From positions 3,364-67,363 of the forward strand of contig JAHWKR010000010.1 of NCBI GenBank assembly GCA_019347805.1: a stretch of DNA of 64,000 nt, in the 5' to 3' direction. A model generated the notes under the pieces. The model made no database searches. It was not told where the DNA came from and was given only the letters and a program-made list of their open reading frames with translations. Made by a program: the position numbers and the translations under genes. Origin of the DNA: Methanobacteriota archaeon (GTDB lineage: Archaea > Thermoplasmatota > E2 > JACPAO01 > JAHWKR01). Shown one piece after another: positions 1 through 64,000 of this stretch (the stretch's first letter is position 1; the number at the start of each line of letters is the position of its first letter).

Positions 1-269
1 AGGCCCATCCAGACGAGGAGCGGGGTACGGTAGGGGGTCAACACCAACGGCAATCCCAACAGCAACGGCAGCCAGAGCGGGACGGCGATGGAAAGGGGAT
101 GCGGGAACGGGATGAGCACCGTCGCGTCGGGCAGGACGGAGAAGACGAGATCGTAGAGGGCGCCGGTCTGGAGCGCGATCGTCAAAAGCACGCCGACGAG
201 AAAAAGGGAGACGAGTTGGGTGCCCCAATAGGTGAAGTGCCAGGCGACGGGCATGCGGGTGTCGGTCAT
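1..269 (-). CDS. membrane protein, 5' part only; the gene runs off the window start
   Basis: ATG at 269..267 (minus strand) overlaps the TGA of the DUF58 gene (ATGA). Translation MTDTRMPVAWHFTYWGTQLVSLFLVGVLLTIALQTGALYDL... is hydrophobic and TM-like. It is absent from the ORF track because no stop codon falls in the window. Confidence 0.4.
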   Translation of the reverse strand, partial: MTDTRMPVAWHFTYWGTQLVSLFLVGVLLTIALQTGALYDLVFSVLPDATVLIPFPHPLSIAVPLWLPLLLGLPLVLTPYRTPLLVWMG

Positions 270-1570
270 CGCGGCACCACCCCTTTGACGAGGAGGCCTT
301 CGAGCGGTGTGCGGGCGGGGTCCCAGTCGAGGACGTGCACGCCTTGGCTGCGCAATTGGAGATAGGTGCCGCGGGCGGCAAGACGCAATGCCTGGACAGA
401 CAGGGAATGGTGGCCGCCTTCGATGCCGTGGACGAGCGGTGTCGGCGCAAGCAGCAGCATGGGCGTGGCGCGTCGGCCATGACCGGTGAGCGCGCGGATC
501 TGGGCGATGCCTTCCTTGGTGGCGGCCGGGTCCGCCTCGGGGCGGGTCACAAGCAGGACCAAAGGTCGTTCGCGCATGAGGAAACCGCGGCTGCGCACAA
601 CAGCAGCACCGAGCCGGTCGCCACCGGAGTGCGCGACGAGTGTCGTCAGGGTGTGGTTGAGGCGGTGCATCTGCCGTGTCCCCGAGTCGGGGTAGAGGAT
701 GCGGGTCTCGGGTTGGTGGTAGATGGTCGCGCCGACGCGGTAGCCGCGCGAGACGAAGTGGTCGAGGATGCCGAGCGTCCCCTCAAGAGCGCGGTCGAGC
801 GAGTTCTCGCGGGTCGAGCCGACCTCCATGTGGGCGCCAGCGTCCAAGAACAGCCAGACCGCTTTCTTGCCTTCGGGTTCGTGTTCGTTGACCATGAGGC
901 GCAGGTCGTCGCCGCTCGAGCGGCGGGCGGTAGCGCGCCAGTTGACGCTGCGCATGGGATCGCCGGCCGCATAGTCGCGCACCTCCATGAAGTCGGTGGA
1001 GCGTTCTCCCGAGCGGGCGGTGTCTCCCGCAGGCAATGGCGTGCGTGCCTTGCCGCGCAGGTGGCGGACCCGTGTGACGCGACGCACGCGTGGTGCGACG
1101 ACCAGTTCCAAGGGCGGGGTCACGGCTTCGGCGACGGCGCCCCGCATGCGGAAAGGTGAGGACGGCGACACTTCGACAGAGGGAAGGATGACCGCTCCAC
1201 GCTTGGCGCAGCGCACCTGGAACTTGTGGTGGCGTCGCGCCCGGCCGGGTCCTTTCCAGGCCACGAAGACGTTGGTGCCGCCGGCGAGCTGGAACGTGTC
1301 GGGAAGCGGGCAGTGGACGAGGACCGGGCCGAGGCCGTTCTTGATGTCCACTTGGACCTGGACGGTGACGGTGTCGCCGACCTGCGGGTGGCGCCGGTCG
1401 ATGCGGCGTGCGGCGCGGAAACCGCTCGGTCCTTCCATGCTGCTCATGCCCGCGACGAGTCCCCCCGAGAGCAGACCCACGACGAGCAAGGGGCCGTTGC
1501 CCAACACCAAGCCGAGTCCGAGAAGGATGCCGGTGAGGACACCGAGGTGCGAGGCGCGACGGGAGATCAT
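266..1570 (-). CDS. DUF58-domain protein (vWA-like, MoxR-associated family)
   Basis: 434 aa. Contains the DUF58 signature region FMEVRDYAAGDPMRSVNWRATAR and an N-terminal TM segment. Its ATG overlaps the stop of the upstream membrane-protein gene (ATGA). Confidence 0.7.
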   Translation of the reverse strand: MISRRASHLGVLTGILLGLGLVLGNGPLLVVGLLSGGLVAGMSSMEGPSGFRAARRIDRRHPQVGDTVTVQVQVDIKNGLGPVLVHCPLPDTFQLAGGTNVFVAWKGPGRARRHHKFQVRCAKRGAVILPSVEVSPSSPFRMRGAVAEAVTPPLELVVAPRVRRVTRVRHLRGKARTPLPAGDTARSGERSTDFMEVRDYAAGDPMRSVNWRATARRSSGDDLRLMVNEHEPEGKKAVWLFLDAGAHMEVGSTRENSLDRALEGTLGILDHFVSRGYRVGATIYHQPETRILYPDSGTRQMHRLNHTLTTLVAHSGGDRLGAAVVRSRGFLMRERPLVLLVTRPEADPAATKEGIAQIRALTGHGRRATPMLLLAPTPLVHGIEGGHHSLSVQALRLAARGTYLQLRSQGVHVLDWDPARTPLEGLLVKGVVPR

Positions 1571-2727
1571 GGTCGACCACCGCCGTTCGTCTGCACCATG
1601 GGGGCCGCCTCATCGAGAAGGCCGCCGCCCAACAAGCGGTGCAAAGCGCGTGTGCGTTCCTTGCGGTTGCGGCGGCCGCGCGGCAGTTCCCCGAGCCGAT
1701 GATAGAGCGCGTCCTCATCGATCGCCGGCACACTGGCTGAGAGGAGGTCGGTGAGCGCTTGTGCCGTTGCGCGTCGGCCGCGTCCGGTGCGCGCGAACCG
1801 TCCCAATGTGGCGTCCAGTCGTTCCAGGGTCTCGTCGGGAAGATGGTGGACGCGTTCGTCGTGTCGGCGTGCCTCGATAGGACCGGCGAGCGCCTTGGAA
1901 TGGGCGACCCCGCCGAGACGCAGGACACCGCGGACGAGGAACGGGACGGCCAGGGCGAAGGGTGCCCACAGCACAAGCGTGGGGACGGGGACACCAGGGG
2001 CGACGAATAGCGCGGTGCCGAGGACAAGGAGGATGGTGGTGGCGATGCCCCAGATACCCCCGGGGGGGACGAGCGTGCCGAGCGGCAGATCCAACACGGC
2101 AGCGAGTTCCGGCCGCTGGCGTCGGGCGGCCCGAAGACCAATCGGTGCACCGAGCACGTACGCGAGGAGCGGGAGGGAGGTGAGCGTGGCCCAGAGCCAG
2201 AACGTGTCGACCAGGATGAGCAAGAAAAAGATGAGGACGGCACCCGCTGCGGTGACGAAGACGCCGGCCCAGGCACGTCTGCCCGCGCGCTGTCGAAGCG
2301 TGAGGCCGAAGGCGGTGACGACAGGCCCGGCGAGCACCGGGACCGAGAGGACGGTCGCCATGTCGGGTGCCTCCAAGACGGTGCCGACGAGCCACCACAA
2401 CAGGACGACGGAGGCGAGGCGACGCATGCTGCGCGAAAGCAGTTCGGATTCCCAGGTGCGCGGCCACACCGCCTTGGCGAGTGCGGCCGGGAGCGCGAAC
2501 AGGAGGAAGAACGGCAGCATACCGCTCGCGCGCGCGTGGCCGAAGTGGTCCTGCCAGAACGTCGTCCCTTCCCAATAGGGCGCAAGGAGCCAGACGGCGG
2601 CGACACCGAGCGTCACCGTGCCGGCGGAGAAGAGGGCGTCGGCGCGTGCTTCACGCTCTTCGGCCTCCCGCGCCGTCGGCGGGCCGCTCTTCCGCCCGGC
2701 GAGCCGGGCCCTCCTGTGGTCGGTCAT
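1567..2727 (-). CDS. polytopic membrane protein, unknown function
   Basis: Internal start MTDHRRA at 2727 overlaps the stop of the upstream secreted-protein gene (ATGA). Multiple hydrophobic helices (LLFALPAAL, VLIFFLLILVDTFWLWATL, etc.) with a C-terminal soluble tail. The ORF-track N-terminal extension up to 2904 was not used. Confidence 0.55.
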   Translation of the reverse strand: MTDHRRARLAGRKSGPPTAREAEEREARADALFSAGTVTLGVAAVWLLAPYWEGTTFWQDHFGHARASGMLPFFLLFALPAALAKAVWPRTWESELLSRSMRRLASVVLLWWLVGTVLEAPDMATVLSVPVLAGPVVTAFGLTLRQRAGRRAWAGVFVTAAGAVLIFFLLILVDTFWLWATLTSLPLLAYVLGAPIGLRAARRQRPELAAVLDLPLGTLVPPGGIWGIATTILLVLGTALFVAPGVPVPTLVLWAPFALAVPFLVRGVLRLGGVAHSKALAGPIEARRHDERVHHLPDETLERLDATLGRFARTGRGRRATAQALTDLLSASVPAIDEDALYHRLGELPRGRRNRKERTRALHRLLGGGLLDEAAPMVQTNGGGRP

Positions 2728-3749
2728 TGCACGGGCGTCCCGCGGACGACGATACGGATCGAGTCGGGTTGGCCGCTCGCCACGGTCGGTTCGGTGTAGT
2801 CGATGCGCAGGCGGTAGGCGCCGGTGGGAAACGGCGCGTCGTCGGGGTCGGTGCGGTAGGTGTAGGTGCCGCTTCCGAACGGCCCCTGACCCTGGATGCT
2901 GCACCGCTTGTTGCCGCCACTGTCGGGGACAAGGCAGATGGTGGTGTCATCGGAGACCCGTTCGAGCGATATGGTGTACCCGGGACTCGGCTGTCCCCGC
3001 ACGTCGAGCTCGAGGCGCAGCTCCTGGTAGCCGACCTTGAGTCGGAACGAGGGGGCAGATTGTCCTTCGTCGCTCACAAGGCGCGAAAGGAGCTCATGCT
3101 CGGCAAGCGGCACGCAGTCGGAGCCGTCGTCGGCTTCGACATGACCTTCGGGGCAGCGGGGCGGCGGGGGCGGGGGTGCCGGGCAATACGAGGGTCGGTC
3201 CTCGACCGGTTCGGCCTCGCATGCCGGGTCGAGGCGACAGACATAGTCGCCGAGCTCGGGGTCCCATTCGACCTCGTAGCCGGAAGCGCACCGGAGGTCC
3301 GGTTCGGGGCACTGCGACGGCACGGTGGTCGTGTTGTTGTTCCACTCCGGATCACCGGGACAGGTGACCGGTTCAGGGGGTGGCGGGTCGCCGGGGTCGG
3401 GGCAATCCTCTCGTTGCGGGTCGTCCGGGTCGGTCACCTCTTCACTGCAGCCTTCGGGCCAGACGATGATGAGCCGGCCTTGGTCGTCGATGAGGACCTT
3501 CGCGCCGTCGGGGACCTTGACGTCTTTCGAGGGGTCGATGACGATCCAGTCGACCACGACGGGCGGGAGGTGGTCCTTGAAGCTCTCGATGAACGGGAAA
3601 TGGTCGAGCGGTCGGGGTCGCTTGAGCTCGGCGAGGTCGTCCAGCGTGGCGTCCCGGAGCGCCTGCACGGCGGGACCGGAGCCGGCGGCGAGGACCAATG
3701 CGGCGACCGCATAGACGGCGAAGGCGCCCCGCATCGTGCGATACCCCAC
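2724..3749 (-). CDS. secreted Cys-rich, Pro-rich protein of unknown function
   Basis: 341 aa. N-terminal signal peptide MRGAFAVYAVAALVLAAGSG. Proline-rich linker (PPPPPP) and several Cys pairs. First gene of a four-gene minus-strand operon joined by ATGA overlaps. Confidence 0.55.
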   Translation of the reverse strand: MGYRTMRGAFAVYAVAALVLAAGSGPAVQALRDATLDDLAELKRPRPLDHFPFIESFKDHLPPVVVDWIVIDPSKDVKVPDGAKVLIDDQGRLIIVWPEGCSEEVTDPDDPQREDCPDPGDPPPPEPVTCPGDPEWNNNTTTVPSQCPEPDLRCASGYEVEWDPELGDYVCRLDPACEAEPVEDRPSYCPAPPPPPPRCPEGHVEADDGSDCVPLAEHELLSRLVSDEGQSAPSFRLKVGYQELRLELDVRGQPSPGYTISLERVSDDTTICLVPDSGGNKRCSIQGQGPFGSGTYTYRTDPDDAPFPTGAYRLRIDYTEPTVASGQPDSIRIVVRGTPVQ

Positions 3750-3869
3750 CTCGGGGGTCCATATAGTTGTTGGCGGGGATGTCGAAACCGCTATGTCCTC
3801 CTCCCGGGGGGTATCCGTCGCGTCTCCGAAGGCCTTTTAGCGGCCCCGGCTTGCCGCGCCTTGGAATCC

Positions 3870-5177
3870 ATGACGGTCGATCTTGTCGTCGGAGCGCAGT
3901 GGGGCGACGAAGGGAAGGGCAAGATCACGGACGTGCTCTCGGAGCGCGCCGACTACATCGTGCGCTTCCAGGGCGGCAACAACGCCGGCCATACCATCAT
4001 CGTCGGCGACGAGGTGTTCAAGCTGCATCATCTGCCGAGCGGGGTCGTCCGTGGCAAGGTGGCGGTCATCGGCAACGGTTGTGTCGTCGACCCCGAGGTG
4101 CTCCTGAACGAGTTGCATCTCATCATCGAGCGTGGCCGGACGCCTAACCTGATCGTCTCGGACCATGCCCATGTCATCACGCCGGTGCACCGCGCCCTCG
4201 ACGGGGCGCACGAGGCGGCCCGGTCAGACCAGGTGGGGACGACCAAGCGCGGCATCGGCCCGACCTATGCCGACAAGATGACGCGCATCGGGCTGCGTGT
4301 CGGCGACCTGGTGCGCCCGGAGCGGTTGCGCCAGAAAGTCGACAAGCTGGTCGCCCACCACACGAAGACCCTCGAGGTGCTCGGCAGCGACGAGCGCTTC
4401 GACGCCGACACGGTCTACACCGCCTTGAAGACCCAGGGCGAGCGTCTCGAACCCTACATCGCCGATTCCGTGGCGTCCGTCCAGGACGCCTACGAGCAGG
4501 GCCGCCCCATCCTCCTGGAGGGCGCCCAGGGCTGCATGCTCGACATCGATTTCGGCACGTGGCCCTATGTCACCTCGTCGAACACCACAGCAGGTGCGGC
4601 GGCGACCGGCACCGGTCTTCCACCGACCGCGATCGACCGTGTCTTCGGTGTGGTGAAGGCCTACACGACGCGCGTCGGGGCGGGGCCGTTCCCCACTGAA
4701 CTTCCGACCGACTCGGGTCCGGGCAAGCACATGGCGGATGTCGGCCACGAGTTCGGCACGACGACCGGTCGCCCGCGTCGTTGCGGCTGGCTCGACCTTG
4801 TCGTGGTGCGTCACGCGGTCAAGCTCTCGGGCATCACGCATCTGGCGCTCACGAAGCTCGACGTCCTCACCGGCCTGGAGGAGCTGAAGGTCGCGGTCGC
4901 CTATTCGGTCGACGGCACCGAGACGCAGCGCATGCCGAGCGACCCGGATGATTTCGCGCTCGCGGAGCCGGTCTACGAGACGCTCTCGGGGTGGCATAAG
5001 CTGCCACCAGGGGAGCGCCTGCGGACGCGCATGGACCTGCCGCCGGCGGCGCGCGAATACCTCGATTTCGTCGAGGAACAGCTCGGTGTCGGATATGCGG
5101 TCATCGGTGTCGGGCCGAAACGCGCGGAAAGCATCCTTCTCATCGAGGAGCGCACCGCGAAGGCGGTCCAGGGCTGA
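3870..5177 (+). CDS. purA: adenylosuccinate synthetase
   Basis: The C-terminal 435 aa of the 936-aa ORF begin MTVDLVVGAQWGDEGKGKITD (PurA P-loop QWGDEGKGK). Also carries GHTI, TTKRGIGP and TTGRPRRCGWLD motifs. ATG at 3870 is in frame. Confidence 0.93.
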   Translation: MTVDLVVGAQWGDEGKGKITDVLSERADYIVRFQGGNNAGHTIIVGDEVFKLHHLPSGVVRGKVAVIGNGCVVDPEVLLNELHLIIERGRTPNLIVSDHAHVITPVHRALDGAHEAARSDQVGTTKRGIGPTYADKMTRIGLRVGDLVRPERLRQKVDKLVAHHTKTLEVLGSDERFDADTVYTALKTQGERLEPYIADSVASVQDAYEQGRPILLEGAQGCMLDIDFGTWPYVTSSNTTAGAAATGTGLPPTAIDRVFGVVKAYTTRVGAGPFPTELPTDSGPGKHMADVGHEFGTTTGRPRRCGWLDLVVVRHAVKLSGITHLALTKLDVLTGLEELKVAVAYSVDGTETQRMPSDPDDFALAEPVYETLSGWHKLPPGERLRTRMDLPPAAREYLDFVEEQLGVGYAVIGVGPKRAESILLIEERTAKAVQG

Positions 5178-5225
5178 AGCTCGGCCCTTTTCACCACTTT
5201 TTAGCGTCTGCCATTCCGCGTGGGA

Positions 5226-5260
5226 CAAGCGTTTATATGAGACCCACGTGAGGAAGCTCT
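5226..5260 (+). promoter_or_regulatory. TATA-like box (TTTATAT at 5232-5238) about 22 nt upstream of the FKBP ATG
   Basis: Motif cgTTTATATgag lies immediately upstream of the ATG at 5261 and fits an archaeal BRE/TATA promoter with a short leader. Confidence 0.4.
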
Positions 5261-5689
5261 ATGCCCGAAGAAGCCAAGGACGGGGACACGATCGCCGTCA
5301 AATACACGGGAAAACTCCCGGACGGCACCGTCTTCGATTCCAACGAGGGCGCCGACCCCCTCAAGTTCACGGTTGGACAAGGTGAGGTCATCAAGGGTTT
5401 CGACGAGGCCGTGAAGGGCCTCGAGCCCGGCACCAAGACCACGGTCGAGGTGACCCCGGACGAAGCCTACGGTGCGCGCGACGAGGAGCTCGTCATCCCG
5501 GTGAAGACCGAGATCTTCGGCGAGACCGAACCGCAGCCCGGTATGGAGGTCGCGTTGCGCGGACGCGACGGTATGGTGTTCAACGGCCGTGTCACCGAGT
5601 TGAACGGCGACACCGTCAAGGTCGACCTCAACCACCCGCTCGCGGGTCAGACGCTTGTATTCGACATTGAAGTCGTCGGCATCGAGTAG
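5261..5689 (+). CDS. FKBP-type peptidyl-prolyl cis-trans isomerase (SlyD/FkpA-like)
   Basis: 142 aa with an FKBP domain pattern (DGTVFDSNEG...PLKFTVGQGEVIKGFDEAVKGLEPG) followed by an IF/flap-like insert. Confidence 0.85.
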   Translation: MPEEAKDGDTIAVKYTGKLPDGTVFDSNEGADPLKFTVGQGEVIKGFDEAVKGLEPGTKTTVEVTPDEAYGARDEELVIPVKTEIFGETEPQPGMEVALRGRDGMVFNGRVTELNGDTVKVDLNHPLAGQTLVFDIEVVGIE

Positions 5690-5729
5690 GCCTCTTACCC
5701 GCTCTTCTTCTTCCCCTGACTCTTCCTTT

Positions 5730-6158
5730 CTATTTGTTCTGCGGCCGGACCTCTGTCTCGGTCTCTTGTGTCTCCGGCGGCACCGCTCGTGCACGTTTCA
5801 CGACGACCGAGAAGACCGCGACGAGGAAACCGAACACCAGGACCGCCACCAGGCCGGTGAGGAGCGTGCGTTCGACGGAGACGACGTCGAAGCGGTGAAC
5901 GAGGTCGGGGTTGTGCGTCTGGTAGGTGCTGAACATCAGCGCCTCGAGAAGTGGTGACCAGATGCGGAACAGGATGCCGGCACGGAGACCCGCGGAGAAT
6001 GCGCGTGGCCCGCCGCGCCAGACGACCAGTATGGTGACGACGATGAGGCCGGCGAACGTGGCGAGCCATTCGTAGTGGAAGCCCCAGACGCCATAGACGC
6101 CACCGAGGGCGAAGAGGATCCCCAAAAGGATCGTGGCGATGCGCAGGATGCGGTCCAT
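5730..6158 (-). CDS. small membrane protein (4 predicted TM helices), unknown function
   Basis: 142 aa, strongly hydrophobic segments. It lies immediately downstream of alaX with adjacent stop and start codons. Confidence 0.5.
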   Translation of the reverse strand: MDRILRIATILLGILFALGGVYGVWGFHYEWLATFAGLIVVTILVVWRGGPRAFSAGLRAGILFRIWSPLLEALMFSTYQTHNPDLVHRFDVVSVERTLLTGLVAVLVFGFLVAVFSVVVKRARAVPPETQETETEVRPQNK

Positions 6159-6893
6159 CTAGGCCTCGGGCTCGAGTCCTTCCAGGGTGAACTCGAAGCG
6201 GGTCTTGTCCTTGCCTTTCGATCTCGTGCCGAGGACCTGCAAGCGGCCGATCTCGTCGGTGTTGCGGACATGGGTTCCAGCGCAGGGGCAGATGTCGAAG
6301 TCCTTGATCTCGATGACGCGCAGGTCCTCGATATGAGCGGGGATGAGGTCGAGGTTGGAGCGTTCCGGTTTGACGCGCTCCATGAGGCGTGTCCGGGCTT
6401 CGGTGTAGCAGTCGATAGAACGCTTGGAGGCGATGACCTGGTTGGCGTCCTCCTCGATCTGTACGAGGTCCGTCGCGGAGAGGGCGTCGAGGGAAAAATC
6501 GATGCGGGAGCGTGAGCGATGGATCTGGTTGCCGACGGTCCTTGCACCGCCGAATAGATCGTAGACGAGGGCCGAGACGAGATGCTGGGCGGTGTGCATG
6601 CGCATGTGGGCGTAGCGGCGCTCCCAGTCGACGAGCCCGGTCACCTTGGTGACCTCGTCGGGGACGTCCCCTTCGATGTAGTGCCGCACCTCGCCCTTCT
6701 TCTTGACGTCGCGTACCCGGACCGCCCCGTCGTCGTGGTGCAGTTCTCCGACATCGTGCTCCTGGCCGCCCCCCGTCGGATAGAATGCGGTGCGGTCGAG
6801 GACGAGATAGTCGTCGCCGCGCTTGACGACCTTCGCAGTGAAGTCCTTGAGGTAGTTGGCGTCGATGTCCGGCATGTGGAGCTGGAGGGTCAT
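6159..6893 (-). CDS. alaX: AlaX-type tRNA editing protein (alanyl-tRNA synthetase editing-domain homolog)
   Basis: Carries the zinc-binding motifs HTAQHLVSAL (HxxxH) and CPCAGTHV (CxxxH). Start chosen at MTLQLHMPD (6893). The ORF track extends to 7079 through a poly-C tract, and an alternative start is MEGAQQ at 6959. Confidence 0.75.
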   Translation of the reverse strand: MTLQLHMPDIDANYLKDFTAKVVKRGDDYLVLDRTAFYPTGGGQEHDVGELHHDDGAVRVRDVKKKGEVRHYIEGDVPDEVTKVTGLVDWERRYAHMRMHTAQHLVSALVYDLFGGARTVGNQIHRSRSRIDFSLDALSATDLVQIEEDANQVIASKRSIDCYTEARTRLMERVKPERSNLDLIPAHIEDLRVIEIKDFDICPCAGTHVRNTDEIGRLQVLGTRSKGKDKTRFEFTLEGLEPEA

Positions 6894-7080
6894 GCTGGCG
6901 ATGGCGGCTATCCCCCGGCGACCGGAAAAGGTTCTCGCCTCCTGTTGCGCTCCTTCCATGACGGAACCATCACGCTTATATGGGTAGCAGGTTTCGAAGG
7001 AAATCCCCCCACTTGGGCCCGCCGCTCCCCCCCCCCCCCTCGCGGCGGGCCCATTCCCCTTCACCTCCTTTCTTGACACC

Positions 7081-7153
7081 GGGCTCGTGGTCTAGCGGTC
7101 ATGACGGCGCCCTTACAAGGCGCAGGTCACCGGTTCAAATCCGGTCGAGCCCA
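7081..7153 (+). tRNA. tRNA-Val (anticodon TAC)
   Basis: Cloverleaf can be drawn by hand: acceptor GGGCTCG/CGAGCCC, anticodon stem GCGCC/GGCGC with loop CTTACAA, T-arm ACCGG-TTCAAAT-CCGGT, discriminator A. No encoded CCA. Confidence 0.85.
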
Positions 7154-7410
7154 TTCTACACGCTGCGCCTAACGGCGCAGATGCGTGGTATCTGGTCCCG
7201 ACCGGTGTCGCTCGCTGTCGCTCGCGATCCGGTCGAGCCCATTCTACATGCTGCGCCTAACGGCGCATCTGCGTGGTATCTGGTCCCGACCCGTGTCGCT
7301 CGCTGTCGCTCGCGATCCGGTCGAGCCCATCATACACGCTGCGCCTACTCTCGCGGGTGTCGTGGTCAGCCGGTCCCGACCGGTATCGCTCGCACGAGAG
7401 GATCGGTGAC
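7141..7410 (+). repeat. three tandem ~88-bp units, each beginning with the 3' end of tRNA-Val (atccggtcgagccca)
   Basis: Units at 7141-7228, 7229-7316 and 7317 to about 7400 (the third diverged). Each contains the hairpin ctgcgcctaacggcgcag. The repeated peptides seen in ORFs 7185..7409 and 7273..7491 are translations of this repeat. Confidence 0.8.
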
Positions 7411-7537
7411 GTAGCACAGATCCGGCCGGCCTTTTCTTCTCGTTCCCTCTCCTTGGCGCGGCGTCAGGCTCTTAAAGGGGACCCTTATTGAGCGGCATCG
7501 TCCCAGGAGGCGACCACCCTCCTTGGTGTCTTCTCGC

Positions 7538-7610
7538 AGCCCCGTAGTGTAGTGGTCAATCATGGTGGACTCTGGATCCGCCGACAGCGGTTCGAATCCG
7601 CTCGGGGCTA
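7538..7610 (+). tRNA. tRNA-Gln (anticodon CTG)
   Basis: Acceptor AGCCCCG/CGGGGCT, anticodon stem GTGGA/TCCGC with loop CTCTGGA, T-arm AGCGG-TTCGAAT-CCGCT, discriminator A. No encoded CCA. Confidence 0.8.
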
Positions 7611-7750
7611 TGAATCGCCGCCGGAGGCGGCTCTATACCCCCGGCGGCTGTTTCATTCCGGCTCGGGGCTATGGTTCGCGCGAGGGCGCGCTCCATATCC
7701 CCGGCGGCTGCTTCGCTCCGGCTCGGCCCGATTCCTCATGATACCGCACT
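7597..7750 (+). repeat. tandem ~60-bp units repeating the 3' end of tRNA-Gln (tccg(g)ctcggggctatg)
   Basis: Two additional copies of the tRNA 3'-terminal 14-16 nt plus about 45 nt of flank follow the tRNA (a unit starts near 7657 and another near 7717, the latter partial). They appear as the repeated peptide ARG..PYPRRL..SGS in ORF 7552..8148. Confidence 0.7.
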
Positions 7751-7833
7751 TCCAAAACCGCCCGTTCGGGATGGACCGCCGAACCTCCCCTCCCCCCTTC
7801 CTTTATGCCCTTCCGTCGCCCCTGCGCTCTTCG

Positions 7834-8350
7834 ATGCGCCCCCTCCTTGCCGTCCTCGTCGCCGTCGCGGTCGCTGTCGCCGGTTGTGCGACGGAAGAGA
7901 AGGACGACCAGGACCCGACCGGTTCCTCCGGTGACCCGGCTGTGAACAACACCACCTCGGCTCCTGTGGTCTTCAAGGGCGAAGGTCAGGTGACGGCGGG
8001 GGCGGTCGGGGCTTCGCTCGGTTCGGGCGGTGTGGAGTTCACCGTCGAAAGCGGTGCGACCTTGTTGTTCGCGGAGCTGGCGTGGGACGACGAGGTGCAG
8101 GACCTGGACCTTTCACTCTCTTCGCCGTCGGCAGTCCGCGGCCGGTGAAACGAGTTACGACCACAGCGCGGATGGCGGTAGACCGGGCGCGCCGGACAAC
8201 CCTCATTCGCTCACTATCAAGACGCCCGAAGCGGGCGATTGGCTCGGTGGGGCGTCACCCAACGGCGCCACAGGGACGGTTCCCTATCGCATCGCGGTGA
8301 CGGTCTTCTACGAGGAGACGGCCGTCCCTGAGGGCTACTCGGCGCTCTGA
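7834..8350 (+). pseudogene. secreted lipoprotein with a pre-peptidase C-terminal (PPC)-like domain, interrupted by a +1 frameshift near 8140
   Basis: Signal peptide and lipobox MRPLLAVLVAVAVAVAGC. Frame A ends ...DLDLSLSSPSAVRGR* at 8148. Frame B continues ...ETSYDHSADGGRPGAPDNPHSLTIKTPEAGDWLGG...VPYRIAVTVFY to 8350. Together they resemble one PPC domain (DLDL.L..P.G...a..G.y.i.V.gy). Confidence 0.5.
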
Positions 8351-8387
8351 AAAAAGGAAAGGGAGGAGAAGACGGTCGGATCCTTGC

Positions 8388-8594
8388 TCACCGCTGCACG
8401 GTGAGGTTCTCGAGTTCGCGTTCGATCTCGTTCTGGCTTTTCCCGGTCTTCTCCTTGATGATGCCGACGAGTTTCTCGGCGTTGCCTTCGGCTTGTTTCA
8501 GTTCGCTGTCGGTGACCTGGCCCCAACGTGCCTTGATCGCGCCCGTGAACTGGTCCCAGTTGCCTTCGATCTGTTTCTTGGTGCCTTCCTTCAT
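8388..8594 (-). CDS. CsbD-family general stress protein
   Basis: 68 aa, MKEGTKKQIEGNWDQFTGAIKARWGQVTDSELKQAEGNAEKLVGIIKEKTGKS, a typical CsbD repeat. The longer 132-aa ORF extension was rejected. A T-rich tract follows the stop. Confidence 0.8.
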   Translation of the reverse strand: MKEGTKKQIEGNWDQFTGAIKARWGQVTDSELKQAEGNAEKLVGIIKEKTGKSQNEIERELENLTVQR

Positions 8595-8955
8595 AGTGTC
8601 ACCTTCAGACCCGCTCGTGGCGATGGCAGTTAAGACTTGGTGGGAGCGGCGGAAGACATGTCGCGGCGGTCGGCGGGGAGCGTTGTCTTGTCGTCCCATA
8701 CACTGTCGCAACACATGGCATCCGCCCTCTCTGGCATCCCATGGTCGAGTCTCGCGGACCACCCGAAGGCGTCCACGAATGGGCATGTCTTCGCGATATG
8801 ATTATATGGACCGCGTCCGCTTCACTGCCTGGTGTCCCTTCATGGGCCTCCTCGAGGATGGATGTGCGCGCGTCCGGTGCGTCCTTTCTTCGGGTGGTCT
8901 GTCCCTTTCCGAACGCTGGCGCGGGATCGGTGACGGACGCAGGACAGGAATTGCT

Positions 8956-9666
8956 ATGGTGGCGATGACAGACGAGGTGGACTCCGAACGGCTCGGGCGC
9001 GTCATGAAGGCGCTCGCCAACCCGGTGCGTGTGGATCTCTTGAAGGCCCTGCGTTCGCCGAAGACCATCACCGAGATCCGGTTGCATCCGCGCAGGAAGG
9101 ACGGCAACCTGCACCCGGAGCGCGTGATGAGCCGCGTCACGGTGCGTGAACATCTCGTCCAGCTGCTCGACATCGGTGTCGTGCAGGCGCGCCGGGCGAC
9201 CCGGGAGGGACGGACGGTCGATGTCTATATTGTCAACCATCGTCAGCTCTTCGCCTTGACCGAGGAGTTGCGCCAGCTCGCCGAGCTGCGGCCGGACGGC
9301 CAGACCGTGGGGGACGCGACACAGGAGGACCCGGTGGAGCCACCGCGGTTCCCGGAGGGCCCCAAGCTGGTCCTCGCGGGCGGCATCCCGAAGGGGCGCG
9401 TCTTCCCCTTGAACGGCGACGGGGAACGCTGGCGCATCGGTCGTCATCGTGGTGCCGAGGTCTGGCTCGATTACGATCCTTATCTGTCGTCGGAGAACGC
9501 GGAGGTGGTGCGCACGCGCAAGGGCTTCGTGCTGCACGACCTCGGCCGGTCCAGGAACGGCACCTACCTGAACTGGGAGGAGCTTGCGCGTGGCGCCGAG
9601 GCGCCGCTCAGTGACGGTGACCTCATCGGTGTCGGGCGCTCTGTGCTCGTTTTCCGTTCCCGCTGA
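8956..9666 (+). CDS. transcriptional regulator with an N-terminal ArsR-type wHTH and a C-terminal FHA domain
   Basis: HTH region LANPVRVDLLKALRSPKTITEI. FHA region WRIGRHRGAEVWLDYDPYLSSENAEVV...LHDLGRSRNGTYLN...LSDGDLIGVG (G-R, S-x-x-N/H and NGT motifs). The 8401-8955 part of the ORF is antisense to csbD and was rejected. Confidence 0.7.
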   Translation: MVAMTDEVDSERLGRVMKALANPVRVDLLKALRSPKTITEIRLHPRRKDGNLHPERVMSRVTVREHLVQLLDIGVVQARRATREGRTVDVYIVNHRQLFALTEELRQLAELRPDGQTVGDATQEDPVEPPRFPEGPKLVLAGGIPKGRVFPLNGDGERWRIGRHRGAEVWLDYDPYLSSENAEVVRTRKGFVLHDLGRSRNGTYLNWEELARGAEAPLSDGDLIGVGRSVLVFRSR

Positions 9667-11842
9667 GATCGCGTTGCACCTCGGCGAGCGCGTCACGGAA
9701 CGCCGGTGCGTTGCGGTCGCGCCGTTGCGGGTCCTTGGCGAGCGCTTTCTCGAGCACCGGCCGTAAGGGATCAGGGACGCCGTCGAGGGACGGCGGTCCG
9801 CCTTCGATGATGGTCTTGCGCACGTCCCAGTCGAGCAGGTGCTCGGGGACGAGCGGGTCACCGGTGAGGCATTCGTAGAGGACGACGCCGGTCGAGTAGA
9901 TGTCGCTCGATGGGGCGGTGGGGAGGCCGCGGGTCTGTTCGGGGGACATGTAGCGCAGGGTGCCCGGTTGGCTGCCGGTGCGGGTCGGGTCGCCGAGGGT
10001 GGTGTCGGGCGCGGCGACGTGCGCGGTGCCGAAGTCGGCGAGACGCGGTGTGCCGTCTTCGGTGAAGAGGATGTTGGAAGGCTTCACGTCCCGGTGGACG
10101 ACCCCTGCCTTGTGGGCGGTGTCGAGCGCTTCGAGCACCGCCATGGTGACGCGGATCGCCTCGTCGGCGGGCAATGGACCGTTTTCGGCGATGCGGCTTT
10201 TGAGCGAGCCCCCGCCGAGGTGCTCGTAGACCAGGACCGGTTCGCCGCGCACCTCTTCCGTGGCGATGAAGCGGACGATGTGCGGGTGCTGCAGGCGTCC
10301 GACGGCGTAGGCCTCGCGCAGGAGGACCCGCCGCGCGTCGCGGTCGATGCGGTGGGTGCGTTTGAGGACGACGGTGTCGCCGGCGACGACGTCATCGGCG
10401 CGATAGACGGTGCCGGTGCCGCCTTCGCCGATGACGCCCTCGATGCGGTAGCGGCCGCCGATGGTCTGTCCTGGGATCCAGTCGCGCGTCTGGGGCACCT
10501 CCGACCAGCGCGAGCGCACCGCCCAGGCGAGCGCGGTGTGCTGTTCGTCGGAGATGCCGAGGTTGGCGCGCATGCGCGCGAGCGCGTCGTCGCTCTTCGG
10601 GTCGAGGTCGCCCTCGCTCATGGCGCCTTCGAGCGAGGCGACGTAGCGTTCCACGGCGTCCCGTTGCGATGCGCCCGCGGCGTCGAGAGGGGCGGGAGCG
10701 ACGGCGCGGAACGGATCGGTCATGAAGTAGGGGCGCAGCGCGAAGACGAGACCGCCGGCGATGGCGACCGACAGGATGGCGGCGATGACCTCGGCGACGA
10801 CACCCGAGCCGGGCATGAGCGTCAGGAAGAGCGGCCGCATGCCGGGGAAGAACGCCACCGCGGCGAGCAGTCCGAAGAGCGACAAGGCGAAGGCGGGGGC
10901 GCGCAGACGGGGGCTGTCGAACTGGTAGCGCAGCACGCCCATCCAGAGCAGTGCGGGACGGACGGCGACGACGTCGAAGTAGATCCAGAACGTGAACGGG
11001 GCGACCACGGGGCGGAGCGTCCGGCTGAGGATGCCTTCCATGACACCGAGGAAGAGCAGGAGGATGACGAAATCGATGCTGGTATGATGGGCGGGCGGTG
11101 CGCGTTCACGGGCGCGCACAAGATAGGCGATGGCCCAGACGAGGGCGACGAGGTTGGCGAGGAGGAGGAGGCTCCAGACCAGGTAACGCTGGTTGCCGGG
11201 GACGAGGAGACCGGCGACGCCTTCGGCGCGCAGGATGTTGCCGAGCGTGCCGCTGTAGAACGCGTCGAGAGGGATGAAGGTGGCCATGTGGGCGGCACGG
11301 ATGCCGAAGGCGGCGAAGACGAACTGGAACTGGCGGCGGCGCACGGGGGAGGTCTCGTGCGGCAGGAGGAGCGTCCAGCGCCACAGGACGGCGATCCAGC
11401 CGCCGATGGCCACGAGGTCCATGAAGAGGAAGCCGGGGATGGAGCGGGCGTGGGCGGTCAGGTAGCCGGCAGGATCGGTGGGATAGAGGGCGAGGAGGAC
11501 GACGGCGGGGACGAAGACGAGGGCGCGCAGGAGCCAGGGGTGGCGGCGGAACGTCGCGACGCGCGTCGGATAGATGAGGGCGAGGTAGAGGATGAGGAAG
11601 CTCGTCGTGGGGTCGAACCAGGTCTTGGCGCGCGTGCCGACGAGCGACCAGTGGGTGCCGCGGGGGAAGCCGAAGGTGAAGGCCCAGCCGAGCGCCGTGG
11701 AGGCGTTGAACGCGAAGAGCAGGGCGAGGACCCAGCTCAGTTCACTGCGTGGCCGCTTGACGATGAGGAAGACGGCGAGTGCGTACTGGATGAACGCCGA
11801 AAAGACGTAGAACCCCGAGGTCGCGTTCCAGTCGAAGGCCAC
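9623..11842 (-). CDS. membrane-anchored Hanks-type Ser/Thr protein kinase (about 10 TM helices followed by a C-terminal kinase domain)
   Basis: Kinase motifs are GEGGTGTVYRA (Gly-rich loop), VLK (Lys), HRDVKPSNIL (catalytic loop), DFG and SPE. The N-terminal half is polytopic membrane. Start is uncertain, with GTG at 11842 proposed. The ORF-track extension to 12109 would overlap the divergent BNR gene's promoter. Confidence 0.8.
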   Translation of the reverse strand: MAFDWNATSGFYVFSAFIQYALAVFLIVKRPRSELSWVLALLFAFNASTALGWAFTFGFPRGTHWSLVGTRAKTWFDPTTSFLILYLALIYPTRVATFRRHPWLLRALVFVPAVVLLALYPTDPAGYLTAHARSIPGFLFMDLVAIGGWIAVLWRWTLLLPHETSPVRRRQFQFVFAAFGIRAAHMATFIPLDAFYSGTLGNILRAEGVAGLLVPGNQRYLVWSLLLLANLVALVWAIAYLVRARERAPPAHHTSIDFVILLLFLGVMEGILSRTLRPVVAPFTFWIYFDVVAVRPALLWMGVLRYQFDSPRLRAPAFALSLFGLLAAVAFFPGMRPLFLTLMPGSGVVAEVIAAILSVAIAGGLVFALRPYFMTDPFRAVAPAPLDAAGASQRDAVERYVASLEGAMSEGDLDPKSDDALARMRANLGISDEQHTALAWAVRSRWSEVPQTRDWIPGQTIGGRYRIEGVIGEGGTGTVYRADDVVAGDTVVLKRTHRIDRDARRVLLREAYAVGRLQHPHIVRFIATEEVRGEPVLVYEHLGGGSLKSRIAENGPLPADEAIRVTMAVLEALDTAHKAGVVHRDVKPSNILFTEDGTPRLADFGTAHVAAPDTTLGDPTRTGSQPGTLRYMSPEQTRGLPTAPSSDIYSTGVVLYECLTGDPLVPEHLLDWDVRKTIIEGGPPSLDGVPDPLRPVLEKALAKDPQRRDRNAPAFRDALAEVQRDLSGNGKRAQSARHR

Positions 11843-12096
11843 ACTTCCCTCTCCGCCACCACACAGGGCGTAGGGGAGGAAAGTTCCTGCCCAGGTATTT
11901 GTTTTGGGGTGGGCCTTGATGGTCTCACACTTTACCCTATACCTCCAAGGATGCAGGGCCCGCCTTCGTGGCACCCGCGGTCGGGAGGGGTCGCCGCCCC
12001 TCCCGTTCCCTTTTCCCGGACCCCTTCTGCGTGGTGCAGGGGACCCGGTCCACGGAACCCTTTTCAAGACTTTTCTTCGTCTGTGGCCGAGCCGCC

Positions 12097-13632
12097 ATGC
12101 GTCCCGCACTGCTCCTTGCCCTGGTCCTCCTCGCCCTCCCCTCCCTCGCGGGCTGCCTCGATGACGCGGTGCCGAGCCGTGACGACGGGGCCGACGAGCT
12201 CCCCCAGCCGTTCCCGACGCTGCCCGACGATGTGACCCCCTTCAGCCGGATGCTGTGCGATGGCGACACGCTCGCGTCCTTCAAGGAGGTGCGCGAGGAT
12301 GGTTGCAACGTGCATGTCACCGCCGAGAGCGGCCCGGCCGCCGAGGTGTCCCTCGCGGTCGACCCCACCGACCCGCTCGCCCTCGTCGGTGGCAGCAAGG
12401 ACTTCTCGCTTGGTATGGACGAGCGCTGCGGGAAGTACAACGTCTGGTCGGGCGTGCATGTGAGCCATGACGGCGGCCGCACCTGGACGCACGACCTGTT
12501 GCCGGGCCATCCCGGTGATGACCGTGAGACCGCGCTCAGTGTGTACGCCTGCGGCAGCGATCCGGTGGTCGTCGTCGACCCGAACGGCGTGTTCTACTAT
12601 GTGAGCATCCATTTCACGGCGGACCCCGAGGGGGACGATCCACCGGTCGCCGAGTTGGGGCCGGTGTGGGGCTCGTCGCTCCTGAACGCGGGGTTGGCGG
12701 TGACGCGGAGCCTCGACCAGGGCCGCACGTGGGAGGACCCGGTGGTGCTCGTGCACCGCGAGGATGGAAGCCTCATCGACAAGGAATGGGCCGCGGTGGA
12801 CGCCACGACCGGGAGCGTCTATGTCTCCTATCTCGACACGGGCGACGGCGCGTTCTATGTGCAGCGCAACGACGACGGCGGCGTCACATGGGACGGTCCT
12901 TTCCTCGTCGATGCGGGCGAGGACGGCACGCAACAGTTCGGTCAGGTGGCGGTCGACCCCGAAGGCGTCGTCCACTTCACCTACTGGTCGACCGACGACG
13001 GGAACGATGTCAGCGCGGTCTATCATCGCTCGAGCGCGGACCACGGCCGGACGTGGAGCGAACGCGGCCTCGTGGTGCCTTTCGTGCCGGTCTTCGACTT
13101 CGGTTTCACGCACAAGTACCGCATCGTATCGGCCCCGGCGCTCGCCGTGGACCCGGTGGTCGGGACGCTCTACGTCGCATATCCGTCTCCGGCGGCGATG
13201 CGGGGGACGGCGACACCGGCTGGGTACCTGGACCTCTACATCACGGCCTCCAGCGACGGCGGCCGGACGTGGAACGACCCGGTGCGGGTCAACGACGAAC
13301 GCGCGGCGCCCCTGAACGGCCAGGCCCTGCAGACCCTCGCCGTCGGACCTGACGGCATCGTGCACACCACCTGGCTCGACTATCGGCACGATCCCAGCGG
13401 TCAGTGGTCCTACCTCTACTATGCTTACTCGACGGACGACGGTGTGACCTGGTCGGAGAACGCCCGCGTGAGCGATGTCCCGTTCGACGGCACCGGCGGC
13501 TACCACCAGTCGGGCTCGGGGACGATCGGGGACTACAACGGCCTCGCCGTCTCGTCCGAGGCGGTGCACGCGTTCTGGGCCGACACGCGATATGGGCGCA
13601 ACGACGTGTTCAGTGCCACGATCCTCGGGTAG
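12097..13632 (+). CDS. BNR/Asp-box repeat lipoprotein (sialidase-like beta-propeller)
   Basis: Signal peptide and lipobox MRPALLLALVLLALPSLAGC. At least six Asp-box repeats (SHDGGRTW, SLDQGRTW, NDDGGVTW, SADHGRTW, SSDGGRTW, STDDGVTW). Confidence 0.8.
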   Translation: MRPALLLALVLLALPSLAGCLDDAVPSRDDGADELPQPFPTLPDDVTPFSRMLCDGDTLASFKEVREDGCNVHVTAESGPAAEVSLAVDPTDPLALVGGSKDFSLGMDERCGKYNVWSGVHVSHDGGRTWTHDLLPGHPGDDRETALSVYACGSDPVVVVDPNGVFYYVSIHFTADPEGDDPPVAELGPVWGSSLLNAGLAVTRSLDQGRTWEDPVVLVHREDGSLIDKEWAAVDATTGSVYVSYLDTGDGAFYVQRNDDGGVTWDGPFLVDAGEDGTQQFGQVAVDPEGVVHFTYWSTDDGNDVSAVYHRSSADHGRTWSERGLVVPFVPVFDFGFTHKYRIVSAPALAVDPVVGTLYVAYPSPAAMRGTATPAGYLDLYITASSDGGRTWNDPVRVNDERAAPLNGQALQTLAVGPDGIVHTTWLDYRHDPSGQWSYLYYAYSTDDGVTWSENARVSDVPFDGTGGYHQSGSGTIGDYNGLAVSSEAVHAFWADTRYGRNDVFSATILG

Positions 13633-13805
13633 TGGTGGTTTTCGGGCATCCCCGGGACTACTTTCGGTCACCCCCTGTCCACCTTTTTGGTCTCCCCACG
13701 CCCATCCCCCTTCATCGGCGCGACCGGGCCGTCCCACCCCGGCGGCGATGCGCACAAAGAGCCATCACTGCCGCAGGACGTCGGCCGTGCCGGGGAGGCA
13801 ATGTC

Positions 13806-14663
13806 ATGGACGACGAAGACGATGAGCGGACGCCAGGCCACACGGCGGCGTCCGTGGAAGGACCGCCGCTTTGGAGCGCGTGGCGCGCGCAAGACACGCA
13901 CGGCGCGCCCGGGGCCACGACGGAGACGTTCCCGCTCGGGTTGCCGGTGCTTTCGGGCGCCGACGGGGCACCGGCCGGTACGACCACCCTGCTCGAGGTC
14001 GGCCACATGTGGTCGCTCCTGCGCCACCGCATGGTGCTCGAGGCCTACCACCGCGGGCTTCCGGTCCTCCAGCTCGTCGGCGGCCACCGTCTCGACCCGT
14101 ACGGCCTGGCCCGTGCCGCGCGGGCCGCCGGCGAGGACGCGGAGGAGGTGCTCGGCCACGCGCAGGCGGCACGTGCCTTCACGGTGCATCAACTCTCGGC
14201 GTTCGTCGAGGAGGAGTTGCCGCGTCGTCTCAGCGGACCTGCGCTCGTCGTCCTCTCCGACCCGCTCGCGCTCTACGCCGGTGGCGAGGTGGAAGAGGAG
14301 GAAGGCCGGCGGCTCCTGCGTCGCGCTTTGCGGCGTTTCGTGCGCGCGGTCGCCGCGGCAGGCGCCTATGGTGTCGTCGCCGAGCGGCCGTTCGCGCGTG
14401 ACGACGCCGGTCGTGAGCTCTTGCGTCTGGCACGCCATGTCCAGGTGCGGCCGGCGGACGGCGGCATCGTCGCTGATGTCGTCCACAGCAAACGGCGCCT
14501 GCTGCAACCGACGGCACGGCCGCAGGCGCGCCTGGCCGACTATGGGGTCCAGGACCTCGGCCCCAGCCTGGTCGCGCTCCCGGAACCGGTCGCCACCGTG
14601 CGCGGTCCCCACTTCATGACCGGTCGTGTCGGGCATCTCAAGGTGCTCGCGGAGGGGATCTGA
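13806..14663 (+). CDS. hypothetical protein with a RecA/KaiC-like motif layout but a degenerate P-loop, 285 aa
   Basis: LGLPVLSGADGAPAGTTTLLEVG resembles the RecA-family L-helix plus P-loop but lacks the GKT lysine. ALVVLSDPLALYAGG resembles Walker B (hhhhDS). Its stop overlaps the next ATG (TGATG at 14660-14665). The fold assignment is inferred from motif spacing only. Confidence 0.45.
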   Translation: MDDEDDERTPGHTAASVEGPPLWSAWRAQDTHGAPGATTETFPLGLPVLSGADGAPAGTTTLLEVGHMWSLLRHRMVLEAYHRGLPVLQLVGGHRLDPYGLARAARAAGEDAEEVLGHAQAARAFTVHQLSAFVEEELPRRLSGPALVVLSDPLALYAGGEVEEEEGRRLLRRALRRFVRAVAAAGAYGVVAERPFARDDAGRELLRLARHVQVRPADGGIVADVVHSKRRLLQPTARPQARLADYGVQDLGPSLVALPEPVATVRGPHFMTGRVGHLKVLAEGI

Positions 14664-14986
14664 TGGGCCGCACGTTGCCGACCTTCCGGCGTGTCATCGA
14701 CGAGGAGGAGCGGCGCTGGAACGACCTGCGGCGCGGGCTCGGTCCGGAGGCGCAACGCGCTTTCGACGCGGTCTTCCAGCGCGCGCGGCGTCATGCCAGC
14801 GCGGCGGGCAACCAGGGCGTCGTCGAACCGATGTGGGCCATCATGCTGACGGTGCTCATCGAGAACGAGATGGAGCTGCAACGGCTCCTTGCGCGTGTCG
14901 CCTGGTTGGAGTCGGAGCTGGAGCGCAGGCCGCACAGCGAGACGTTCTATGCACCGGTCGTCGAGGACGAGGGCTGGGCGCCGTGA
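14663..14986 (+). CDS. small alpha-helical hypothetical protein (107 aa)
   Basis: The ORF is bracketed by translational coupling on both sides. Its ATG overlaps the upstream stop. Its TGA overlaps the GTG of the polB-like gene (GTGA at 14983-14986). Confidence 0.45.
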   Translation: MGRTLPTFRRVIDEEERRWNDLRRGLGPEAQRAFDAVFQRARRHASAAGNQGVVEPMWAIMLTVLIENEMELQRLLARVAWLESELERRPHSETFYAPVVEDEGWAP

Positions 14987-17325
14987 GCGCGACCGAGGGG
15001 CATCTCATCGATGTCCACCCGGACGGCCAGGGCCGCATGGTCTCCTGGGTGCGCACGAAAGAAGGTGTCGCACGTTTCGTCGAGCCGTTCGTGCCACGCT
15101 TCCATGTGCATGCGTCCGAGGCGGATCGCCGGCGGCTCACGCGTCGCCTGGCGCACCTGGACGGCCGGCTCGGGCTTTCGACGGTGCGGGCGCGCCTCGG
15201 CCTTGCGCGTGGCAAGACGGAGGTGCTCGAGGTCGCCGTGCCACATCCGCTCGTTCTGCGCGAGGTGGCGCAGGCGGTCGATCGCTGGGGCGAGCATCGC
15301 GCCTACGATCTGTTCGATGTCGACCTGCGCGACAGCCATCGCTATCTCCTTGCCAAGCGGGTGTTCCCGTTCGCGCGCGTGCGTGTCGCCCAAGAGGGCC
15401 GGAACGTGTCGATGGAGGCGTTAGACGGCCAGTGGGACCTGGCGCCGGAACCGCCGATGTTGCGCACGCTGACCTTGTCGGCGGAACTCGATGCCCCGAC
15501 CGGGATCCCGGAAGGCCCGGCCCACCCGGTCCGGCGTGTGCGGCTTGGCGACGAGGAATACCGCGGCGACGAGGTCGCGGTCTTGGAAGGGTTGCGCGAA
15601 GGCCTTCTGCGGCTCGACCCTGACGTGCTCCTCACCCGCTCCGGCGACCGGTTCCTTTTCGGCTATCTGCGGGCGCGGGCGAAGGCCAACGGCATGCGTC
15701 TGCGTTTGGGGCGTGACCCGGACCCGAGAGGCCCGGCACGACGCGGCCGTACGTTCTACACCTATGGCATGGTCAAGTGGCAACCACCGGTGGAGGTCCT
15801 GCATGGACGCATCCATCTCGATGTCGCCTCCAGTTTCTTCCATCGTGAATCCGGTCTTGGCGGTCTCGTGGACCTGTCGCGTATCTCGTCGTGTCCGTTG
15901 CAGGAGCTTGCGCGGCTCGGCCCGGGGACGGCGGTGACGGCGGTGCAGATCGACCGCGCCAAGCGCGAGGAACGGCTGGTCCCGTGGAAGAAGAACCTGC
16001 CGGAGACGATGAAGTCGGAGCGTCGGCTCGTCGAGTCGGACCGTGGCGGTTTCATCCATGACCCGTCGGTGGGGCTCTTCGACGATGTCGTGGAGCTCGA
16101 TTTCTCGTCCATGTACCCGAACATCATGGTGACGCGCAACGTTTCACCCGAGACGGTGGGATGCATCTGTTGTTCGCCGTCGACGCCGGGTGCATCGGTC
16201 GTGCCGCAGGTCGGCTATCTCACCTGTCGGCGCCCGGGGTTCGTGGGGCGTTCCATCAAGCCGCTCGTCGCGCGCCGGGAGTCGTTCAAGCGGCTCATGA
16301 AGAGCGACCCGAAGGACCGGGCGAGATGGCAGGGCGCGTCGGACGCGTTGAAGTGGCTCCTGGTCTGTTCGTTCGGTTACCAGGGGTATCGCAACGCGCG
16401 TTTCGGACGCATCGAATGCCATGAGGCGATCTGTGCCTGGGGTCGGGAGATCCTCTTGACGACCGGCGAGGTGGCGCGCGAGGAGGGCTTCGAGACGTTG
16501 CACGGCATCGTCGACAGCCTGTGGGTCAAGCGTCTTCGCAAGGACGCGGACGCGGAGCGTCTGTCGCGGCGGGTGTCGAAGGAGGTGGGCATCCGGTTCG
16601 ACATCGAGGGGGCGTTCGACTGGATCGTCTTCCTGCCGACGCGGGGGCACGACGCGACGGGGGTCGAAGCGGTAGGGGCCATGAACCGGTTCTACGGCAA
16701 GTTCTCCGAGCCGCCGGCGAAGAAGGCGCGTAGCAACGCGGGCCAGAGTCCGGACCATCTGGCGGGGGGTCAGCTCAAGGTGCGCGGGGTCGAGATGCGG
16801 CAGCGCAGCGCGCCGGGGATCGTGCGTCGGGCGCAGGAGGCGTTCCTTTCCGCGGTCTTTCCGGCAACGGACGCGGCGGGGTTCCGCGCGCTCCTTCCCG
16901 AGGCCATCGAGGCGGTGCGTCCGGTCGTCGAGGAGTTGCGTTCGGGGGCGGTGCCGCTATCCGACCTGTTGGTGCAGAAGACGGTGGGGCAGCCGCTTGC
17001 CGAGTACCGCATGGAGACGGAGACGAAGAGCGCCCTGCGGCTCTTGGCGCAGGCGGGGGTGCAGGTGCCACCGGGCGACGTGGTGCGTTATGTCGTTCTG
17101 GATGGTCGCGCCAAGACGCCGGAGCGGCGGGTCGTCGAGGAGCGGGTGATGACGGGTGACGAGCACTATGATGTCGCGGCGTACGAGACGTTGCTGTTCC
17201 GTTCCCTTGAGAGTCTCTTGTTGCCGTTCGGGTGGGACCTTGCGCGGATGCGCGACCACTTTTCGAATGCGCCGCAGGCGCGTCTGGATCGCTATGGGGT
17301 GGAGGCGGTGCGTGTCAGGTCTTGA
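14983..17325 (+). CDS. family-B DNA polymerase paralog with degenerate catalytic motifs (predicted inactive)
   Basis: Motif A is intact (DFSSMYPNIM). Motif B is recognisable (KWLLVCSFGYQGY). Motif C YGDTDS is replaced by HGIVDS. Exo II FDF is replaced by FLF (LTRSGDRFLFGYL). Exo I is D-V-D (LFDVDL). GTG start at 14983. Confidence 0.75.
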   Translation: MSATEGHLIDVHPDGQGRMVSWVRTKEGVARFVEPFVPRFHVHASEADRRRLTRRLAHLDGRLGLSTVRARLGLARGKTEVLEVAVPHPLVLREVAQAVDRWGEHRAYDLFDVDLRDSHRYLLAKRVFPFARVRVAQEGRNVSMEALDGQWDLAPEPPMLRTLTLSAELDAPTGIPEGPAHPVRRVRLGDEEYRGDEVAVLEGLREGLLRLDPDVLLTRSGDRFLFGYLRARAKANGMRLRLGRDPDPRGPARRGRTFYTYGMVKWQPPVEVLHGRIHLDVASSFFHRESGLGGLVDLSRISSCPLQELARLGPGTAVTAVQIDRAKREERLVPWKKNLPETMKSERRLVESDRGGFIHDPSVGLFDDVVELDFSSMYPNIMVTRNVSPETVGCICCSPSTPGASVVPQVGYLTCRRPGFVGRSIKPLVARRESFKRLMKSDPKDRARWQGASDALKWLLVCSFGYQGYRNARFGRIECHEAICAWGREILLTTGEVAREEGFETLHGIVDSLWVKRLRKDADAERLSRRVSKEVGIRFDIEGAFDWIVFLPTRGHDATGVEAVGAMNRFYGKFSEPPAKKARSNAGQSPDHLAGGQLKVRGVEMRQRSAPGIVRRAQEAFLSAVFPATDAAGFRALLPEAIEAVRPVVEELRSGAVPLSDLLVQKTVGQPLAEYRMETETKSALRLLAQAGVQVPPGDVVRYVVLDGRAKTPERRVVEERVMTGDEHYDVAAYETLLFRSLESLLLPFGWDLARMRDHFSNAPQARLDRYGVEAVRVRS

Positions 17326-17340
17326 GCCGTCCGGGGAACG

Positions 17341-18228
17341 CTAGGCCCGCACTTCCTCTTCCCCCGTCGCAACAGGCCGTTCGCGGTCGCTGCACCATTC
17401 GCTCCAGGACCCTGGATACAGTGCGGCACCGTAGAGGCCGGCGACCTCGAGGGCGAGGATGCCGTGGGTGGCGGTGACGCCGGAGCCACAATAGAAGGCG
17501 ACCTCGTCCGGTTTGCGGTCGGCAAGGAGCGTCTGGTAGTCGGCGCGCAACCGGTCGCTGGGCAGGAAGCGGCCGTCGCGGTCGAGGTGGCTCTTGAACG
17601 GTTTGTTGCGGGCACCGGGGATGTGGCCGGCGACCGGGTCGATCGGTTCTTCGTCGCCGCGGTAGCGGGTCGGGTCGCGGACGTCGATGAGGGTGCCGGG
17701 CGCGGCGGGGAGTCGGGCGGCGATGCTCTTGGCGTCGACGGTGGGGAGGTGTCCGGGGCCGCTGTGGAACGTGTCCTCTGCATAGCGTGTCGGCATCTCG
17801 CGGGTCAGGCGTCCGCCAGCCGAGATGTAGGCTTGTAGGCCACCGTCCAGGACGGCGACGGCGTCGTGTCCGTGGTGACGGAGCAACCACCAGGCGCGGG
17901 CGGCGAAGGCACCGCCGACGTCGTCGTAGGCCACGACCTGGGCGTGCGGTGCGACACCCCAGCGGGAGGCGGCGCGGCGGAAACGGTCGGGGTCGGGGAG
18001 CGGGTGACGTCCGGTGGTGGGTCCGACGGGGCCCGAGAGGTCGCGGTCGATGTGGGCGTGGTGGGCGCCGAGGATGTGTCCGTCGTCGTAGGCGCGGGGG
18101 CCTGCCTCGGGGTCGTCGAGCTTGTGGCGGCAGTCGAGGAGGACGATGGACTCGGAGCCGATCTCGGGGAGGAGCGCTTCGGGCGGGACCAGTGTGGTCC
18201 ATGGCCGGGGGGGAAGGCTGGGGGGCAT
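17341..18228 (-). CDS. rhodanese-domain sulfurtransferase (tandem rhodanese, 3-mercaptopyruvate/thiosulfate sulfurtransferase-like)
   Basis: Active-site loop CGSGVTA. Two-domain architecture. Start taken at MPPSLPP (18228); the ORF track begins 19 aa earlier. Confidence 0.8.
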   Translation of the reverse strand: MPPSLPPRPWTTLVPPEALLPEIGSESIVLLDCRHKLDDPEAGPRAYDDGHILGAHHAHIDRDLSGPVGPTTGRHPLPDPDRFRRAASRWGVAPHAQVVAYDDVGGAFAARAWWLLRHHGHDAVAVLDGGLQAYISAGGRLTREMPTRYAEDTFHSGPGHLPTVDAKSIAARLPAAPGTLIDVRDPTRYRGDEEPIDPVAGHIPGARNKPFKSHLDRDGRFLPSDRLRADYQTLLADRKPDEVAFYCGSGVTATHGILALEVAGLYGAALYPGSWSEWCSDRERPVATGEEEVRA

Positions 18229-18336
18229 CACGACCGTTCGATGGAACGTTGCGTATTTAGGGGTCGGCTTGGGGGTCGGCGGCATCTTGAGCCGTCACCA
18301 GCACACATTTTGGGGCGACTGTGTTGCCGCTCCTGC

Positions 18337-19170
18337 ATGGAGACCCGCCGCTTCGGTCCGATGGATGACAAGGTGCCCGTCATTGGGCAGGGGACGTGGC
18401 AGATCAGCGACCGTGCGGGGGCTCGCGAGGCGCTCGACCGTGGCATCCGGCTCGGGTTGACCCATATCGATACGGCGGAGGTCTATGAGGGGTCGGAAGA
18501 GACGATCGCGCCGGTCATCCGCGACCGTCGTGACGAGGTCTTCCTGGTCTCCAAGGTGCGACCGGGCAACGCCAGCTACAAGGGTACGTTGGCTGCGTGC
18601 ACGCGCAGCCTGGAGCGGCTCGGCACCGACCACTTGGACGTCTATCTGTTGCATTGGCCGTCGCAGCATCCCATCGAGGACACGATGCGCGCCATGGGGG
18701 AGCTCATCGACGACGGCAAGATCCGTGCTGCGGGCGTGTCGAACTTCTCGGTCGAAGACATGGAGGCGGCCATCGAAGGGCTCGGGAAGAACCGGTTGGT
18801 CTGCAACCAGGTCATCTATCATCTCGAGGAGCGGGGGGTCGAGGTCGAGGTCCTGCCGTTCTGTCGCGACAAAGGCATCGCCTTGGTGGGTTACTCGCCG
18901 TTCGGCTCGGGGCGGTTCCCGTCTTCGGGGAGTGCGGGGCGCAAGGCGCTGGACGGGATCGGCAAGAGACATGGCAAGACGGCGCGCCAGGTGGCCCTGC
19001 GTTTCCTGACGCGTGAGGCGCCGCTTTTCGCGATCCCGAAGGCCGAGAAGGTACGGCATGTCGAGGACAACGCGGGTGGGCAAGGCTTCACGTTGGACGC
19101 CGAGGACCTCGAGCGCATCGACGAGGTGTTTCCCGTGCCGGAGCATGTCGTGGGCGTTCCGACGATTTAG
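18337..19170 (+). CDS. aldo/keto reductase family oxidoreductase
   Basis: AKR signatures: GLTHIDTAEVYEG, LDVYLLHWP, IRAAGVSNF. Start METRRFG at 18337 is in frame with ORF 17866..19170. Confidence 0.85.
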   Translation: METRRFGPMDDKVPVIGQGTWQISDRAGAREALDRGIRLGLTHIDTAEVYEGSEETIAPVIRDRRDEVFLVSKVRPGNASYKGTLAACTRSLERLGTDHLDVYLLHWPSQHPIEDTMRAMGELIDDGKIRAAGVSNFSVEDMEAAIEGLGKNRLVCNQVIYHLEERGVEVEVLPFCRDKGIALVGYSPFGSGRFPSSGSAGRKALDGIGKRHGKTARQVALRFLTREAPLFAIPKAEKVRHVEDNAGGQGFTLDAEDLERIDEVFPVPEHVVGVPTI

Positions 19171-19448
19171 GCAAGTCTCGGCGGGTTTTTCTCCAAGATG
19201 ATTGACAGCGTCGATGAGGTCGGTTCCAGCCGCAGAAGGCGCTTATCTGTACATCGAGCGATCGATGTGACCCGCGACCGTACAGAGAAGATGCACGACC
19301 ATGTACAACGTCCCGGCGACTCTTTTGTCATGGAACCACACTATAACATGGCCGCCCCACCACGAACAGAGCAGAACAAAGCTCAAGTACTCAGACCTGA
19401 CCTCCTCCGCCGGGTGGTCCGAGAGGCCGCCTTTGAGAGGTATCTGAT

Positions 19449-20072
19449 ATGAACAAAGTCTTCATCGCAGCGGCCCTTGCCCTCGCTCTTGCGGGTGGCG
19501 CGGTCGCGACCGGAGCTCAGCAGAACACGAACTACGTGACCGCCGGCTACGCCGCGACGGGCATCTGGTGCAAGGATGGCGGCCACAACTACGCGCCGAT
19601 CGGCGACCCGGGCGACTACGGTTCCGAATTGGCCTGGCTCTTCTCGGGCGAGCCCGAGTGCCTCCCCGGTGACGTCGCCTTCGGCACCGAGGACGACCAC
19701 GCCTGGATGGCCGCTGCCCTCTGCGTCGCCGGCGAGATCAACGGCGAGGACTGCGGCGACCACCGCACCCACGACCTTCTTGTGACCTCCAACGACGCCA
19801 TCGGCACGCCCCACCTCTTCATCAGCGCAGAGACCTGCGACGGGACGGAAGAGGGCGACTGCACCACCCAGAACAACAAGGGTGAGAATGTCGTCGCAGA
19901 AGGCTGCGGCGCCTCCGGCCTCCCGATCCCGGCCGACATGCCCCGCCACTGGCAGAGTCCGGCCGACGCGCCGACCTACCTCATCTGGACCTTCATCGAC
20001 GGCGCGTTCGTCGATGAGACCAGCGGCGCCATCTGCCTCGGCAGCACCGGCACCATCACCGCCGACTTCTAG
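19449..20072 (+). CDS. secreted Cys-rich protein, paralog 1 of a three-member tandem family
   Basis: Signal peptide MNKVFIAAALALALAGGAVATGAQ. Conserved block GGHNYAPIGDPGDY...WLFSGEPECLPGD..FG.EDDH...CVAGEING.DCGDHRTH. SD-like GAGAGG upstream. Confidence 0.7.
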   Translation: MNKVFIAAALALALAGGAVATGAQQNTNYVTAGYAATGIWCKDGGHNYAPIGDPGDYGSELAWLFSGEPECLPGDVAFGTEDDHAWMAAALCVAGEINGEDCGDHRTHDLLVTSNDAIGTPHLFISAETCDGTEEGDCTTQNNKGENVVAEGCGASGLPIPADMPRHWQSPADAPTYLIWTFIDGAFVDETSGAICLGSTGTITADF

Positions 20073-20094
20073 GTGCAAGGCCGGTCTCTCTTCC

Positions 20095-20115
20095 CTCTTC
20101 TCCCATTTTTTTTGG
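20095..20115 (+). terminator. oligo-T tract (T8 at 20106-20113) downstream of paralog 1
   Basis: The sequence cccattttttttgg about 35 nt after the stop resembles an archaeal intrinsic terminator. Confidence 0.3.
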
Positions 20116-20318
20116 AGGAAGCGCTTTTGACGATGTTTATCTTTCTACATCGTTGCATGCCTCCTTCCGTCGGCGACTCACCCCAGGTGTACTCATGTGA
20201 ATATTTGGCAAGTCATAGAGTGTCATTTCTGCTATGTCGAGACAAGGCTCAAATAAGGACAACCCGTTCCGCCGGCATGGTGGCTTCTCTGAGGTCACCG
20301 AAATTGGAGGTATCGAAA

Positions 20319-20939
20319 ATGAACAAGATCTTCATCGCTGCGGTACTCGCCCTCGCTCTCGCGGGCGGCGCCATCGCTTCTGGAGCAAGTCAGAACACCA
20401 GCTATGTGGCCAAGAACCCCCCGCTCACCATCTGGTGTGGCGCCGGCGGCCACAACTACGCCCCTATCGGCGACCCGGGCGACTACGACGACGAGCTCTC
20501 CTGGCTCTTCTCGGGCGAGCCCGAGTGCCTCCCCGGTGACGCCCTCTTCGGCATCGAGGACGACCACGGCTGGGGCGGCGCCGCTTTCTGCGTCGCCGGT
20601 GAGATCAACGGCAACGACTGCGGCGACCACCGCACCCACGAGCTCCTCGCCGCCACGAACGACGCGTTCGGCAGCCCCCTGGTCAAACTCTCGGCCGAGA
20701 TCTGCCCGGCCGAGCTCCCGGACTGCACCACCCAGCAGAACGAAGCCGACGACGTCGTGACCGCAGAGGGCTGCGGTACCGCCGGCTTCACCATCCCGGC
20801 CGACATGGCCCGCCACTGGCAGAGCCCGAGTGACAACCCGACCTACCTTGTGTGGGCCTTCGTCCACGGTGCTCACGTCGACCAGACCTCCGGTGCCGTC
20901 TGCCTCGGTACCCAGGGCATCATCACCGGCGACTGGTAG
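20319..20939 (+). CDS. secreted Cys-rich protein, paralog 2
   Basis: MNKIFIAAVLALALAGGAIASGASQ is about 65% identical to paralog 1 over its full length. GGAGG lies 9 nt upstream of the ATG at 20319. Confidence 0.75.
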   Translation: MNKIFIAAVLALALAGGAIASGASQNTSYVAKNPPLTIWCGAGGHNYAPIGDPGDYDDELSWLFSGEPECLPGDALFGIEDDHGWGGAAFCVAGEINGNDCGDHRTHELLAATNDAFGSPLVKLSAEICPAELPDCTTQQNEADDVVTAEGCGTAGFTIPADMARHWQSPSDNPTYLVWAFVHGAHVDQTSGAVCLGTQGIITGDW

Positions 20940-21098
20940 ACCAAAAATCGGCCCTTCTCTTCCCTTCTTCTCCACTCTCTGTTTTCTCGACCCGACCGCA
21001 TAGGGCGGATCCTGTTGTCTCGCAACTCGCACGCGCCGACCGGACATGGCGCCCACAAACCCCTTCAACGCTCTGGGCCTTCGACACCTGGTGAATCC

Positions 21099-21722
21099 GT
21101 GTCGGTGCCCTTGCGTCATCCGCTGACCACCCTCGTATTGACAGTGTCGATCATGGTCCCGGCGACGATCGCCCATGACCCACCCACCGAGACGACCGGC
21201 CACTATGTGGCGTGGCAGGTGCCGGGCCTCATCGCTTGTGCCGCAGGAGAATATCCCGCCGTGCCACAGGGAGACCCCGATGACCATTCCAGCCCGCTCA
21301 CGTGGCTCTTTTCGGGCGAACCGGAATGCCTACCCGGGTCCGTCCTCTTTGGCAAAGAGAACGACCATGGTTGGGGGGGCAGTGTCTTCTGTGTCGCAGG
21401 CGAGTGGAAGGGACGGGACTGCGGCGACCATGTCGGGCACACGATCCGCATCACCGCTGACGATGCTGTCCCCGACGCCAAGCCCCCGCTCCTGCTCTAT
21501 CTTGTCGGAGAGGACGCGGACGGCCGAGCTATCGACATCACGGTCGAAGGATGCGGGACTGTGGAGGGTGTCATCCCGGTACCGGAGGCCCCACACTTCC
21601 CGCCCGACCCGGACGTGCCACAGGCGTACCTCGTGTGGGTGAAGGTCGCCAACGTGCAGGTCGATGCGACGACGACGGAGATCTGCATCGGGACCACCGG
21701 CGTGATCACAGGGGCCTACTGA
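21099..21722 (+). CDS. secreted Cys-rich protein, paralog 3 (diverged)
   Basis: Shares the LTWLFSGEPECLPGSVLFGKENDHGWGGSVFCVAGEWKGRDCGDHVGH core. The N-terminal hydrophobic segment LTTLVLTVSIMVPATIAHD is reached from GTG 21099. The start is uncertain. Confidence 0.55.
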   Translation: MSVPLRHPLTTLVLTVSIMVPATIAHDPPTETTGHYVAWQVPGLIACAAGEYPAVPQGDPDDHSSPLTWLFSGEPECLPGSVLFGKENDHGWGGSVFCVAGEWKGRDCGDHVGHTIRITADDAVPDAKPPLLLYLVGEDADGRAIDITVEGCGTVEGVIPVPEAPHFPPDPDVPQAYLVWVKVANVQVDATTTEICIGTTGVITGAY

Positions 21723-22100
21723 TGCGTCTGGTCGCTTTTCGGCGTCAGCTCCCTCCAGCCGCGATGCTAAGGGAATCCGAACGAAAGTCCCTCACGACTC
21801 CGGCGTGAGCTTTCTCCAGATCTTCCTCGGAGCCTGCGACGAGGAGGGTCTGGGGCAAGTTCGCGCGAATCTATGATTTGCGCGTCAACTTGCGCCAGCT
21901 GCGCAGCTACTGGAAAGCGAACGCAAATCCCTCAGGACTTGCCCGTGAGCTTTCGCCAGGTCTTCCTCGGAGCCTGCGACGAGGAGGGTCTGGCGGGACT
22001 CGCGGAAGGCTACGCCTTCCGCGTCAGTTTCCGCCAGCTGCGCAGCTACTGGAAAGCGAGCGCAAGTCCCTCAGGACTTGCCCGTGAGCTTTCGCCAGAT
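21723..22100. repeat. three tandem ~130-135 bp intergenic repeats containing nested hairpins
   Basis: Unit core ctggaaagcgaGcgcaaGtccctcaggacttgcccgtgagctttcgccagRtcttcctcggagcctgcgacgaggagggtctgg is present three times. It contains the hairpin gcaagtcc-ctca-ggacttgc inside an outer gaaagc...gctttc stem. ORFs 21873..23480 and 21878..22087 are translations of these repeats. Confidence 0.7.
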
Positions 22101-22823
22101 CATACGCAGCGGGTCGTAGTACCGGTCCGACATCCGTTCCTTGAGCGGGATGATGCCGTTGTCGGTGATGACGATGTTCTCGGGGCACACCTCGGTGCAG
22201 CATCGGGTGATGTTGCAGTGGCCGACGCCGGAGGTCTCCTTGACGTAGGGGATGCGATCGGCGTCGTCCTTGGGGTGCATCTCGAGTTCCGCCAATCGGA
22301 TCATGTAGCGCGGCCCGTCGAAGACCTCTTTGTTCTCGGGGAAATCACGCAGGACGTGGCAGACGTTCTGGCACAGGAAGCATTCGATGCATTTCCGGAA
22401 CTCCTGCACCCGGTCGATGTCCTCCTGCTTCATGTTGAACTCGCCCTTCTTCGCCTCTTCGGGCGTGTAGGTCTTGGGCGTGAACGGCGTGATGCGCTTC
22501 TTGACGCGGTAGTTCCAGGAGACGTCGGTGACGAGGTCCTTCTGGAGCGGGAAGGTCTTCACGGGTCCGACGCGGATGGGGCCGTCGGGGAGGGTGTCCA
22601 TCCGGGTCATGCAGGTGAGCTTGGCCTTGCCGTTGATCTCGGCGCTGCACGAGCCGCACTTGCCGGCCTTGCAGTTCCAGCGGCAGGCGAGGTCGGTGGC
22701 CTGTTCGGCCTGGATGCGGTGGATGGCGTCGAGGACGACCATGCCTTCCTGTTGTTCGACCTCGTAATCCTCGTAGCGGCCGTTCTCTTTCGTGCCGCGG
22801 AAGATGGTGAGCGTGCGCTTCAA
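22071..22823 (-). CDS. sdhB: succinate dehydrogenase/fumarate reductase iron-sulfur subunit
   Basis: 2Fe-2S and 4Fe-4S cysteine clusters (CRWNCKAGKCGSCSAEING, CIECFLCQNVC, CNITRCCTEVCP). TTG start at 22823 overlaps the sdhA stop (TTGA). The ORF-track extension beyond it was rejected. Confidence 0.85.
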   Translation of the reverse strand: MKRTLTIFRGTKENGRYEDYEVEQQEGMVVLDAIHRIQAEQATDLACRWNCKAGKCGSCSAEINGKAKLTCMTRMDTLPDGPIRVGPVKTFPLQKDLVTDVSWNYRVKKRITPFTPKTYTPEEAKKGEFNMKQEDIDRVQEFRKCIECFLCQNVCHVLRDFPENKEVFDGPRYMIRLAELEMHPKDDADRIPYVKETSGVGHCNITRCCTEVCPENIVITDNGIIPLKERMSDRYYDPLRMIWRKLTGKS

Positions 22824-24676
22824 AGGGGATGCACCTCCGCGTGGGTGTCGCCGGAGAGTTCTTCGGCGGACGCTTCCATGATGCGGTTCACTTCGTCGCT
22901 CCACGGGGTGAGCGGCACGCGCCGCACCTCCATGCGCCCGTCGGCGCCTTTTTTGAGGACGATGTTGTGGTGTTGCCAATATTCCGCGTCCGACTGGGGG
23001 AAATCGGCACGGGTGTGGCCGCCGCGCGATTCTTCGCGTTCGAGGGCGGCCCGTGCGGTCGCTTCGGCACAAACGAGGAGGTTGTGGATGTCGAGGGCCT
23101 CGTGCCAGCCGGGGTTGTATTGGATGTTGCCGCCGACCTTGATGTTGCGGACGCGCTCGGCGAACGCGGCGAGCCCTTCGAGGGCCTTCTTGAGGTCCTC
23201 GGCTTCGCGGATCATGCCGGCGTTGTCCTGCATGAGCTCTTCGAGCTCTTCGTGGACCTTGAACGGGTTCTCGCCCGATTCCCGTTCCAGGGGAGCGACG
23301 GCGGCGTCGATCGCGGCCTGCACCTCTTCTGCGGGGATCTCGGGGTGTTCCTTGGTCTCGAGCGCACGGCGTGCGGCGTGCTCGCCGGCGCGCTTGCCGA
23401 AGACGAGGAGGTCTGTGAGGGAGTTGCCGCCGAGGCGGTTCGCGCCATGCAGGCCGGCCGCGCATTCGCCGCACGCGTAGAGTCCGCGCACCGTGGTCGA
23501 TTCCTGGGATTCGTGGTCGACCCGGATGCCGCCCATGGCGTAGTGGGCCGTCGGGCCGACCTCCATGGGGACCTTGGTGATGTCGACGTTGGCCAGTTCC
23601 TTGAACTGGTGGTACATCGACGGGAGCTTCTTCTTGACGTATTCCGCGTCACGCCAGGAGATGTCGAGATAGACGCCGCCATGCTCGGTGCCGCGGCCCG
23701 CCTTGACCTCGCTCCGGATGGCACGCGCGACGACGTCACGGGTGAGGAGCTCGGGGGGCCGGCGTGCGTCCTTGTCGCCGTCGAGCCAGCGCTGCACCTC
23801 TTCCTCCGTCTCGGCGAAGTCGCCCTGGAACATCTCCGGGATGTAGTCGTACATGAAACGCTTGCCCTCGGAGTTGCGCAGGATGCCGCCTTCGCCGCGC
23901 ACACCTTCGGTGACGAGGGTGCCGCGCACCGATGGGGGCCACACCATGCCGGTCGGGTGGAACTGGAAGAACTCCATGTCCATGAGCTCCGCCCCGGCCT
24001 CGTAGGCGAGGGTGTGGCCGTCGCCGGTGTATTCCCACGAGTTGGAGTTGTATTTCCACGCTTTTCCGAAGCCGCCGGTCGCGACGACGACGCTCTTGGC
24101 CTTGAAGAGGTGGAACTTGCCGGTCTCGCGCTCGTAGGCGAGGCAACCGGTCACCGTGCCGTCCTTGGTGAACAGCTTGGTGACGGTGACCTCCATGAAG
24201 ACCTCGATGCCCGAGTGGACGCCTTTGTCTTGGAGCGTGCGGATGAGCTCGAGCCCGGTGCGGTCGCCGACGTGTGCCAGGCGGGGATATTGGTGGCCGC
24301 CGAAGTTGCGCTGATTGATCCAGCCGTCCTTGGTGCGGTCGAAGACGGCACCCCAGCGTTCCAGTTCCCTGATGCGCTCGGGGGCCTCCTGGGCGTGCAG
24401 CATCGCCATCGGCCACTGCGAGAGGTACTTCGATCCGCGGATCGTGTCGCGGAAGTGGACCTTCCAGGTGTCGCGCGGGTCGGTGTTGCGGAGCGCCGCG
24501 GCGGCGCCGCCTTCGGCCATCACGGTGTGGGCCTTGCCAAGGAGCGACTTGCAGATGATGGCGGTGCGGGCGCCTTCGCGGCTGGCCTCGATGGCCGCGC
24601 GGAGACCAGCGCCGCCGGCCCCCACCACGATGACGTCGAACTCGTGCGTCTTGGAGACCGCGGGCAGACTAGGCAC
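22820..24676 (-). CDS. sdhA: succinate dehydrogenase/fumarate reductase flavoprotein subunit
   Basis: 618 aa. FAD-binding N-terminus FDVIVVGAGGAGLRAAIEA. Further motifs HTVMAEGG, RLAHVGDRTG, HYAMGG and FHPTG. Confidence 0.93.
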   Translation of the reverse strand: MPSLPAVSKTHEFDVIVVGAGGAGLRAAIEASREGARTAIICKSLLGKAHTVMAEGGAAAALRNTDPRDTWKVHFRDTIRGSKYLSQWPMAMLHAQEAPERIRELERWGAVFDRTKDGWINQRNFGGHQYPRLAHVGDRTGLELIRTLQDKGVHSGIEVFMEVTVTKLFTKDGTVTGCLAYERETGKFHLFKAKSVVVATGGFGKAWKYNSNSWEYTGDGHTLAYEAGAELMDMEFFQFHPTGMVWPPSVRGTLVTEGVRGEGGILRNSEGKRFMYDYIPEMFQGDFAETEEEVQRWLDGDKDARRPPELLTRDVVARAIRSEVKAGRGTEHGGVYLDISWRDAEYVKKKLPSMYHQFKELANVDITKVPMEVGPTAHYAMGGIRVDHESQESTTVRGLYACGECAAGLHGANRLGGNSLTDLLVFGKRAGEHAARRALETKEHPEIPAEEVQAAIDAAVAPLERESGENPFKVHEELEELMQDNAGMIREAEDLKKALEGLAAFAERVRNIKVGGNIQYNPGWHEALDIHNLLVCAEATARAALEREESRGGHTRADFPQSDAEYWQHHNIVLKKGADGRMEVRRVPLTPWSDEVNRIMEASAEELSGDTHAEVHPL

Positions 24677-25493
24677 CTCCGAACAGGATGGGGTCGATAC
24701 TGGGGCCGAAGTGGATGACGGCGCGGATGTAGGCGTCGGTCAGGCCGACCCAGACAAGGGAGACCCAGGCCCACTTGCCGTGGTGTTTGTTGAACCAGGT
24801 GACGCCGCGCCAGAGGCCATAGCGGCCCTTGGCGACGTTGGAGCAGGAGAAGCAGTTCAGCCGACCGCCGACCCAGTGGCGAAGCGCGTGGCAGCCGAAC
24901 GTGAAGCCGGTGAGGAGGAGGGCGTTGGCGAGCATGACGAGCGCCACGGCGGTGACGGCGAACGAGCCGTTGACCTGGAACGCGAGCCAGGCATCGTAGA
25001 GCAGGAACGGCGGAAAGAGGAGCGCCAGGTAGAGGAAGTAGCGGTGCAGGTTCTGGAGCACGAAGGGGAACGCCGCTTCGCCGCTGTACTTCTTGCGCGG
25101 TTCGTCGACCGAGCAGGCGACGGGCGAGGCGAAGAAGGCACGGTAGTAGGCCTTGCGGTAATAGTAGCAGGTGGCGCGCAGGCCAAGCGGCATCCACATG
25201 ACGAAGAGCGCAGGGGTGACCACGGTGACGCCGGTGATCGTGCCCGCGAGGGGCCCTTCGGCGCAGGCGTCGGTGATGCAGGGGGAATAGAACGGCGACA
25301 GGTAGTCCCGGCCATGGTCGAGGTAATGGAACGCTTCGGCGCCGGCGATGCCGGTGTAGGCCGCCCACAACGAGTAGACGCCGAAGGCGCCGAGCACGAT
25401 GACGGTGAAAAGCGGGTAGCTCCACCAGGCGTCCTTTCGGAAGGTTTGGAAGAACCCACGTGGATGGGCGGGAGAGGAACGGGTCTCTGCCAT
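24669..25493 (-). CDS. sdhC: succinate dehydrogenase membrane anchor / cytochrome b subunit (single large subunit)
   Basis: 274 aa, five hydrophobic helices with conserved His residues. Overlaps the sdhA start by 8 nt. Confidence 0.7.
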   Translation of the reverse strand: MAETRSSPAHPRGFFQTFRKDAWWSYPLFTVIVLGAFGVYSLWAAYTGIAGAEAFHYLDHGRDYLSPFYSPCITDACAEGPLAGTITGVTVVTPALFVMWMPLGLRATCYYYRKAYYRAFFASPVACSVDEPRKKYSGEAAFPFVLQNLHRYFLYLALLFPPFLLYDAWLAFQVNGSFAVTAVALVMLANALLLTGFTFGCHALRHWVGGRLNCFSCSNVAKGRYGLWRGVTWFNKHHGKWAWVSLVWVGLTDAYIRAVIHFGPSIDPILFGGA

Positions 25494-25672
25494 GGGGACC
25501 GTTCGCGCGTAAAGGGGGCCCTCTTAAACCCGTTGCGTTCCGTGGGAAGGATGGTGGTGCGTGCTGCTGCCGCGACCGTCGCATCTTGGGCATCTGTGAT
25601 TGTCGCTTCCCATGCCACTGGGCGGCACGGCCCGACCGGAGGTTTTAGGGGCCCGCCGGGGGTCCGGGCGGT

Positions 25673-26326
25673 GTGACCGAGTCCGACCGATCGGCACCTG
25701 CCCGTCTTGTCTCGTTCGAGGGCATCGACGGGGCCGGCAAGTCGACCCTCATCGCCGGCGTCGCGGAGGCGCTCCGGACCCGGGGCGTCGACCCGCTTGT
25801 GACCCGCGAGGAGACGACCGGTTGGCTCGGCGAGGCGGTGCGGCGGAGCATCGACGAGCGCATGGACCCGCTCGCCACGTTGTTCCTTTTCCTTGCCGAC
25901 CGGGCCCACCATCTTGCCGCGCTCCGCCCCGAACTGGCGCGCGGGCGGCTCGTCCTCACCGACCGCTACCACGATTCGACGCGCGCCTATCAAGCCGTCA
26001 CGCTCGCCGACCGGTTCGACGACCTCGACGGCTGGCTGAAAGAGGTCTCGCACGACTGGCTCATCACGCCGTTGCGCACCTATCTTGTCGACATCGATCC
26101 CGAGGTGGCGGTCGGCCGTATGGCGGACCGCGGCAGCCGGACCAACTACGAGAAGGCCGCGTTCCTCGGCAAGGTCCGCTCGGAATACCTGCGCATCGTC
26201 GCTGCGGAGCCGGAGCGCTTCGTGGTCCTCGACGGCACGAGACCGACCGTGGAGCTCGTCCGCGTCATCACCGCCGACCTGGAAACGCTGGGCGCCCTGA
26301 CACCGTCCGCCGCGGTCGATGGCTGA
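25673..26326 (+). CDS. tmk: thymidylate kinase
   Basis: P-loop FEGIDGAGKST, DRY motif LVLTDRYHDS, lid region. GTG start. Confidence 0.9.
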   Translation: MTESDRSAPARLVSFEGIDGAGKSTLIAGVAEALRTRGVDPLVTREETTGWLGEAVRRSIDERMDPLATLFLFLADRAHHLAALRPELARGRLVLTDRYHDSTRAYQAVTLADRFDDLDGWLKEVSHDWLITPLRTYLVDIDPEVAVGRMADRGSRTNYEKAAFLGKVRSEYLRIVAAEPERFVVLDGTRPTVELVRVITADLETLGALTPSAAVDG

Positions 26327-26381
26327 CAGGTCGAGCGACCCCTCCGACGGTTCCTTATGCTCGCACGGCGGAGGCTGTGGC

Positions 26382-26558
26382 ATGCCCTGGACCAAGCAGG
26401 ATTATCCGGACAGCATGAAGAACCTCGACGCGGAGGTGCGCGAAAAAGCCATCGAGATCGCCAATGCACTCGTCGAGGACGAGAACATGGAGGAGGGACG
26501 CGCCATCGCCATCGCGCAGGCGCAGGCCAAAAAGAGCGTGAAGGGCGGGAACGACTAG
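26382..26558 (+). CDS. small hypothetical protein (59 aa)
   Basis: MPWTKQDYPDSMKNLDAEVREKAIEIANALVEDENMEEGRAIAIAQAQAKK. GGAGG lies 9 nt upstream. An alternative start at 26319 would overlap the tmk stop by 8 nt. Confidence 0.35.
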   Translation: MPWTKQDYPDSMKNLDAEVREKAIEIANALVEDENMEEGRAIAIAQAQAKKSVKGGND

Positions 26559-26562
26559 GCGC

Positions 26563-27495
26563 TCATTGCGGTTCCATCTCGGCCTCGGCCTCTTCGGCCT
26601 CGGTGTCGACCGCCCTCGGATAGCTGCCGAGGACCTTGAGGAACGACAGTTTGCCCACCAGCTGGCCGAGGGCAGCGGCGACGTCGGGTTCGGCGGCGTG
26701 TCCGTCGCAGTCGGCGAAGAAGTGATAGGACCAGCGGCGGCCGGGCCTGCGCCGTGGGCGTGATTCCAGTTTGGTGAGGTTGACGTCGTTGGCGGCGAAC
26801 GCACCGAGGGCGTTGTAGAGGGCACCGGGTTCGTGGCGTGTCGAGAAGACGAGGGAGGTCTTGTAGCCGGGGCCGTTCGGTGGCAGGCGCGACAGGTCGG
26901 GTGTGGGGTGGAGGTCGTCATGGGAGACGACGATGAAGCGCGTGTAGTTATCGGGGCCGGACTCGATCCCTTCGGCGAGGATGTCGAGGTCGTAGTGGTC
27001 GGCGGCGAGGCGTGAGGCGATGGCGGCGTGTCCGGGTTCGGCCTGTTCGGACACCGAGCGTGCGGCTCCGGCGGTGTCGTATTCGGCGACCTTGTGCACA
27101 TTCGGATGGCTTTCGAGGAAGGTGCGGCATTGGCGCAGGCCTTGCGGATGGCTGTGGACGTGGGTGATCTCATCCAGCTTCGTGCCGCGCGGTGCGAGGA
27201 GGCAGTGTCGGACATGCACTTCGACCTCGCCGACGACGTGCAGGTCGAGTTCGGGGAGGAGGTCCGTCGCTTCGTCGATGTTGCCTTCGAGGGTGTTCTC
27301 GACAGGGAGCAGGCCGACGCGGGCGGAGCCGTCGACGACGGCCGAGACGACGCGGGCGAACGTGGCGCAAGGGAGGCCTTCGTAGTGGGCGTCGGAGGTC
27401 ATCTTTCGCCAGAGGGGTTCGGCCTTGAAGTGCCGGATGGCGGCCATTTCGGAATAGGCACCGGGTTCTCCCTGATAGGCGTAGACGAGGGCCAC
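26563..27495 (-). CDS. pheA: prephenate dehydratase with C-terminal ACT domain
   Basis: PDT N-terminus VALVYAYQGEPGAYSE, the TRF motif (YTRFIVV) and a C-terminal ACT region. GTG start at 27495 is chosen because no in-frame ATG precedes the conserved N-terminus. Confidence 0.8.
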   Translation of the reverse strand: MALVYAYQGEPGAYSEMAAIRHFKAEPLWRKMTSDAHYEGLPCATFARVVSAVVDGSARVGLLPVENTLEGNIDEATDLLPELDLHVVGEVEVHVRHCLLAPRGTKLDEITHVHSHPQGLRQCRTFLESHPNVHKVAEYDTAGAARSVSEQAEPGHAAIASRLAADHYDLDILAEGIESGPDNYTRFIVVSHDDLHPTPDLSRLPPNGPGYKTSLVFSTRHEPGALYNALGAFAANDVNLTKLESRPRRRPGRRWSYHFFADCDGHAAEPDVAAALGQLVGKLSFLKVLGSYPRAVDTEAEEAEAEMEPQ

Positions 27496-27643
27496 ACTTC
27501 GCCGAGGCGGGTGTGACGTATGGCTTTGTCGGAGGGTCGCGTCGTCCGGTGTGCCGGTGTCACCATGGCTTCTGGTCTCTTTGTGCGTCCAGGGCCGTCC
27601 GAGCCACTCGAGGGTCTCTTGGACGATGACCCACCCGGCCCGC

Positions 27644-30600
27644 CTAGAGCCAGGCGTCCAGGCCCTTCTGTTCGACCGTCGAAAGGTCGTCGAAGCCGAA
27701 GGCGCCTTTGATGTAATTGTCCAGCATGTCCTTGTACCAGTCGAGGTCGAGGCGATAGCCGCGGTCCTCCCACTTCGGGAGCACCTCGACCGGCCACATG
27801 AACTCGATCGGCTTGATCCCCGGCTTCTTCTTGCCCGAACCTTCCAGGCCAGGCAAGGGGCGATTGGCGACGACGAAGCGGAACTTGCGCGTCGCCCGGA
27901 GCCCCGTCTCGTCACCGCTCTGCTTGAGCAGTTGGTCGAGCGCCTCGGCGCGCTTGGCGAACGTCGACAAGGAACCGTCGGGATTCCGCTTGTAGCGCCG
28001 CGCCGGCTGGACGCTCTGGATGAGCACCAGTTCGGCGGGGTCGACGGTGGCGATGCGCATCTTGGCGATGACCTCGTTGGCCGCCTTCTTGATGCTCGCC
28101 TTGAGGCTCGCCCGCGCCTGCTCCTCGGTCTCCCACACCAGGTTCTCCCCCATGGCCCGCTCCATCACCCGGGCGAGCACGTTGCGCGCGAGGTCCGCCT
28201 TGTCGCTGCCCTTGAAGTTGTTCCCCTTGACCTCCATCTGCAACCGGCCACCGTGGGCGTCGAACATGAGGTAGTTCTTGTGCACCACGAAGACCATGGC
28301 GTCGTGGATCTCCGGTTCCAGCTCGAACTCTTCGTAGCGCAGCTCGTCGCGGAAGCGGCGGTTCAGGGCGTCGACCGCCTCGATGGCCTGTTCCGGTGTC
28401 GTCATCCAACCCGACGGATCGGCAAGACCATGGGCGTCGAAGACATCGGCGACGCGGTCGATGTTGGCGCCGTTTCGACCGCACGCGAGATAGATGCCGT
28501 CGGTGTCGCCGTAGACGACGCGGATCTTGCGCTTGTCGAGGTCCCTGCGCGATTCGTGCAGGATGCGTTGTCCCTCCGTGGTGATGCGGGCGCCGGCGAG
28601 GACGTTGAACTGGCGGCACGACACATTGTCGGCGACGAGGATGCCGTGCGTCCCGGCGTTGCGTGCCGCCTTCAGGCTGGCATAGTTGAGCCGGAGCCGC
28701 GCGACATCATGCTCTGAGATGCCGGAATCCGGCTTCTTCGCTTCGTTCATGGCGTGCTTGACCTTGGCGATCATGCCGAGGATGGCGCTCATGCCGAGGT
28801 TCACGACACCGGGGCCGTCGCGCTGGCGCACCCCGATGAGCACGCCTTTGTCGGCGAAATCCTCGTCGCTCCCGGGGCTCCGGACGGCGTAGCGGCCCGA
28901 ATCGATGAGCCGAGGGCTCGCCCGCTTCAGCCACACCCAGGCGTCCGGGTCCTCGCCGGCGTGGGCCAGCCGGATCGTGTCGGCGCCGACGTTCAGGGCC
29001 TTCAGGATGGTGGGATACATCGCCCCCACGTCGGCGGCGACGACATGCCACCACGGGATGAACTCGCTCTTGAGGTCCTGCGGATGGAGCGTGAGACCCC
29101 CCGGAAGATCGTAGCCTTCCTTGCCGCCCTCGCGGTCGAGGTCGTGGACGAGATGCGGATAGGAGAGCCATTCGGGCATCTCGTCGCCATACTTCGCGAC
29201 GCGGACGAGCTCCCTGTGGCTCCCGGTGCGCCCTTCTGCGCCGATGCCGCGGGCGTACTCGGCGATCTGCTCGGGGGTCGGCTCGTCGGCGATCTCGCGC
29301 TGCACGAGTCCCGCCAGTCCGGCGGCGCGGCAGGTGGCGGGCATGAGGCGTTTTCGGTGGGCGGCACGGATGAGGCCGATGTGGTCCCACATCTTGGTGT
29401 TCATGCCCATGAACAGCTGTTCGAAGGTCATGCCTGTGGAGAACGCGAGCGGCAACGCCTGGATGACGAGGTGCATCGAGACGCCGAGCTGTTCGCGCAC
29501 GTCGTGTTCGTGGTAGCGCAACGTGCGCGGGTCGTCGAGGGCGAGGTCCTGTGCGGTGACATGCTCCCGTCCGTCGATCTCGACGCCCAAAAACGGCGCG
29601 AGCCCCTTGAGGGTCAGGTCATCGCGGAAGAAATAGAAACGGCGGGCGGCAAGGAACGTGTCGAGGCTCGCCGGATGCAGGATGGCCATGTCGTCGGGGC
29701 GGCCGAACTGGTACGACTTGTCCTTCCAGCACCAGGTCGAAAGGAACTCGGTGAAGACCTGGTCGACGCTGCGTTCGAGGCTGCCGTTCTTGCGGCCCCG
29801 TTCCTGCAGTTTCTTGACCCGTTCGTGGATCTTCAGATTGTCGAAGCCGAGGATGTTGTGGCCCGAGACGATGCCGGTGCTACGCACGGTCGTGGCGAAG
29901 CGCGCCAGCATATCGATCTCCTCGTCGACGTTGCGGGCCACCTCCTGGACGATCTCGGGCTCCCACCAGTCGTGCGGGGCGTGGTGGATGTCGAAGTCGA
30001 AGTCCTCCGTCTCGAGGTCGACCTTGGCGGAATAGGAGACCGGGAAGCGGGCGTGGCCGAGCATGTCGATCGGCAGGTCGTCCTCGCGCACGCCGACGTT
30101 GCCGTATTGCGTCGTCTCGATGTCGAACACCATCACATCGAGCGTCGTCGGCCGGCCTCCCGTCGCGAACGGCCAGTGGCCCCTGGCGGCCATGTCGACG
30201 GCGAAACGTTGCTGGTACGGCACGTCATGCTCGGCGGTGTAGGCGCCGAAGCGGTCGAAGAGCGCGTCCGAGACACGCGGCACGACGCCGGGGTGGCGGG
30301 TGAAGACCCGGAAACCGTCGCGCGTCCGGTCGTGCCAGAACGATTCCACCGTCTCGACGGGACCCAGTTCGGTGACGAGTCCGAGCGGGTCGCGTTCGTG
30401 CTGCTCGCCGCCGTTGCCTTCGGTCGACCGGCTCGCCTCGTCCACCGCCCGCAGCACGCTCCGTCGGAGCCCCTTGGTGTCCTTGCCGAGCGGGGCGTAA
30501 GCCCAGAAGTAGGGCTTGTGCAGTTCACCGACCGGCACCGGGTCGCGCCCCTTGAAGAAGGCGTGCGTGTTCGAGACGGAGAGGAGGACGTCCTCCATGG

Positions 30601-30667
30601 GCGGTCCTGGCGAGGTGGGGGGAGCGTAAAAGGTGCGCGGGGTGATGTCGTGTGGAGCGCGGTCCAT
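27644..30667 (-). CDS. polB: family-B DNA polymerase (catalytically intact, presumed replicative)
   Basis: 1007 aa. Exo I FDIETT. Exo II HNILGFDNLKI (FD retained). Motif A DVGAMYPTIL. Motif C VVYGDTDGIYL. No intein-like blocks seen. Confidence 0.9.
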   Translation of the reverse strand: MDRAPHDITPRTFYAPPTSPGPPMEDVLLSVSNTHAFFKGRDPVPVGELHKPYFWAYAPLGKDTKGLRRSVLRAVDEASRSTEGNGGEQHERDPLGLVTELGPVETVESFWHDRTRDGFRVFTRHPGVVPRVSDALFDRFGAYTAEHDVPYQQRFAVDMAARGHWPFATGGRPTTLDVMVFDIETTQYGNVGVREDDLPIDMLGHARFPVSYSAKVDLETEDFDFDIHHAPHDWWEPEIVQEVARNVDEEIDMLARFATTVRSTGIVSGHNILGFDNLKIHERVKKLQERGRKNGSLERSVDQVFTEFLSTWCWKDKSYQFGRPDDMAILHPASLDTFLAARRFYFFRDDLTLKGLAPFLGVEIDGREHVTAQDLALDDPRTLRYHEHDVREQLGVSMHLVIQALPLAFSTGMTFEQLFMGMNTKMWDHIGLIRAAHRKRLMPATCRAAGLAGLVQREIADEPTPEQIAEYARGIGAEGRTGSHRELVRVAKYGDEMPEWLSYPHLVHDLDREGGKEGYDLPGGLTLHPQDLKSEFIPWWHVVAADVGAMYPTILKALNVGADTIRLAHAGEDPDAWVWLKRASPRLIDSGRYAVRSPGSDEDFADKGVLIGVRQRDGPGVVNLGMSAILGMIAKVKHAMNEAKKPDSGISEHDVARLRLNYASLKAARNAGTHGILVADNVSCRQFNVLAGARITTEGQRILHESRRDLDKRKIRVVYGDTDGIYLACGRNGANIDRVADVFDAHGLADPSGWMTTPEQAIEAVDALNRRFRDELRYEEFELEPEIHDAMVFVVHKNYLMFDAHGGRLQMEVKGNNFKGSDKADLARNVLARVMERAMGENLVWETEEQARASLKASIKKAANEVIAKMRIATVDPAELVLIQSVQPARRYKRNPDGSLSTFAKRAEALDQLLKQSGDETGLRATRKFRFVVANRPLPGLEGSGKKKPGIKPIEFMWPVEVLPKWEDRGYRLDLDWYKDMLDNYIKGAFGFDDLSTVEQKGLDAWL

Positions 30668-30682
30668 CCTGCCTTTGGCGGC

Positions 30683-31165
30683 CTAGTAGCGGTGGTGGGG
30701 ATGTCCCCGATGGTGCGAGACGGCGACCGCGGCGTCGCGCGCCTGCCAGAGCGACATGGCATCGAAGAGCACGGCCACCAGTGCGGCGGCACCCAGGAGG
30801 AGGGAACCGGTGAGGCCGAAGAGCGTGAACCCCACCATCGCGTCGAAGATCACCAGCCCCCAGCCGGCGGTCCAGACGGCGTTCCAGGCCCACGGGGTCC
30901 CGTTCCACAGCCCGATGAAGAGCACGGCATGCGCGACGAGCGCGCCGACACCGAGAAGCGTCAGGACGAGAAGCGCCGGAAGCAGCGTGAAGACCGGAGT
31001 GCCGCGAAGCGGGTCGGCAAGGAGATGGAACAGGAGCGGCACGACGATGAGCTTCTCGATGGCGAGCGCGCCCTGGAGGCCGAGCAGTTGTGTCCGCCGC
31101 ACGGCGCGCGAGGTCCCGGGCGGGGAGATCCCATACGGGTCCGGCTGGGCGGGACGCCCGGTCAT
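30683..31165 (-). CDS. small membrane protein (about 4 TM helices), unknown function
   Basis: 160 aa and hydrophobic. It ends 15 bp upstream of the polB start, so co-transcription is possible. Confidence 0.45.
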   Translation of the reverse strand: MTGRPAQPDPYGISPPGTSRAVRRTQLLGLQGALAIEKLIVVPLLFHLLADPLRGTPVFTLLPALLVLTLLGVGALVAHAVLFIGLWNGTPWAWNAVWTAGWGLVIFDAMVGFTLFGLTGSLLLGAAALVAVLFDAMSLWQARDAAVAVSHHRGHPHHRY

Positions 31166-31294
31166 AGCGGACGATGGGCGCTCGCATGATTTGATGCTGT
31201 CCTTGGCGACCGGTCACCCTCTCCAGCCGCCTCGCAAGGAGCGGTTGAAATGTCGCTCCTCCGGATCCCCCTGGACCCCGTCGTTCCCGTGATC

Positions 31295-31777
31295 CTAGCG
31301 CACCTGGGCGATGAGTTCGATCTCCACCGGGACGCCAAGCGGGAGTTCGGCGGCGCCGACCGCGGCCCGGGCATGGCGGCCCGCCTCGCCGAAGACCTCG
31401 AAGAGCAGGTCCGAGGCGCCGTTCACGACGAGGGGGATGTCGGTGAAGCCCTTCGCGGCGGCGACGAAGCCGGTGATCTTGACGATGCGGACGACGTTGT
31501 CCAACGAGCCGCCGGCGGCTTGGCGCAGGACCGCGAGCGCGTTCTTGGCGCAGACGGCGGCCGCTTCCTGTGCCGCTTCGACGTCGACCTCCGCGCCGAC
31601 CTTGCCGACGTGGGTGACCTGGCCACCCCGGATGGGGACCTGTCCGGAGACGTAGACGAGGTCGCCGGTGCGGACGAAGGGGACGTAACTGGCGAGCGGC
31701 TTCGGGGCGTCGGGCAGCTGGAGTCCGAGTTCCTTGAGACGGGCCTCGGGTGCGGCGGGGGACATCTTCTGGGTCAT
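31295..31777 (-). CDS. ridA: RidA/YjgF/TdcF-family reactive-intermediate deaminase
   Basis: 160 aa. YVSGQVP...G, AAQEAAAVCAKNALAVL and PARAAVGAAELPLGVPVEIE are typical of YjgF. Confidence 0.8.
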   Translation of the reverse strand: MTQKMSPAAPEARLKELGLQLPDAPKPLASYVPFVRTGDLVYVSGQVPIRGGQVTHVGKVGAEVDVEAAQEAAAVCAKNALAVLRQAAGGSLDNVVRIVKITGFVAAAKGFTDIPLVVNGASDLLFEVFGEAGRHARAAVGAAELPLGVPVEIELIAQVR

Positions 31778-31869
31778 CGGGTTCGGCCCCGGAGATGCGA
31801 AGAAGCGGGATAACCGTATGGGTCTTAGAAGGGGAAGGCTCTTCTCGAAGCGCTTCTTGCGGGCGCTTC

Positions 31870-32451
31870 ATGGTCCGTACGCTTTCGACGATGGTCGAGC
31901 TCGGTACGCGGGCGCCCGACTTCGCCCTCCCGGACACCGACGGGAACATCGTCAGCCGCGCTGATTTCGACCGCCGGCCGCTCCTTGTCATGTTCATCTG
32001 CAACCATTGCCCCTACGTGCAGCATCTTCGTGAGGCGCTGGCCACCCATGCGCGCGGCTTTCAGGACCATGGGGTCGCCGTGGTGGCCATCAATTCGAAC
32101 GACGCGGACGCCTACCCGGACGATTCTCCGGAGGCGATGCGGGCGGAGGAGGAGCGCTTCGGCTACACGTTCCCCTATCTGTTCGACGAGAAACAGGAGG
32201 TGGCGAAGGCGTACGGCGCGGCGTGCACCCCCGACTTCTTTCTCTTCGACAAGACCCACCGGCTCGTCTATCGTGGCCAGTTCGACGATTCGCGGCCGAA
32301 GAGCGACACGCCGGTGACCGGTCGGGACCTCGACACGGCGGTCGAGCGGATGCTCGCGGGCGAGCCGCAGGCCGACCTGCAGAAGCCTTCGATGGGCTGC
32401 AACATCAAGTGGCGGCCCGGCAACGAGCCGGCCTATTTCCGCTCGGCTTGA
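31870..32451 (+). CDS. thioredoxin-fold protein (AhpC/TSA / thiol-disulfide oxidoreductase family)
   Basis: CxxC motif FICNHCPYV. The APDFALPDTDGN prefix is typical of peroxiredoxin-like proteins. An alternative start at 31891 is possible. Confidence 0.7.
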   Translation: MVRTLSTMVELGTRAPDFALPDTDGNIVSRADFDRRPLLVMFICNHCPYVQHLREALATHARGFQDHGVAVVAINSNDADAYPDDSPEAMRAEEERFGYTFPYLFDEKQEVAKAYGAACTPDFFLFDKTHRLVYRGQFDDSRPKSDTPVTGRDLDTAVERMLAGEPQADLQKPSMGCNIKWRPGNEPAYFRSA

Positions 32452-32545
32452 GACGGCCGGTCGGGTCCAGCCCAGTATGAGGACCCGGTCGGGACGCGCG
32501 ATGACGCACAAGCCACTTCAACGATGGCCCCGATGACGCAGACGG

Positions 32546-33715
32546 ATGCCGTCCATCCGTCTCTTCGTCGTCCTCTCTTGCCTCTTCGTCGTCCCGCTCT
32601 CGGGATGCATGGACGACGGCCCGACGGCGGAGGATCCGACGGACGAGGATCCAGTGGTCGAGCGGCCGCCACAAGACCAGAAAGACGACTTCGCCGTCCT
32701 TCCCTATGCGCTCGGCGCAGGCCCGACGGTCGACGAGACGATCTGGATCAATGGCACGTTCGCGATCGGCATCGGGTGTGCACCGCTTTGCCCGCACCAC
32801 GACGAGGCAACCCCCGACATACATCGCCATGACCTGTCAGAGATCGTTCCCGACAACCTGCCGACGCGCATCGTCCTCCGACTCGTGACGGATGCCGAAG
32901 CCGAGCTGGTCATCGAGCTCGACTCGCGCGCACCACGCTATGCCGACCGCCCCACGGAGCCGGACGACACAGGGGGTCGGGTCGTCACCCTCGTAAGCGG
33001 CCCCGACGAACCGGTCGTCGCCGTCGTGCGGCTTGTGAAGGCGAACGGCACCGAGGTGTCCTATACGCTCATCGCCGAGGTGCGAGCGGCACCGGGCGTC
33101 GTGCCGGAGGGGGTACCGGTCGAGGTGCCGGTGGGGGTGCCGGACGCGGGGCTGCTCTTCTCCACGACGGCACGATACGGCCGTGCCTCGTTCCTTCTCT
33201 ATGACGGGGACGATCGCCTCATCGACCGTTTCCGCACGGTCGGTGGCGCCTTGACGTTCCGCCCGGAGGACAACATCACGGGGCCCTATGTGCTCGTTCC
33301 GGCGGCCGGCGCCGACGGCATGGTCGTGGAGACGTTCGGGGTGCCACCGGAGGACCCGCGGATGCGCCTTCTGGCGCTCGAGCGGACGCCGGGCGAACGC
33401 GTCACGCTCGGACCCGGTACGAACGAATGGTCGTTCGATGTCGCCGGGGCGCCGCTCGGGGTCGGGATCGAGGTGCGGGCGGTCCCTCCCGCCGCCGCGG
33501 CTTCGCTCAATGTCACCTTGACGCATCCGGATGGCTCGATGTGGACGTGGAACGCCTCCTGTTCGGTCTGCAGCGGTGCAGAGACCTGGGTCCGGACCTG
33601 GCGCGCACCGCTCGGCGACCCCTCCATCATGGCCGGCGCGTACGACGCCGAAGTGCGGACGGACGCAGCCGTGGGGCTCGACGCCCGTGGGGTCGTCATC
33701 ACCTATCTGCGCTGA
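32546..33715 (+). CDS. lipoprotein, unknown function
   Basis: Signal peptide and lipobox MPSIRLFVVLSCLFVVPLSGC. 389 aa. No recognised catalytic motifs. Confidence 0.55.
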   Translation: MPSIRLFVVLSCLFVVPLSGCMDDGPTAEDPTDEDPVVERPPQDQKDDFAVLPYALGAGPTVDETIWINGTFAIGIGCAPLCPHHDEATPDIHRHDLSEIVPDNLPTRIVLRLVTDAEAELVIELDSRAPRYADRPTEPDDTGGRVVTLVSGPDEPVVAVVRLVKANGTEVSYTLIAEVRAAPGVVPEGVPVEVPVGVPDAGLLFSTTARYGRASFLLYDGDDRLIDRFRTVGGALTFRPEDNITGPYVLVPAAGADGMVVETFGVPPEDPRMRLLALERTPGERVTLGPGTNEWSFDVAGAPLGVGIEVRAVPPAAAASLNVTLTHPDGSMWTWNASCSVCSGAETWVRTWRAPLGDPSIMAGAYDAEVRTDAAVGLDARGVVITYLR

Positions 33716-34231
33716 TCAGCCGACCGTCACCGCGGCCGGGGCGCAGGTGATGGCGCCGCCACCGCCGCGTGGGACGAGCGACCCGGCGACCTCGTGCGTC
33801 CCTCGCTGCGCCGCCTGCACGGTGACCTCCACTTCGGCCTGCCAGGCCGTGCGGCCGTCGGCGAGACGGGAGCGGTCGTCGAAATCGCCGCTTTGTTCCT
33901 GGACACCGGCGAGATGGCGAAGCGCCACGTTGTCCCATTCGAGGGCGATGGAATCGAAGGCGTCGGCGCGCAGGGCCGCCACCTGCAGCCGGATGCGGTC
34001 CTCTTGTCCCACCTTGAGGTTCCAGGTGTCGTGGCTCCCGGTGCTGTTCGCCCCTTGGTCGATGGCGCGGGCGGATAGAAGGAGACAATCGTAGGCGGTG
34101 GCGCGGTCCCGGCCAAGGTCCGCCCAGTCCCGTGGCGGTGCGGCCTCGGGCAGCGTGATCTGTTGATTGGACACACAACCGGAGACGATGGTCGAGACGA
34201 CGAGACCCAAGGTGAGGAGGGTGGCTTTCAT
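33716..34231 (-). CDS. lipoprotein, unknown function
   Basis: MKATLLTLGLVVSTIVSGC lipobox. 171 aa. Overlaps the stop of the downstream BNR gene's neighbour by 4 nt. Confidence 0.55.
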   Translation of the reverse strand: MKATLLTLGLVVSTIVSGCVSNQQITLPEAAPPRDWADLGRDRATAYDCLLLSARAIDQGANSTGSHDTWNLKVGQEDRIRLQVAALRADAFDSIALEWDNVALRHLAGVQEQSGDFDDRSRLADGRTAWQAEVEVTVQAAQRGTHEVAGSLVPRGGGGAITCAPAAVTVG

Positions 34232-35646
34232 GGCCGGACGGGCGGGAACGGGAGTGGAGCCTTCGTCTTTGCCCTCATGGCCGGGTCATCGGTCGCGTTG
34301 CTGTTCGATGGTGGCCACGCGCCGAGGAGGTCGCCGCTTGTGAGGGCGAAGACGTTCCGGGTCTCGTTCTCATGGTCGGGGAGGGTCCTCGTGTTGTACA
34401 TGGCGCCGAGGCGGCCATCAGGCATGCGCACGAGATCGAAATAGTCGAGGAACTGCCGGTTCGCTTGGCAACTCGCACCGTTCGGGCAGATGGCTCCCAG
34501 CTTGACGGGACCCGCGGAGATGTCGGTGGTGGTGAAGGTGGGGGTCGCGTTCGTGACGTCGGTGGTGTTGACCAGCTCGACCTTCCAGGTCGCGTTGTTG
34601 GGCAGGCGCCCTGGATGGCCGTCCTGGTCGGCGGCGTAGTAGGCGACCGCGACATGTCCGGGCGCACCGGCTTCGATGGCGGGGAAGACGTTGGAGCCGT
34701 TGCCGTCATCGAGCCGGACTGGTTCTCCGAACGTGCGGCCATCGTCGGTGGAGACGGCCATGCGGATGGCGACCGTCTCGTCCTCGAGCAGTTCGCCCCA
34801 GGCGATGTAGACGTTGCCGGCGTCGTCCGCGCTGCCGACCACGAGGCTGAGTCCGAGCGGATCGCCTTCCGGTTCCGCGACCACGACCACTTCGAAGCTG
34901 GCGCCGCCGTCGCGGGTGACAGAGAAGGCGGGGGCCCAGCCGCCGGGGCCGGCGGGTCCGTCGCTGAACCAGGTGAACGTGAAGAAGACGCTGCCGGCCG
35001 CCGCGTTGTGGAAACCCCCGCCGCCCCAACCGCTGCCTTCGTCGACAAGGAGGTGGTGGTCGGGGGTTTCGACGGGACCGGTCGGGAGCCAGGTTTCGCC
35101 ATGGTCGGTGGTCTTCATGGCGGTCTGGTAGAACGTCGGGATCTGGTGGTAGTAGAGGTATGCGGTGCCGCCGCCGGTCGCGACGATGTATTGCCGGTCG
35201 CCTATGGGGCCGTTGCAGACGGCCGGATGGGTGTTCCAGGTGTCACCGTGGTCGCGCGATACGGCGACCTCGTTGCAGGCCAGATAGAGCGTGTCGTACC
35301 AGACGGTGCCGTCCGCGTCGACGACGAGGTCCGGGTCGGCGTTGAACGTGGTCATCGGATTGCCGACGAACGTCCAGTTCCGCCCGAGGTCGGCGCTCTT
35401 GTAGACACCTCGGTTCGTCGACGTGAAGAGGAGGCCCTCCGGGGTGACGCCTACGGAGGGTTCGCCCATGCCACGCTCGGCGTCGATGAGGCCGCGAATG
35501 TCGACGAAGGGTGTTTCCAACTCAGGCTCTGGTGCTTGCGGTTCCGGGTCGGTCTCATCCGCGACGCAACCGGAGAGGACGAGGCCCAGCAGGCTGAGGG
35601 CGAAGAGGGCGGCACGCACGGAAGGGGGGGCATGATGTGCGGTCAT
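34228..35646 (-). CDS. BNR/Asp-box repeat lipoprotein (sialidase-like), second copy in the window
   Basis: Lipobox LSLLGLVLSGC. Asp-boxes SADLGRNW, SRDHGDTW, TTDHGETW, STDDGRTF. Start taken at MTAHHAPP (35646). Confidence 0.75.
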   Translation of the reverse strand: MTAHHAPPSVRAALFALSLLGLVLSGCVADETDPEPQAPEPELETPFVDIRGLIDAERGMGEPSVGVTPEGLLFTSTNRGVYKSADLGRNWTFVGNPMTTFNADPDLVVDADGTVWYDTLYLACNEVAVSRDHGDTWNTHPAVCNGPIGDRQYIVATGGGTAYLYYHQIPTFYQTAMKTTDHGETWLPTGPVETPDHHLLVDEGSGWGGGGFHNAAAGSVFFTFTWFSDGPAGPGGWAPAFSVTRDGGASFEVVVVAEPEGDPLGLSLVVGSADDAGNVYIAWGELLEDETVAIRMAVSTDDGRTFGEPVRLDDGNGSNVFPAIEAGAPGHVAVAYYAADQDGHPGRLPNNATWKVELVNTTDVTNATPTFTTTDISAGPVKLGAICPNGASCQANRQFLDYFDLVRMPDGRLGAMYNTRTLPDHENETRNVFALTSGDLLGAWPPSNSNATDDPAMRAKTKAPLPFPPVRP

Positions 35647-35702
35647 AAGCTTTCTGGCAGCATCGCCCGCTGTGGCCATGGTCCCGCACGTTGAGGTGGG
35701 CC

Positions 35703-36683
35703 TCAGGAGCGTTCGATGGGCTGCTCTTCGGGGAGCGGTGCCACGAGGTCGCGGTCGTGGGGGCTGTCGAGGTCGATATCGGGGCCCTTGGGAACGATGC
35801 GGCTCGGGTTGAGCCGTTCGTGGCTGCCGAAGTAGTGCTGTTTGGTCTCCGCCATGTTGACGGTCTCCTTGACGCCGGGGATCTGGTAGATCTCCTTGGT
35901 GTGGTTCCAGAGGTTGGGGTAATCACGGATGCGACGGATGTTGCACTTGAAGTGGTAGTGGTAGACCGGGTCGAAGCGCAGGAGGGTGCTGAAGAGGAAC
36001 AGGTCGGGTTCGGTGATCACATGGCCGCAGACGTAGCGCTGTGTATCGAGGACGGTGTCCCAATGGTCGAGTGCGGCAAAAAGCTGGTCGACCGCCTCGT
36101 CATACGCTTCCTGGGTCTGGGCGAAACCGCTGCGGTAGACGCCGTTGTTGATGGGCTCGTAGATGGCATCGATGCTCTCCTCGATGATGCCGTGGAGCTC
36201 TTCGTGGTAGAGTTCGCGCTTGCTCTTCTTGTGGCGCTTGAACGCTGTCGCGAGCATGCGCACGATCTCGCGCGATTCGTTGTTGACGATGGTCTCCTGT
36301 TTCTTGTCCCAGAGGACGGGGACGGTGCCGATACCGGGGAAATCGGGGTCGGCCTTCTTATAGATGTCCTGCAGGCTGCGCGCGCCGTAGAGGTCGTCCT
36401 GGTGTTCGCCGTCGTCACGGAAGTCCCATGCGCCGCGCGGGTCCATGATGGGGTGCACGACGGAGAAGGTGATGGCCTCCTCGAGACCGAGAAGCTTGCG
36501 TGCAAGGAGCGTGCGGTGCGCCCAGGGGCAGGCCCAGGCGATGTAGAGATGGTAGCGACCGGGTTCTGCGGCGAACCCCGACGAGCCGTCGGCGCTGATG
36601 GTGTCGCGGAACTCCGATTCCTTGCGGTGGAACCGGCCGTCCTTGGTCTTCTTGAGGAACTCCTTCTCGGGCGCCATGGACAT
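35703..36683 (-). CDS. glutathionyl-hydroquinone reductase (Xi-class glutathione transferase, YqjG/ECM4 family)
   Basis: Diagnostic CPWAHR motif (YIAWACPWAHRTL). 326 aa with typical length and C-terminal region. Confidence 0.85.
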   Translation of the reverse strand: MSMAPEKEFLKKTKDGRFHRKESEFRDTISADGSSGFAAEPGRYHLYIAWACPWAHRTLLARKLLGLEEAITFSVVHPIMDPRGAWDFRDDGEHQDDLYGARSLQDIYKKADPDFPGIGTVPVLWDKKQETIVNNESREIVRMLATAFKRHKKSKRELYHEELHGIIEESIDAIYEPINNGVYRSGFAQTQEAYDEAVDQLFAALDHWDTVLDTQRYVCGHVITEPDLFLFSTLLRFDPVYHYHFKCNIRRIRDYPNLWNHTKEIYQIPGVKETVNMAETKQHYFGSHERLNPSRIVPKGPDIDLDSPHDRDLVAPLPEEQPIERS

Positions 36684-36766
36684 ACCGACCCATCCAGCGG
36701 GTGGTTATGACCGGTTTGCTCGCGGCAGCGAAGGATGTGTCCGAGGCCCGCAAGGGACACCGGAGC

Positions 36767-38026
36767 TCACAGCGGGATGTGGCGCCCGCCGGCGACCACC
36801 GCGCGCACGTGGTTCCGTCCGAATGCGTATGCGAGGTGGACATGGGTGGCCTGGTCGGTGACGACAAGATCGGCGGGATGGCCGGGCGCGAGCACACCCA
36901 GTCCGGCTTCCGGGTCGAGTGAATGGCCGGCGTTCACCGTGGCGGCGACCAGTGCCTCGGCTGGTGCAAGACCCATGGCGTAGACCGCCTGTTGCACGAC
37001 GAAGCCCATGTTGAGGCAGGGGACGTTCGGGTTGAAGTCGGTGGCGAGCGAGACGATGCAACCACGTTCCACCATCTTTCGTGCCGGGGCGTAGGTCGGG
37101 TCGCGGATGGCGTAGGGGACGAGGGGGAGCAATGTGGCGACGGTGTCGCTCCCGGCGAGTGCCTCGATGCCATCGTCCGAGATGGACAGGAGATGGTCGG
37201 CGGAGGCGGCACCCAGATCGACCGCGAAGGCGGCTCCGCCGAGGTCGTTGAACTCATCGGCATGGATGCGCACTTTCAGACCCAGACGTTTCGCTTCGAT
37301 GAGGAGGGGCCTCACTTCGTCGGGGGAATAGACGCCTTTTTCGACGAAGGCGTCGCAGAATGTCGCGAGGCCCCGCTTCGCGACCTTCGGCAAGGTCGAC
37401 GTGCGCATCTCGTCGAGGTACGGTGTCGGGTCGTCGCGGTGTTCCGGGGGACGTTCGTGGGCGCCGAGATAGGTGGCGTAGAGCCGTTGGTGGATGCGGC
37501 CGCGCGCCATGCGGATCGCCTCCAGTTGGCCGAGTTCGGAGAGTTCGTCGAGTCCGTAGCCGCTTTTCGCTTCCAATGCGGTCGTGCCGTGGTGGAGCGC
37601 GTCGCGGGCGCGCTCGGCGGCGAGCGCCGCCAGATGGTCGGGGTCGGCTTGGCGTGTCTCCTTGACGGTATAGGGGATGCCGCCGCCCGCTTCGGTGATC
37701 TCGCGGTAGGTGCGGCCCTGCAGTTTCCATTCCAGTTCCCAGGCGCGTGAGCCGGCCCACACCAGGTGCGTGTGCGTGTCGACGAAGCCGGGCATGACGA
37801 CGCCGTCCTTGGCGTCGACCAGTGTGCCGGCGTCGAAGGAGGCGAGGATGTCGCGGCTCGGGCCGGTCGCGACGATGCGGCCGTCATGGATGGCGACGGC
37901 ACCGTCCTCGATGACGCCGACGTGGCCGAGCGCCGCGCCACGGCGCGCTCCGTGCGTCTCGCCGTCGGGGCCCACCATGGTGAGAAGCTCCGAGGCGTTC
38001 GCGACGACGATGTCGACGTGGGACAT
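36767..38026 (-). CDS. hutI: imidazolonepropionase
   Basis: Amidohydrolase motifs GFVDTHTHLVWAGSR and RIHADE. Overall HutI-like. Start at MSHVDIVV (38026); the 48-aa ORF-track extension was rejected. Confidence 0.8.
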   Translation of the reverse strand: MSHVDIVVANASELLTMVGPDGETHGARRGAALGHVGVIEDGAVAIHDGRIVATGPSRDILASFDAGTLVDAKDGVVMPGFVDTHTHLVWAGSRAWELEWKLQGRTYREITEAGGGIPYTVKETRQADPDHLAALAAERARDALHHGTTALEAKSGYGLDELSELGQLEAIRMARGRIHQRLYATYLGAHERPPEHRDDPTPYLDEMRTSTLPKVAKRGLATFCDAFVEKGVYSPDEVRPLLIEAKRLGLKVRIHADEFNDLGGAAFAVDLGAASADHLLSISDDGIEALAGSDTVATLLPLVPYAIRDPTYAPARKMVERGCIVSLATDFNPNVPCLNMGFVVQQAVYAMGLAPAEALVAATVNAGHSLDPEAGLGVLAPGHPADLVVTDQATHVHLAYAFGRNHVRAVVAGGRHIPL

Positions 38027-38148
38027 TGAATGTCTGATGGGGTGGGGGTTCTTAGGGGGAGGGGGCTTCGCCCCCTCCCCCTGGGTGCCAGGGAGATCCG
38101 CCTGCCGGCCCGATACCTTTTCCCATCCTTCCGCATGCCGCGTCCGCG

Positions 38149-39180
38149 ATGGCGACGAGCGCCCTGACATTGCCGCATGTGCGTCCGGTCGAGCCGCCGG
38201 TGCGCGCGAAGCCGTTCGATGCGGAGGACCCGCGCATGCTCAACCTCTTGCAGGGTGTCCTGCCCGATACCATCACGGGCGCCGCGACCCGTCGTGCCGC
38301 GGCGGCGCGACCGGTGAGTATCTTCGGTGTGCCCTTCGACGGCGCGGTGGGCGGTCGCAAGGGCGCCGCGGAAGGACCGGCGGCGATCCGGGAGGCGTTC
38401 CGTTATTTTTCGTCGTTCGATGCGACGAGCGACACGCAGCTCTTGGGGCTCGACCTGGTGGACCATGGCGACGTCGAGGTGGTGCCGGATGACACACGGA
38501 CGACCCATGACCGTGCCGCCGACGTCGTGGAAGCGGTCGTCCGCAGCGGACGCGTGCCCGTGGCGCTCGGCGGGGACCATTCGCTCACCTATGCCCATGT
38601 CGCGGGCTTGGCGCGCGCCACGGAGGGCCGCATCGGCATCATCGTGGTCGACGCCCACTATGACCTGCGGCCCGTGGGGCCCGACGGGCATGTCTCGAGC
38701 GGGACGCCGTTCCGGCGCATCCTGGAGGAGCTCAAGCCCGATGCGCACGGCCCGAGAGTACGGGGAATGGACCTGTTCGAGATCGGCTTGCGGCCGTTCG
38801 CCAACAGCGCCTCGCTCGCCGCCTACGCCAAAGGCCAGGACGTGCGGACCGTGACGACACGGGAACTCCGTCTGCGCGGTGTCGACGCGGTCCTCTCCGA
38901 GGCGGCGGAGCGTTTGCAACAGGTCGACCATCTCTGGTTGTCCATCGACATCGACGGCGTCGATCAGGCACACGCGCCGGGTTGTTCCGCGCCCACGCCG
39001 GAGGGTCTCCTGCCCGAGGAACTGGACACGATCAGTCGGTGGGCCGGTTCGGATGCGCGTTTCGCGGGGCTCGACCTGCTGGAGACGGCGCCGCGCTACG
39101 ACCCGACCGGCAACACGGCGCGGGTCGGTGCGCTGGCCATCTTGCATGCGTTGGCGGGGCTTGTCGACGGAAGAAAATGA
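38149..39180 (+). CDS. hutG: formiminoglutamase / arginase-family hydrolase
   Basis: Arginase-family metal-binding motifs GGDHSLT, DAHYDL and SIDIDGVD. Divergent from hutI. Confidence 0.65.
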   Translation: MATSALTLPHVRPVEPPVRAKPFDAEDPRMLNLLQGVLPDTITGAATRRAAAARPVSIFGVPFDGAVGGRKGAAEGPAAIREAFRYFSSFDATSDTQLLGLDLVDHGDVEVVPDDTRTTHDRAADVVEAVVRSGRVPVALGGDHSLTYAHVAGLARATEGRIGIIVVDAHYDLRPVGPDGHVSSGTPFRRILEELKPDAHGPRVRGMDLFEIGLRPFANSASLAAYAKGQDVRTVTTRELRLRGVDAVLSEAAERLQQVDHLWLSIDIDGVDQAHAPGCSAPTPEGLLPEELDTISRWAGSDARFAGLDLLETAPRYDPTGNTARVGALAILHALAGLVDGRK

Positions 39181-39568
39181 GCGGAGGGCTACGCATGGTC
39201 GGTGTGGAGGTGCTTTTTTACGTGAAGGCGCCTTATCTGCACTCGTGCAAGGACGGATCGTCATGAGTACGGTCTTCGCGCTCTTGGCTTCAGCCTTGCT
39301 CAGTCCCGGTTCCGCTTGGCCGCTATTTGCGGGGACCGAGGTGAACGACCATCCGGAAGGATCGGCACCTTGCACGACGGGTCCGCATGATGCAGAACTC
39401 GTCTACGTCCACCCCATGTTCGAACCGGCTGAGATCGTACCGGCCGATGTCCACGTCAAATGTCGATTGGACGGGTGAGGGACGGGACATTTGCGAGCAG
39501 CGGCACCTCAAATCACGACCCCCCCGAGCCAAAGGAGCTAAATCGGGCAGGCCTATGTCGTCCTCGGG

Positions 39569-39886
39569 ATGCTACTCGTCACGCTCTTGGTCAGCTTGGC
39601 GGCCACCGTGGTCGTCGAGGCGGCCTGTACGATCGGTCTGCCGAACCTCTGGACCCGCCCACGCTTCGTGGTCCAACCGCTCCTGGGGGGTATCGTGGCG
39701 TTCTTCGTGCCAACGGACCTGATGGCGATGGCGCCGTGGTTCGACCATTGGCTCTCGGCCTTGTTGGGCGCCGTGGTCGGCCTCCTCGTCGCGGCGGCGG
39801 GTCTCTTCAACCAGCGTTTCTTCATCGGGCCGTCGGAGTCCGATGTGCGCCGCTCCGGGATGCGTTCGTTCTACGCGCGGCGGTGA
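39569..39886 (+). CDS. small membrane protein (105 aa)
   Basis: Two to three hydrophobic helices. Weak evidence. Confidence 0.3.
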   Translation: MLLVTLLVSLAATVVVEAACTIGLPNLWTRPRFVVQPLLGGIVAFFVPTDLMAMAPWFDHWLSALLGAVVGLLVAAAGLFNQRFFIGPSESDVRRSGMRSFYARR

Positions 39887-39892
39887 GTCCCC

Positions 39893-41035
39893 TCACATCA
39901 GTTTGAGGAGGTCGCGAGCGCCTTCGGTGACCGGTTTGCCTTCGAAGAGGACCTTGTAGATCTGGCCGGTGAGCGGCAGGTCGATGCCGTGCTTGAGGGC
40001 GTATTCGTGCACGAAACGGGTCGCGGGGACGCCTTCTGCCACCTTGCCGTGCATGCTTTCGAGGATCTCGTCGAGGCTTTCGCCGCGCCCGAGTTGTTCG
40101 CCGACATGACGGTTGCGGGAGTGGGGCGAGGTGCAGGTGGCGATGAGGTCCCCGAGTCCGGCGAGGCCCATGTAGGTCTCTTTCTTGGCGCCCATGGCGC
40201 GGCCGAAGCGGATCATCTCGGAGAGGCCCAGGGTGATGATGGCGCTTCGTGTGTTGTCGCCGTAGCCGATGCCGTCGCAGATGCCGGTCGCGAGCGCCAC
40301 GATGTTCTTGGTGACGCCCCCGAGCTCGACGCCGACGAGGTCGGTGTGGGGGAAGACCTTGAAGGAGCGCGTGGAGAACATCTCGCACACGACGGGGAGG
40401 CATTCGGGGCGGTTCGAGGCGACGACGGTCGCGCCCGGCATGTCGCGGCCGATCTCTTCGGCGTGGTTGGGGCCGGAGAGGGTGACGATGGGGTTCTGGT
40501 CGCCGACGACGTCGGCGATGACCTCGCTCATGCGCAGGTAGGTGTCGTGCTCGATGCCTTTTGCGACGTTCACGATGATGGAGTCGGGGTCGGTGATGCA
40601 CGGGAGCAGGGTCTCGGCGGCTTCGCGTACCGCTTGCGAGGGGACGGCGATGACGGCGATGCGCGCCCTTTCGACGGTCGCGGGCAGGCTCTGCGAGATG
40701 TAGATGTTGAGCGGCAGGGTGACGCCGGGGAGGTATTTCTGGTTCTCACGCTTCTCGCGCATGATCCAGGATTGTTTCTCGTTGCGCACCCACTGGTTGA
40801 CCTCGTAGCCTTTCTTGGCTAGGAGGACGGCGAGGGTGGTGCCGAAGCCGCCGGAGCCGATGATCGCGATCGGGTGGTCTAGGTAGTCCTCGGGGCGAAA
40901 ACGTCTGCCGGCCGCGCTGCCGCCGCGTGTCTCCCGTTTCGGGTCCTCGTGGGCGCCGTGCGCGCCGTTCCCATCCCGGCGTGGAGCAACCGGTGTGGTC
41001 TCCTCGCGGCGGGCGGTGGTCTGGGCCTTCGTCAT
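39893..41035 (-). CDS. gpsA: NAD(P)H-dependent glycerol-3-phosphate dehydrogenase
   Basis: Rossmann IAIIGSGGFGTTLAVLLAKKG. GpsA motif GVTKNIVALATGICDG. A 55-aa low-complexity N-terminal extension suggests the true start may be internal. Confidence 0.8.
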   Translation of the reverse strand: MTKAQTTARREETTPVAPRRDGNGAHGAHEDPKRETRGGSAAGRRFRPEDYLDHPIAIIGSGGFGTTLAVLLAKKGYEVNQWVRNEKQSWIMREKRENQKYLPGVTLPLNIYISQSLPATVERARIAVIAVPSQAVREAAETLLPCITDPDSIIVNVAKGIEHDTYLRMSEVIADVVGDQNPIVTLSGPNHAEEIGRDMPGATVVASNRPECLPVVCEMFSTRSFKVFPHTDLVGVELGGVTKNIVALATGICDGIGYGDNTRSAIITLGLSEMIRFGRAMGAKKETYMGLAGLGDLIATCTSPHSRNRHVGEQLGRGESLDEILESMHGKVAEGVPATRFVHEYALKHGIDLPLTGQIYKVLFEGKPVTEGARDLLKLM

Positions 41036-41077
41036 CGGGTCCTCGGCAGGGTCCCTTTCAGCCGCCGCCTTTTATTT

Positions 41078-42118
41078 ATGGGCTTGCCCGGGCGACTCGT
41101 CCAGGTCCATCCTGCGCCCTTCGACAGTTTCTTGTCCGGGTCGCGCACTGAGTGTGCCGTGCGCCTGCGCATCATCTATGAATCGGCCCGCCTGGCGCTG
41201 CTTTCCAAGGGCATCCGGCCGGGGATCGTGAACCTCTCGGAGGACGCCGTGGTGCCGTTCGTGTCGTTCCTGGACGGCCGTCCACGCCTGGCCAGACGGC
41301 GCCCGGTCGATGCCGAGGAGGAGGGACCGCTCGTGGTCTTCGTGCATGGCCTCGGTTCGTCGGTGGTGACCTGGGCCGCCGCTCTGCCTGCGGTGGCACG
41401 CCGCGTGCCGGCGCTCGCCGTCGACCTGCCCGGCTATGGCCGGACGCCGCTTCCGGAGGGCCGCTCCCATCTCGGTCTCTTGGAGAAGGTCGAGGTGCTC
41501 GAACGTTTCATAGAGGCCATCGCGCCGGAGCGGAAGGTGCATCTGGTCGGCCAGTCCATGGGCGGTTGGGTGTCGGCGTGGGTGGCGGCGCGACGCCCCG
41601 ACAAGGTGACCCGGCTCACGCTCGTCAATCCGGCCGGCGTCTTCACGCCGCAGGTGTTCGAGCAGCGACGCCTCTTCACGCCGCGCGACAAGCGCGAGAC
41701 GCGGGTCCTGTGGCAGCGGATGTGGCATCGCCTGCCGCGCAGTTTCCCGTTCTTCGCCGGCGATTATTGGCGGTTGACCCGTACGCCTGAGGTGCGCGGT
41801 TTCATCGATTCGGTCGGGGAGGAGGATTTCCTCAACGAGGCGCTCGCGAAGATCACGGCGCCGACCCTGGTGGTGTGGGGCCTGTCGGACACGTTCCTCG
41901 ATTTCGAGACCGTCCGGTTGCTCCAAAACGGTGTCCCCGATGTGCGCGTGCGACTTCTGCCGGATTGTGGTCATGTCCCGCAACGGGAGGACCCGCGGCG
42001 TTTCTTGTCGCTCGTCCTGCCGTGGTTGGAGGGCCGTGAACCGCCGGAGACGGAACGGCCGGGAGTCCGCCTCACGGGACCGGCGGGGCCCTCCTCCGCT
42101 GGCGCGCATGACGCATAG
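41078..42118 (+). CDS. alpha/beta-fold hydrolase
   Basis: Nucleophile elbow HLVGQSMGG. HGLGSS oxyanion region. C-terminal catalytic His DCGHVPQ. TTTATTTA lies immediately upstream of the ATG. Confidence 0.8.
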   Translation: MGLPGRLVQVHPAPFDSFLSGSRTECAVRLRIIYESARLALLSKGIRPGIVNLSEDAVVPFVSFLDGRPRLARRRPVDAEEEGPLVVFVHGLGSSVVTWAAALPAVARRVPALAVDLPGYGRTPLPEGRSHLGLLEKVEVLERFIEAIAPERKVHLVGQSMGGWVSAWVAARRPDKVTRLTLVNPAGVFTPQVFEQRRLFTPRDKRETRVLWQRMWHRLPRSFPFFAGDYWRLTRTPEVRGFIDSVGEEDFLNEALAKITAPTLVVWGLSDTFLDFETVRLLQNGVPDVRVRLLPDCGHVPQREDPRRFLSLVLPWLEGREPPETERPGVRLTGPAGPSSAGAHDA

Positions 42119-42169
42119 GTGCGCCCGAAACGGTTTTCCCCATCGGGTCGCTCTTCGCACCCGGTACGG

Positions 42170-43228
42170 ATGGCAGGACTCCCGAAGCGCGGCGCGCTCC
42201 TCTTTCTCCTCGTGGTGTCATTGCCGCTTTTGTCCGGTTGCACGGCGGAAGGACCGGAAGAGATGCGCGAGACACCGATCGAAGACACGTTCGATCCGCA
42301 GCCGTTCATCGACCTCTATTCGGGTCTCCGTGCCGCGCCCGAGGTGCGCTTCACGACAGACCATGGCGAGGTGCGCATGCTGCTCTACACGGAGCTCATG
42401 CCCCGCACCACGGCGCGCTTCGCAGAACTCGTCAAGGATGGCTTCTACGACGGCACTTTGGTCCATCGCGTGGTCGACGATTTCGTCATTCAGGGCGGCG
42501 ACCCGAGCAAGACCGGGCAGTTCGGGAGCGGGGAGACCATCCCGTTCGAGTCGGACCCGCGACTGCACTTCGGCTTCGGGGCGGTCGGCCTGGCGCGGGA
42601 TCTTGACCCCGACAGCGGCGATTCCCAATGGTTCTTGACCGAGCGCCCGGCGCCGCATCTCCATGACCCGAACGGCCGCACAGCGGCGGTCTTCGGCACG
42701 TATTCGCTCTATGCGCAGGTGTTCGACGGCATGACGACGGTGCGCCACATCGCGGCGGTCGATGTCGTCCCGGGCCTCGACCGGCCGGTCGAGGATGTGG
42801 TCGTCGAGAAGGCAGAACTCCTTGACCCGCCTGCGGAAGTGGACCCGTTGCATTTCCCGAAGCGCCTCGAAGGGCCTTATCGGCTGGGCCTTGGGGAGAC
42901 CTGGCTCGAGCGGCCGTTCGGTCTCTTCGCCGACCACCCATTCCCGCTCACCGTCGTCGTCGAAGCCGAGTCGGCGGAGACGGAGGAAACACCGGTGCCG
43001 CCGTCGTCGGTCCGCGTCACCTTCGAACGCGACGAGAACAACACCGTGGCGCTCGACCTGCTTCCGGCCATGGACGACCCGTGGCTCTTCAGCGCCGACA
43101 CGATCCTCGACACCGCCGGAACATGGCGCATGACCCTGTCGGCAGACGGGGTCGTCGCCGGTCCGACCGACCTCGAGGTCCTGCCCCTAGGCGTGGCGAT
43201 CCGTACGGCGGCGGGCCACAGGGAGTAG
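42170..43228 (+). CDS. cyclophilin-type peptidyl-prolyl cis-trans isomerase lipoprotein with C-terminal extension
   Basis: Lipobox LPLLSGC. Cyclophilin core FHRVVDDFVIQGGDP. The roughly 150-aa C-terminal domain is unknown. Confidence 0.8.
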   Translation: MAGLPKRGALLFLLVVSLPLLSGCTAEGPEEMRETPIEDTFDPQPFIDLYSGLRAAPEVRFTTDHGEVRMLLYTELMPRTTARFAELVKDGFYDGTLVHRVVDDFVIQGGDPSKTGQFGSGETIPFESDPRLHFGFGAVGLARDLDPDSGDSQWFLTERPAPHLHDPNGRTAAVFGTYSLYAQVFDGMTTVRHIAAVDVVPGLDRPVEDVVVEKAELLDPPAEVDPLHFPKRLEGPYRLGLGETWLERPFGLFADHPFPLTVVVEAESAETEETPVPPSSVRVTFERDENNTVALDLLPAMDDPWLFSADTILDTAGTWRMTLSADGVVAGPTDLEVLPLGVAIRTAAGHRE

Positions 43229-43238
43229 CGCCGACCTT

Positions 43239-44072
43239 ATGGGGGGGCGGTCCGCTCGTCGGTCCGTGTCTCGCGACCACGCGCTCCTCCAGAAGGACCG
43301 TCCCCTTGTCGGTGTGGTCCACCTGCCGCCGCTTTCCGGCCCGCGGAGTCCTGGGGTCGAGGCGATCCTGGAACGTGCGCGGGCCGATGCCGAGGCCTAC
43401 GCGACGGCCGGGTTCGACGCGCTCCTGGTGGAGAACTTCGGCGACACGCCGTTCCCGAAGGAGCGTTCCGAGCCGCACGTGGCGGCCATGGTAGGTCGTG
43501 CGGTGGCGACGGCACGCGAGGCGTCGGGGCTTCCGACCGGTGCCAATGTCTTGCGCAACGATGTCCGTTCGGCGCTCGCTGCGGCCCATGCCGGTGGCGG
43601 CGTCTTCGTCCGTGTCAATGTCTTGACCGGTGTCCTGGTGACCGACCAGGGGCTCATCGAGGGCGACGCTCATGATGTGCTGACCTATCGCGACCGCCTC
43701 GGCCGCGGTGGTGGACCGGAGCGCATCCTCGTCTGCGCCGACGTGGCGGTGAAACATGCGGCACCGCTCGCGCCGCGTCGGGTCGAGGACGAGGCGCACG
43801 ACACGGCCCATCGGGCGCGCGCGGACGTGCTCTTGGTGACGGGTTCGGCGACGGGTCGGGCGCCCATCATGGACGACCTCTTCGCGGCCAAGCGTGGCGC
43901 GGGTGGGGTGCCGGTGTGGGCGGCGAGCGGGGTCGATGAGAAGACGGTCGCCAAGGTGCTCGAGGTGGCGGATGGGGTCGTCGTGGGCTCGGCGGTCAAG
44001 CAGGGCGGTGTGACGCATCACGAAGTGGATGCGGACAAGGCGCACCGGTTCGTCCAGGCGGCGGGCCGCTAG
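43239..44072 (+). CDS. BtpA/SgcQ-family TIM-barrel protein
   Basis: N-terminus LVGVVHLPPLSGPRS...GFDALLVENFGDTPF matches the BtpA-family pattern (GxxHLxPLPG ... ENxxDxPF). Confidence 0.55.
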   Translation: MGGRSARRSVSRDHALLQKDRPLVGVVHLPPLSGPRSPGVEAILERARADAEAYATAGFDALLVENFGDTPFPKERSEPHVAAMVGRAVATAREASGLPTGANVLRNDVRSALAAAHAGGGVFVRVNVLTGVLVTDQGLIEGDAHDVLTYRDRLGRGGGPERILVCADVAVKHAAPLAPRRVEDEAHDTAHRARADVLLVTGSATGRAPIMDDLFAAKRGAGGVPVWAASGVDEKTVAKVLEVADGVVVGSAVKQGGVTHHEVDADKAHRFVQAAGR

Positions 44073-44755
44073 CCGCGTCGTCTCGCGAGCCACGCCTCGG
44101 CCCGTTCGAGGTCCCCCTGGGTGTCGATGGAGAGGAGGATGGTGGGGTCGTCGCCGAAGAGGCCGAAGTATTCCTTGCCGAGCGGCCGGGCGTCGACCGC
44201 TTCGACGAGCGCGTGAAGACTGTGCGCGGCTTCGGCCTGTGCGACTTCGAGCGCTTCTTCAAGCCCGTCTCGCCGCCATAGGGAGGGGAACGTCTGCCAC
44301 CAGCCTTCCAGGTGGAAGAGGACGGTGTCGTGTCCCGAGAGACGTTCCTGCAAGCCGAGGAGGAGGTCGGGGGGGACGAGGGGCATGTCCGATGAGAGTA
44401 GGAGTACGTAGGGGTCCTTGATGTGCGGCAAGACAGCCCCGACGCCGGAGGCGGGGCCTTGGTGGGGGACGTCGTCGTGGATGAACCGGACCGCGTCTTT
44501 GGCCGGCCCGGAACGGATGAGCGTCAACGCACCGAGGGCGTCGCGCCAGGGTGTCTCGTCGGCGTCGGGTGCGAGGACGACGATGAGTCGGGAGGCGGCG
44601 GCGGAGGCGCTGCGGGCGGCCCACAGGACGAGGGGATCACCGGCGAGCCGTGCGAGGCCCTTGGTCGCGCCGAACCGTTCGCTCTTGCCGCCGGCGAGGA
44701 TGACGGCGGTCGTGTTCCCGGGGCGGGGTCCTTCTTTTCGGCGGCGGAAGAGCAT
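44069..44755 (-). CDS. MobA-like nucleotidyltransferase (molybdenum cofactor guanylyltransferase family)
   Basis: N-terminal AVILAGGKSERFG motif. 228 aa. Overlaps the btpA-like stop by 4 nt. Confidence 0.6.
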   Translation of the reverse strand: MLFRRRKEGPRPGNTTAVILAGGKSERFGATKGLARLAGDPLVLWAARSASAAASRLIVVLAPDADETPWRDALGALTLIRSGPAKDAVRFIHDDVPHQGPASGVGAVLPHIKDPYVLLLSSDMPLVPPDLLLGLQERLSGHDTVLFHLEGWWQTFPSLWRRDGLEEALEVAQAEAAHSLHALVEAVDARPLGKEYFGLFGDDPTILLSIDTQGDLERAEAWLARRRG

Positions 44756-44762
44756 GGTCCTC

Positions 44763-46088
44763 CTAGGTCGCCGCGTGGGCGCGTCGGCGGTTCCACCAGA
44801 GGCCGAGGACGAAGGCGATGGCGCCGAAGACGAGGAGGAACACGAGGTCGGCCTGGGCGTCGCCGAACGTGTAGCGTTTCAGCATCGCGCCGCGGAGTCC
44901 GTCGACGGCGTAGGTGAGGGGCATGGCGTGTGCGAGCGTCTGGGCCACGGGGGGCATGAAGGAGACGGGGAAAAAGAGGCCGGAGAGGAACATCATGGGG
45001 AAGACGACAAGGACGGAAAGCAGGGTGCTGCCGTTGGTGTCGCGCGAGACGCCGGCGACGACGAGGCCTGCGCCGACCGCGGCGAACGCTCCGGCGGCGA
45101 TCATGGTGACGAGAAGGGCGGGGTTGTCGACGCGGACGTCCCAGGCGAGCTTGGCGGCGAGGATGATGAAGAGCGACTGGGCCAGGATGATGACCACCGT
45201 GACAAGGAGTTTGGAGGCCATCACGGTGCCGGTGGAGATGGGGGAGACGTTCAGCCGCACTTGGGCGTGCGACTGGCGTTCGTAGACGGTCAGACTGGAC
45301 GAGGCGAGGATGCCGGTCCAGAAGATGGAGAGGGCGACGGTGGCGGGGACGATGATGTCACGCGCGAACAGGGAGCCGGAGGTGACGTGGGAGACCTGCG
45401 CGTCGACCGGGAGCGCCATGCTCTGGACGATCTCCTCGGAACTTTCCAGGATCGTGATGACGTCCTCGACGAAGACGATGGCGTCCTCCACGAGGCGTTT
45501 TTCGCGGTCGCTGAGTTCGGGGTTCTCGGCCAGTTCGCGCAGCGTCGAGAGAAGGCCGTGGAAGCTCTCTTGTCCGGCGATGTCGCCCTTTCCGCCGAGT
45601 GCGCGGTCGAGTTCGTCGACGACGATGTCGACCTTGGTGGTGACGACGTGGTCATTGAAGCGTTGGATGGCGCCGCGGACGACGTTCTCGGCGACGGTCG
45701 ATTTGGCGAGGTCGCTGCGGTCGAGAAGGACGTCGACGCGGGCGCGGACGGTCAGTTCGGTGATGTCGGTGAGGAAGTGGTCGGGGAAGATGACGACGGC
45801 GTCGACGTCGCCGATGAGCAGCATCTTCCGCGCTTCCTCTTCCGCCCGTTGGAAGCCTTCCTGTGTCTGTGGCGTGAACAGGGTGAGGCTCGTCACATCG
45901 GCGATGCGGTCGGTGATCTGTCCGATGGTGAAGGTCTCGCCCTCGAGCGTCTGCGGACCGTTCCCGGTGGGTGAGACGACGACGGCGATGGGGACGGTCT
46001 GTTTGGGGTCGGCGAAGACGAGGCCCAGGATAGAGACGAGGAGGAGCGGATAGAGGACGAGCGTCACAAGGAGCACGCGGTTGCGCAA
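44763..46088 (-). CDS. ABC-2 type transporter permease
   Basis: N-terminal TM helix, large extracytoplasmic loop, five C-terminal TM helices. Called from a TTG start. True start is uncertain. Confidence 0.75.
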   Translation of the reverse strand: MRNRVLLVTLVLYPLLLVSILGLVFADPKQTVPIAVVVSPTGNGPQTLEGETFTIGQITDRIADVTSLTLFTPQTQEGFQRAEEEARKMLLIGDVDAVVIFPDHFLTDITELTVRARVDVLLDRSDLAKSTVAENVVRGAIQRFNDHVVTTKVDIVVDELDRALGGKGDIAGQESFHGLLSTLRELAENPELSDREKRLVEDAIVFVEDVITILESSEEIVQSMALPVDAQVSHVTSGSLFARDIIVPATVALSIFWTGILASSSLTVYERQSHAQVRLNVSPISTGTVMASKLLVTVVIILAQSLFIILAAKLAWDVRVDNPALLVTMIAAGAFAAVGAGLVVAGVSRDTNGSTLLSVLVVFPMMFLSGLFFPVSFMPPVAQTLAHAMPLTYAVDGLRGAMLKRYTFGDAQADLVFLLVFGAIAFVLGLWWNRRRAHAAT

Positions 46089-46129
46089 GACAAGCCGGAT
46101 GTCCTTCTTGATGAGCGACAGGAACCGGC

Positions 46130-46912
46130 CTATGGTCCCGCCTCCTTCTCTTCGTGCCGGCGCACGCGGCCGACGATGGCATCGGGGTCCGGGCCCTCTG
46201 CGGCGACGGAGTCGGCGGTGACGCAGTCGTGGAAGGCCTGGTCGAGGGTCTTGCCGAGTTCGCGCGGACGACCAGTGAGCTTCACGCGGCCCTGGTCGAG
46301 GATGGCGACGCGGTCGCAGAGCGATTCGGCTTCCTGCATGTAGTGCGTGGTGAGGAGGATCGTGACGCCGCGTTTGCGGAGTGCGTGGATGATTTCCCAG
46401 AGTTCTTCGCGGGCGATGGGGTCCAGCCCGGTCGTCGGTTCGTCCATGATGACCACCTTGGGGTCGTGGATGAGGCCGAGGACGATGTTGAGCCGATGCT
46501 TCATGCCGCCCGAGAAACCGGACACCGCATCATGCGCGCGGCGGTCGAGCGAGACGGTCTTCAAGAGGTCGCGGGCGCGCCGCATCAGGATGGCGCCCTT
46601 CACTCCGTAGAGGGAGCCGAAGAACTCGAGGTTCTCGTAGGCGGTGAGGATCTCGTAGCCGGCGAAGGTCTGCGGCACGATGCCGAGGACATGTTGGACG
46701 GCGCGGGCGCGCGACGTCGTGTCCTTGCCGTCGACCGAGGCGCTCCCGGTGGTGGGCCGCATCTGGCCGGACAGCACCTTGAACAGGGTGGTCTTCCCGG
46801 CCCCGTTGGGACCGAGGACCCCGAAAAGCTCCCCTTCCTCCACAGCGAGCGACACGCAGTCGAGTGCGCGCCGTCCGCCATAATGAACGGAGAGGTCATG
46901 GATCCGGATCAA
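46130..46912 (-). CDS. ABC transporter ATP-binding protein
   Basis: Walker A GPNGAGKTT, signature SGGMKHRL, Walker B VVIMDEPT. Confidence 0.92.
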   Translation of the reverse strand: MIRIHDLSVHYGGRRALDCVSLAVEEGELFGVLGPNGAGKTTLFKVLSGQMRPTTGSASVDGKDTTSRARAVQHVLGIVPQTFAGYEILTAYENLEFFGSLYGVKGAILMRRARDLLKTVSLDRRAHDAVSGFSGGMKHRLNIVLGLIHDPKVVIMDEPTTGLDPIAREELWEIIHALRKRGVTILLTTHYMQEAESLCDRVAILDQGRVKLTGRPRELGKTLDQAFHDCVTADSVAAEGPDPDAIVGRVRRHEEKEAGP

Positions 46913-47672
46913 CCGGGTGTCGGACGGATGCCCGGGTCATGTAGGTTGTGGATGGTCCATTGGAGCGGAGGAGGGCGTCGCGCTCGGTCTTCCTCTGTCT
47001 GTCCTCGCCGTCCGCAAGACCCTCGTCCGACCCTGGGGCCGCCGGATGCGCCTGCCCTTCGTAGTGGGTCAATGTGAACTGGAACCGGACGGTGCCTTCA
47101 CGGGGCACCACGGCCGTACCGGGGGGCGTGATGCGGAGGTCGATCTGCCATGCGCCTGTGGAACGGCGGTCGGTGTGGTTGGCGGCGGCACGGCGGAGCG
47201 CCTCATCCGTGTCGGCGGTCTCGTGGTCCTCCTTGGCGGGGGTGGTGGCGCGGGGCCAATCGGCGATGATGAGTTGGGAGATGCGGTAGCCGGTCGTCGA
47301 CATCGGGCCTTCGATGCTTCCGGTGCGGTTGTCGCCGTTCGGCGCGATGACCGTGATGTCGATGCGGTCACCGACCGTGGAGTCTTCCATCTCGAGGTGG
47401 ACCGTGACGGAGACCTTCGTGATGTTGGTCCGCGCGATGATGAACGGGTCGACGAGGGCGCTGCCGTCGGCGCCGATGCGGACGGCATCGGTGGTGGTCT
47501 CGCTCGCCGAGACGGGGAACGTGACGAGGACGCTCACAGGGTCACGGTAGGGGTCGTCGAGGATGCGGTCGCGGGGGACGCCGTCGATGGCGACGAAGGC
47601 GAACGCTCCGGCGAAACCGATGAGGGTGACGATCCCGATGGAGGTGAACGCGTGGGTCGTGGCGGACGCCAT
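46896..47672 (-). CDS. membrane-anchored hypothetical protein, first gene of the ABC transporter operon
   Basis: N-terminal TM helix IGIVTLIGFAGAFAFVAI followed by a soluble domain. Overlaps the ATPase start by 17 nt. Confidence 0.5.
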   Translation of the reverse strand: MASATTHAFTSIGIVTLIGFAGAFAFVAIDGVPRDRILDDPYRDPVSVLVTFPVSASETTTDAVRIGADGSALVDPFIIARTNITKVSVTVHLEMEDSTVGDRIDITVIAPNGDNRTGSIEGPMSTTGYRISQLIIADWPRATTPAKEDHETADTDEALRRAAANHTDRRSTGAWQIDLRITPPGTAVVPREGTVRFQFTLTHYEGQAHPAAPGSDEGLADGEDRQRKTERDALLRSNGPSTTYMTRASVRHPVDPDP

Positions 47673-47726
47673 CGTCGTCCTGGACCCCTCGTGGTGGCTT
47701 ATGACCGTTGTGGGCGTGTCCTGCTG

Positions 47727-49142
47727 CTATGTCCGTCGGGCCCAGCCGCGCACGAGTTCACGTGTCGCCGGCCAGGCGTAGCGGAGGAGCGACGGGCGAC
47801 GGGCGACGAGCGGCAGGACGAGCCGGGACGGATGGTCGATGTCGCCGTGGCGGTTGATGGTGGCGACCACCTTCGGGTCGTCCAGTTTTTCGAGCAAGGT
47901 GTCGAGCTCGGCGTCGCTCATGCGACGGAAGACGCGGCGCATCGCCTCGCCGACCGAGAGCTCACGGCCGATGGAGCCCCAGACGCGTTTCTCATAGGGA
48001 AGGAGGCTGATGCGGTCGGAGCGGGCGGAAAGCAGTGCGGGGACCGCGACCTCGGCCAGTTCCTTGGCACCCCAGGTCGCCATGTAGATGCCGCCGCCGG
48101 AGGTCGGTTTGGCGAATCCGCCGGCGTCGCCGACCAGCATGACGCCGTCGTCGACGAGCCGCGCGCGCAGGCCGAGCGGGATGCAACCGACGATGCGGTT
48201 GACCTCGTGGCCGCCGGCGACGAGCTTGGCGACGTCGGGTCGTTCGAGGTAGCGGTGGTAGTAATGCAGGGCGCTCTTGCCACGGCCGCGTGTGACGTCG
48301 ATGCAGAGGCCGACACGGGCGCCATGACGCCCCTTGGGGACGATCCAGGCGAAGAAACCTGGGGCGATGTCGCTCCCGGTGTGCACATGCACGTTCTCTG
48401 GGTCGGGGATGTCGAGGCCTTCCAGTTCGATCTCGAGGCCCGAGAGCACCTCGTCGGCGCCGGGGAATCCGCAGGTGCGGGCCACTTCGCTGCCGACACC
48501 GTCGGCCCCGACAAGGAGCCGGCACGTGAGGACGGTGCGTCTTGTCGGCTGGTCGGCGGTCGGGCGTTGGTGGACGATGACGTCGCGCACGGGGGCGAGG
48601 TCGCCCATCTCGCGCGACGGCTCATGGCGCAACGTGGAGTCGACGTAGACCGCGCCGCGGACGATCTCGCAACCGGCCGCTTCGGCGCGGGCGGCGAGGG
48701 CACGGTCGAATCCGGCGCGGTCGACGGCGTGAGCATGCACCTCGGGGTGCGAAAGCAGCAGTCGGCGTCCGTTCGGGGCGACGATGTGGCCACCGCGCAC
48801 CTCTTGTTGGTGGAACGGGCCGTGCGGGTCGAGCCCGATGAGTTTGAAGGTGTGGGTCGCGACCAGTCCGGCGCACTGGACGGGACTGCCGAGGTCGAGG
48901 TGCTCCTCCAGCACCACCACCTTGAGGCCCGCCTCGGCGAGCCGGCGGCCGGTCTCCGTGCCGGCCGGGCCGCCACCGACCACGGTGACGTCGTATTCGA
49001 CGGTCGGTCCGCGGGCGATGCCACCGGGCCGCCGGAACGAGGTCGGGCCCTCCGGGACGGTGTCGTCTTTCGCCGCGGGCGAGGGTCGGACCCCCGAGGG
49101 GGCCGGCGGAGGGCGCTTCGAGGCCGTGCGGCGGGCGCTCAC
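47727..49142 (-). CDS. geranylgeranyl reductase-family FAD-dependent oxidoreductase
   Basis: FAD motif YDVTVVGGGPAGTETGRRLAEAGLKVVVLEE and GDAGGF. A 45-aa Pro/Ala-rich N-terminal extension may not be translated. Confidence 0.65.
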   Translation of the reverse strand: MSARRTASKRPPPAPSGVRPSPAAKDDTVPEGPTSFRRPGGIARGPTVEYDVTVVGGGPAGTETGRRLAEAGLKVVVLEEHLDLGSPVQCAGLVATHTFKLIGLDPHGPFHQQEVRGGHIVAPNGRRLLLSHPEVHAHAVDRAGFDRALAARAEAAGCEIVRGAVYVDSTLRHEPSREMGDLAPVRDVIVHQRPTADQPTRRTVLTCRLLVGADGVGSEVARTCGFPGADEVLSGLEIELEGLDIPDPENVHVHTGSDIAPGFFAWIVPKGRHGARVGLCIDVTRGRGKSALHYYHRYLERPDVAKLVAGGHEVNRIVGCIPLGLRARLVDDGVMLVGDAGGFAKPTSGGGIYMATWGAKELAEVAVPALLSARSDRISLLPYEKRVWGSIGRELSVGEAMRRVFRRMSDAELDTLLEKLDDPKVVATINRHGDIDHPSRLVLPLVARRPSLLRYAWPATRELVRGWARRT

Positions 49143-49217
49143 GCGATGGCCACTCCAGGGCGGGTGATGAGGGTTGTGGTGAACAAGGTCACGTGCCGAT
49201 CCTGTCGTATGTGTGCC

Positions 49218-49718
49218 TCAATACACCGTCACGCTTCTGACCCCTTCGACCGCTTGGATCTCCGGGATCAACCTGGCCGGGACCTGTTGCTCCGTGACCA
49301 CGAAGAGTTTGGGTTCTTCGATGAAGTCGGGATCGTCGACGATGGCCTGGCGGATGCTGATGCCTTCCATGGCGATGGCGGAGGAGACGCCGGCGAGGAT
49401 GCCAGGCGTGGAGGCGTTCTCGGGGACGATCTCGAGGACGCCCCACCCCAGTTCGGGGGCGGCGTCCTTGAGGTGCAGGGTCGGCCGGAACCGTGCGAAG
49501 GCGCGGCGCAGTTCGTGGTGGGCGGTGATGGTCTCGATGGTGGCGGCGACGATGCGCCGGTCGACGCCGGCTGCGCGAGCGATGGCGGAGTCGGCGATCC
49601 GAATGGGCCCACAGTAGACGCCGTCGTCCTGGATGCGCAGTCCATATTGGATGAGAAGCCGGGCGATCTTCTCCTGAGCGGGGTAGCGCCGGAAATAGTC
49701 GATGAGCGTGTCCCACAT
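49218..49718 (-). CDS. ACT-domain regulator of amino-acid metabolism (COG2150-like)
   Basis: 166 aa from MWDTLIDYF. C-terminal ACT-like region. Divergent from the aro operon. The 44-aa ORF-track extension was rejected. Confidence 0.55.
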   Translation of the reverse strand: MWDTLIDYFRRYPAQEKIARLLIQYGLRIQDDGVYCGPIRIADSAIARAAGVDRRIVAATIETITAHHELRRAFARFRPTLHLKDAAPELGWGVLEIVPENASTPGILAGVSSAIAMEGISIRQAIVDDPDFIEEPKLFVVTEQQVPARLIPEIQAVEGVRSVTVY

Positions 49719-49953
49719 GTCGCGTCCGTCCGTCCAACGGGCGCGATGGTATAAATGGTGCAGTCTGTGGCGCCTTTGTCCTTGAAATAGCAGCCTTGCC
49801 TCAGGTTGTACAGCCACTAATGTTATATATACGACAGAATAGGACATCAATGCAGAAAAATGTCAATGGTGGGTCCGGACCCAGGCCCCCTCGCCCGCCC
49901 TCCGAGGGACGTATAAACGGGGTCCGCATCCCGGCGCCCGCCAGGAGTCCCCG
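49719..49953. promoter_or_regulatory. AT-rich bidirectional promoter region with three TATA-like boxes
   Basis: GGTATAAATGG at 49748-49758 lies about 30 nt from the minus-strand ATG. TTATATAT is at 49823-49830. GTATAAAC at 49911-49918 is 36 nt upstream of the aro-operon ATG, with AGGAG 7 nt before it. GC content here is far below the local average. Confidence 0.55.
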
Positions 49954-50757
49954 ATGACCGGAATCGAATTGCGCCTGTCCCGCCTGCGGGTCCCCGGCAC
50001 CGATGTCTACCTCATGATCCCCATGGACCACGGGGTCTCCCTGGGTCCCCTGCCGGGTCTCGTCGACCTGCCCCGCACCCTCGACGCCATCGCCCGCGGC
50101 GGGGCGAGTGCCGTCGTCTTCCACAAGGGCAACGCCCGCTTCGTGGCCCCCTTCGCCCAACGCCTGGGCTTCGTGCTCCACGTCTCCGCCTCGACCTCCT
50201 CGACCCCCGACCCGAACGACAAGGTCATCGTCACAGACCCTGACGAGGCGGCCTTCCTCGGCGCCGACGCCGTCTCCACGCACACCAATTTCGGCGCCCT
50301 CACAGAGAACAGACAGGTCGAGGAGCTCGGCCGCACCGTCCGCCATGCCCACCGCCTCGGATTGCCGGTCCTCGCCATGGCCTATCCTCGTGGCCCCGAC
50401 GTCAGCGACCCGTTCGCCCCCGACCGCGTCATGCAGGCGAGCCGTGCCGCCGCGGAATGCGGCGCCGACCTCGTCAAGACCGTCTACACGGGTGACGTCG
50501 ACACGTTCCGTGAGGTCGTCCGTGGCACGCCGGTCCCGGTGCTCGTCGCCGGAGGCGCCAGGACCGAGGACGACCAGCAGGTTCTCGACCTCGTCCAGGG
50601 TGCCCGCGACGCTGGCGCCAAAGGCATCTCGATGGGACGCAACGTCTTCTCGCATCCCCATCCGGAGCGCATGGTCGCCGCCTTGTCGGCCATCCTCGTC
50701 GACGGTGAGAGCGCGGAAGAGGCGCGGCGCCACCTCACCCAGCCGTTGCCCGCATGA
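49954..50757 (+). CDS. 2-amino-3,7-dideoxy-D-threo-hept-6-ulosonate synthase (class I aldolase family, archaeal shikimate entry)
   Basis: DhnA/FbaB-family class I aldolase fold. First gene of the aro operon, immediately followed by DHQ synthase II. Confidence 0.75.
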   Translation: MTGIELRLSRLRVPGTDVYLMIPMDHGVSLGPLPGLVDLPRTLDAIARGGASAVVFHKGNARFVAPFAQRLGFVLHVSASTSSTPDPNDKVIVTDPDEAAFLGADAVSTHTNFGALTENRQVEELGRTVRHAHRLGLPVLAMAYPRGPDVSDPFAPDRVMQASRAAAECGADLVKTVYTGDVDTFREVVRGTPVPVLVAGGARTEDDQQVLDLVQGARDAGAKGISMGRNVFSHPHPERMVAALSAILVDGESAEEARRHLTQPLPA

Positions 50758-51890
50758 ACGCCCGGAGTCGCACCGTGACCGACCAGCATCCCGCCGGACA
50801 GGAAGTCGCCAAAAGGGCCGCACCGACCGACGGCCCGCTCGTCTGGGTCGACGCGAGCCGCGGCGACGACGCCGACCAGCGCACACGCATCGTGACCACC
50901 GCATTGGAAAGCGGTTTCTCGCACATCGTGGTACCCGAGGCCGACCGCGAACGGCTCCTCGCCCTCGGCCGTTTCCAGCCCCTTGTTGTCAAGGACGACG
51001 GTGGACCGGGCCGGCTCGTGGTAGGGAGCGACGGCCCCGTCGGACGCTGGATCACCTTGCGCTCCAAGGCCGATGAAGAGGCCGCCTCGGCGCTCGCCGG
51101 CGAGATCGAGACGCTCGTCGTCTCCGCCACTGATTGGAAGATCATCCCGCTGGAGAACCTCATCGCCGACTATCAACCGACCCGTTCGCGCCTTTTGGCC
51201 GACGTCGCGACCGCCGAGGAGGCGGAGGTCATGCTCACGACGCTCGAGGTCGGCACCGACGGCGTCGTCATCGCCCCTGAGGACGAACAGGAGGTCATCG
51301 ACCTCGCCGAGCGCCTGCGCGACCGCACCCAGGAAGGGCTCCTCCTCGACGAGGCCGAAGTGGTCAGCGTCACCGACGCCGGCAACGGCGACCGGGTCTG
51401 CATCGACACCTGCAGCCTGCTCGTCCCGGGCGAAGGCATGCTCGTCGGCGGTTCTTCAAAAGGGCTCTTCCTCGTGCACAGCGAATCGCTCGAGAGCGAG
51501 TACGTCAATGCGCGACCGTTCCGGGTCAACGCCGGCGCCGTCTACGCCTATCTGCTCGCCGCGGGGGGCCGCACCCGCTATCTCAGCGAACTGGAGGCCG
51601 GAGGACCGGTCGTCGCCGTCGACCACACCGGCCGCACGCGCACCGTCACCGTCGGACGCGCCAAGGTGGAATCGCGACCGCTCCTTCTCGTCAAGGCGCG
51701 ACCGCTCGCCGCCCCCGAAGAGGAATACCACATCGTCGTGCAGAACGCCGAGACGATCCGTTTCGTCACCCCCGGCGGCGGCGCGCTCTCCGTCGTCGAC
51801 GCCGCACCCGGCGACCGCGTGCTCCTGCATCGGTCCGACAAGGCGCGCCATTTCGGTCGCGCCATCCGAGAACGCATCCTGGAGCGGTGA
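50754..51890 (+). CDS. 3-dehydroquinate synthase II (archaeal type)
   Basis: 378 aa. 4-nt ATGA overlap with the upstream gene. Positioned between ADH synthase and aroD, as in archaeal aro operons. Confidence 0.75.
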   Translation: MNARSRTVTDQHPAGQEVAKRAAPTDGPLVWVDASRGDDADQRTRIVTTALESGFSHIVVPEADRERLLALGRFQPLVVKDDGGPGRLVVGSDGPVGRWITLRSKADEEAASALAGEIETLVVSATDWKIIPLENLIADYQPTRSRLLADVATAEEAEVMLTTLEVGTDGVVIAPEDEQEVIDLAERLRDRTQEGLLLDEAEVVSVTDAGNGDRVCIDTCSLLVPGEGMLVGGSSKGLFLVHSESLESEYVNARPFRVNAGAVYAYLLAAGGRTRYLSELEAGGPVVAVDHTGRTRTVTVGRAKVESRPLLLVKARPLAAPEEEYHIVVQNAETIRFVTPGGGALSVVDAAPGDRVLLHRSDKARHFGRAIRERILER

Positions 51891-51891
51891 C

Positions 51892-53733
51892 ATGACGGCC
51901 AAGGATGACGACCCCGGCTTCCACGACGTCATGCGACGCGACATCGAGCACATGTACGTCCGCGGCGAAGAGGACGGCAGCGTCATCGAAGGTCTTGCCC
52001 GCGCACTCCCCCGCCCGATCCCCTCCATCGTCATCACCTTGATGCGCAAGAGTGCCCGCGGGGTCGGTGAGAGCCTCCGCGCCCTGCCGGGTGCGCTCGA
52101 CGAGACCGTCGGCCGTTATCCCGTCAAGCTCGAGCTGCGCCTCGACCCGCTCACCGGTCTCTCCGAACGGGTCTCGGCCGCCGCATTGGTGCTCAAGCTC
52201 GGCGTCCCCGTCGTCTTCACGTTGCGCACACGCACCGAGGGCGGCCTCTCCACCGCCACCGACCCGGAACGGCAGGAGTTCCTCACTGGGCTTCTCACCG
52301 CGCTCAAGGAATCGGTCCCCCGCGGCTCCCTGCTGGATGTCGAAGCGCAGAACGTCGCGACCGATCCCGAAGGTTGGGGACGTGTCCTGCGCTTGGCGCG
52401 CGACCGCGGCTTCCACATCCTGCTCTCACAGCACGACCTCGACCGCTCGCCCGAGCGCGCCGGTCACCTCTTGCCCCCGGACGGCCTTCTCGACACCGCC
52501 CCGGGCGGACCGGCGTTGCTCTGGAAACAGGCGACGCGCACGCGCAGCTGGTCGCAGGTGCTGGCCCAGTTGCGCGCCCTCCGCGTCGGCAATCTGCACA
52601 TGCGGCGCCACGCCCTCATGGGCCTTGACGCGATCGAGAGCCGCCTCCTCGCCCCGTTCTTCGGGTCTCCCCTCGTCTATGCCGCCGTCGACGCCGAGCG
52701 CGCCGCCGCCCAAGGACAACTGCCGTTCGCCGACCTTGCCCGGGTCTGGGCCCGCTGGGGGGTCACCCCTGATGACGCGGGACTCGTCGCCGATGTCGGG
52801 GATGACGGTGCGGGCCGCCCGCGCTGGTGCCTCCTTGGCCGTCCGGCCTGGCACAGCCTCTCTCCGGCGATGCACAACGCCGCGGCGCGCGACCTCGGCC
52901 TTCCCGCGCGCTACTTTCCGCTCGAGATCCCAACGCACACGTCGGGCGGCACGGAACGGGAACTCCTCGTCGATACGTTGGCGAGCCTGCCCGCGCTCGG
53001 GGTCACCGCAGGGAATGTCACGGTGCCGTTCAAGAACGACATCGCCGGACTGATGCATCGCCTTGAAGGGGAGGCGGAACCCCTCGCGGCCGTGAACACG
53101 TTCCGTTTCGACGGCGACCGGCTCATCGGCACGAACACCGACCCAGCCGGCATCACCGGTGCCCTTGCCGACATCGGGACCGACAGACCGGGGTCCGTCC
53201 TGGTCCTCGGTGCGGGCGGTTCGGCCGCTGCGGCGCTCCATGCCCTGCGTGAAACCGACCGCATCATCGTCTCGGCCCGCACCCGCACGCGCGCGGAGAC
53301 CCTCTCCGACCGGCTCGATGCCGCCATTGAAGTGGTCGACTGGAACGAGCGCGTGACGGCAGCGAAAAGTGCAGACCTCATCATCAACACCACCCCCGTC
53401 GGTATGGCCGGCGGTCCCGACCCTGACGGCACTCCGCTCGATGCGGCCGCCATCCGTGCCGAGGTGACGGTACTCGACCTCGTCTATGCCGCTCCCACGG
53501 ACCCAGGACGCGCACCAGGCGTGACGCGCCTCCTCGCCGAGGCGTCGGCCAAAGGAGCCAAGACCCAGGACGGCCTCGCGGTCCTTCTCCACCAGGGAGC
53601 GGCCGCGTTCCGCATCTGGACCGGGGAGGAACCTCCGGTCGAAGCGATGCGCGCGGCCCTCGTGGAAGCACAGAAGATCCCGTTCCCGGACAGTGTCCGC
53701 GCCAAGGCACAGGAATCGGAGGTGACCGCATGA
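51892..53733 (+). CDS. aroDE: bifunctional 3-dehydroquinate dehydratase (type I) / shikimate 5-dehydrogenase fusion
   Basis: The N-terminal half has type I DHQase features (VVFTLRTRTEGG). The C-terminal half has shikimate dehydrogenase features (GRPAWHSLSPAMHN, NVTVPFK, LGAGGSA). ATG overlaps the aroB' stop. Confidence 0.8.
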   Translation: MTAKDDDPGFHDVMRRDIEHMYVRGEEDGSVIEGLARALPRPIPSIVITLMRKSARGVGESLRALPGALDETVGRYPVKLELRLDPLTGLSERVSAAALVLKLGVPVVFTLRTRTEGGLSTATDPERQEFLTGLLTALKESVPRGSLLDVEAQNVATDPEGWGRVLRLARDRGFHILLSQHDLDRSPERAGHLLPPDGLLDTAPGGPALLWKQATRTRSWSQVLAQLRALRVGNLHMRRHALMGLDAIESRLLAPFFGSPLVYAAVDAERAAAQGQLPFADLARVWARWGVTPDDAGLVADVGDDGAGRPRWCLLGRPAWHSLSPAMHNAAARDLGLPARYFPLEIPTHTSGGTERELLVDTLASLPALGVTAGNVTVPFKNDIAGLMHRLEGEAEPLAAVNTFRFDGDRLIGTNTDPAGITGALADIGTDRPGSVLVLGAGGSAAAALHALRETDRIIVSARTRTRAETLSDRLDAAIEVVDWNERVTAAKSADLIINTTPVGMAGGPDPDGTPLDAAAIRAEVTVLDLVYAAPTDPGRAPGVTRLLAEASAKGAKTQDGLAVLLHQGAAAFRIWTGEEPPVEAMRAALVEAQKIPFPDSVRAKAQESEVTA

Positions 53734-54734
53734 CCGAGACCCCCTTGCTACCCCGTCCGCTCCGTTTCTCCACCGGCCGGGCCCGCAGCCACGGTGCGGT
53801 GACGGTCGTGAACGCGATCGCGACCGGCCATGGTGCCGCGATCGGCATCGACCTCGCCACCGACGCCACGGTGACGCTCGCCCCGGCCGACAAGACGCGC
53901 ATCGACGTCGCCATCGAGGACGAGCCGTCCGAACCCACCGCGCTCGCCGAGGCGTGCGTGCGGCAGGTCCTGGAGCGGCTGGGCATCGAAGAGCCGATCC
54001 ATGCCGTCGTGAAGACCCGCTCCACCATCCCGGTCTCCCGCGGTCTCAAGAGCAGTTCCGCAGCCGCGAACGCCATCGTCCTCGCCACGCTCACCGCGTG
54101 CGGCCAGACAGTCGGGGACGGCGAAGAGGACGTCATGGACGACCAGGCGGCGGTGCGGCTCGGAGTCGATGCGGCGCTCGCGGCACGCGTCACCATCACC
54201 GGCGCCTTCGACGACGCCGCCGCGTCCTGGTTCGGAGGGCTTGTCGCGACCGACAACCCAGACCGCCGCATCGTCCATCAGGAGGATGTCGGGGACCTGG
54301 AGCTTCTGCTCGTCGTGCCGCCGCGCAAGGTGCGCACCATCGACACCATGACCGCACCGACCCATCCGCTCCGTCCTCTCGTCGCGGAGGCGCACGCGCT
54401 CGTCCGGGAAGGCAAGTGGCAGGAGGCGATGCTGCGCAACAGCCTCGCCTATGGCGGCTCCTATGGCCTTTCCAACCGGTTGGTCATCCACATGCTCGAC
54501 ACGGGCGCCATCGCGGCCGGGATCAGCGGCACCGGTCCGGCGGTCGCCGTCGTCATCCGACGTGACGACTGGGATTGCTTCACGGGGATCGTCGGCATGC
54601 TCGAACCGGACGCCCGTGTCCTTGTCGCCCACACGAACCGCAAGAAGGCGCAAGTCCTGGAGGACGACGAGCCGCTCCCGGAACCGCTCGTCGTGCAGGA
54701 GGGCGCCCGGCATGCCGAGGAGGCGGTGACGTGA
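53730..54734 (+). CDS. shikimate kinase, archaeal GHMP-kinase type
   Basis: GHMP motif GLKSSSAAANA and N-terminal VVNAIATGHGAAIG. 4-nt overlaps at both ends. Confidence 0.8.
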   Translation: MTETPLLPRPLRFSTGRARSHGAVTVVNAIATGHGAAIGIDLATDATVTLAPADKTRIDVAIEDEPSEPTALAEACVRQVLERLGIEEPIHAVVKTRSTIPVSRGLKSSSAAANAIVLATLTACGQTVGDGEEDVMDDQAAVRLGVDAALAARVTITGAFDDAAASWFGGLVATDNPDRRIVHQEDVGDLELLLVVPPRKVRTIDTMTAPTHPLRPLVAEAHALVREGKWQEAMLRNSLAYGGSYGLSNRLVIHMLDTGAIAAGISGTGPAVAVVIRRDDWDCFTGIVGMLEPDARVLVAHTNRKKAQVLEDDEPLPEPLVVQEGARHAEEAVT

Positions 54735-56296
54735 AGACACCAAAAGGACCGTTCCTCGAGGTCCACCCGGTCCTGGTCCCGCCGAACGCGCTCTTGCTCG
54801 CATCACCCTCCAAAAGCGCGACGCACCGCGCGATCCTCATCGGCGCGCTCACCCCGCACACGGTCATCGAGAACCCGCTTGTTTCCGAGGACACGCTCGC
54901 CTCGCTGCGACTGGCGGAAGCGATCGGGGCGCGCACGAGCGCGGAGCCCGCGACCGAGACCGGCAAACGCCTGCTCGGCACGGTCGGCCATGGCCTGGTC
55001 GAGGCGGAGGCGCTCGATGTCGACGGCGAAGACGAGGAAACAGGCGTCCCGGGACGCTGGACCTGTCTTCCGCTCTCGCCGCTCCTTGCCCAGGGCCGCG
55101 TGCCGCGCCCGCTCCTTGCCGCCCAGGTGCGGCTTCATGTCGAGCGGAGCGGCCCGAAGGTGCGCATCCGCAGCGACACGGTGGACGTCATGAACTCCGG
55201 CACGACGCTCCGCTTGGGGACGGCGCTCGCCGCGTTGGGGGACGCGGACGTGACGCTTGACGGCGACACCAGCCTGCGCACGCGCCCGATGGGTGCCTTG
55301 CTCGAGGCCCTCGCCGCGCTCGGCGCCGAGGTCTCAGCCGACGGGGCCGACGCCCGCCCACCCGTCCATGTCCGTGGCCCGCTCAAGCCGGGCCGTACCG
55401 AATTGTCTGGCGACGTCTCCAGTCAGTTCGTCTCGGCGCTCCTTGTCGCCGCCCAGGCGGTCGACGGCGCGACCGAGGTGGCGCTCACGACACCGCCGCG
55501 TTCGGCGCCCTACATCCGGCTCACCATCGAGACGCTCGCGCGCTTCGGCGGCGCCGTCGAAGAACGCAAAGAGAAAGGCGCCAACGGTCCGACCTATACG
55601 ATCTCTGGGCCGCGCCCGCTCCAGGCGACGCGCTATGTGGTGCCGGGCGACTGGTCGAGCGCCGCTTTCCCGCTCGTCGCCGCTGCGGTGACCGGCGGGC
55701 GGACGATCCTCGCCGCCATGGAACGGGAGGGACCGCAGGGCGACCGTGCCGTCCTCGATGTCCTCGAGGCGACCGGCTGCACCGTCACCTGGGAGCCCGA
55801 CCCGGAACGTCCGGGCGCCGAACTCCTCACGGTCTCCGCACCTGTCGGTCCGCTCAAGCCGTTCGAGCATGGCTTCGCGGACACACCGGACCTCTTCCCG
55901 GCGCTCGCGGTCCTGGCGGCGCGCACGGACGGCACATCGCGCCTTTTCGATGCCGCCCATGTCCGTCTCAAGGAGTGCGACCGGGTCGCGGCGATGGCCG
56001 AGGTGCTGGATGCGGTCGGTGTGCCGGTCGCGGAGGAGAAGGACGGCGTCACCGTCCATGGCGCGGCGGACCGTCCCCTCCGTGCCGCGGTCCTCGATAC
56101 GCGCGACGACCACCGTATCCTCATGGCCGCGGCCGTGTTGGGATTGGTCGGCCCGGGACCGTTCTGGTTGTCGGGCCCCGCCTCGTACCATGTCTCCTAT
56201 CCCCGCTTTCGGATGGACCTCGATGCGCTCGGCGGCGAGTCGCGCGTCGTCGACCAGGCCGAGGTGGCGCCGGATGCCACGGGCGGTGCGTCATGA
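54731..56296 (+). CDS. aroA: 3-phosphoshikimate 1-carboxyvinyltransferase (EPSP synthase) with an internal insertion of about 45 aa
   Basis: Conserved LLASPSKSATHRAIL, NSGTTLRL, RPMG and a C-terminal fold. GTG start overlaps the SK stop (GTGA). Extra segment GLVEAEALDVDGEDEETGVPGRWTCLPLSPLLAQGRVPRP between conserved blocks. Confidence 0.85.
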   Translation: MKTPKGPFLEVHPVLVPPNALLLASPSKSATHRAILIGALTPHTVIENPLVSEDTLASLRLAEAIGARTSAEPATETGKRLLGTVGHGLVEAEALDVDGEDEETGVPGRWTCLPLSPLLAQGRVPRPLLAAQVRLHVERSGPKVRIRSDTVDVMNSGTTLRLGTALAALGDADVTLDGDTSLRTRPMGALLEALAALGAEVSADGADARPPVHVRGPLKPGRTELSGDVSSQFVSALLVAAQAVDGATEVALTTPPRSAPYIRLTIETLARFGGAVEERKEKGANGPTYTISGPRPLQATRYVVPGDWSSAAFPLVAAAVTGGRTILAAMEREGPQGDRAVLDVLEATGCTVTWEPDPERPGAELLTVSAPVGPLKPFEHGFADTPDLFPALAVLAARTDGTSRLFDAAHVRLKECDRVAAMAEVLDAVGVPVAEEKDGVTVHGAADRPLRAAVLDTRDDHRILMAAAVLGLVGPGPFWLSGPASYHVSYPRFRMDLDALGGESRVVDQAEVAPDATGGAS

Positions 56297-57402
56297 CGAT
56301 GAGCTTCGGGACGCTCTATCGGGTCTCCATCTTCGGTGAGTCCCATGGCCATGCCATCGGCGCGGTCGCCCACGGGGTGCCGGCCGGGACGCCGTTGGAC
56401 CTCAAGGCGGTCCAGTACCAGCTCGACCGCCGCCGGCCAGGCCAGTCGATGTTGACGACCCAGCGCAAGGAGACCGACACGGTGACCTTCCTCTCCGGGG
56501 TGCTCGACGGCCACGCGACGGGCGCACCGATCGGCATGACCATCCCGAACGCGGACACGGATTCGTCCAAGTACGACCGCATCCGGCACGTGCCGCGGCC
56601 CGGCCATTCCGACTATCCCGCCCACGTCAAGTACCGGGGCCACAACGATGTGCGCGGCGGCGGTCATTTCTCGGGTCGCCTGACCGCACCGCTCACCGCG
56701 GCCGGCGCATTGGCGCGCCAGACGTTGCAGCATCTGTCGGGTGGCGCGGTGCGTCCGTTCGCCGCGGCCACCTCCATCGGTGGTGTGAAGGCGCGCTTCG
56801 ACCCGGACACGGCCGACCTCGCCACGATCGCGGCACGCATCGATGACCATCCGACCCGCTGTCCGGACCCGGATGCGGCGGACGAGATGGCGGCGGTCGT
56901 GGAAGCGGCGCGGCGCGACCAGGATTCGGTCGGCGGGGTCGTCACCTGTGTGGTCGATGGCCTGCCGGTCGGCCTTGGGGAGCCGTTCTTCGATTCCGTG
57001 GAGTCGGTGGTGGCGCATCTCATGTTCGCGATCCCTGCGGTGAAAGGCGTCGAGTTCGGTTCCGGGTTCGCGCTCTCGCGCCTGCATGGTTCCGAGGCCA
57101 ACGACACCTACACATATGAGGACGGCAAGGTGGTGACGCGTTCGAACCATGCGGGCGGGGCGTTGGGTGGCCTCACCGATGGCGCCCGACTCGTCTTCCG
57201 CGTCGCCGTCAAGCCCGCCTCGAGCATCGCCAAGGAGCAGGAGACCGTGGATCTTTCCAGCCGTGAAGGGACGACCTTGCGCGTCACCGGCCGTCATGAC
57301 CCGTGCATCGTGCCGCGCGCCGTGCCGGTCATCGAGAACGTCGTCTGCATCGGGCTCCTGGACCTCTGGTCGCGCGCCCGTGCGGGGGGTCTCGATGTCT
57401 GA
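56293..57402 (+). CDS. aroC: chorismate synthase
   Basis: MSFGTLYRVSIFGESHGHAIG N-terminus plus GGRSSAR-like and flavin-binding regions. ATGA overlap with aroA. Confidence 0.92.
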   Translation: MTMSFGTLYRVSIFGESHGHAIGAVAHGVPAGTPLDLKAVQYQLDRRRPGQSMLTTQRKETDTVTFLSGVLDGHATGAPIGMTIPNADTDSSKYDRIRHVPRPGHSDYPAHVKYRGHNDVRGGGHFSGRLTAPLTAAGALARQTLQHLSGGAVRPFAAATSIGGVKARFDPDTADLATIAARIDDHPTRCPDPDAADEMAAVVEAARRDQDSVGGVVTCVVDGLPVGLGEPFFDSVESVVAHLMFAIPAVKGVEFGSGFALSRLHGSEANDTYTYEDGKVVTRSNHAGGALGGLTDGARLVFRVAVKPASSIAKEQETVDLSSREGTTLRVTGRHDPCIVPRAVPVIENVVCIGLLDLWSRARAGGLDV

Positions 57403-58570
57403 GGAGGCGCCGAAGAAGCGGGCGCTCCTCACCGCGGGCGAAGGCACCGCGCGCACGTTGGACGGCATGCGCAAGGAGATGCGCGATGTCGACCGGCGCA
57501 TCATCGAACTGGTGGCGGAGCGCATCCGGTTGGCGCAGACCATCGGAGACGAGAAGCGCAAGCGCGAACTGCCCATCCAGGATTTTTCGGTCGAGAAACA
57601 GGTCGTCGACGCGGCGCGGGCCTCGTGCCGCGAACTCGGCATCGACGAGGACGTCGGCGAGGAGGTCATGCTGCCGCTCATCAAGAACGCGGTGCGGGCG
57701 CAGGAGCGCGACCGTGTCGGGCGCAACCGTCTCGCGGGCGGTGGCAAGAAGGTGCTGGTGGTCGGCGGGGCGGGGCTCATGGGCCGCTGGTTCGCCGCGT
57801 TCCTCACCAGCCAGGGCCACATGGTGACGGTGTGCGACCCGGCCGGCCCGGTCACGGGCTTCGCGCATGTCACCGAGGTGGAGGACGCGGCGCAGACGGC
57901 GGACGTCGTCATCATCGCCACGCCGCCGTCGGTGACGTCGCCCATCCTCGACGATTTGGGCACATCGGGGACCGATGCGGTGGTCTTCGACATCTGTTCA
58001 TTGAAGACGCCCATCAAGGGTGCGCTCGAGGCGCTCCGGGCGCGTGGCGTCGACGTGGCCTCGATCCATCCCATGTTCGGCCCGGGGGTCGACCTCCTGT
58101 CGGGCCGCCACATCATCCTTTGCCCGCTCGGGAGCCGCCGCGCGGACGACATGGTGCGCTCGTTCTTCCGCGACACCTGCGCCACCATCGTCGAGATGAG
58201 CCTCGACGACCACGACCAGCTGGTCTCCTATGTGCTCGGTCTGTCCCACGCGGTCAACATCCTCTTCAACGACGTCTTGGCGCGTTCGGGCCGCAGGCTC
58301 GACGCCATCCGTTCAGTCGCGTCGACGACGTTCGACCGTCAATTGGCGGTGGCGCGTCAGCTCGCCATGGAGAACCCGGACCTCTACTATGAGATCCAGG
58401 CATTGAACGCCTACACACCCCAGGTCTTGGACAGCCTGGATGCGTCCATGGCGATGTTCGCCCGCACGGTGGTGCAGCGCGACCGCAAGGGGTTCGTCAA
58501 GCTCATGGAGCGCGCAGCGGACTATTATGCCGGCCGTGACCCGCTCGGGAAGAAGGAGGGCTCGTCGTGA
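57395..58570 (+). CDS. tyrA: bifunctional chorismate mutase / prephenate dehydrogenase
   Basis: N-terminal AroQ-type CM helix (LDGMRKEMRDVDRRIIELVAERIRLAQTIG). Followed by Rossmann KVLVVGGAGLMGRWFA and a prephenate dehydrogenase domain. Overlaps the aroC stop by 8 nt. Confidence 0.85.
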   Translation: MSEEAPKKRALLTAGEGTARTLDGMRKEMRDVDRRIIELVAERIRLAQTIGDEKRKRELPIQDFSVEKQVVDAARASCRELGIDEDVGEEVMLPLIKNAVRAQERDRVGRNRLAGGGKKVLVVGGAGLMGRWFAAFLTSQGHMVTVCDPAGPVTGFAHVTEVEDAAQTADVVIIATPPSVTSPILDDLGTSGTDAVVFDICSLKTPIKGALEALRARGVDVASIHPMFGPGVDLLSGRHIILCPLGSRRADDMVRSFFRDTCATIVEMSLDDHDQLVSYVLGLSHAVNILFNDVLARSGRRLDAIRSVASTTFDRQLAVARQLAMENPDLYYEIQALNAYTPQVLDSLDASMAMFARTVVQRDRKGFVKLMERAADYYAGRDPLGKKEGSS

Positions 58571-59997
58571 AGGTGATGAAGTTCGGCGGCTCCTCCGTCG
58601 CCTCGGGCCGGCTCATGCGGCAGGTCGCGGGCATCGTCGAGGCACACGCCACCGCGCGGCCGCTTGTGGTGACCAGCGCCATGCAGGGGGTGACGGATGC
58701 CATCGAGGCGCATCTTCGCACCTCACCGCACGACGAGGCGGGCATCCCGGTCCTGGTGGACGCGGTCACCGAGAAGCACAAGACGGCGGCGCGGGAGGGC
58801 GTGCGCGACCCGCACCTGCAGGGTGGGGCGGTCTATCAGGTCAACAAGATCATGGAACGCCTGGAGCGCTTGCTCTATGGCATCGCTTACATCGAGGAGC
58901 TCACGCCGAAGGCACGCGATTTCGCGGTCTCGTTCGGCGAGCGCCTCGCGGCGCCCATCCTCTCGGCGACCATCGCGGACCGCGGCATCGATTCGCGGGC
59001 GTTCGACGCCGAGCAGGTCGGCATCCTCACCGATGGCTCCTACGGCAACGCGACACCGCGTCTTCCCGATATCGAAAGGCGCTTCCAGGAAGTGCTCGCG
59101 CCCTACATCGGCGAGGGCGGTGTGCCGGTGGTGACCGGTTTCTACGGCGTCGACGCGCAGGGCCATCCCACCATCTTCGGCCGTGGTGGTTCCGATTATG
59201 TCGCCGCCATCCTCGCCTATGCGGGCGATGCGGAGGGGCTCGAGATCTGGAAAGACGTCCCCGGGTTCATGACCACGGACCCGAACATCGTCCCCGAGGC
59301 GCATCCACTTCGCGAGATGAGCTACGACGAGGCGGCGGAGCTCGCCAATTTCGGTGCCAAGGTGCTGCATCCGCGCACCGTCGAACCGGTGGCGCTGAAG
59401 GGCATCCCGATCCGGGTCCTGAACACGATGGAGCCAGAAGCGCCGGGGACGCTCATCCATCACATCGAGCGCGTGGAGAAGGTCATGATGCGGGCGGTCG
59501 CGGCGCGCGGCGCGCTCGCCATCGTCAAGCTCATCGGCCCCGGCATGGCCTACACGAAGGGCATCGGTGAGCGGGTCTTCACGATCCTCAACCGGGCGCG
59601 GGTCAATGTCATCAACATGGCCGCGTCGCAGGCCTCCTTCGCGCTCCTCATCGACGCCGCCGACCTCGACCGTGCCATGGCGGCCTTGGAAGAGGTGAAG
59701 GGCGGCGTCATCCAGGACACGCAGGCGCTCCGCGACATGGCGCTCCTCTGCGTGGTCGGCAAGGGCCTGTCGGAGACGCCGGGGTCGGCGGCGAAGATCC
59801 TCTCGGTCATCTCCGACGTCGACGTCAACATCGAGATGATCAGCCTGGGCGCGTCGGACATCGCCATCGACGTCATCGTCCATGCGGCCGACCGCGACAA
59901 GGCGGTCAAGGCGGTGCATGACGCGTTCCTGAAGGGCACGACAGAGAAGGTGGCGCGGGGCGCGGCGGCGTCCGTCCCTGGACGACAAACCTCATAA
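58567..59997 (+). CDS. aspartate kinase with tandem ACT domains
   Basis: KFGGSSVA, VVTSAMQGVTD and GRGGSDY motifs. GTGA overlap with tyrA. Confidence 0.92.
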   Translation: MKVMKFGGSSVASGRLMRQVAGIVEAHATARPLVVTSAMQGVTDAIEAHLRTSPHDEAGIPVLVDAVTEKHKTAAREGVRDPHLQGGAVYQVNKIMERLERLLYGIAYIEELTPKARDFAVSFGERLAAPILSATIADRGIDSRAFDAEQVGILTDGSYGNATPRLPDIERRFQEVLAPYIGEGGVPVVTGFYGVDAQGHPTIFGRGGSDYVAAILAYAGDAEGLEIWKDVPGFMTTDPNIVPEAHPLREMSYDEAAELANFGAKVLHPRTVEPVALKGIPIRVLNTMEPEAPGTLIHHIERVEKVMMRAVAARGALAIVKLIGPGMAYTKGIGERVFTILNRARVNVINMAASQASFALLIDAADLDRAMAALEEVKGGVIQDTQALRDMALLCVVGKGLSETPGSAAKILSVISDVDVNIEMISLGASDIAIDVIVHAADRDKAVKAVHDAFLKGTTEKVARGAAASVPGRQTS

Positions 59998-60057
59998 CCC
60001 TCCATCGGGGAGCGGGGGACCGGCCGCTTCGACAGTTTCAAAGGGGTCGGCCTACAG

Positions 60058-61104
60058 GTGACACCCGTGGACCCCATCCGTGCAGCGGTCGTCGGTGCGA
60101 CCGGGACCGTCGGCCAGCGTTTCATCCAGTTGCTCTCGGACCATCCGTGGTTCGAGGTGACCGATCTTGCCGCTTCCGAGCGGAGCGCGGGGAAGACGTA
60201 CGCGGAGGCGACGCAGTGGGCCATCGACGCCCCGATGCCGGACGGGGTCGGTGCCATGACGGTCAAGGACGCCGGGGCTGACCCGGATGCGGACGTGGTC
60301 TTCTCGGCCATCCCGGGCGGTCTCGCCGGTCCCATGGAGCGCGATTATGCGGCGCGTGGCCTGAAGGTCTTCTCGAACGCGCGCGACAACCGCCGCGCCG
60401 ATGGCATCCCGCTCGTCATCACCGAGGTCAATCCGGAGCATTTCGACATGCTCGAGGAGCGCAAGACGGACGGTTACGTGGTCACGAACGGCAATTGTTC
60501 CGGCATCGTGGCGACGCTGCCGATGCATCCGCTCCATGAGGCGTTCGGTATCGAGGCGGCCCACGTGGTGACGATGCAGGCGCTTTCCGGCGCCGGTTGG
60601 CCGGGGGTGCCGTCGATGCAGATCACGGACAACCTGGTGCCTTTCATCGGTGGTGAGGAGGACAAGGTGGAGACCGAACCGTTGCATGTGCTGGGTCGCT
60701 ATTCCGGGAACGGCAAGGTGACGCCGGCGGCCTTCAGGATCAGTGCCACCTGCACGCGCGTGCCGGTCTTGGAGGGCCACTCGATGGCGCTCCATCTCAA
60801 GCTCAAGGGGTCACCGTCAACGGACGATGTCGTCAAGACGCTCTCCGCCTATCGCGGCAAGACGGCGGGGTTGGGGTTGCCGTCGGCGCCCGAACGCCCG
60901 GTGGTCTACACCGATATGGCGGACCGGCCGCAGCCGCGGCGTGACCGCGACGCGGGGAAGGGGATGAGCGTCACGGTGGGTCGGGTCCGGGCGGACCCGC
61001 TCATGACGGTGAAATGTTTCGTCTCCGGTTCGAACACGATCCGCGGGGCCGCGGGCCAGTCGGTGCTGAATGCGGAGTACCTCATCAAGAAGGGGCTTCT
61101 CTAG
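60058..61104 (+). CDS. asd: aspartate-semialdehyde dehydrogenase
   Basis: AVVGATGTVGQRF Rossmann. Active-site NCSGIV. Archaeal-type length of 348 aa. Confidence 0.9.
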   Translation: MTPVDPIRAAVVGATGTVGQRFIQLLSDHPWFEVTDLAASERSAGKTYAEATQWAIDAPMPDGVGAMTVKDAGADPDADVVFSAIPGGLAGPMERDYAARGLKVFSNARDNRRADGIPLVITEVNPEHFDMLEERKTDGYVVTNGNCSGIVATLPMHPLHEAFGIEAAHVVTMQALSGAGWPGVPSMQITDNLVPFIGGEEDKVETEPLHVLGRYSGNGKVTPAAFRISATCTRVPVLEGHSMALHLKLKGSPSTDDVVKTLSAYRGKTAGLGLPSAPERPVVYTDMADRPQPRRDRDAGKGMSVTVGRVRADPLMTVKCFVSGSNTIRGAAGQSVLNAEYLIKKGLL

Positions 61105-61135
61105 GCGCGACCGGTCGGTCGACCGCCCTCAGCAC

Positions 61136-61351
61136 CTAGTCCCGTGGCCGGATGAACGGCTGCAGGCCGTGGTCGTCCAGTTCCTGGATGGTCGGGGGGA
61201 CCGCTTTGGCCTCCTCGAGGAAGGCCCATTCTTCGAGTCCGGCGAGCTGGGCGGCCTCTTCGACGTCGGCGCGGCCGCGTCTGTAGAGCATCAAGGCACG
61301 GTCGAGGGCGGTGATCCTGTTCGGGTCATCGACCCGATGGGTGTGTGCCAT
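61136..61351 (-). CDS. UPF0175-family small protein (putative antitoxin-like HTH)
   Basis: 71 aa. RALMLYRRGRADVEEAAQLAGLEEWAFLEEAKAVPP fits the UPF0175 pattern (LY..G..s...AA.LAG.....F...l...g.P). Confidence 0.5.
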   Translation of the reverse strand: MAHTHRVDDPNRITALDRALMLYRRGRADVEEAAQLAGLEEWAFLEEAKAVPPTIQELDDHGLQPFIRPRD

Positions 61352-61498
61352 ATTGGCATAGTAGCGGGAAGGGGGTCTTGAACGTTACGCACCTGGGGGG
61401 TGACGGTTCCGTGCTGGACACACGGTATCTTATGAGGAATCGGCTTATCCTGGTCGGTTCTTCGGGTGGGAGCCGCCCCTTTCATGCCCGTCCTGAGC

Positions 61499-62713
61499 TC
61501 AGGTCGACGAGCCCATCCCTTCGCGCGACACCGGCCGCCACACCCCTTCCCGGTCGCGGGAGCGGCCATGGTGCCGGGTGGCGGTCCCATGGTCTGCGGG
61601 GATGGCGGGCATGGTGACGGCGAAGCAGGCGCCGCCGAGAGGGCTCTTTCCGACCGTGATGTCGAAGCCGTGGCGCTCGGCGATGCGGCGGACGATGCTG
61701 AGGCCGACGCCGTGGCCTTCGCTCCCTTCAGCGGCGGCTCCGGCGCGTTCGAAGAGACGGAAGATGCGTTCCCGGTCACGCGGGTCGACACCGGGGCCGT
61801 CGTCGTGGACCTCCAGGCGGACCTGACCGTCGGCCGCACCGCTGAGGTGGATCTCCACGGTGCCGCCTTCGGGTGCGAACTTGACGGCGTTCTGGACAAG
61901 GTTGGCGACGAGGTGGGGGAACATGTTGAGATCGACGAGGACGGTGGCTCCGGTGAGCGAGACCACCTTGACGTGGACGTCCCGTTGCCGCCAGCGCGCC
62001 TCTTCGTCATCGAGGACATGCCGGATGACCTCGTCGGGGTCGACCGGCCGCAGGAGGACGAGGTCGGTGTCGGCGCGGGCGAAGAGGAGGATCTCCTTGA
62101 TGAAATCGTCCGCCGTGTGGACGGCGTGTCGGATGCGGTCGACCACAGCGAGCACCTTGTCGCGGTCGGGATGGTCTTCGGCGAGGGAGCGGAGTTCGTG
62201 CGTCGACCAATCGATGCTGATGAGCGGGCTCTTGAGGTCGTGGGTGAGGCCGTAGGTGAACGCGCGGACGTCCTCGGTGCGGCGCTCGAGCCGTTCCCCG
62301 AGGCGGTGGCGTTCGATGGTCTGGAGAAGGATGCGGGCGACGTCGGTGATGTCCGAGCCCTTTCTTACGTAATCGACCGCGCCTTGTTCGATGGCCTGCA
62401 GGTTCGTCTCGAGTTCGGCGTTCCCGGTCATGACGACGAGCGGGATGTGCGGGGCGGCCTCCACGATGGCCGGGACCGCGGCGAGACCGGAGGCGTCGGG
62501 GAGGCCCAGGTCGGAGACGATGATATCGAACGGGTGGTCATCGAGCGCCGACAGACCCTCTTTCAGCGACTTGGCGTGGTGGACGTGGAAGCGGCCGACG
62601 GGTGCGAGGCCCAGCGCCTCCATGAAGAGGCGGGCGTGGACCATGCTGTCCTCGATGAGAAGGACATGACGCTCTTCGGCGCCGGAAGGAGGCGGGCCGA
62701 AAGGCTCCACCAT
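61499..62713 (-). CDS. hybrid sensor histidine kinase (N-terminal receiver, HisKA, HATPase_c)
   Basis: REC region VLLIEDS...DIIVSDLGLPD...PLVVMTG. H-box LTHDLKSP. N, G1 and G2 boxes (NAVKF, DDGPGV, GHGVGLS). Confidence 0.85.
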   Translation of the reverse strand: MVEPFGPPPSGAEERHVLLIEDSMVHARLFMEALGLAPVGRFHVHHAKSLKEGLSALDDHPFDIIVSDLGLPDASGLAAVPAIVEAAPHIPLVVMTGNAELETNLQAIEQGAVDYVRKGSDITDVARILLQTIERHRLGERLERRTEDVRAFTYGLTHDLKSPLISIDWSTHELRSLAEDHPDRDKVLAVVDRIRHAVHTADDFIKEILLFARADTDLVLLRPVDPDEVIRHVLDDEEARWRQRDVHVKVVSLTGATVLVDLNMFPHLVANLVQNAVKFAPEGGTVEIHLSGAADGQVRLEVHDDGPGVDPRDRERIFRLFERAGAAAEGSEGHGVGLSIVRRIAERHGFDITVGKSPLGGACFAVTMPAIPADHGTATRHHGRSRDREGVWRPVSREGMGSST

Positions 62714-63036
62714 GTGCCGCAGGAAGGCGTGGGGTCGGATAAAGCTGTCCGAGGCGCAAACTGATGCTTGCCGGTCCCGATTTTTGGCCTTGGCCTCTCT
62801 TCAAGGGCCACGGTGCCTCCTTAGCGTCGGGCGAATCCGCCTCCATGTCAGAGGTGGCCTGCGTCGCGAGTCGGGCCAAGGCTAGGGCGGAGAGGATGGG
62901 ATCAGCGAACGTGACGAAGGGTCGCGGGGTGCAACGTTTTCGCCCCTCTCTCGCCACCGGCCCTGCATCTTCTGTCGGCCCCCATCAACCTCTTATAGAA
63001 GCCCTAACTTAGGCCGCACCCGCCGGAGCCCCCACC

Positions 63037-64000
63037 GTGCCTGAGAAGCGTGACTACTACGAGGTCCTGGATGTCCCGAAGGACGCGGACGAGCGGACGC
63101 TGAAGAAGGCCTACCGCAAGCTCGCGCTCAAGTTCCATCCGGACAAGAACCCGGACCCGGAGGCGTCGGACCGTTTCAAGGAGGTCTCGGAGGCCTATGC
63201 CATCCTGTCGGACCCGGAGAAACGGCAGCGCTACGACCGCTTCGGGCATGCCGGCATCGACCAGCGCTACACCCAGGAGGACATCTTCCGGGGCGCCGAT
63301 TTCTCGGAGATCTTCGGCGAGTTCGGCGGTCTCGGTGACATCTTCAGCCGGGTCTTCGGCGGGATGGGCGGCGGCTTCGGTGGCCCCCGCAGAGGCCCCC
63401 GTCAGGGGCGTCACATCGAGCACCCCATCACGTTGACCCTGGAGGAGGCGGCGAAGGGGCTCCGCACCGAGGTGGAGTTGCGCCGGCTCGAGCCGTGCGA
63501 CGCCTGTACGGGCACGGGTTCCTCGACCGGGAAGACGCACAAGTGCGCCACCTGCGGCGGCCAGGGCCAGGTGGCCCAGGTCTCCCGGACGCCGTTCGGG
63601 ATGATGCAGCGGGTCGGTGTCTGCCCCGCCTGTCAGGGCGAGGGGGAGACCGCGTCCGACCCGTGCAAGTCATGCCGGGGTGACGGACGTACCGCGAAGA
63701 CGCGGCGGCTCGAGATCCGGGTCCCCCAGGGGGTCGACGACGGCATGCATCTGCGGATCGCCGGCGAAGGCGAGCATGGCCCGAAAGGCGGCCCGCCGGG
63801 CGATCTCATCCTGTCGGTGCGCATCAAGCCGCATCCGCGCTTCGAGCGCCGCGGCGACGACCTCTTCGCCGACCTGCCGGTCTCGTTCCCGCGTGCCGCG
63901 CTCGGTGGTCCCATCGAGGTGCCGACCCTGGACGGCGCGGAGACCGTGAAGGTCCCGCCCGGTACCCGCGGCGGCACAAGGTTGCGCGTCACCGGCGAGG
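63037..64000 (+). CDS. dnaJ: chaperone DnaJ, partial at the 3' end; the gene runs off the window
   Basis: J-domain YYEVLDV...[18 protein letters not shown] region. Four CxxCxGxG zinc-finger repeats ([32 protein letters not shown]). GTG start at 63037. TTATAGAA box about 40 nt upstream. Absent from the ORF track because no stop codon falls in the window. Confidence 0.85.

Follow-up and report, generated by a model that had tools for sequence, protein, structure and literature searches.

Three consecutive genes in the window, the whole 64-kb stretch of DNA that was analysed, are native, separately signalled members of one rare protein family. Paralog 1 (P1, 19449-20072) encodes 207 aa and is identical to the NCBI MAG protein KY455_04490 (P0002). 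P2 (20319-20939) encodes 206 aa and serves as the reference copy for the structure model, and P3 (21105-21722) encodes 205 aa when counted from a GTG at 21105. All three, like every sequence element located below, lie on the + strand. The original prediction of a tandem triplication of exported, cysteine-containing paralogs holds: each ORF begins with a signal peptide and matches the family HMM, with E-values of 1.4e-62 (P1), 2.8e-68 (P2), and 1.7e-60 (P3) for a profile built from an alignment that itself includes these proteins. Judged from their sequences, membership of one family is far beyond chance. The motif blocks and conserved cysteine positions quoted in that prediction are found in the paralogs, and its estimate of ~65% identity between P1 and P2 is close to, but below, the measured 69%. 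P3 shares 40% identity with P1 and 45% with P2.

The longest ORF of P2 opens at GTG 20073, an upstream extension of the 206-aa gene. For P3, the longest ORF opens at TTG 21015, and the NCBI model (P0004) starts at ATG 21153, yielding 189 aa without a signal peptide. The start of P3 is most likely GTG 21105, because this choice restores the signal peptide and because the P3 ortholog on L003 (P0005/L003_2) has an equivalent GTG start; the GGTGA element and the start region are conserved as well. The N-terminus of P3 had been described as altered. It is indeed different, but it is not lost: from GTG 21105 it reads as a different signal peptide, conserved in the L003 ortholog.

Many spurious ORFs occur on both strands of this GC-rich window, so that P1-P3 might themselves be non-coding ORFs or, alternatively, products of assembly duplication. 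Such an artefact is already refuted and retains practically no probability. GC by codon position in P1-P3 is like that of genuine neighbour genes (GC3 0.77-0.89; P1 0.889), unlike the antisense ORFs at the locus, which lack this pattern. In addition, homologs are under purifying selection in independent metagenomes. Assembly duplication, which the original prediction had named as a possible refutation, does not account for the genes because the copies, at 40-69% identity, are too diverged.

Adjacent housekeeping genes flank the locus. The region upstream of P1 (19171-19448; 278 bp, 55.8% GC) lies downstream of an aldo-keto reductase (AKR) gene, whose identity comes from synteny with L007. Spacer 1, between P1 and P2, spans 20073-20318 (246 bp, 49.2% GC), and spacer 2, between P2 and P3, spans 20940-21104 (165 bp, 59.4% GC). 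As predicted, the two spacers are AT-richer than the window (67.3% GC), each with an SD-like site, and so is the region upstream of P1. The sites read GAGAGGT before P1 (19435-19441), GGAGGT before P2 in spacer 1 (20306-20311), and GGTGA before P3 in spacer 2 (21090-21094). After the P1 stop, a CT-rich tract with T8 (20081-20113) is likely a terminator. Further along spacer 1, a 33-nt block with AAATAAGG (20229-20261), 100% conserved with L003, is likely a promoter. A CT-rich tract nearly identical in L003 also follows the P2 stop (20948-20988, spacer 2). Similar tracts trail unrelated genes in the window, and we rejected the post-stop element as a family-specific feature. Separate transcription units are supported by the SD sites, the putative CT-rich terminators, and the promoter-like block conserved with L003. 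Scanning the locus against Rfam and for tRNAs gave no result.

Signal peptides of P1-P3 and their relatives were judged by inspection, with a charged n-region, a hydrophobic h-region of 12-18 aa, and small residues at -3/-1 taken as the Sec criterion. P1, P2, and P3 all have this tripartite N-terminus, and the layout is common to all family members. In P1 and P2 the signal peptide covers approximately aa 1-23 (19449-19517 and 20319-20387, respectively), starting with MNK and continuing through IFIAAVLALALAGGAIA to SGA/SQ, where the slash marks the predicted cleavage. That of P3, MPLRHPLTTLVLTVSIMVPATIA (21105-21173), starts with MPLRH, followed by PLTTLVLTVSIMVPATIA and predicted cleavage before HD. 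The hydrophobic segment is weakly conserved in sequence and is modelled as a low-confidence helix. The proteins do not appear to be lipoproteins: LPAM_1 scores 17.7 bits, short of its cut-off of 20, and the first cysteine is at residue 40, 41, or 45, leaving no lipobox cysteine at mature +1. Nor do the proteins carry a class III signal peptide of the archaeal type IV pilin kind, because the hydrophobic segment directly follows Met-Asn-Lys, ahead of an AxA-like site, and because the mature part is a β-sandwich rather than an N-terminal helix. No transmembrane segment, lipobox, or PGF-CTERM anchor was found in the three proteins. Surface attachment or an interaction role is something that we only infer for them.

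The mature proteins share a small conserved core. P1 has eight cysteines (41, 71, 92, 102, 130, 138, 153, and 196), as does P2 (40, 70, 91, 101, 129, 136, 152, and 195), and P3 has six, lacking the Cys129-Cys136 loop. Four of these are family-wide (C40, C70, C152, and C195 in P2 numbering), together with the SGEPEC and EGCG motifs, D115, W62, W167, and W179. Additional cysteines are gained and lost in pairs across the family. According to the model, C40-C70 and C152-C195 probably form family-wide disulfides, and one or two clade-specific bonds, C91-C101 and C129-C136, may be added. The conserved E67, E69, D115, H45, and H166 could equally mark a metal-binding or a catalytic site. The mature proteins are strongly acidic, with 27-29 D+E against 4-7 K+R, a K+R content of 2-4%, and a pI of 4.05-4.2. 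A halophilic 'salt-in' proteome as the cause of this acidity was rejected, as neighbouring proteins have pI values of 5.7-9.5.

AlphaFold modelling of P2 with a 29-sequence alignment gives a pLDDT of 89.8 and a pTM of 0.82; an earlier model from 7 sequences (pLDDT 62.5) was unusably poor. P2 is modelled as a jelly-roll-like β-sandwich of about 13 strands with two short helices. Foldseek of this model against PDB and BFVD found no significant neighbour (E<=1e-3, TM>=0.5). The best E-values are 0.015-0.046, with TM scores of at most 0.26 (query-normalised) and 0.39 (target-normalised), and the weak resemblances include capsids, a TNF-family ligand, a C1q domain, CBM11, meprin, Ena, and PliG. The modelled likeness to jelly-roll families would thus be one of fold class only. 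Sequence searches agree with the original prediction that the family cannot be assigned to a characterised domain. Pfam and NCBIfam scans of 29 members gave only the sub-threshold LPAM_1 hit and isolated chance matches, PHROG and PADLOC scans gave no match, and phmmer/hmmsearch of PDB sequences with the 7- and 29-sequence profiles gave 0 matches even at E<=10. A literature search for similar Thermoplasmatota secreted proteins returned no result.

Comparison with the closest known systems shows how far the resemblance extends. Generic jelly-roll or β-sandwich modules (viral capsid jelly rolls, TNF/C1q-like proteins, MATH domains, and CBM11) have the same mostly antiparallel β-sandwich of ~180 aa predicted here and dominate the weak Foldseek lists. 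However, none reaches E<=1e-3 or shows sequence similarity, and the two-helix N-terminal sub-region and the disulfide pattern are specific to our family. Bacillus Ena (DUF3992) pilins, encoded by adjacent paralogous genes, are likewise small, exported, disulfide-bearing jelly-roll proteins, and the Ena structure 7a02 ranks 14 in Foldseek. Its E-value is 0.14 and its TM 0.21/0.32, and a DUF3992 Pfam match is absent. In addition, P1-P3 have no cysteine in the first 16 mature residues and no N-terminal Cys-bearing connector. Ena hosts are bacterial and Ena is spore-specific. The periplasmic lysozyme inhibitor PliG (PDB 4dzg) is also a small exported β-sandwich and has the top Foldseek probability (0.63), but with E=0.1, TM 0.25/0.39, an rmsd of 6.6 Å, and no sequence similarity. 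PliG is a bacterial periplasmic protein, and in an archaeon a lysozyme target is not obvious. Uncurated 'hypothetical' secreted families of archaeal MAGs are similarly narrow-clade and metagenome-only; the present family differs in being delimited, with ~24 representatives, a fold model, a Cys core, a tandem layout, and a rate contrast.

These ~24 genuine relatives, all ~200 aa long, GC-rich, and metagenome-derived, were recovered when 1.84 billion representatives were searched exhaustively with HMMER; a further search of 5.8 billion proteins yielded only 6 matches. The only annotation that family proteins carry is 'hypothetical protein'. Two scans of GTDB species genomes with different patterns, a search of IMG/VR viral contigs, and phage and plasmid tblastn gave no family match, and a JGI metagenome scan added one further short contig. 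The nearest named SdhA relatives belong to Thermoplasmatota MAGs (~70% identity), and the family is probably restricted to a GC-rich Thermoplasmatota clade. Two candidates near sdhB were rejected: a 248-aa secreted, Cys-rich protein next to sdhB in L011, a related Thermoplasmatota MAG, is not a remote homolog (hmmsearch E=0.39, hhalign probability 0.4%), and a 178-aa protein after sdhB in L009 and L010 is unrelated.

Family members have been duplicated in tandem, lost, and relocated. Eight of the 11 loci read contain 2-3 adjacent copies; L008, L012, and L013 have a single one. Copies from the same locus group with one another in L001, L004, and L007; those of L005 and P3 of the window do not. 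L006 has a second insertion site, between PolB2 and PDT, which is empty in the window. No partner gene conserved across loci was found.

The family diverges far faster than its syntenic housekeeping neighbours. Compared with the window, identity is 64-70% for PolB, rhodanese, and AKR and only 31-38% for family copies. This fast divergence and the repeated duplication and relocation go some way toward the diversification suggested in the original prediction. However, gene-wide diversifying selection is not supported because dN/dS (Nei-Gojobori) is well below 1 gene-wide (0.28-0.44). It is 0.28-0.29 between orthologs, 0.44-0.53 between window paralogs, and 0.28-0.73 over all pairs, and only short segments approach 1, with 30-aa windows reaching about 1 at aa 181-206. 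The family is under relaxed purifying selection. The P2 ortholog on L003 is 91% identical, and the window and L003 have diverged in a mosaic fashion: identity is 95-98% over the 5' 300 nt of P2 and 70-90% in the rest of P2 (its 3' part) and in P3. The data do not support recent gene conversion between P1 and P2, because P1 is equidistant from the P2 of the window and the L003 ortholog in every 60-nt window.

We tentatively favour a lineage-restricted, probably Thermoplasmatota, family of non-catalytic extracellular binding or envelope-associated modules that evolves by tandem birth and death. Each gene would have an AT-rich upstream region and a strong SD of its own, with P1 and P2 each followed by a CT-rich/oligo-T terminator. 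The products would be exported via Sec, losing a signal peptide of ~23 aa (...GA/SQ or ...IA/HD), and fold outside the cell into a compact jelly-roll-like β-sandwich of ~180 aa, stapled by two family-wide and one or two clade-specific disulfides. The outcome would be a robust, very acidic (pI about 4), Lys/Arg-poor protein without a membrane anchor. Since most differences between the paralogs lie in loops and the C-terminal strand, these proteins may have different specificities or act jointly.

Joint action could go further, with the paralogs assembled as subunits into a single extracellular hetero-oligomer or polymer (a fibre, a sheath, or an S-layer accessory) whose adjacent diverged copies co-assemble, by analogy with tandem-encoded jelly-roll subunits elsewhere. 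In 8 of the 11 loci, two or more diverged copies lie side by side, the 4-nt overlap of the two genes in L006 and the 1-nt gap between those in L005 suggest translational coupling, and the strong, highly conserved RBS fits an abundant product. Jelly-roll-like folds also often oligomerise, and the Ena pilin, TNF-family ligand, C1q domain, and capsid are among the weak Foldseek matches, but these matches are all non-significant (TM 0.39 or lower). The single-copy loci speak against this, as do the window genes with their long spacers and own promoters and terminators. In L001 and L004, moreover, same-locus copies are each other's nearest relatives, which argues against fixed, ancient subunit roles. 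We consider co-assembly unlikely. Less likely still is a secreted antagonist or defence protein evolving in an arms race, for example a virus decoy, an effector aimed at competitors, or an inhibitor of foreign hydrolases. The much faster divergence than in flanking genes, the recurrent duplication and relocation, the mosaic divergence from L003, and the dN/dS close to 1 over the last ~25 aa would fit such a role, and PliG and a fungal effector are among the best Foldseek probabilities, both non-significant. It is countered by the gene-wide dN/dS of 0.28-0.44, by the absence of matches in PADLOC, PHROG, and viral contigs, and by housekeeping flanks without linked defence or mobile genes.

The conserved charged residues lend themselves to two further readings. 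Extracellular binding of metals or other cations for sequestration, scavenging, or buffering, through a carboxylate surface and His clusters, would suit the acidic composition, the conservation of E67, E69, D115, and H45, and the His-rich loop CGDHRTH of the window clade with its EDDH and HGAH. However, the His residues are mostly clade-specific rather than family-wide, Pfam and NCBIfam gave no match to known metal-binding families, and no transporter or resistance genes lie nearby, which makes metal binding improbable, behind the antagonist role. Many secreted ~20 kDa hydrolases are β-jelly rolls, and the invariant SGEPEC motif contains two Glu (E67 and E69) that could act as catalytic carboxylates, with D115 also conserved, in a small secreted enzyme such as a jelly-roll glycoside hydrolase or lyase. 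Against catalysis, Pfam, PDB, and Foldseek show no similarity to any enzyme fold family, SGEPEC is modelled at a loop or helix start rather than on a cleft strand, and the fast loop turnover is atypical of enzymes; we regard this role as very improbable. A bolder reading ranks between these two: a fold class not seen before, in which tandem-encoded, disulfide-stapled, acid-resistant subunits of a Thermoplasmatota clade with poor sampling would build a new kind of archaeal extracellular structure such as a fibre or coat, with paralog turnover tuning the exposed surface against viruses or competitors.

The family alone answers no long-standing question. If our reading is right, it is a well-circumscribed part of archaeal 'dark matter', an exported family with a confident, unmatched fold, confined to an uncultured Thermoplasmatota-like clade and evolving at several times the rate of its neighbours. 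Families of this kind are likely carriers of the little-known lineage-specific envelope biology and cell-environment interactions of archaea. The practical gains are modest: a small disulfide-stabilised target that should express and solve easily, a family alignment and profile fit for a new DUF-type entry, and the corrected gene model of P3.

Three ORFs on the plus strand, P1 (19449-20072, 207 aa), P2 (20319-20939, 206 aa from an ATG) and P3 (21105-21722, 205 aa), form the tandem array that the original prediction correctly described, and the sequence blocks quoted there are found in the paralogs. P1 is identical to the NCBI protein KY455_04490, and the longer P2 ORF from a GTG at 20073 is a mere in-frame extension upstream. 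For P3, the alternatives are TTG 21015, which begins the longest ORF, and ATG 21153, used in the NCBI model (P0004, KY455_04500, 189 aa). We place the start at GTG 21105, because the P3 ortholog on the independent contig L003 starts at the equivalent GTG and retains both the start region and the SD-like GGTGA located 10 nt before it. From this GTG, P3 has a normal signal peptide, MPLRHPLTTLVLTVSIMVPATIA followed by HD; the deposited model appears to be 16 codons too short, losing the signal peptide. P1 and P2 share 69% protein identity, and P3 is 40-45% identical to either. Assembly duplication is ruled out since the copies are much too diverged. The GC content by codon position in P1-P3 (GC3 0.77-0.89) is like that of the genuine neighbours sdhA, AKR (aldo-keto reductase), rhodanese and PolB, a pattern that the antisense ORFs do not have. 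P1-P3 are real, native paralogs of exported type.

P1-P3 are members of a very rare, uncharacterised family. Single-protein and profile searches gave no match in Pfam, NCBIfam, PHROGs, PADLOC or PDB sequences. Six relatives came from a word-indexed search of 5.8 billion proteins. When 1.84 billion cluster representatives were searched exhaustively with a HMMER profile, 25 matched, including one spurious repeat protein (P0028). One further contig with a member came from a JGI metagenome scan; the members P0016 and P0017 each lie on a 1,544-bp JGI contig, possibly one and the same. All genuine members are ~190-260 aa long, have an N-terminal hydrophobic signal and come from short contigs of metagenomes, with a GC content of 61-68%. 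Scans of 185,579 GTDB species genomes and of IMG/VR, phage and plasmid sequences detected none. The contig that encodes KY455_04490 also carries a protein 100% identical to the window SdhA. The source organism is probably a member of the Thermoplasmatota, since the nearest named relatives of the window SdhA are Thermoplasmatota MAGs (~70% identity).

AlphaFold modelling reached a pLDDT of 62.5 with 7 sequences, and 89.8 (pTM 0.82) with a 29-sequence alignment, giving a confident predicted beta-sandwich. In the model, the signal peptide forms a low-confidence N-terminal helix. The mature chain opens with a strand (residues 24-30), which is followed by two short helices, at 59-63 and at 68-77, and by a beta-sandwich of ~10 strands extending to the C-terminus. 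The C-terminal strand, modelled at pLDDT 97, ends with a conserved aromatic residue. Foldseek returned nothing at E<=1e-3 from PDB and BFVD, with top TM-scores of 0.26 (query-normalised) and 0.39 (target-normalised). Most of the low-scoring hits are jelly-roll or beta-sandwich proteins, namely capsids of plant viruses and picornaviruses, a TNF-family ligand, a C1q domain, CBM11, meprin, Ena pilin and PliG. Because these matches are all weak, the modelled fold class may be called jelly-roll-like, and membership of any fold family is not claimable. This is a genuine orphan family, newly delimited: the sequence family is new and its architecture a generic beta-sandwich. It merits a DUF-type entry and a solved structure, and is not a surprising system.

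Residues conserved throughout the family (P2 numbering) are Y29, C40, P49, P53, W62, S65-G66-E67-P68-E69-C70, D115, G151-C152-G153, P160, W167, W179, C195 and G200. To the four core cysteines, the window clade adds C91/C101, and P1 and P2 add C129/C136. Since additional cysteines are gained and lost in pairs across the alignment, two core disulfides and one or two more would fit the sequences. The mature proteins have a pI of 4.05-4.2 because Lys and Arg make up only 2-4% of residues, with Asp and Glu (~15%) at the level of other proteins. Halophile-wide acidity was rejected as the cause, as proteins of neighbouring genes have a pI of 5.7-9.5. The mature proteins lack a TM segment, a lipobox and a C-terminal sorting signal, and Sec export with signal peptide cleavage is predicted. 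We infer a role outside the cell, in binding or in the envelope and without catalysis, in which the paralogs would differ by their loops. Among other readings, a hetero-oligomeric assembly is the most plausible, followed by an antagonistic or defensive effector and then a metal binder; an enzyme is the least plausible. No functional partner gene recurs across the loci.

The spacers have a GC content of 49% and 59%, against 67% for the window, and an SD-like site lies 7-10 nt upstream of each of the three starts. A 33-nt block containing AAATAAGG (20229-20261) is 100% identical in L003, with the next ~40 nt variable, and is a candidate archaeal promoter. Family members with no more than about 37% protein identity have a near-identical leader, TTGGAGGTATCGAAA-ATG. 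Taken as TTGGAGGTATCGAAA-ATG-AAC-AAG (20306-20324), it is almost invariant at the homologous sites in L001, L003, L004, L007 and L012, although protein identity is only about 30-40%, so the translation-initiation region is far better conserved than the protein. P1, P2 and most homologs have a CT-rich tract and an oligo-T run after the stop codon; similar CT-rich tracts lie downstream of unrelated window genes, and this is probably a general terminator of the lineage, not a family element. The predicted promoter, leader and terminator signals indicate that the window genes would be separately transcribed and efficiently translated.

When all retrieved loci were scanned with the family HMM, 8 of 11 proved to carry two or three neighbouring copies on the same strand: three in the window and L005, two in L001, L002, L003, L004, L006 and L007, with single copies in L008, L012 and L013. 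The genes are separated by 1 nt in L005 and overlap by 4 nt in L006. In L007, a PolB fragment, rhodanese and AKR precede two family copies and EndoV; in L002, the 3' end of sdhB follows the copies, and in L003 a copy of the sdhB-adjoining repeat follows them, an arrangement shared with the window. The overlapping pair in L006 (4289-5544) lies, in a related organism, between a second PolB gene (PolB2) and PDT/tmk (PDT, prephenate dehydratase), whereas the PolB2-PDT junction of the window (~27495-27647) is empty, so the family relocates inside an otherwise syntenic region. The window holds two family-B DNA polymerase genes within 13 kb (14626-17325, plus strand; 27644-30667, minus strand), each with its own ortholog of ~70% identity on separate SRR34348050 contigs (L007, L006). 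In L011, from the related Thermoplasmatota MAG GCA_054606395.1, an exported, Cys-rich, acidic 248-aa protein (4225-4971, minus strand) converges on sdhB. It is unrelated to the family (hhalign probability 0.4%), so different orphan secreted proteins occupy the same neighbourhood.

The family combines tandem organisation and fast divergence with purifying selection overall. PolB, rhodanese and AKR of L007 are 70%, 64% and 68% identical to their window counterparts, the family copies only 31-38%. In an NJ tree, P1 and P2 form a recent pair with L003_1 as the ortholog of P2, and P3 with L003_2 forms an older lineage; the L001, L004 and L007 pairs each group by locus, and the three L005 copies do not group together. 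Duplications of both old and recent date, or concerted evolution, are apparent from this tree. Nei-Gojobori dN/dS is 0.28 for P2 and L003_1 and 0.29 for P3 and L003_2 (orthologs), 0.44 for P1 and P2 (paralogs) and 0.37-0.73 for other pairs, approaching 1 only in short windows, notably aa 181-206. No pair compared exceeds 1 gene-wide. The diversifying selection originally suggested is therefore not supported at the gene level, but the rapid evolution and turnover are real. No recent gene conversion between P1 and P2 was detectable. The two related genomes (window 20319-21722, L003 91-1492) have diverged in a strongly mosaic way: identity is 95-98% over the first 300 nt of P2, 75-93% over the remainder of P2 and ~58-87% over the second spacer with P3, synonymous divergence being three times greater in P3 than in P2. 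This mosaic suggests that recombination may have occurred inside the array.

Between P3 and sdhB lies a 140-bp tandem repeat (21738-22101, 2.6 copies, 82% match; units at ~21723-21862, ~21863-22001 and ~22002-22140), with two palindromes per unit and no Rfam or tRNA match; at least one unit is present in L003. The last unit holds the true 3' end of sdhB (minus strand, stop at 22071), and the others carry degenerate copies of its final ~30 nt and downstream DNA. Similarly, tRNA-Val (7081-7153) and tRNA-Gln (7538-7610) are followed by tandem repeats at 7139-7393 (88 bp, 2.9 copies) and 7600-7726 (60 bp, 2.1 copies), both starting within the tRNA 3' end. Gene 3' ends with their downstream DNA are thus tandemly reiterated in three cases within 64 kb, which could reflect an integration-site remnant or a lineage-specific slippage process.
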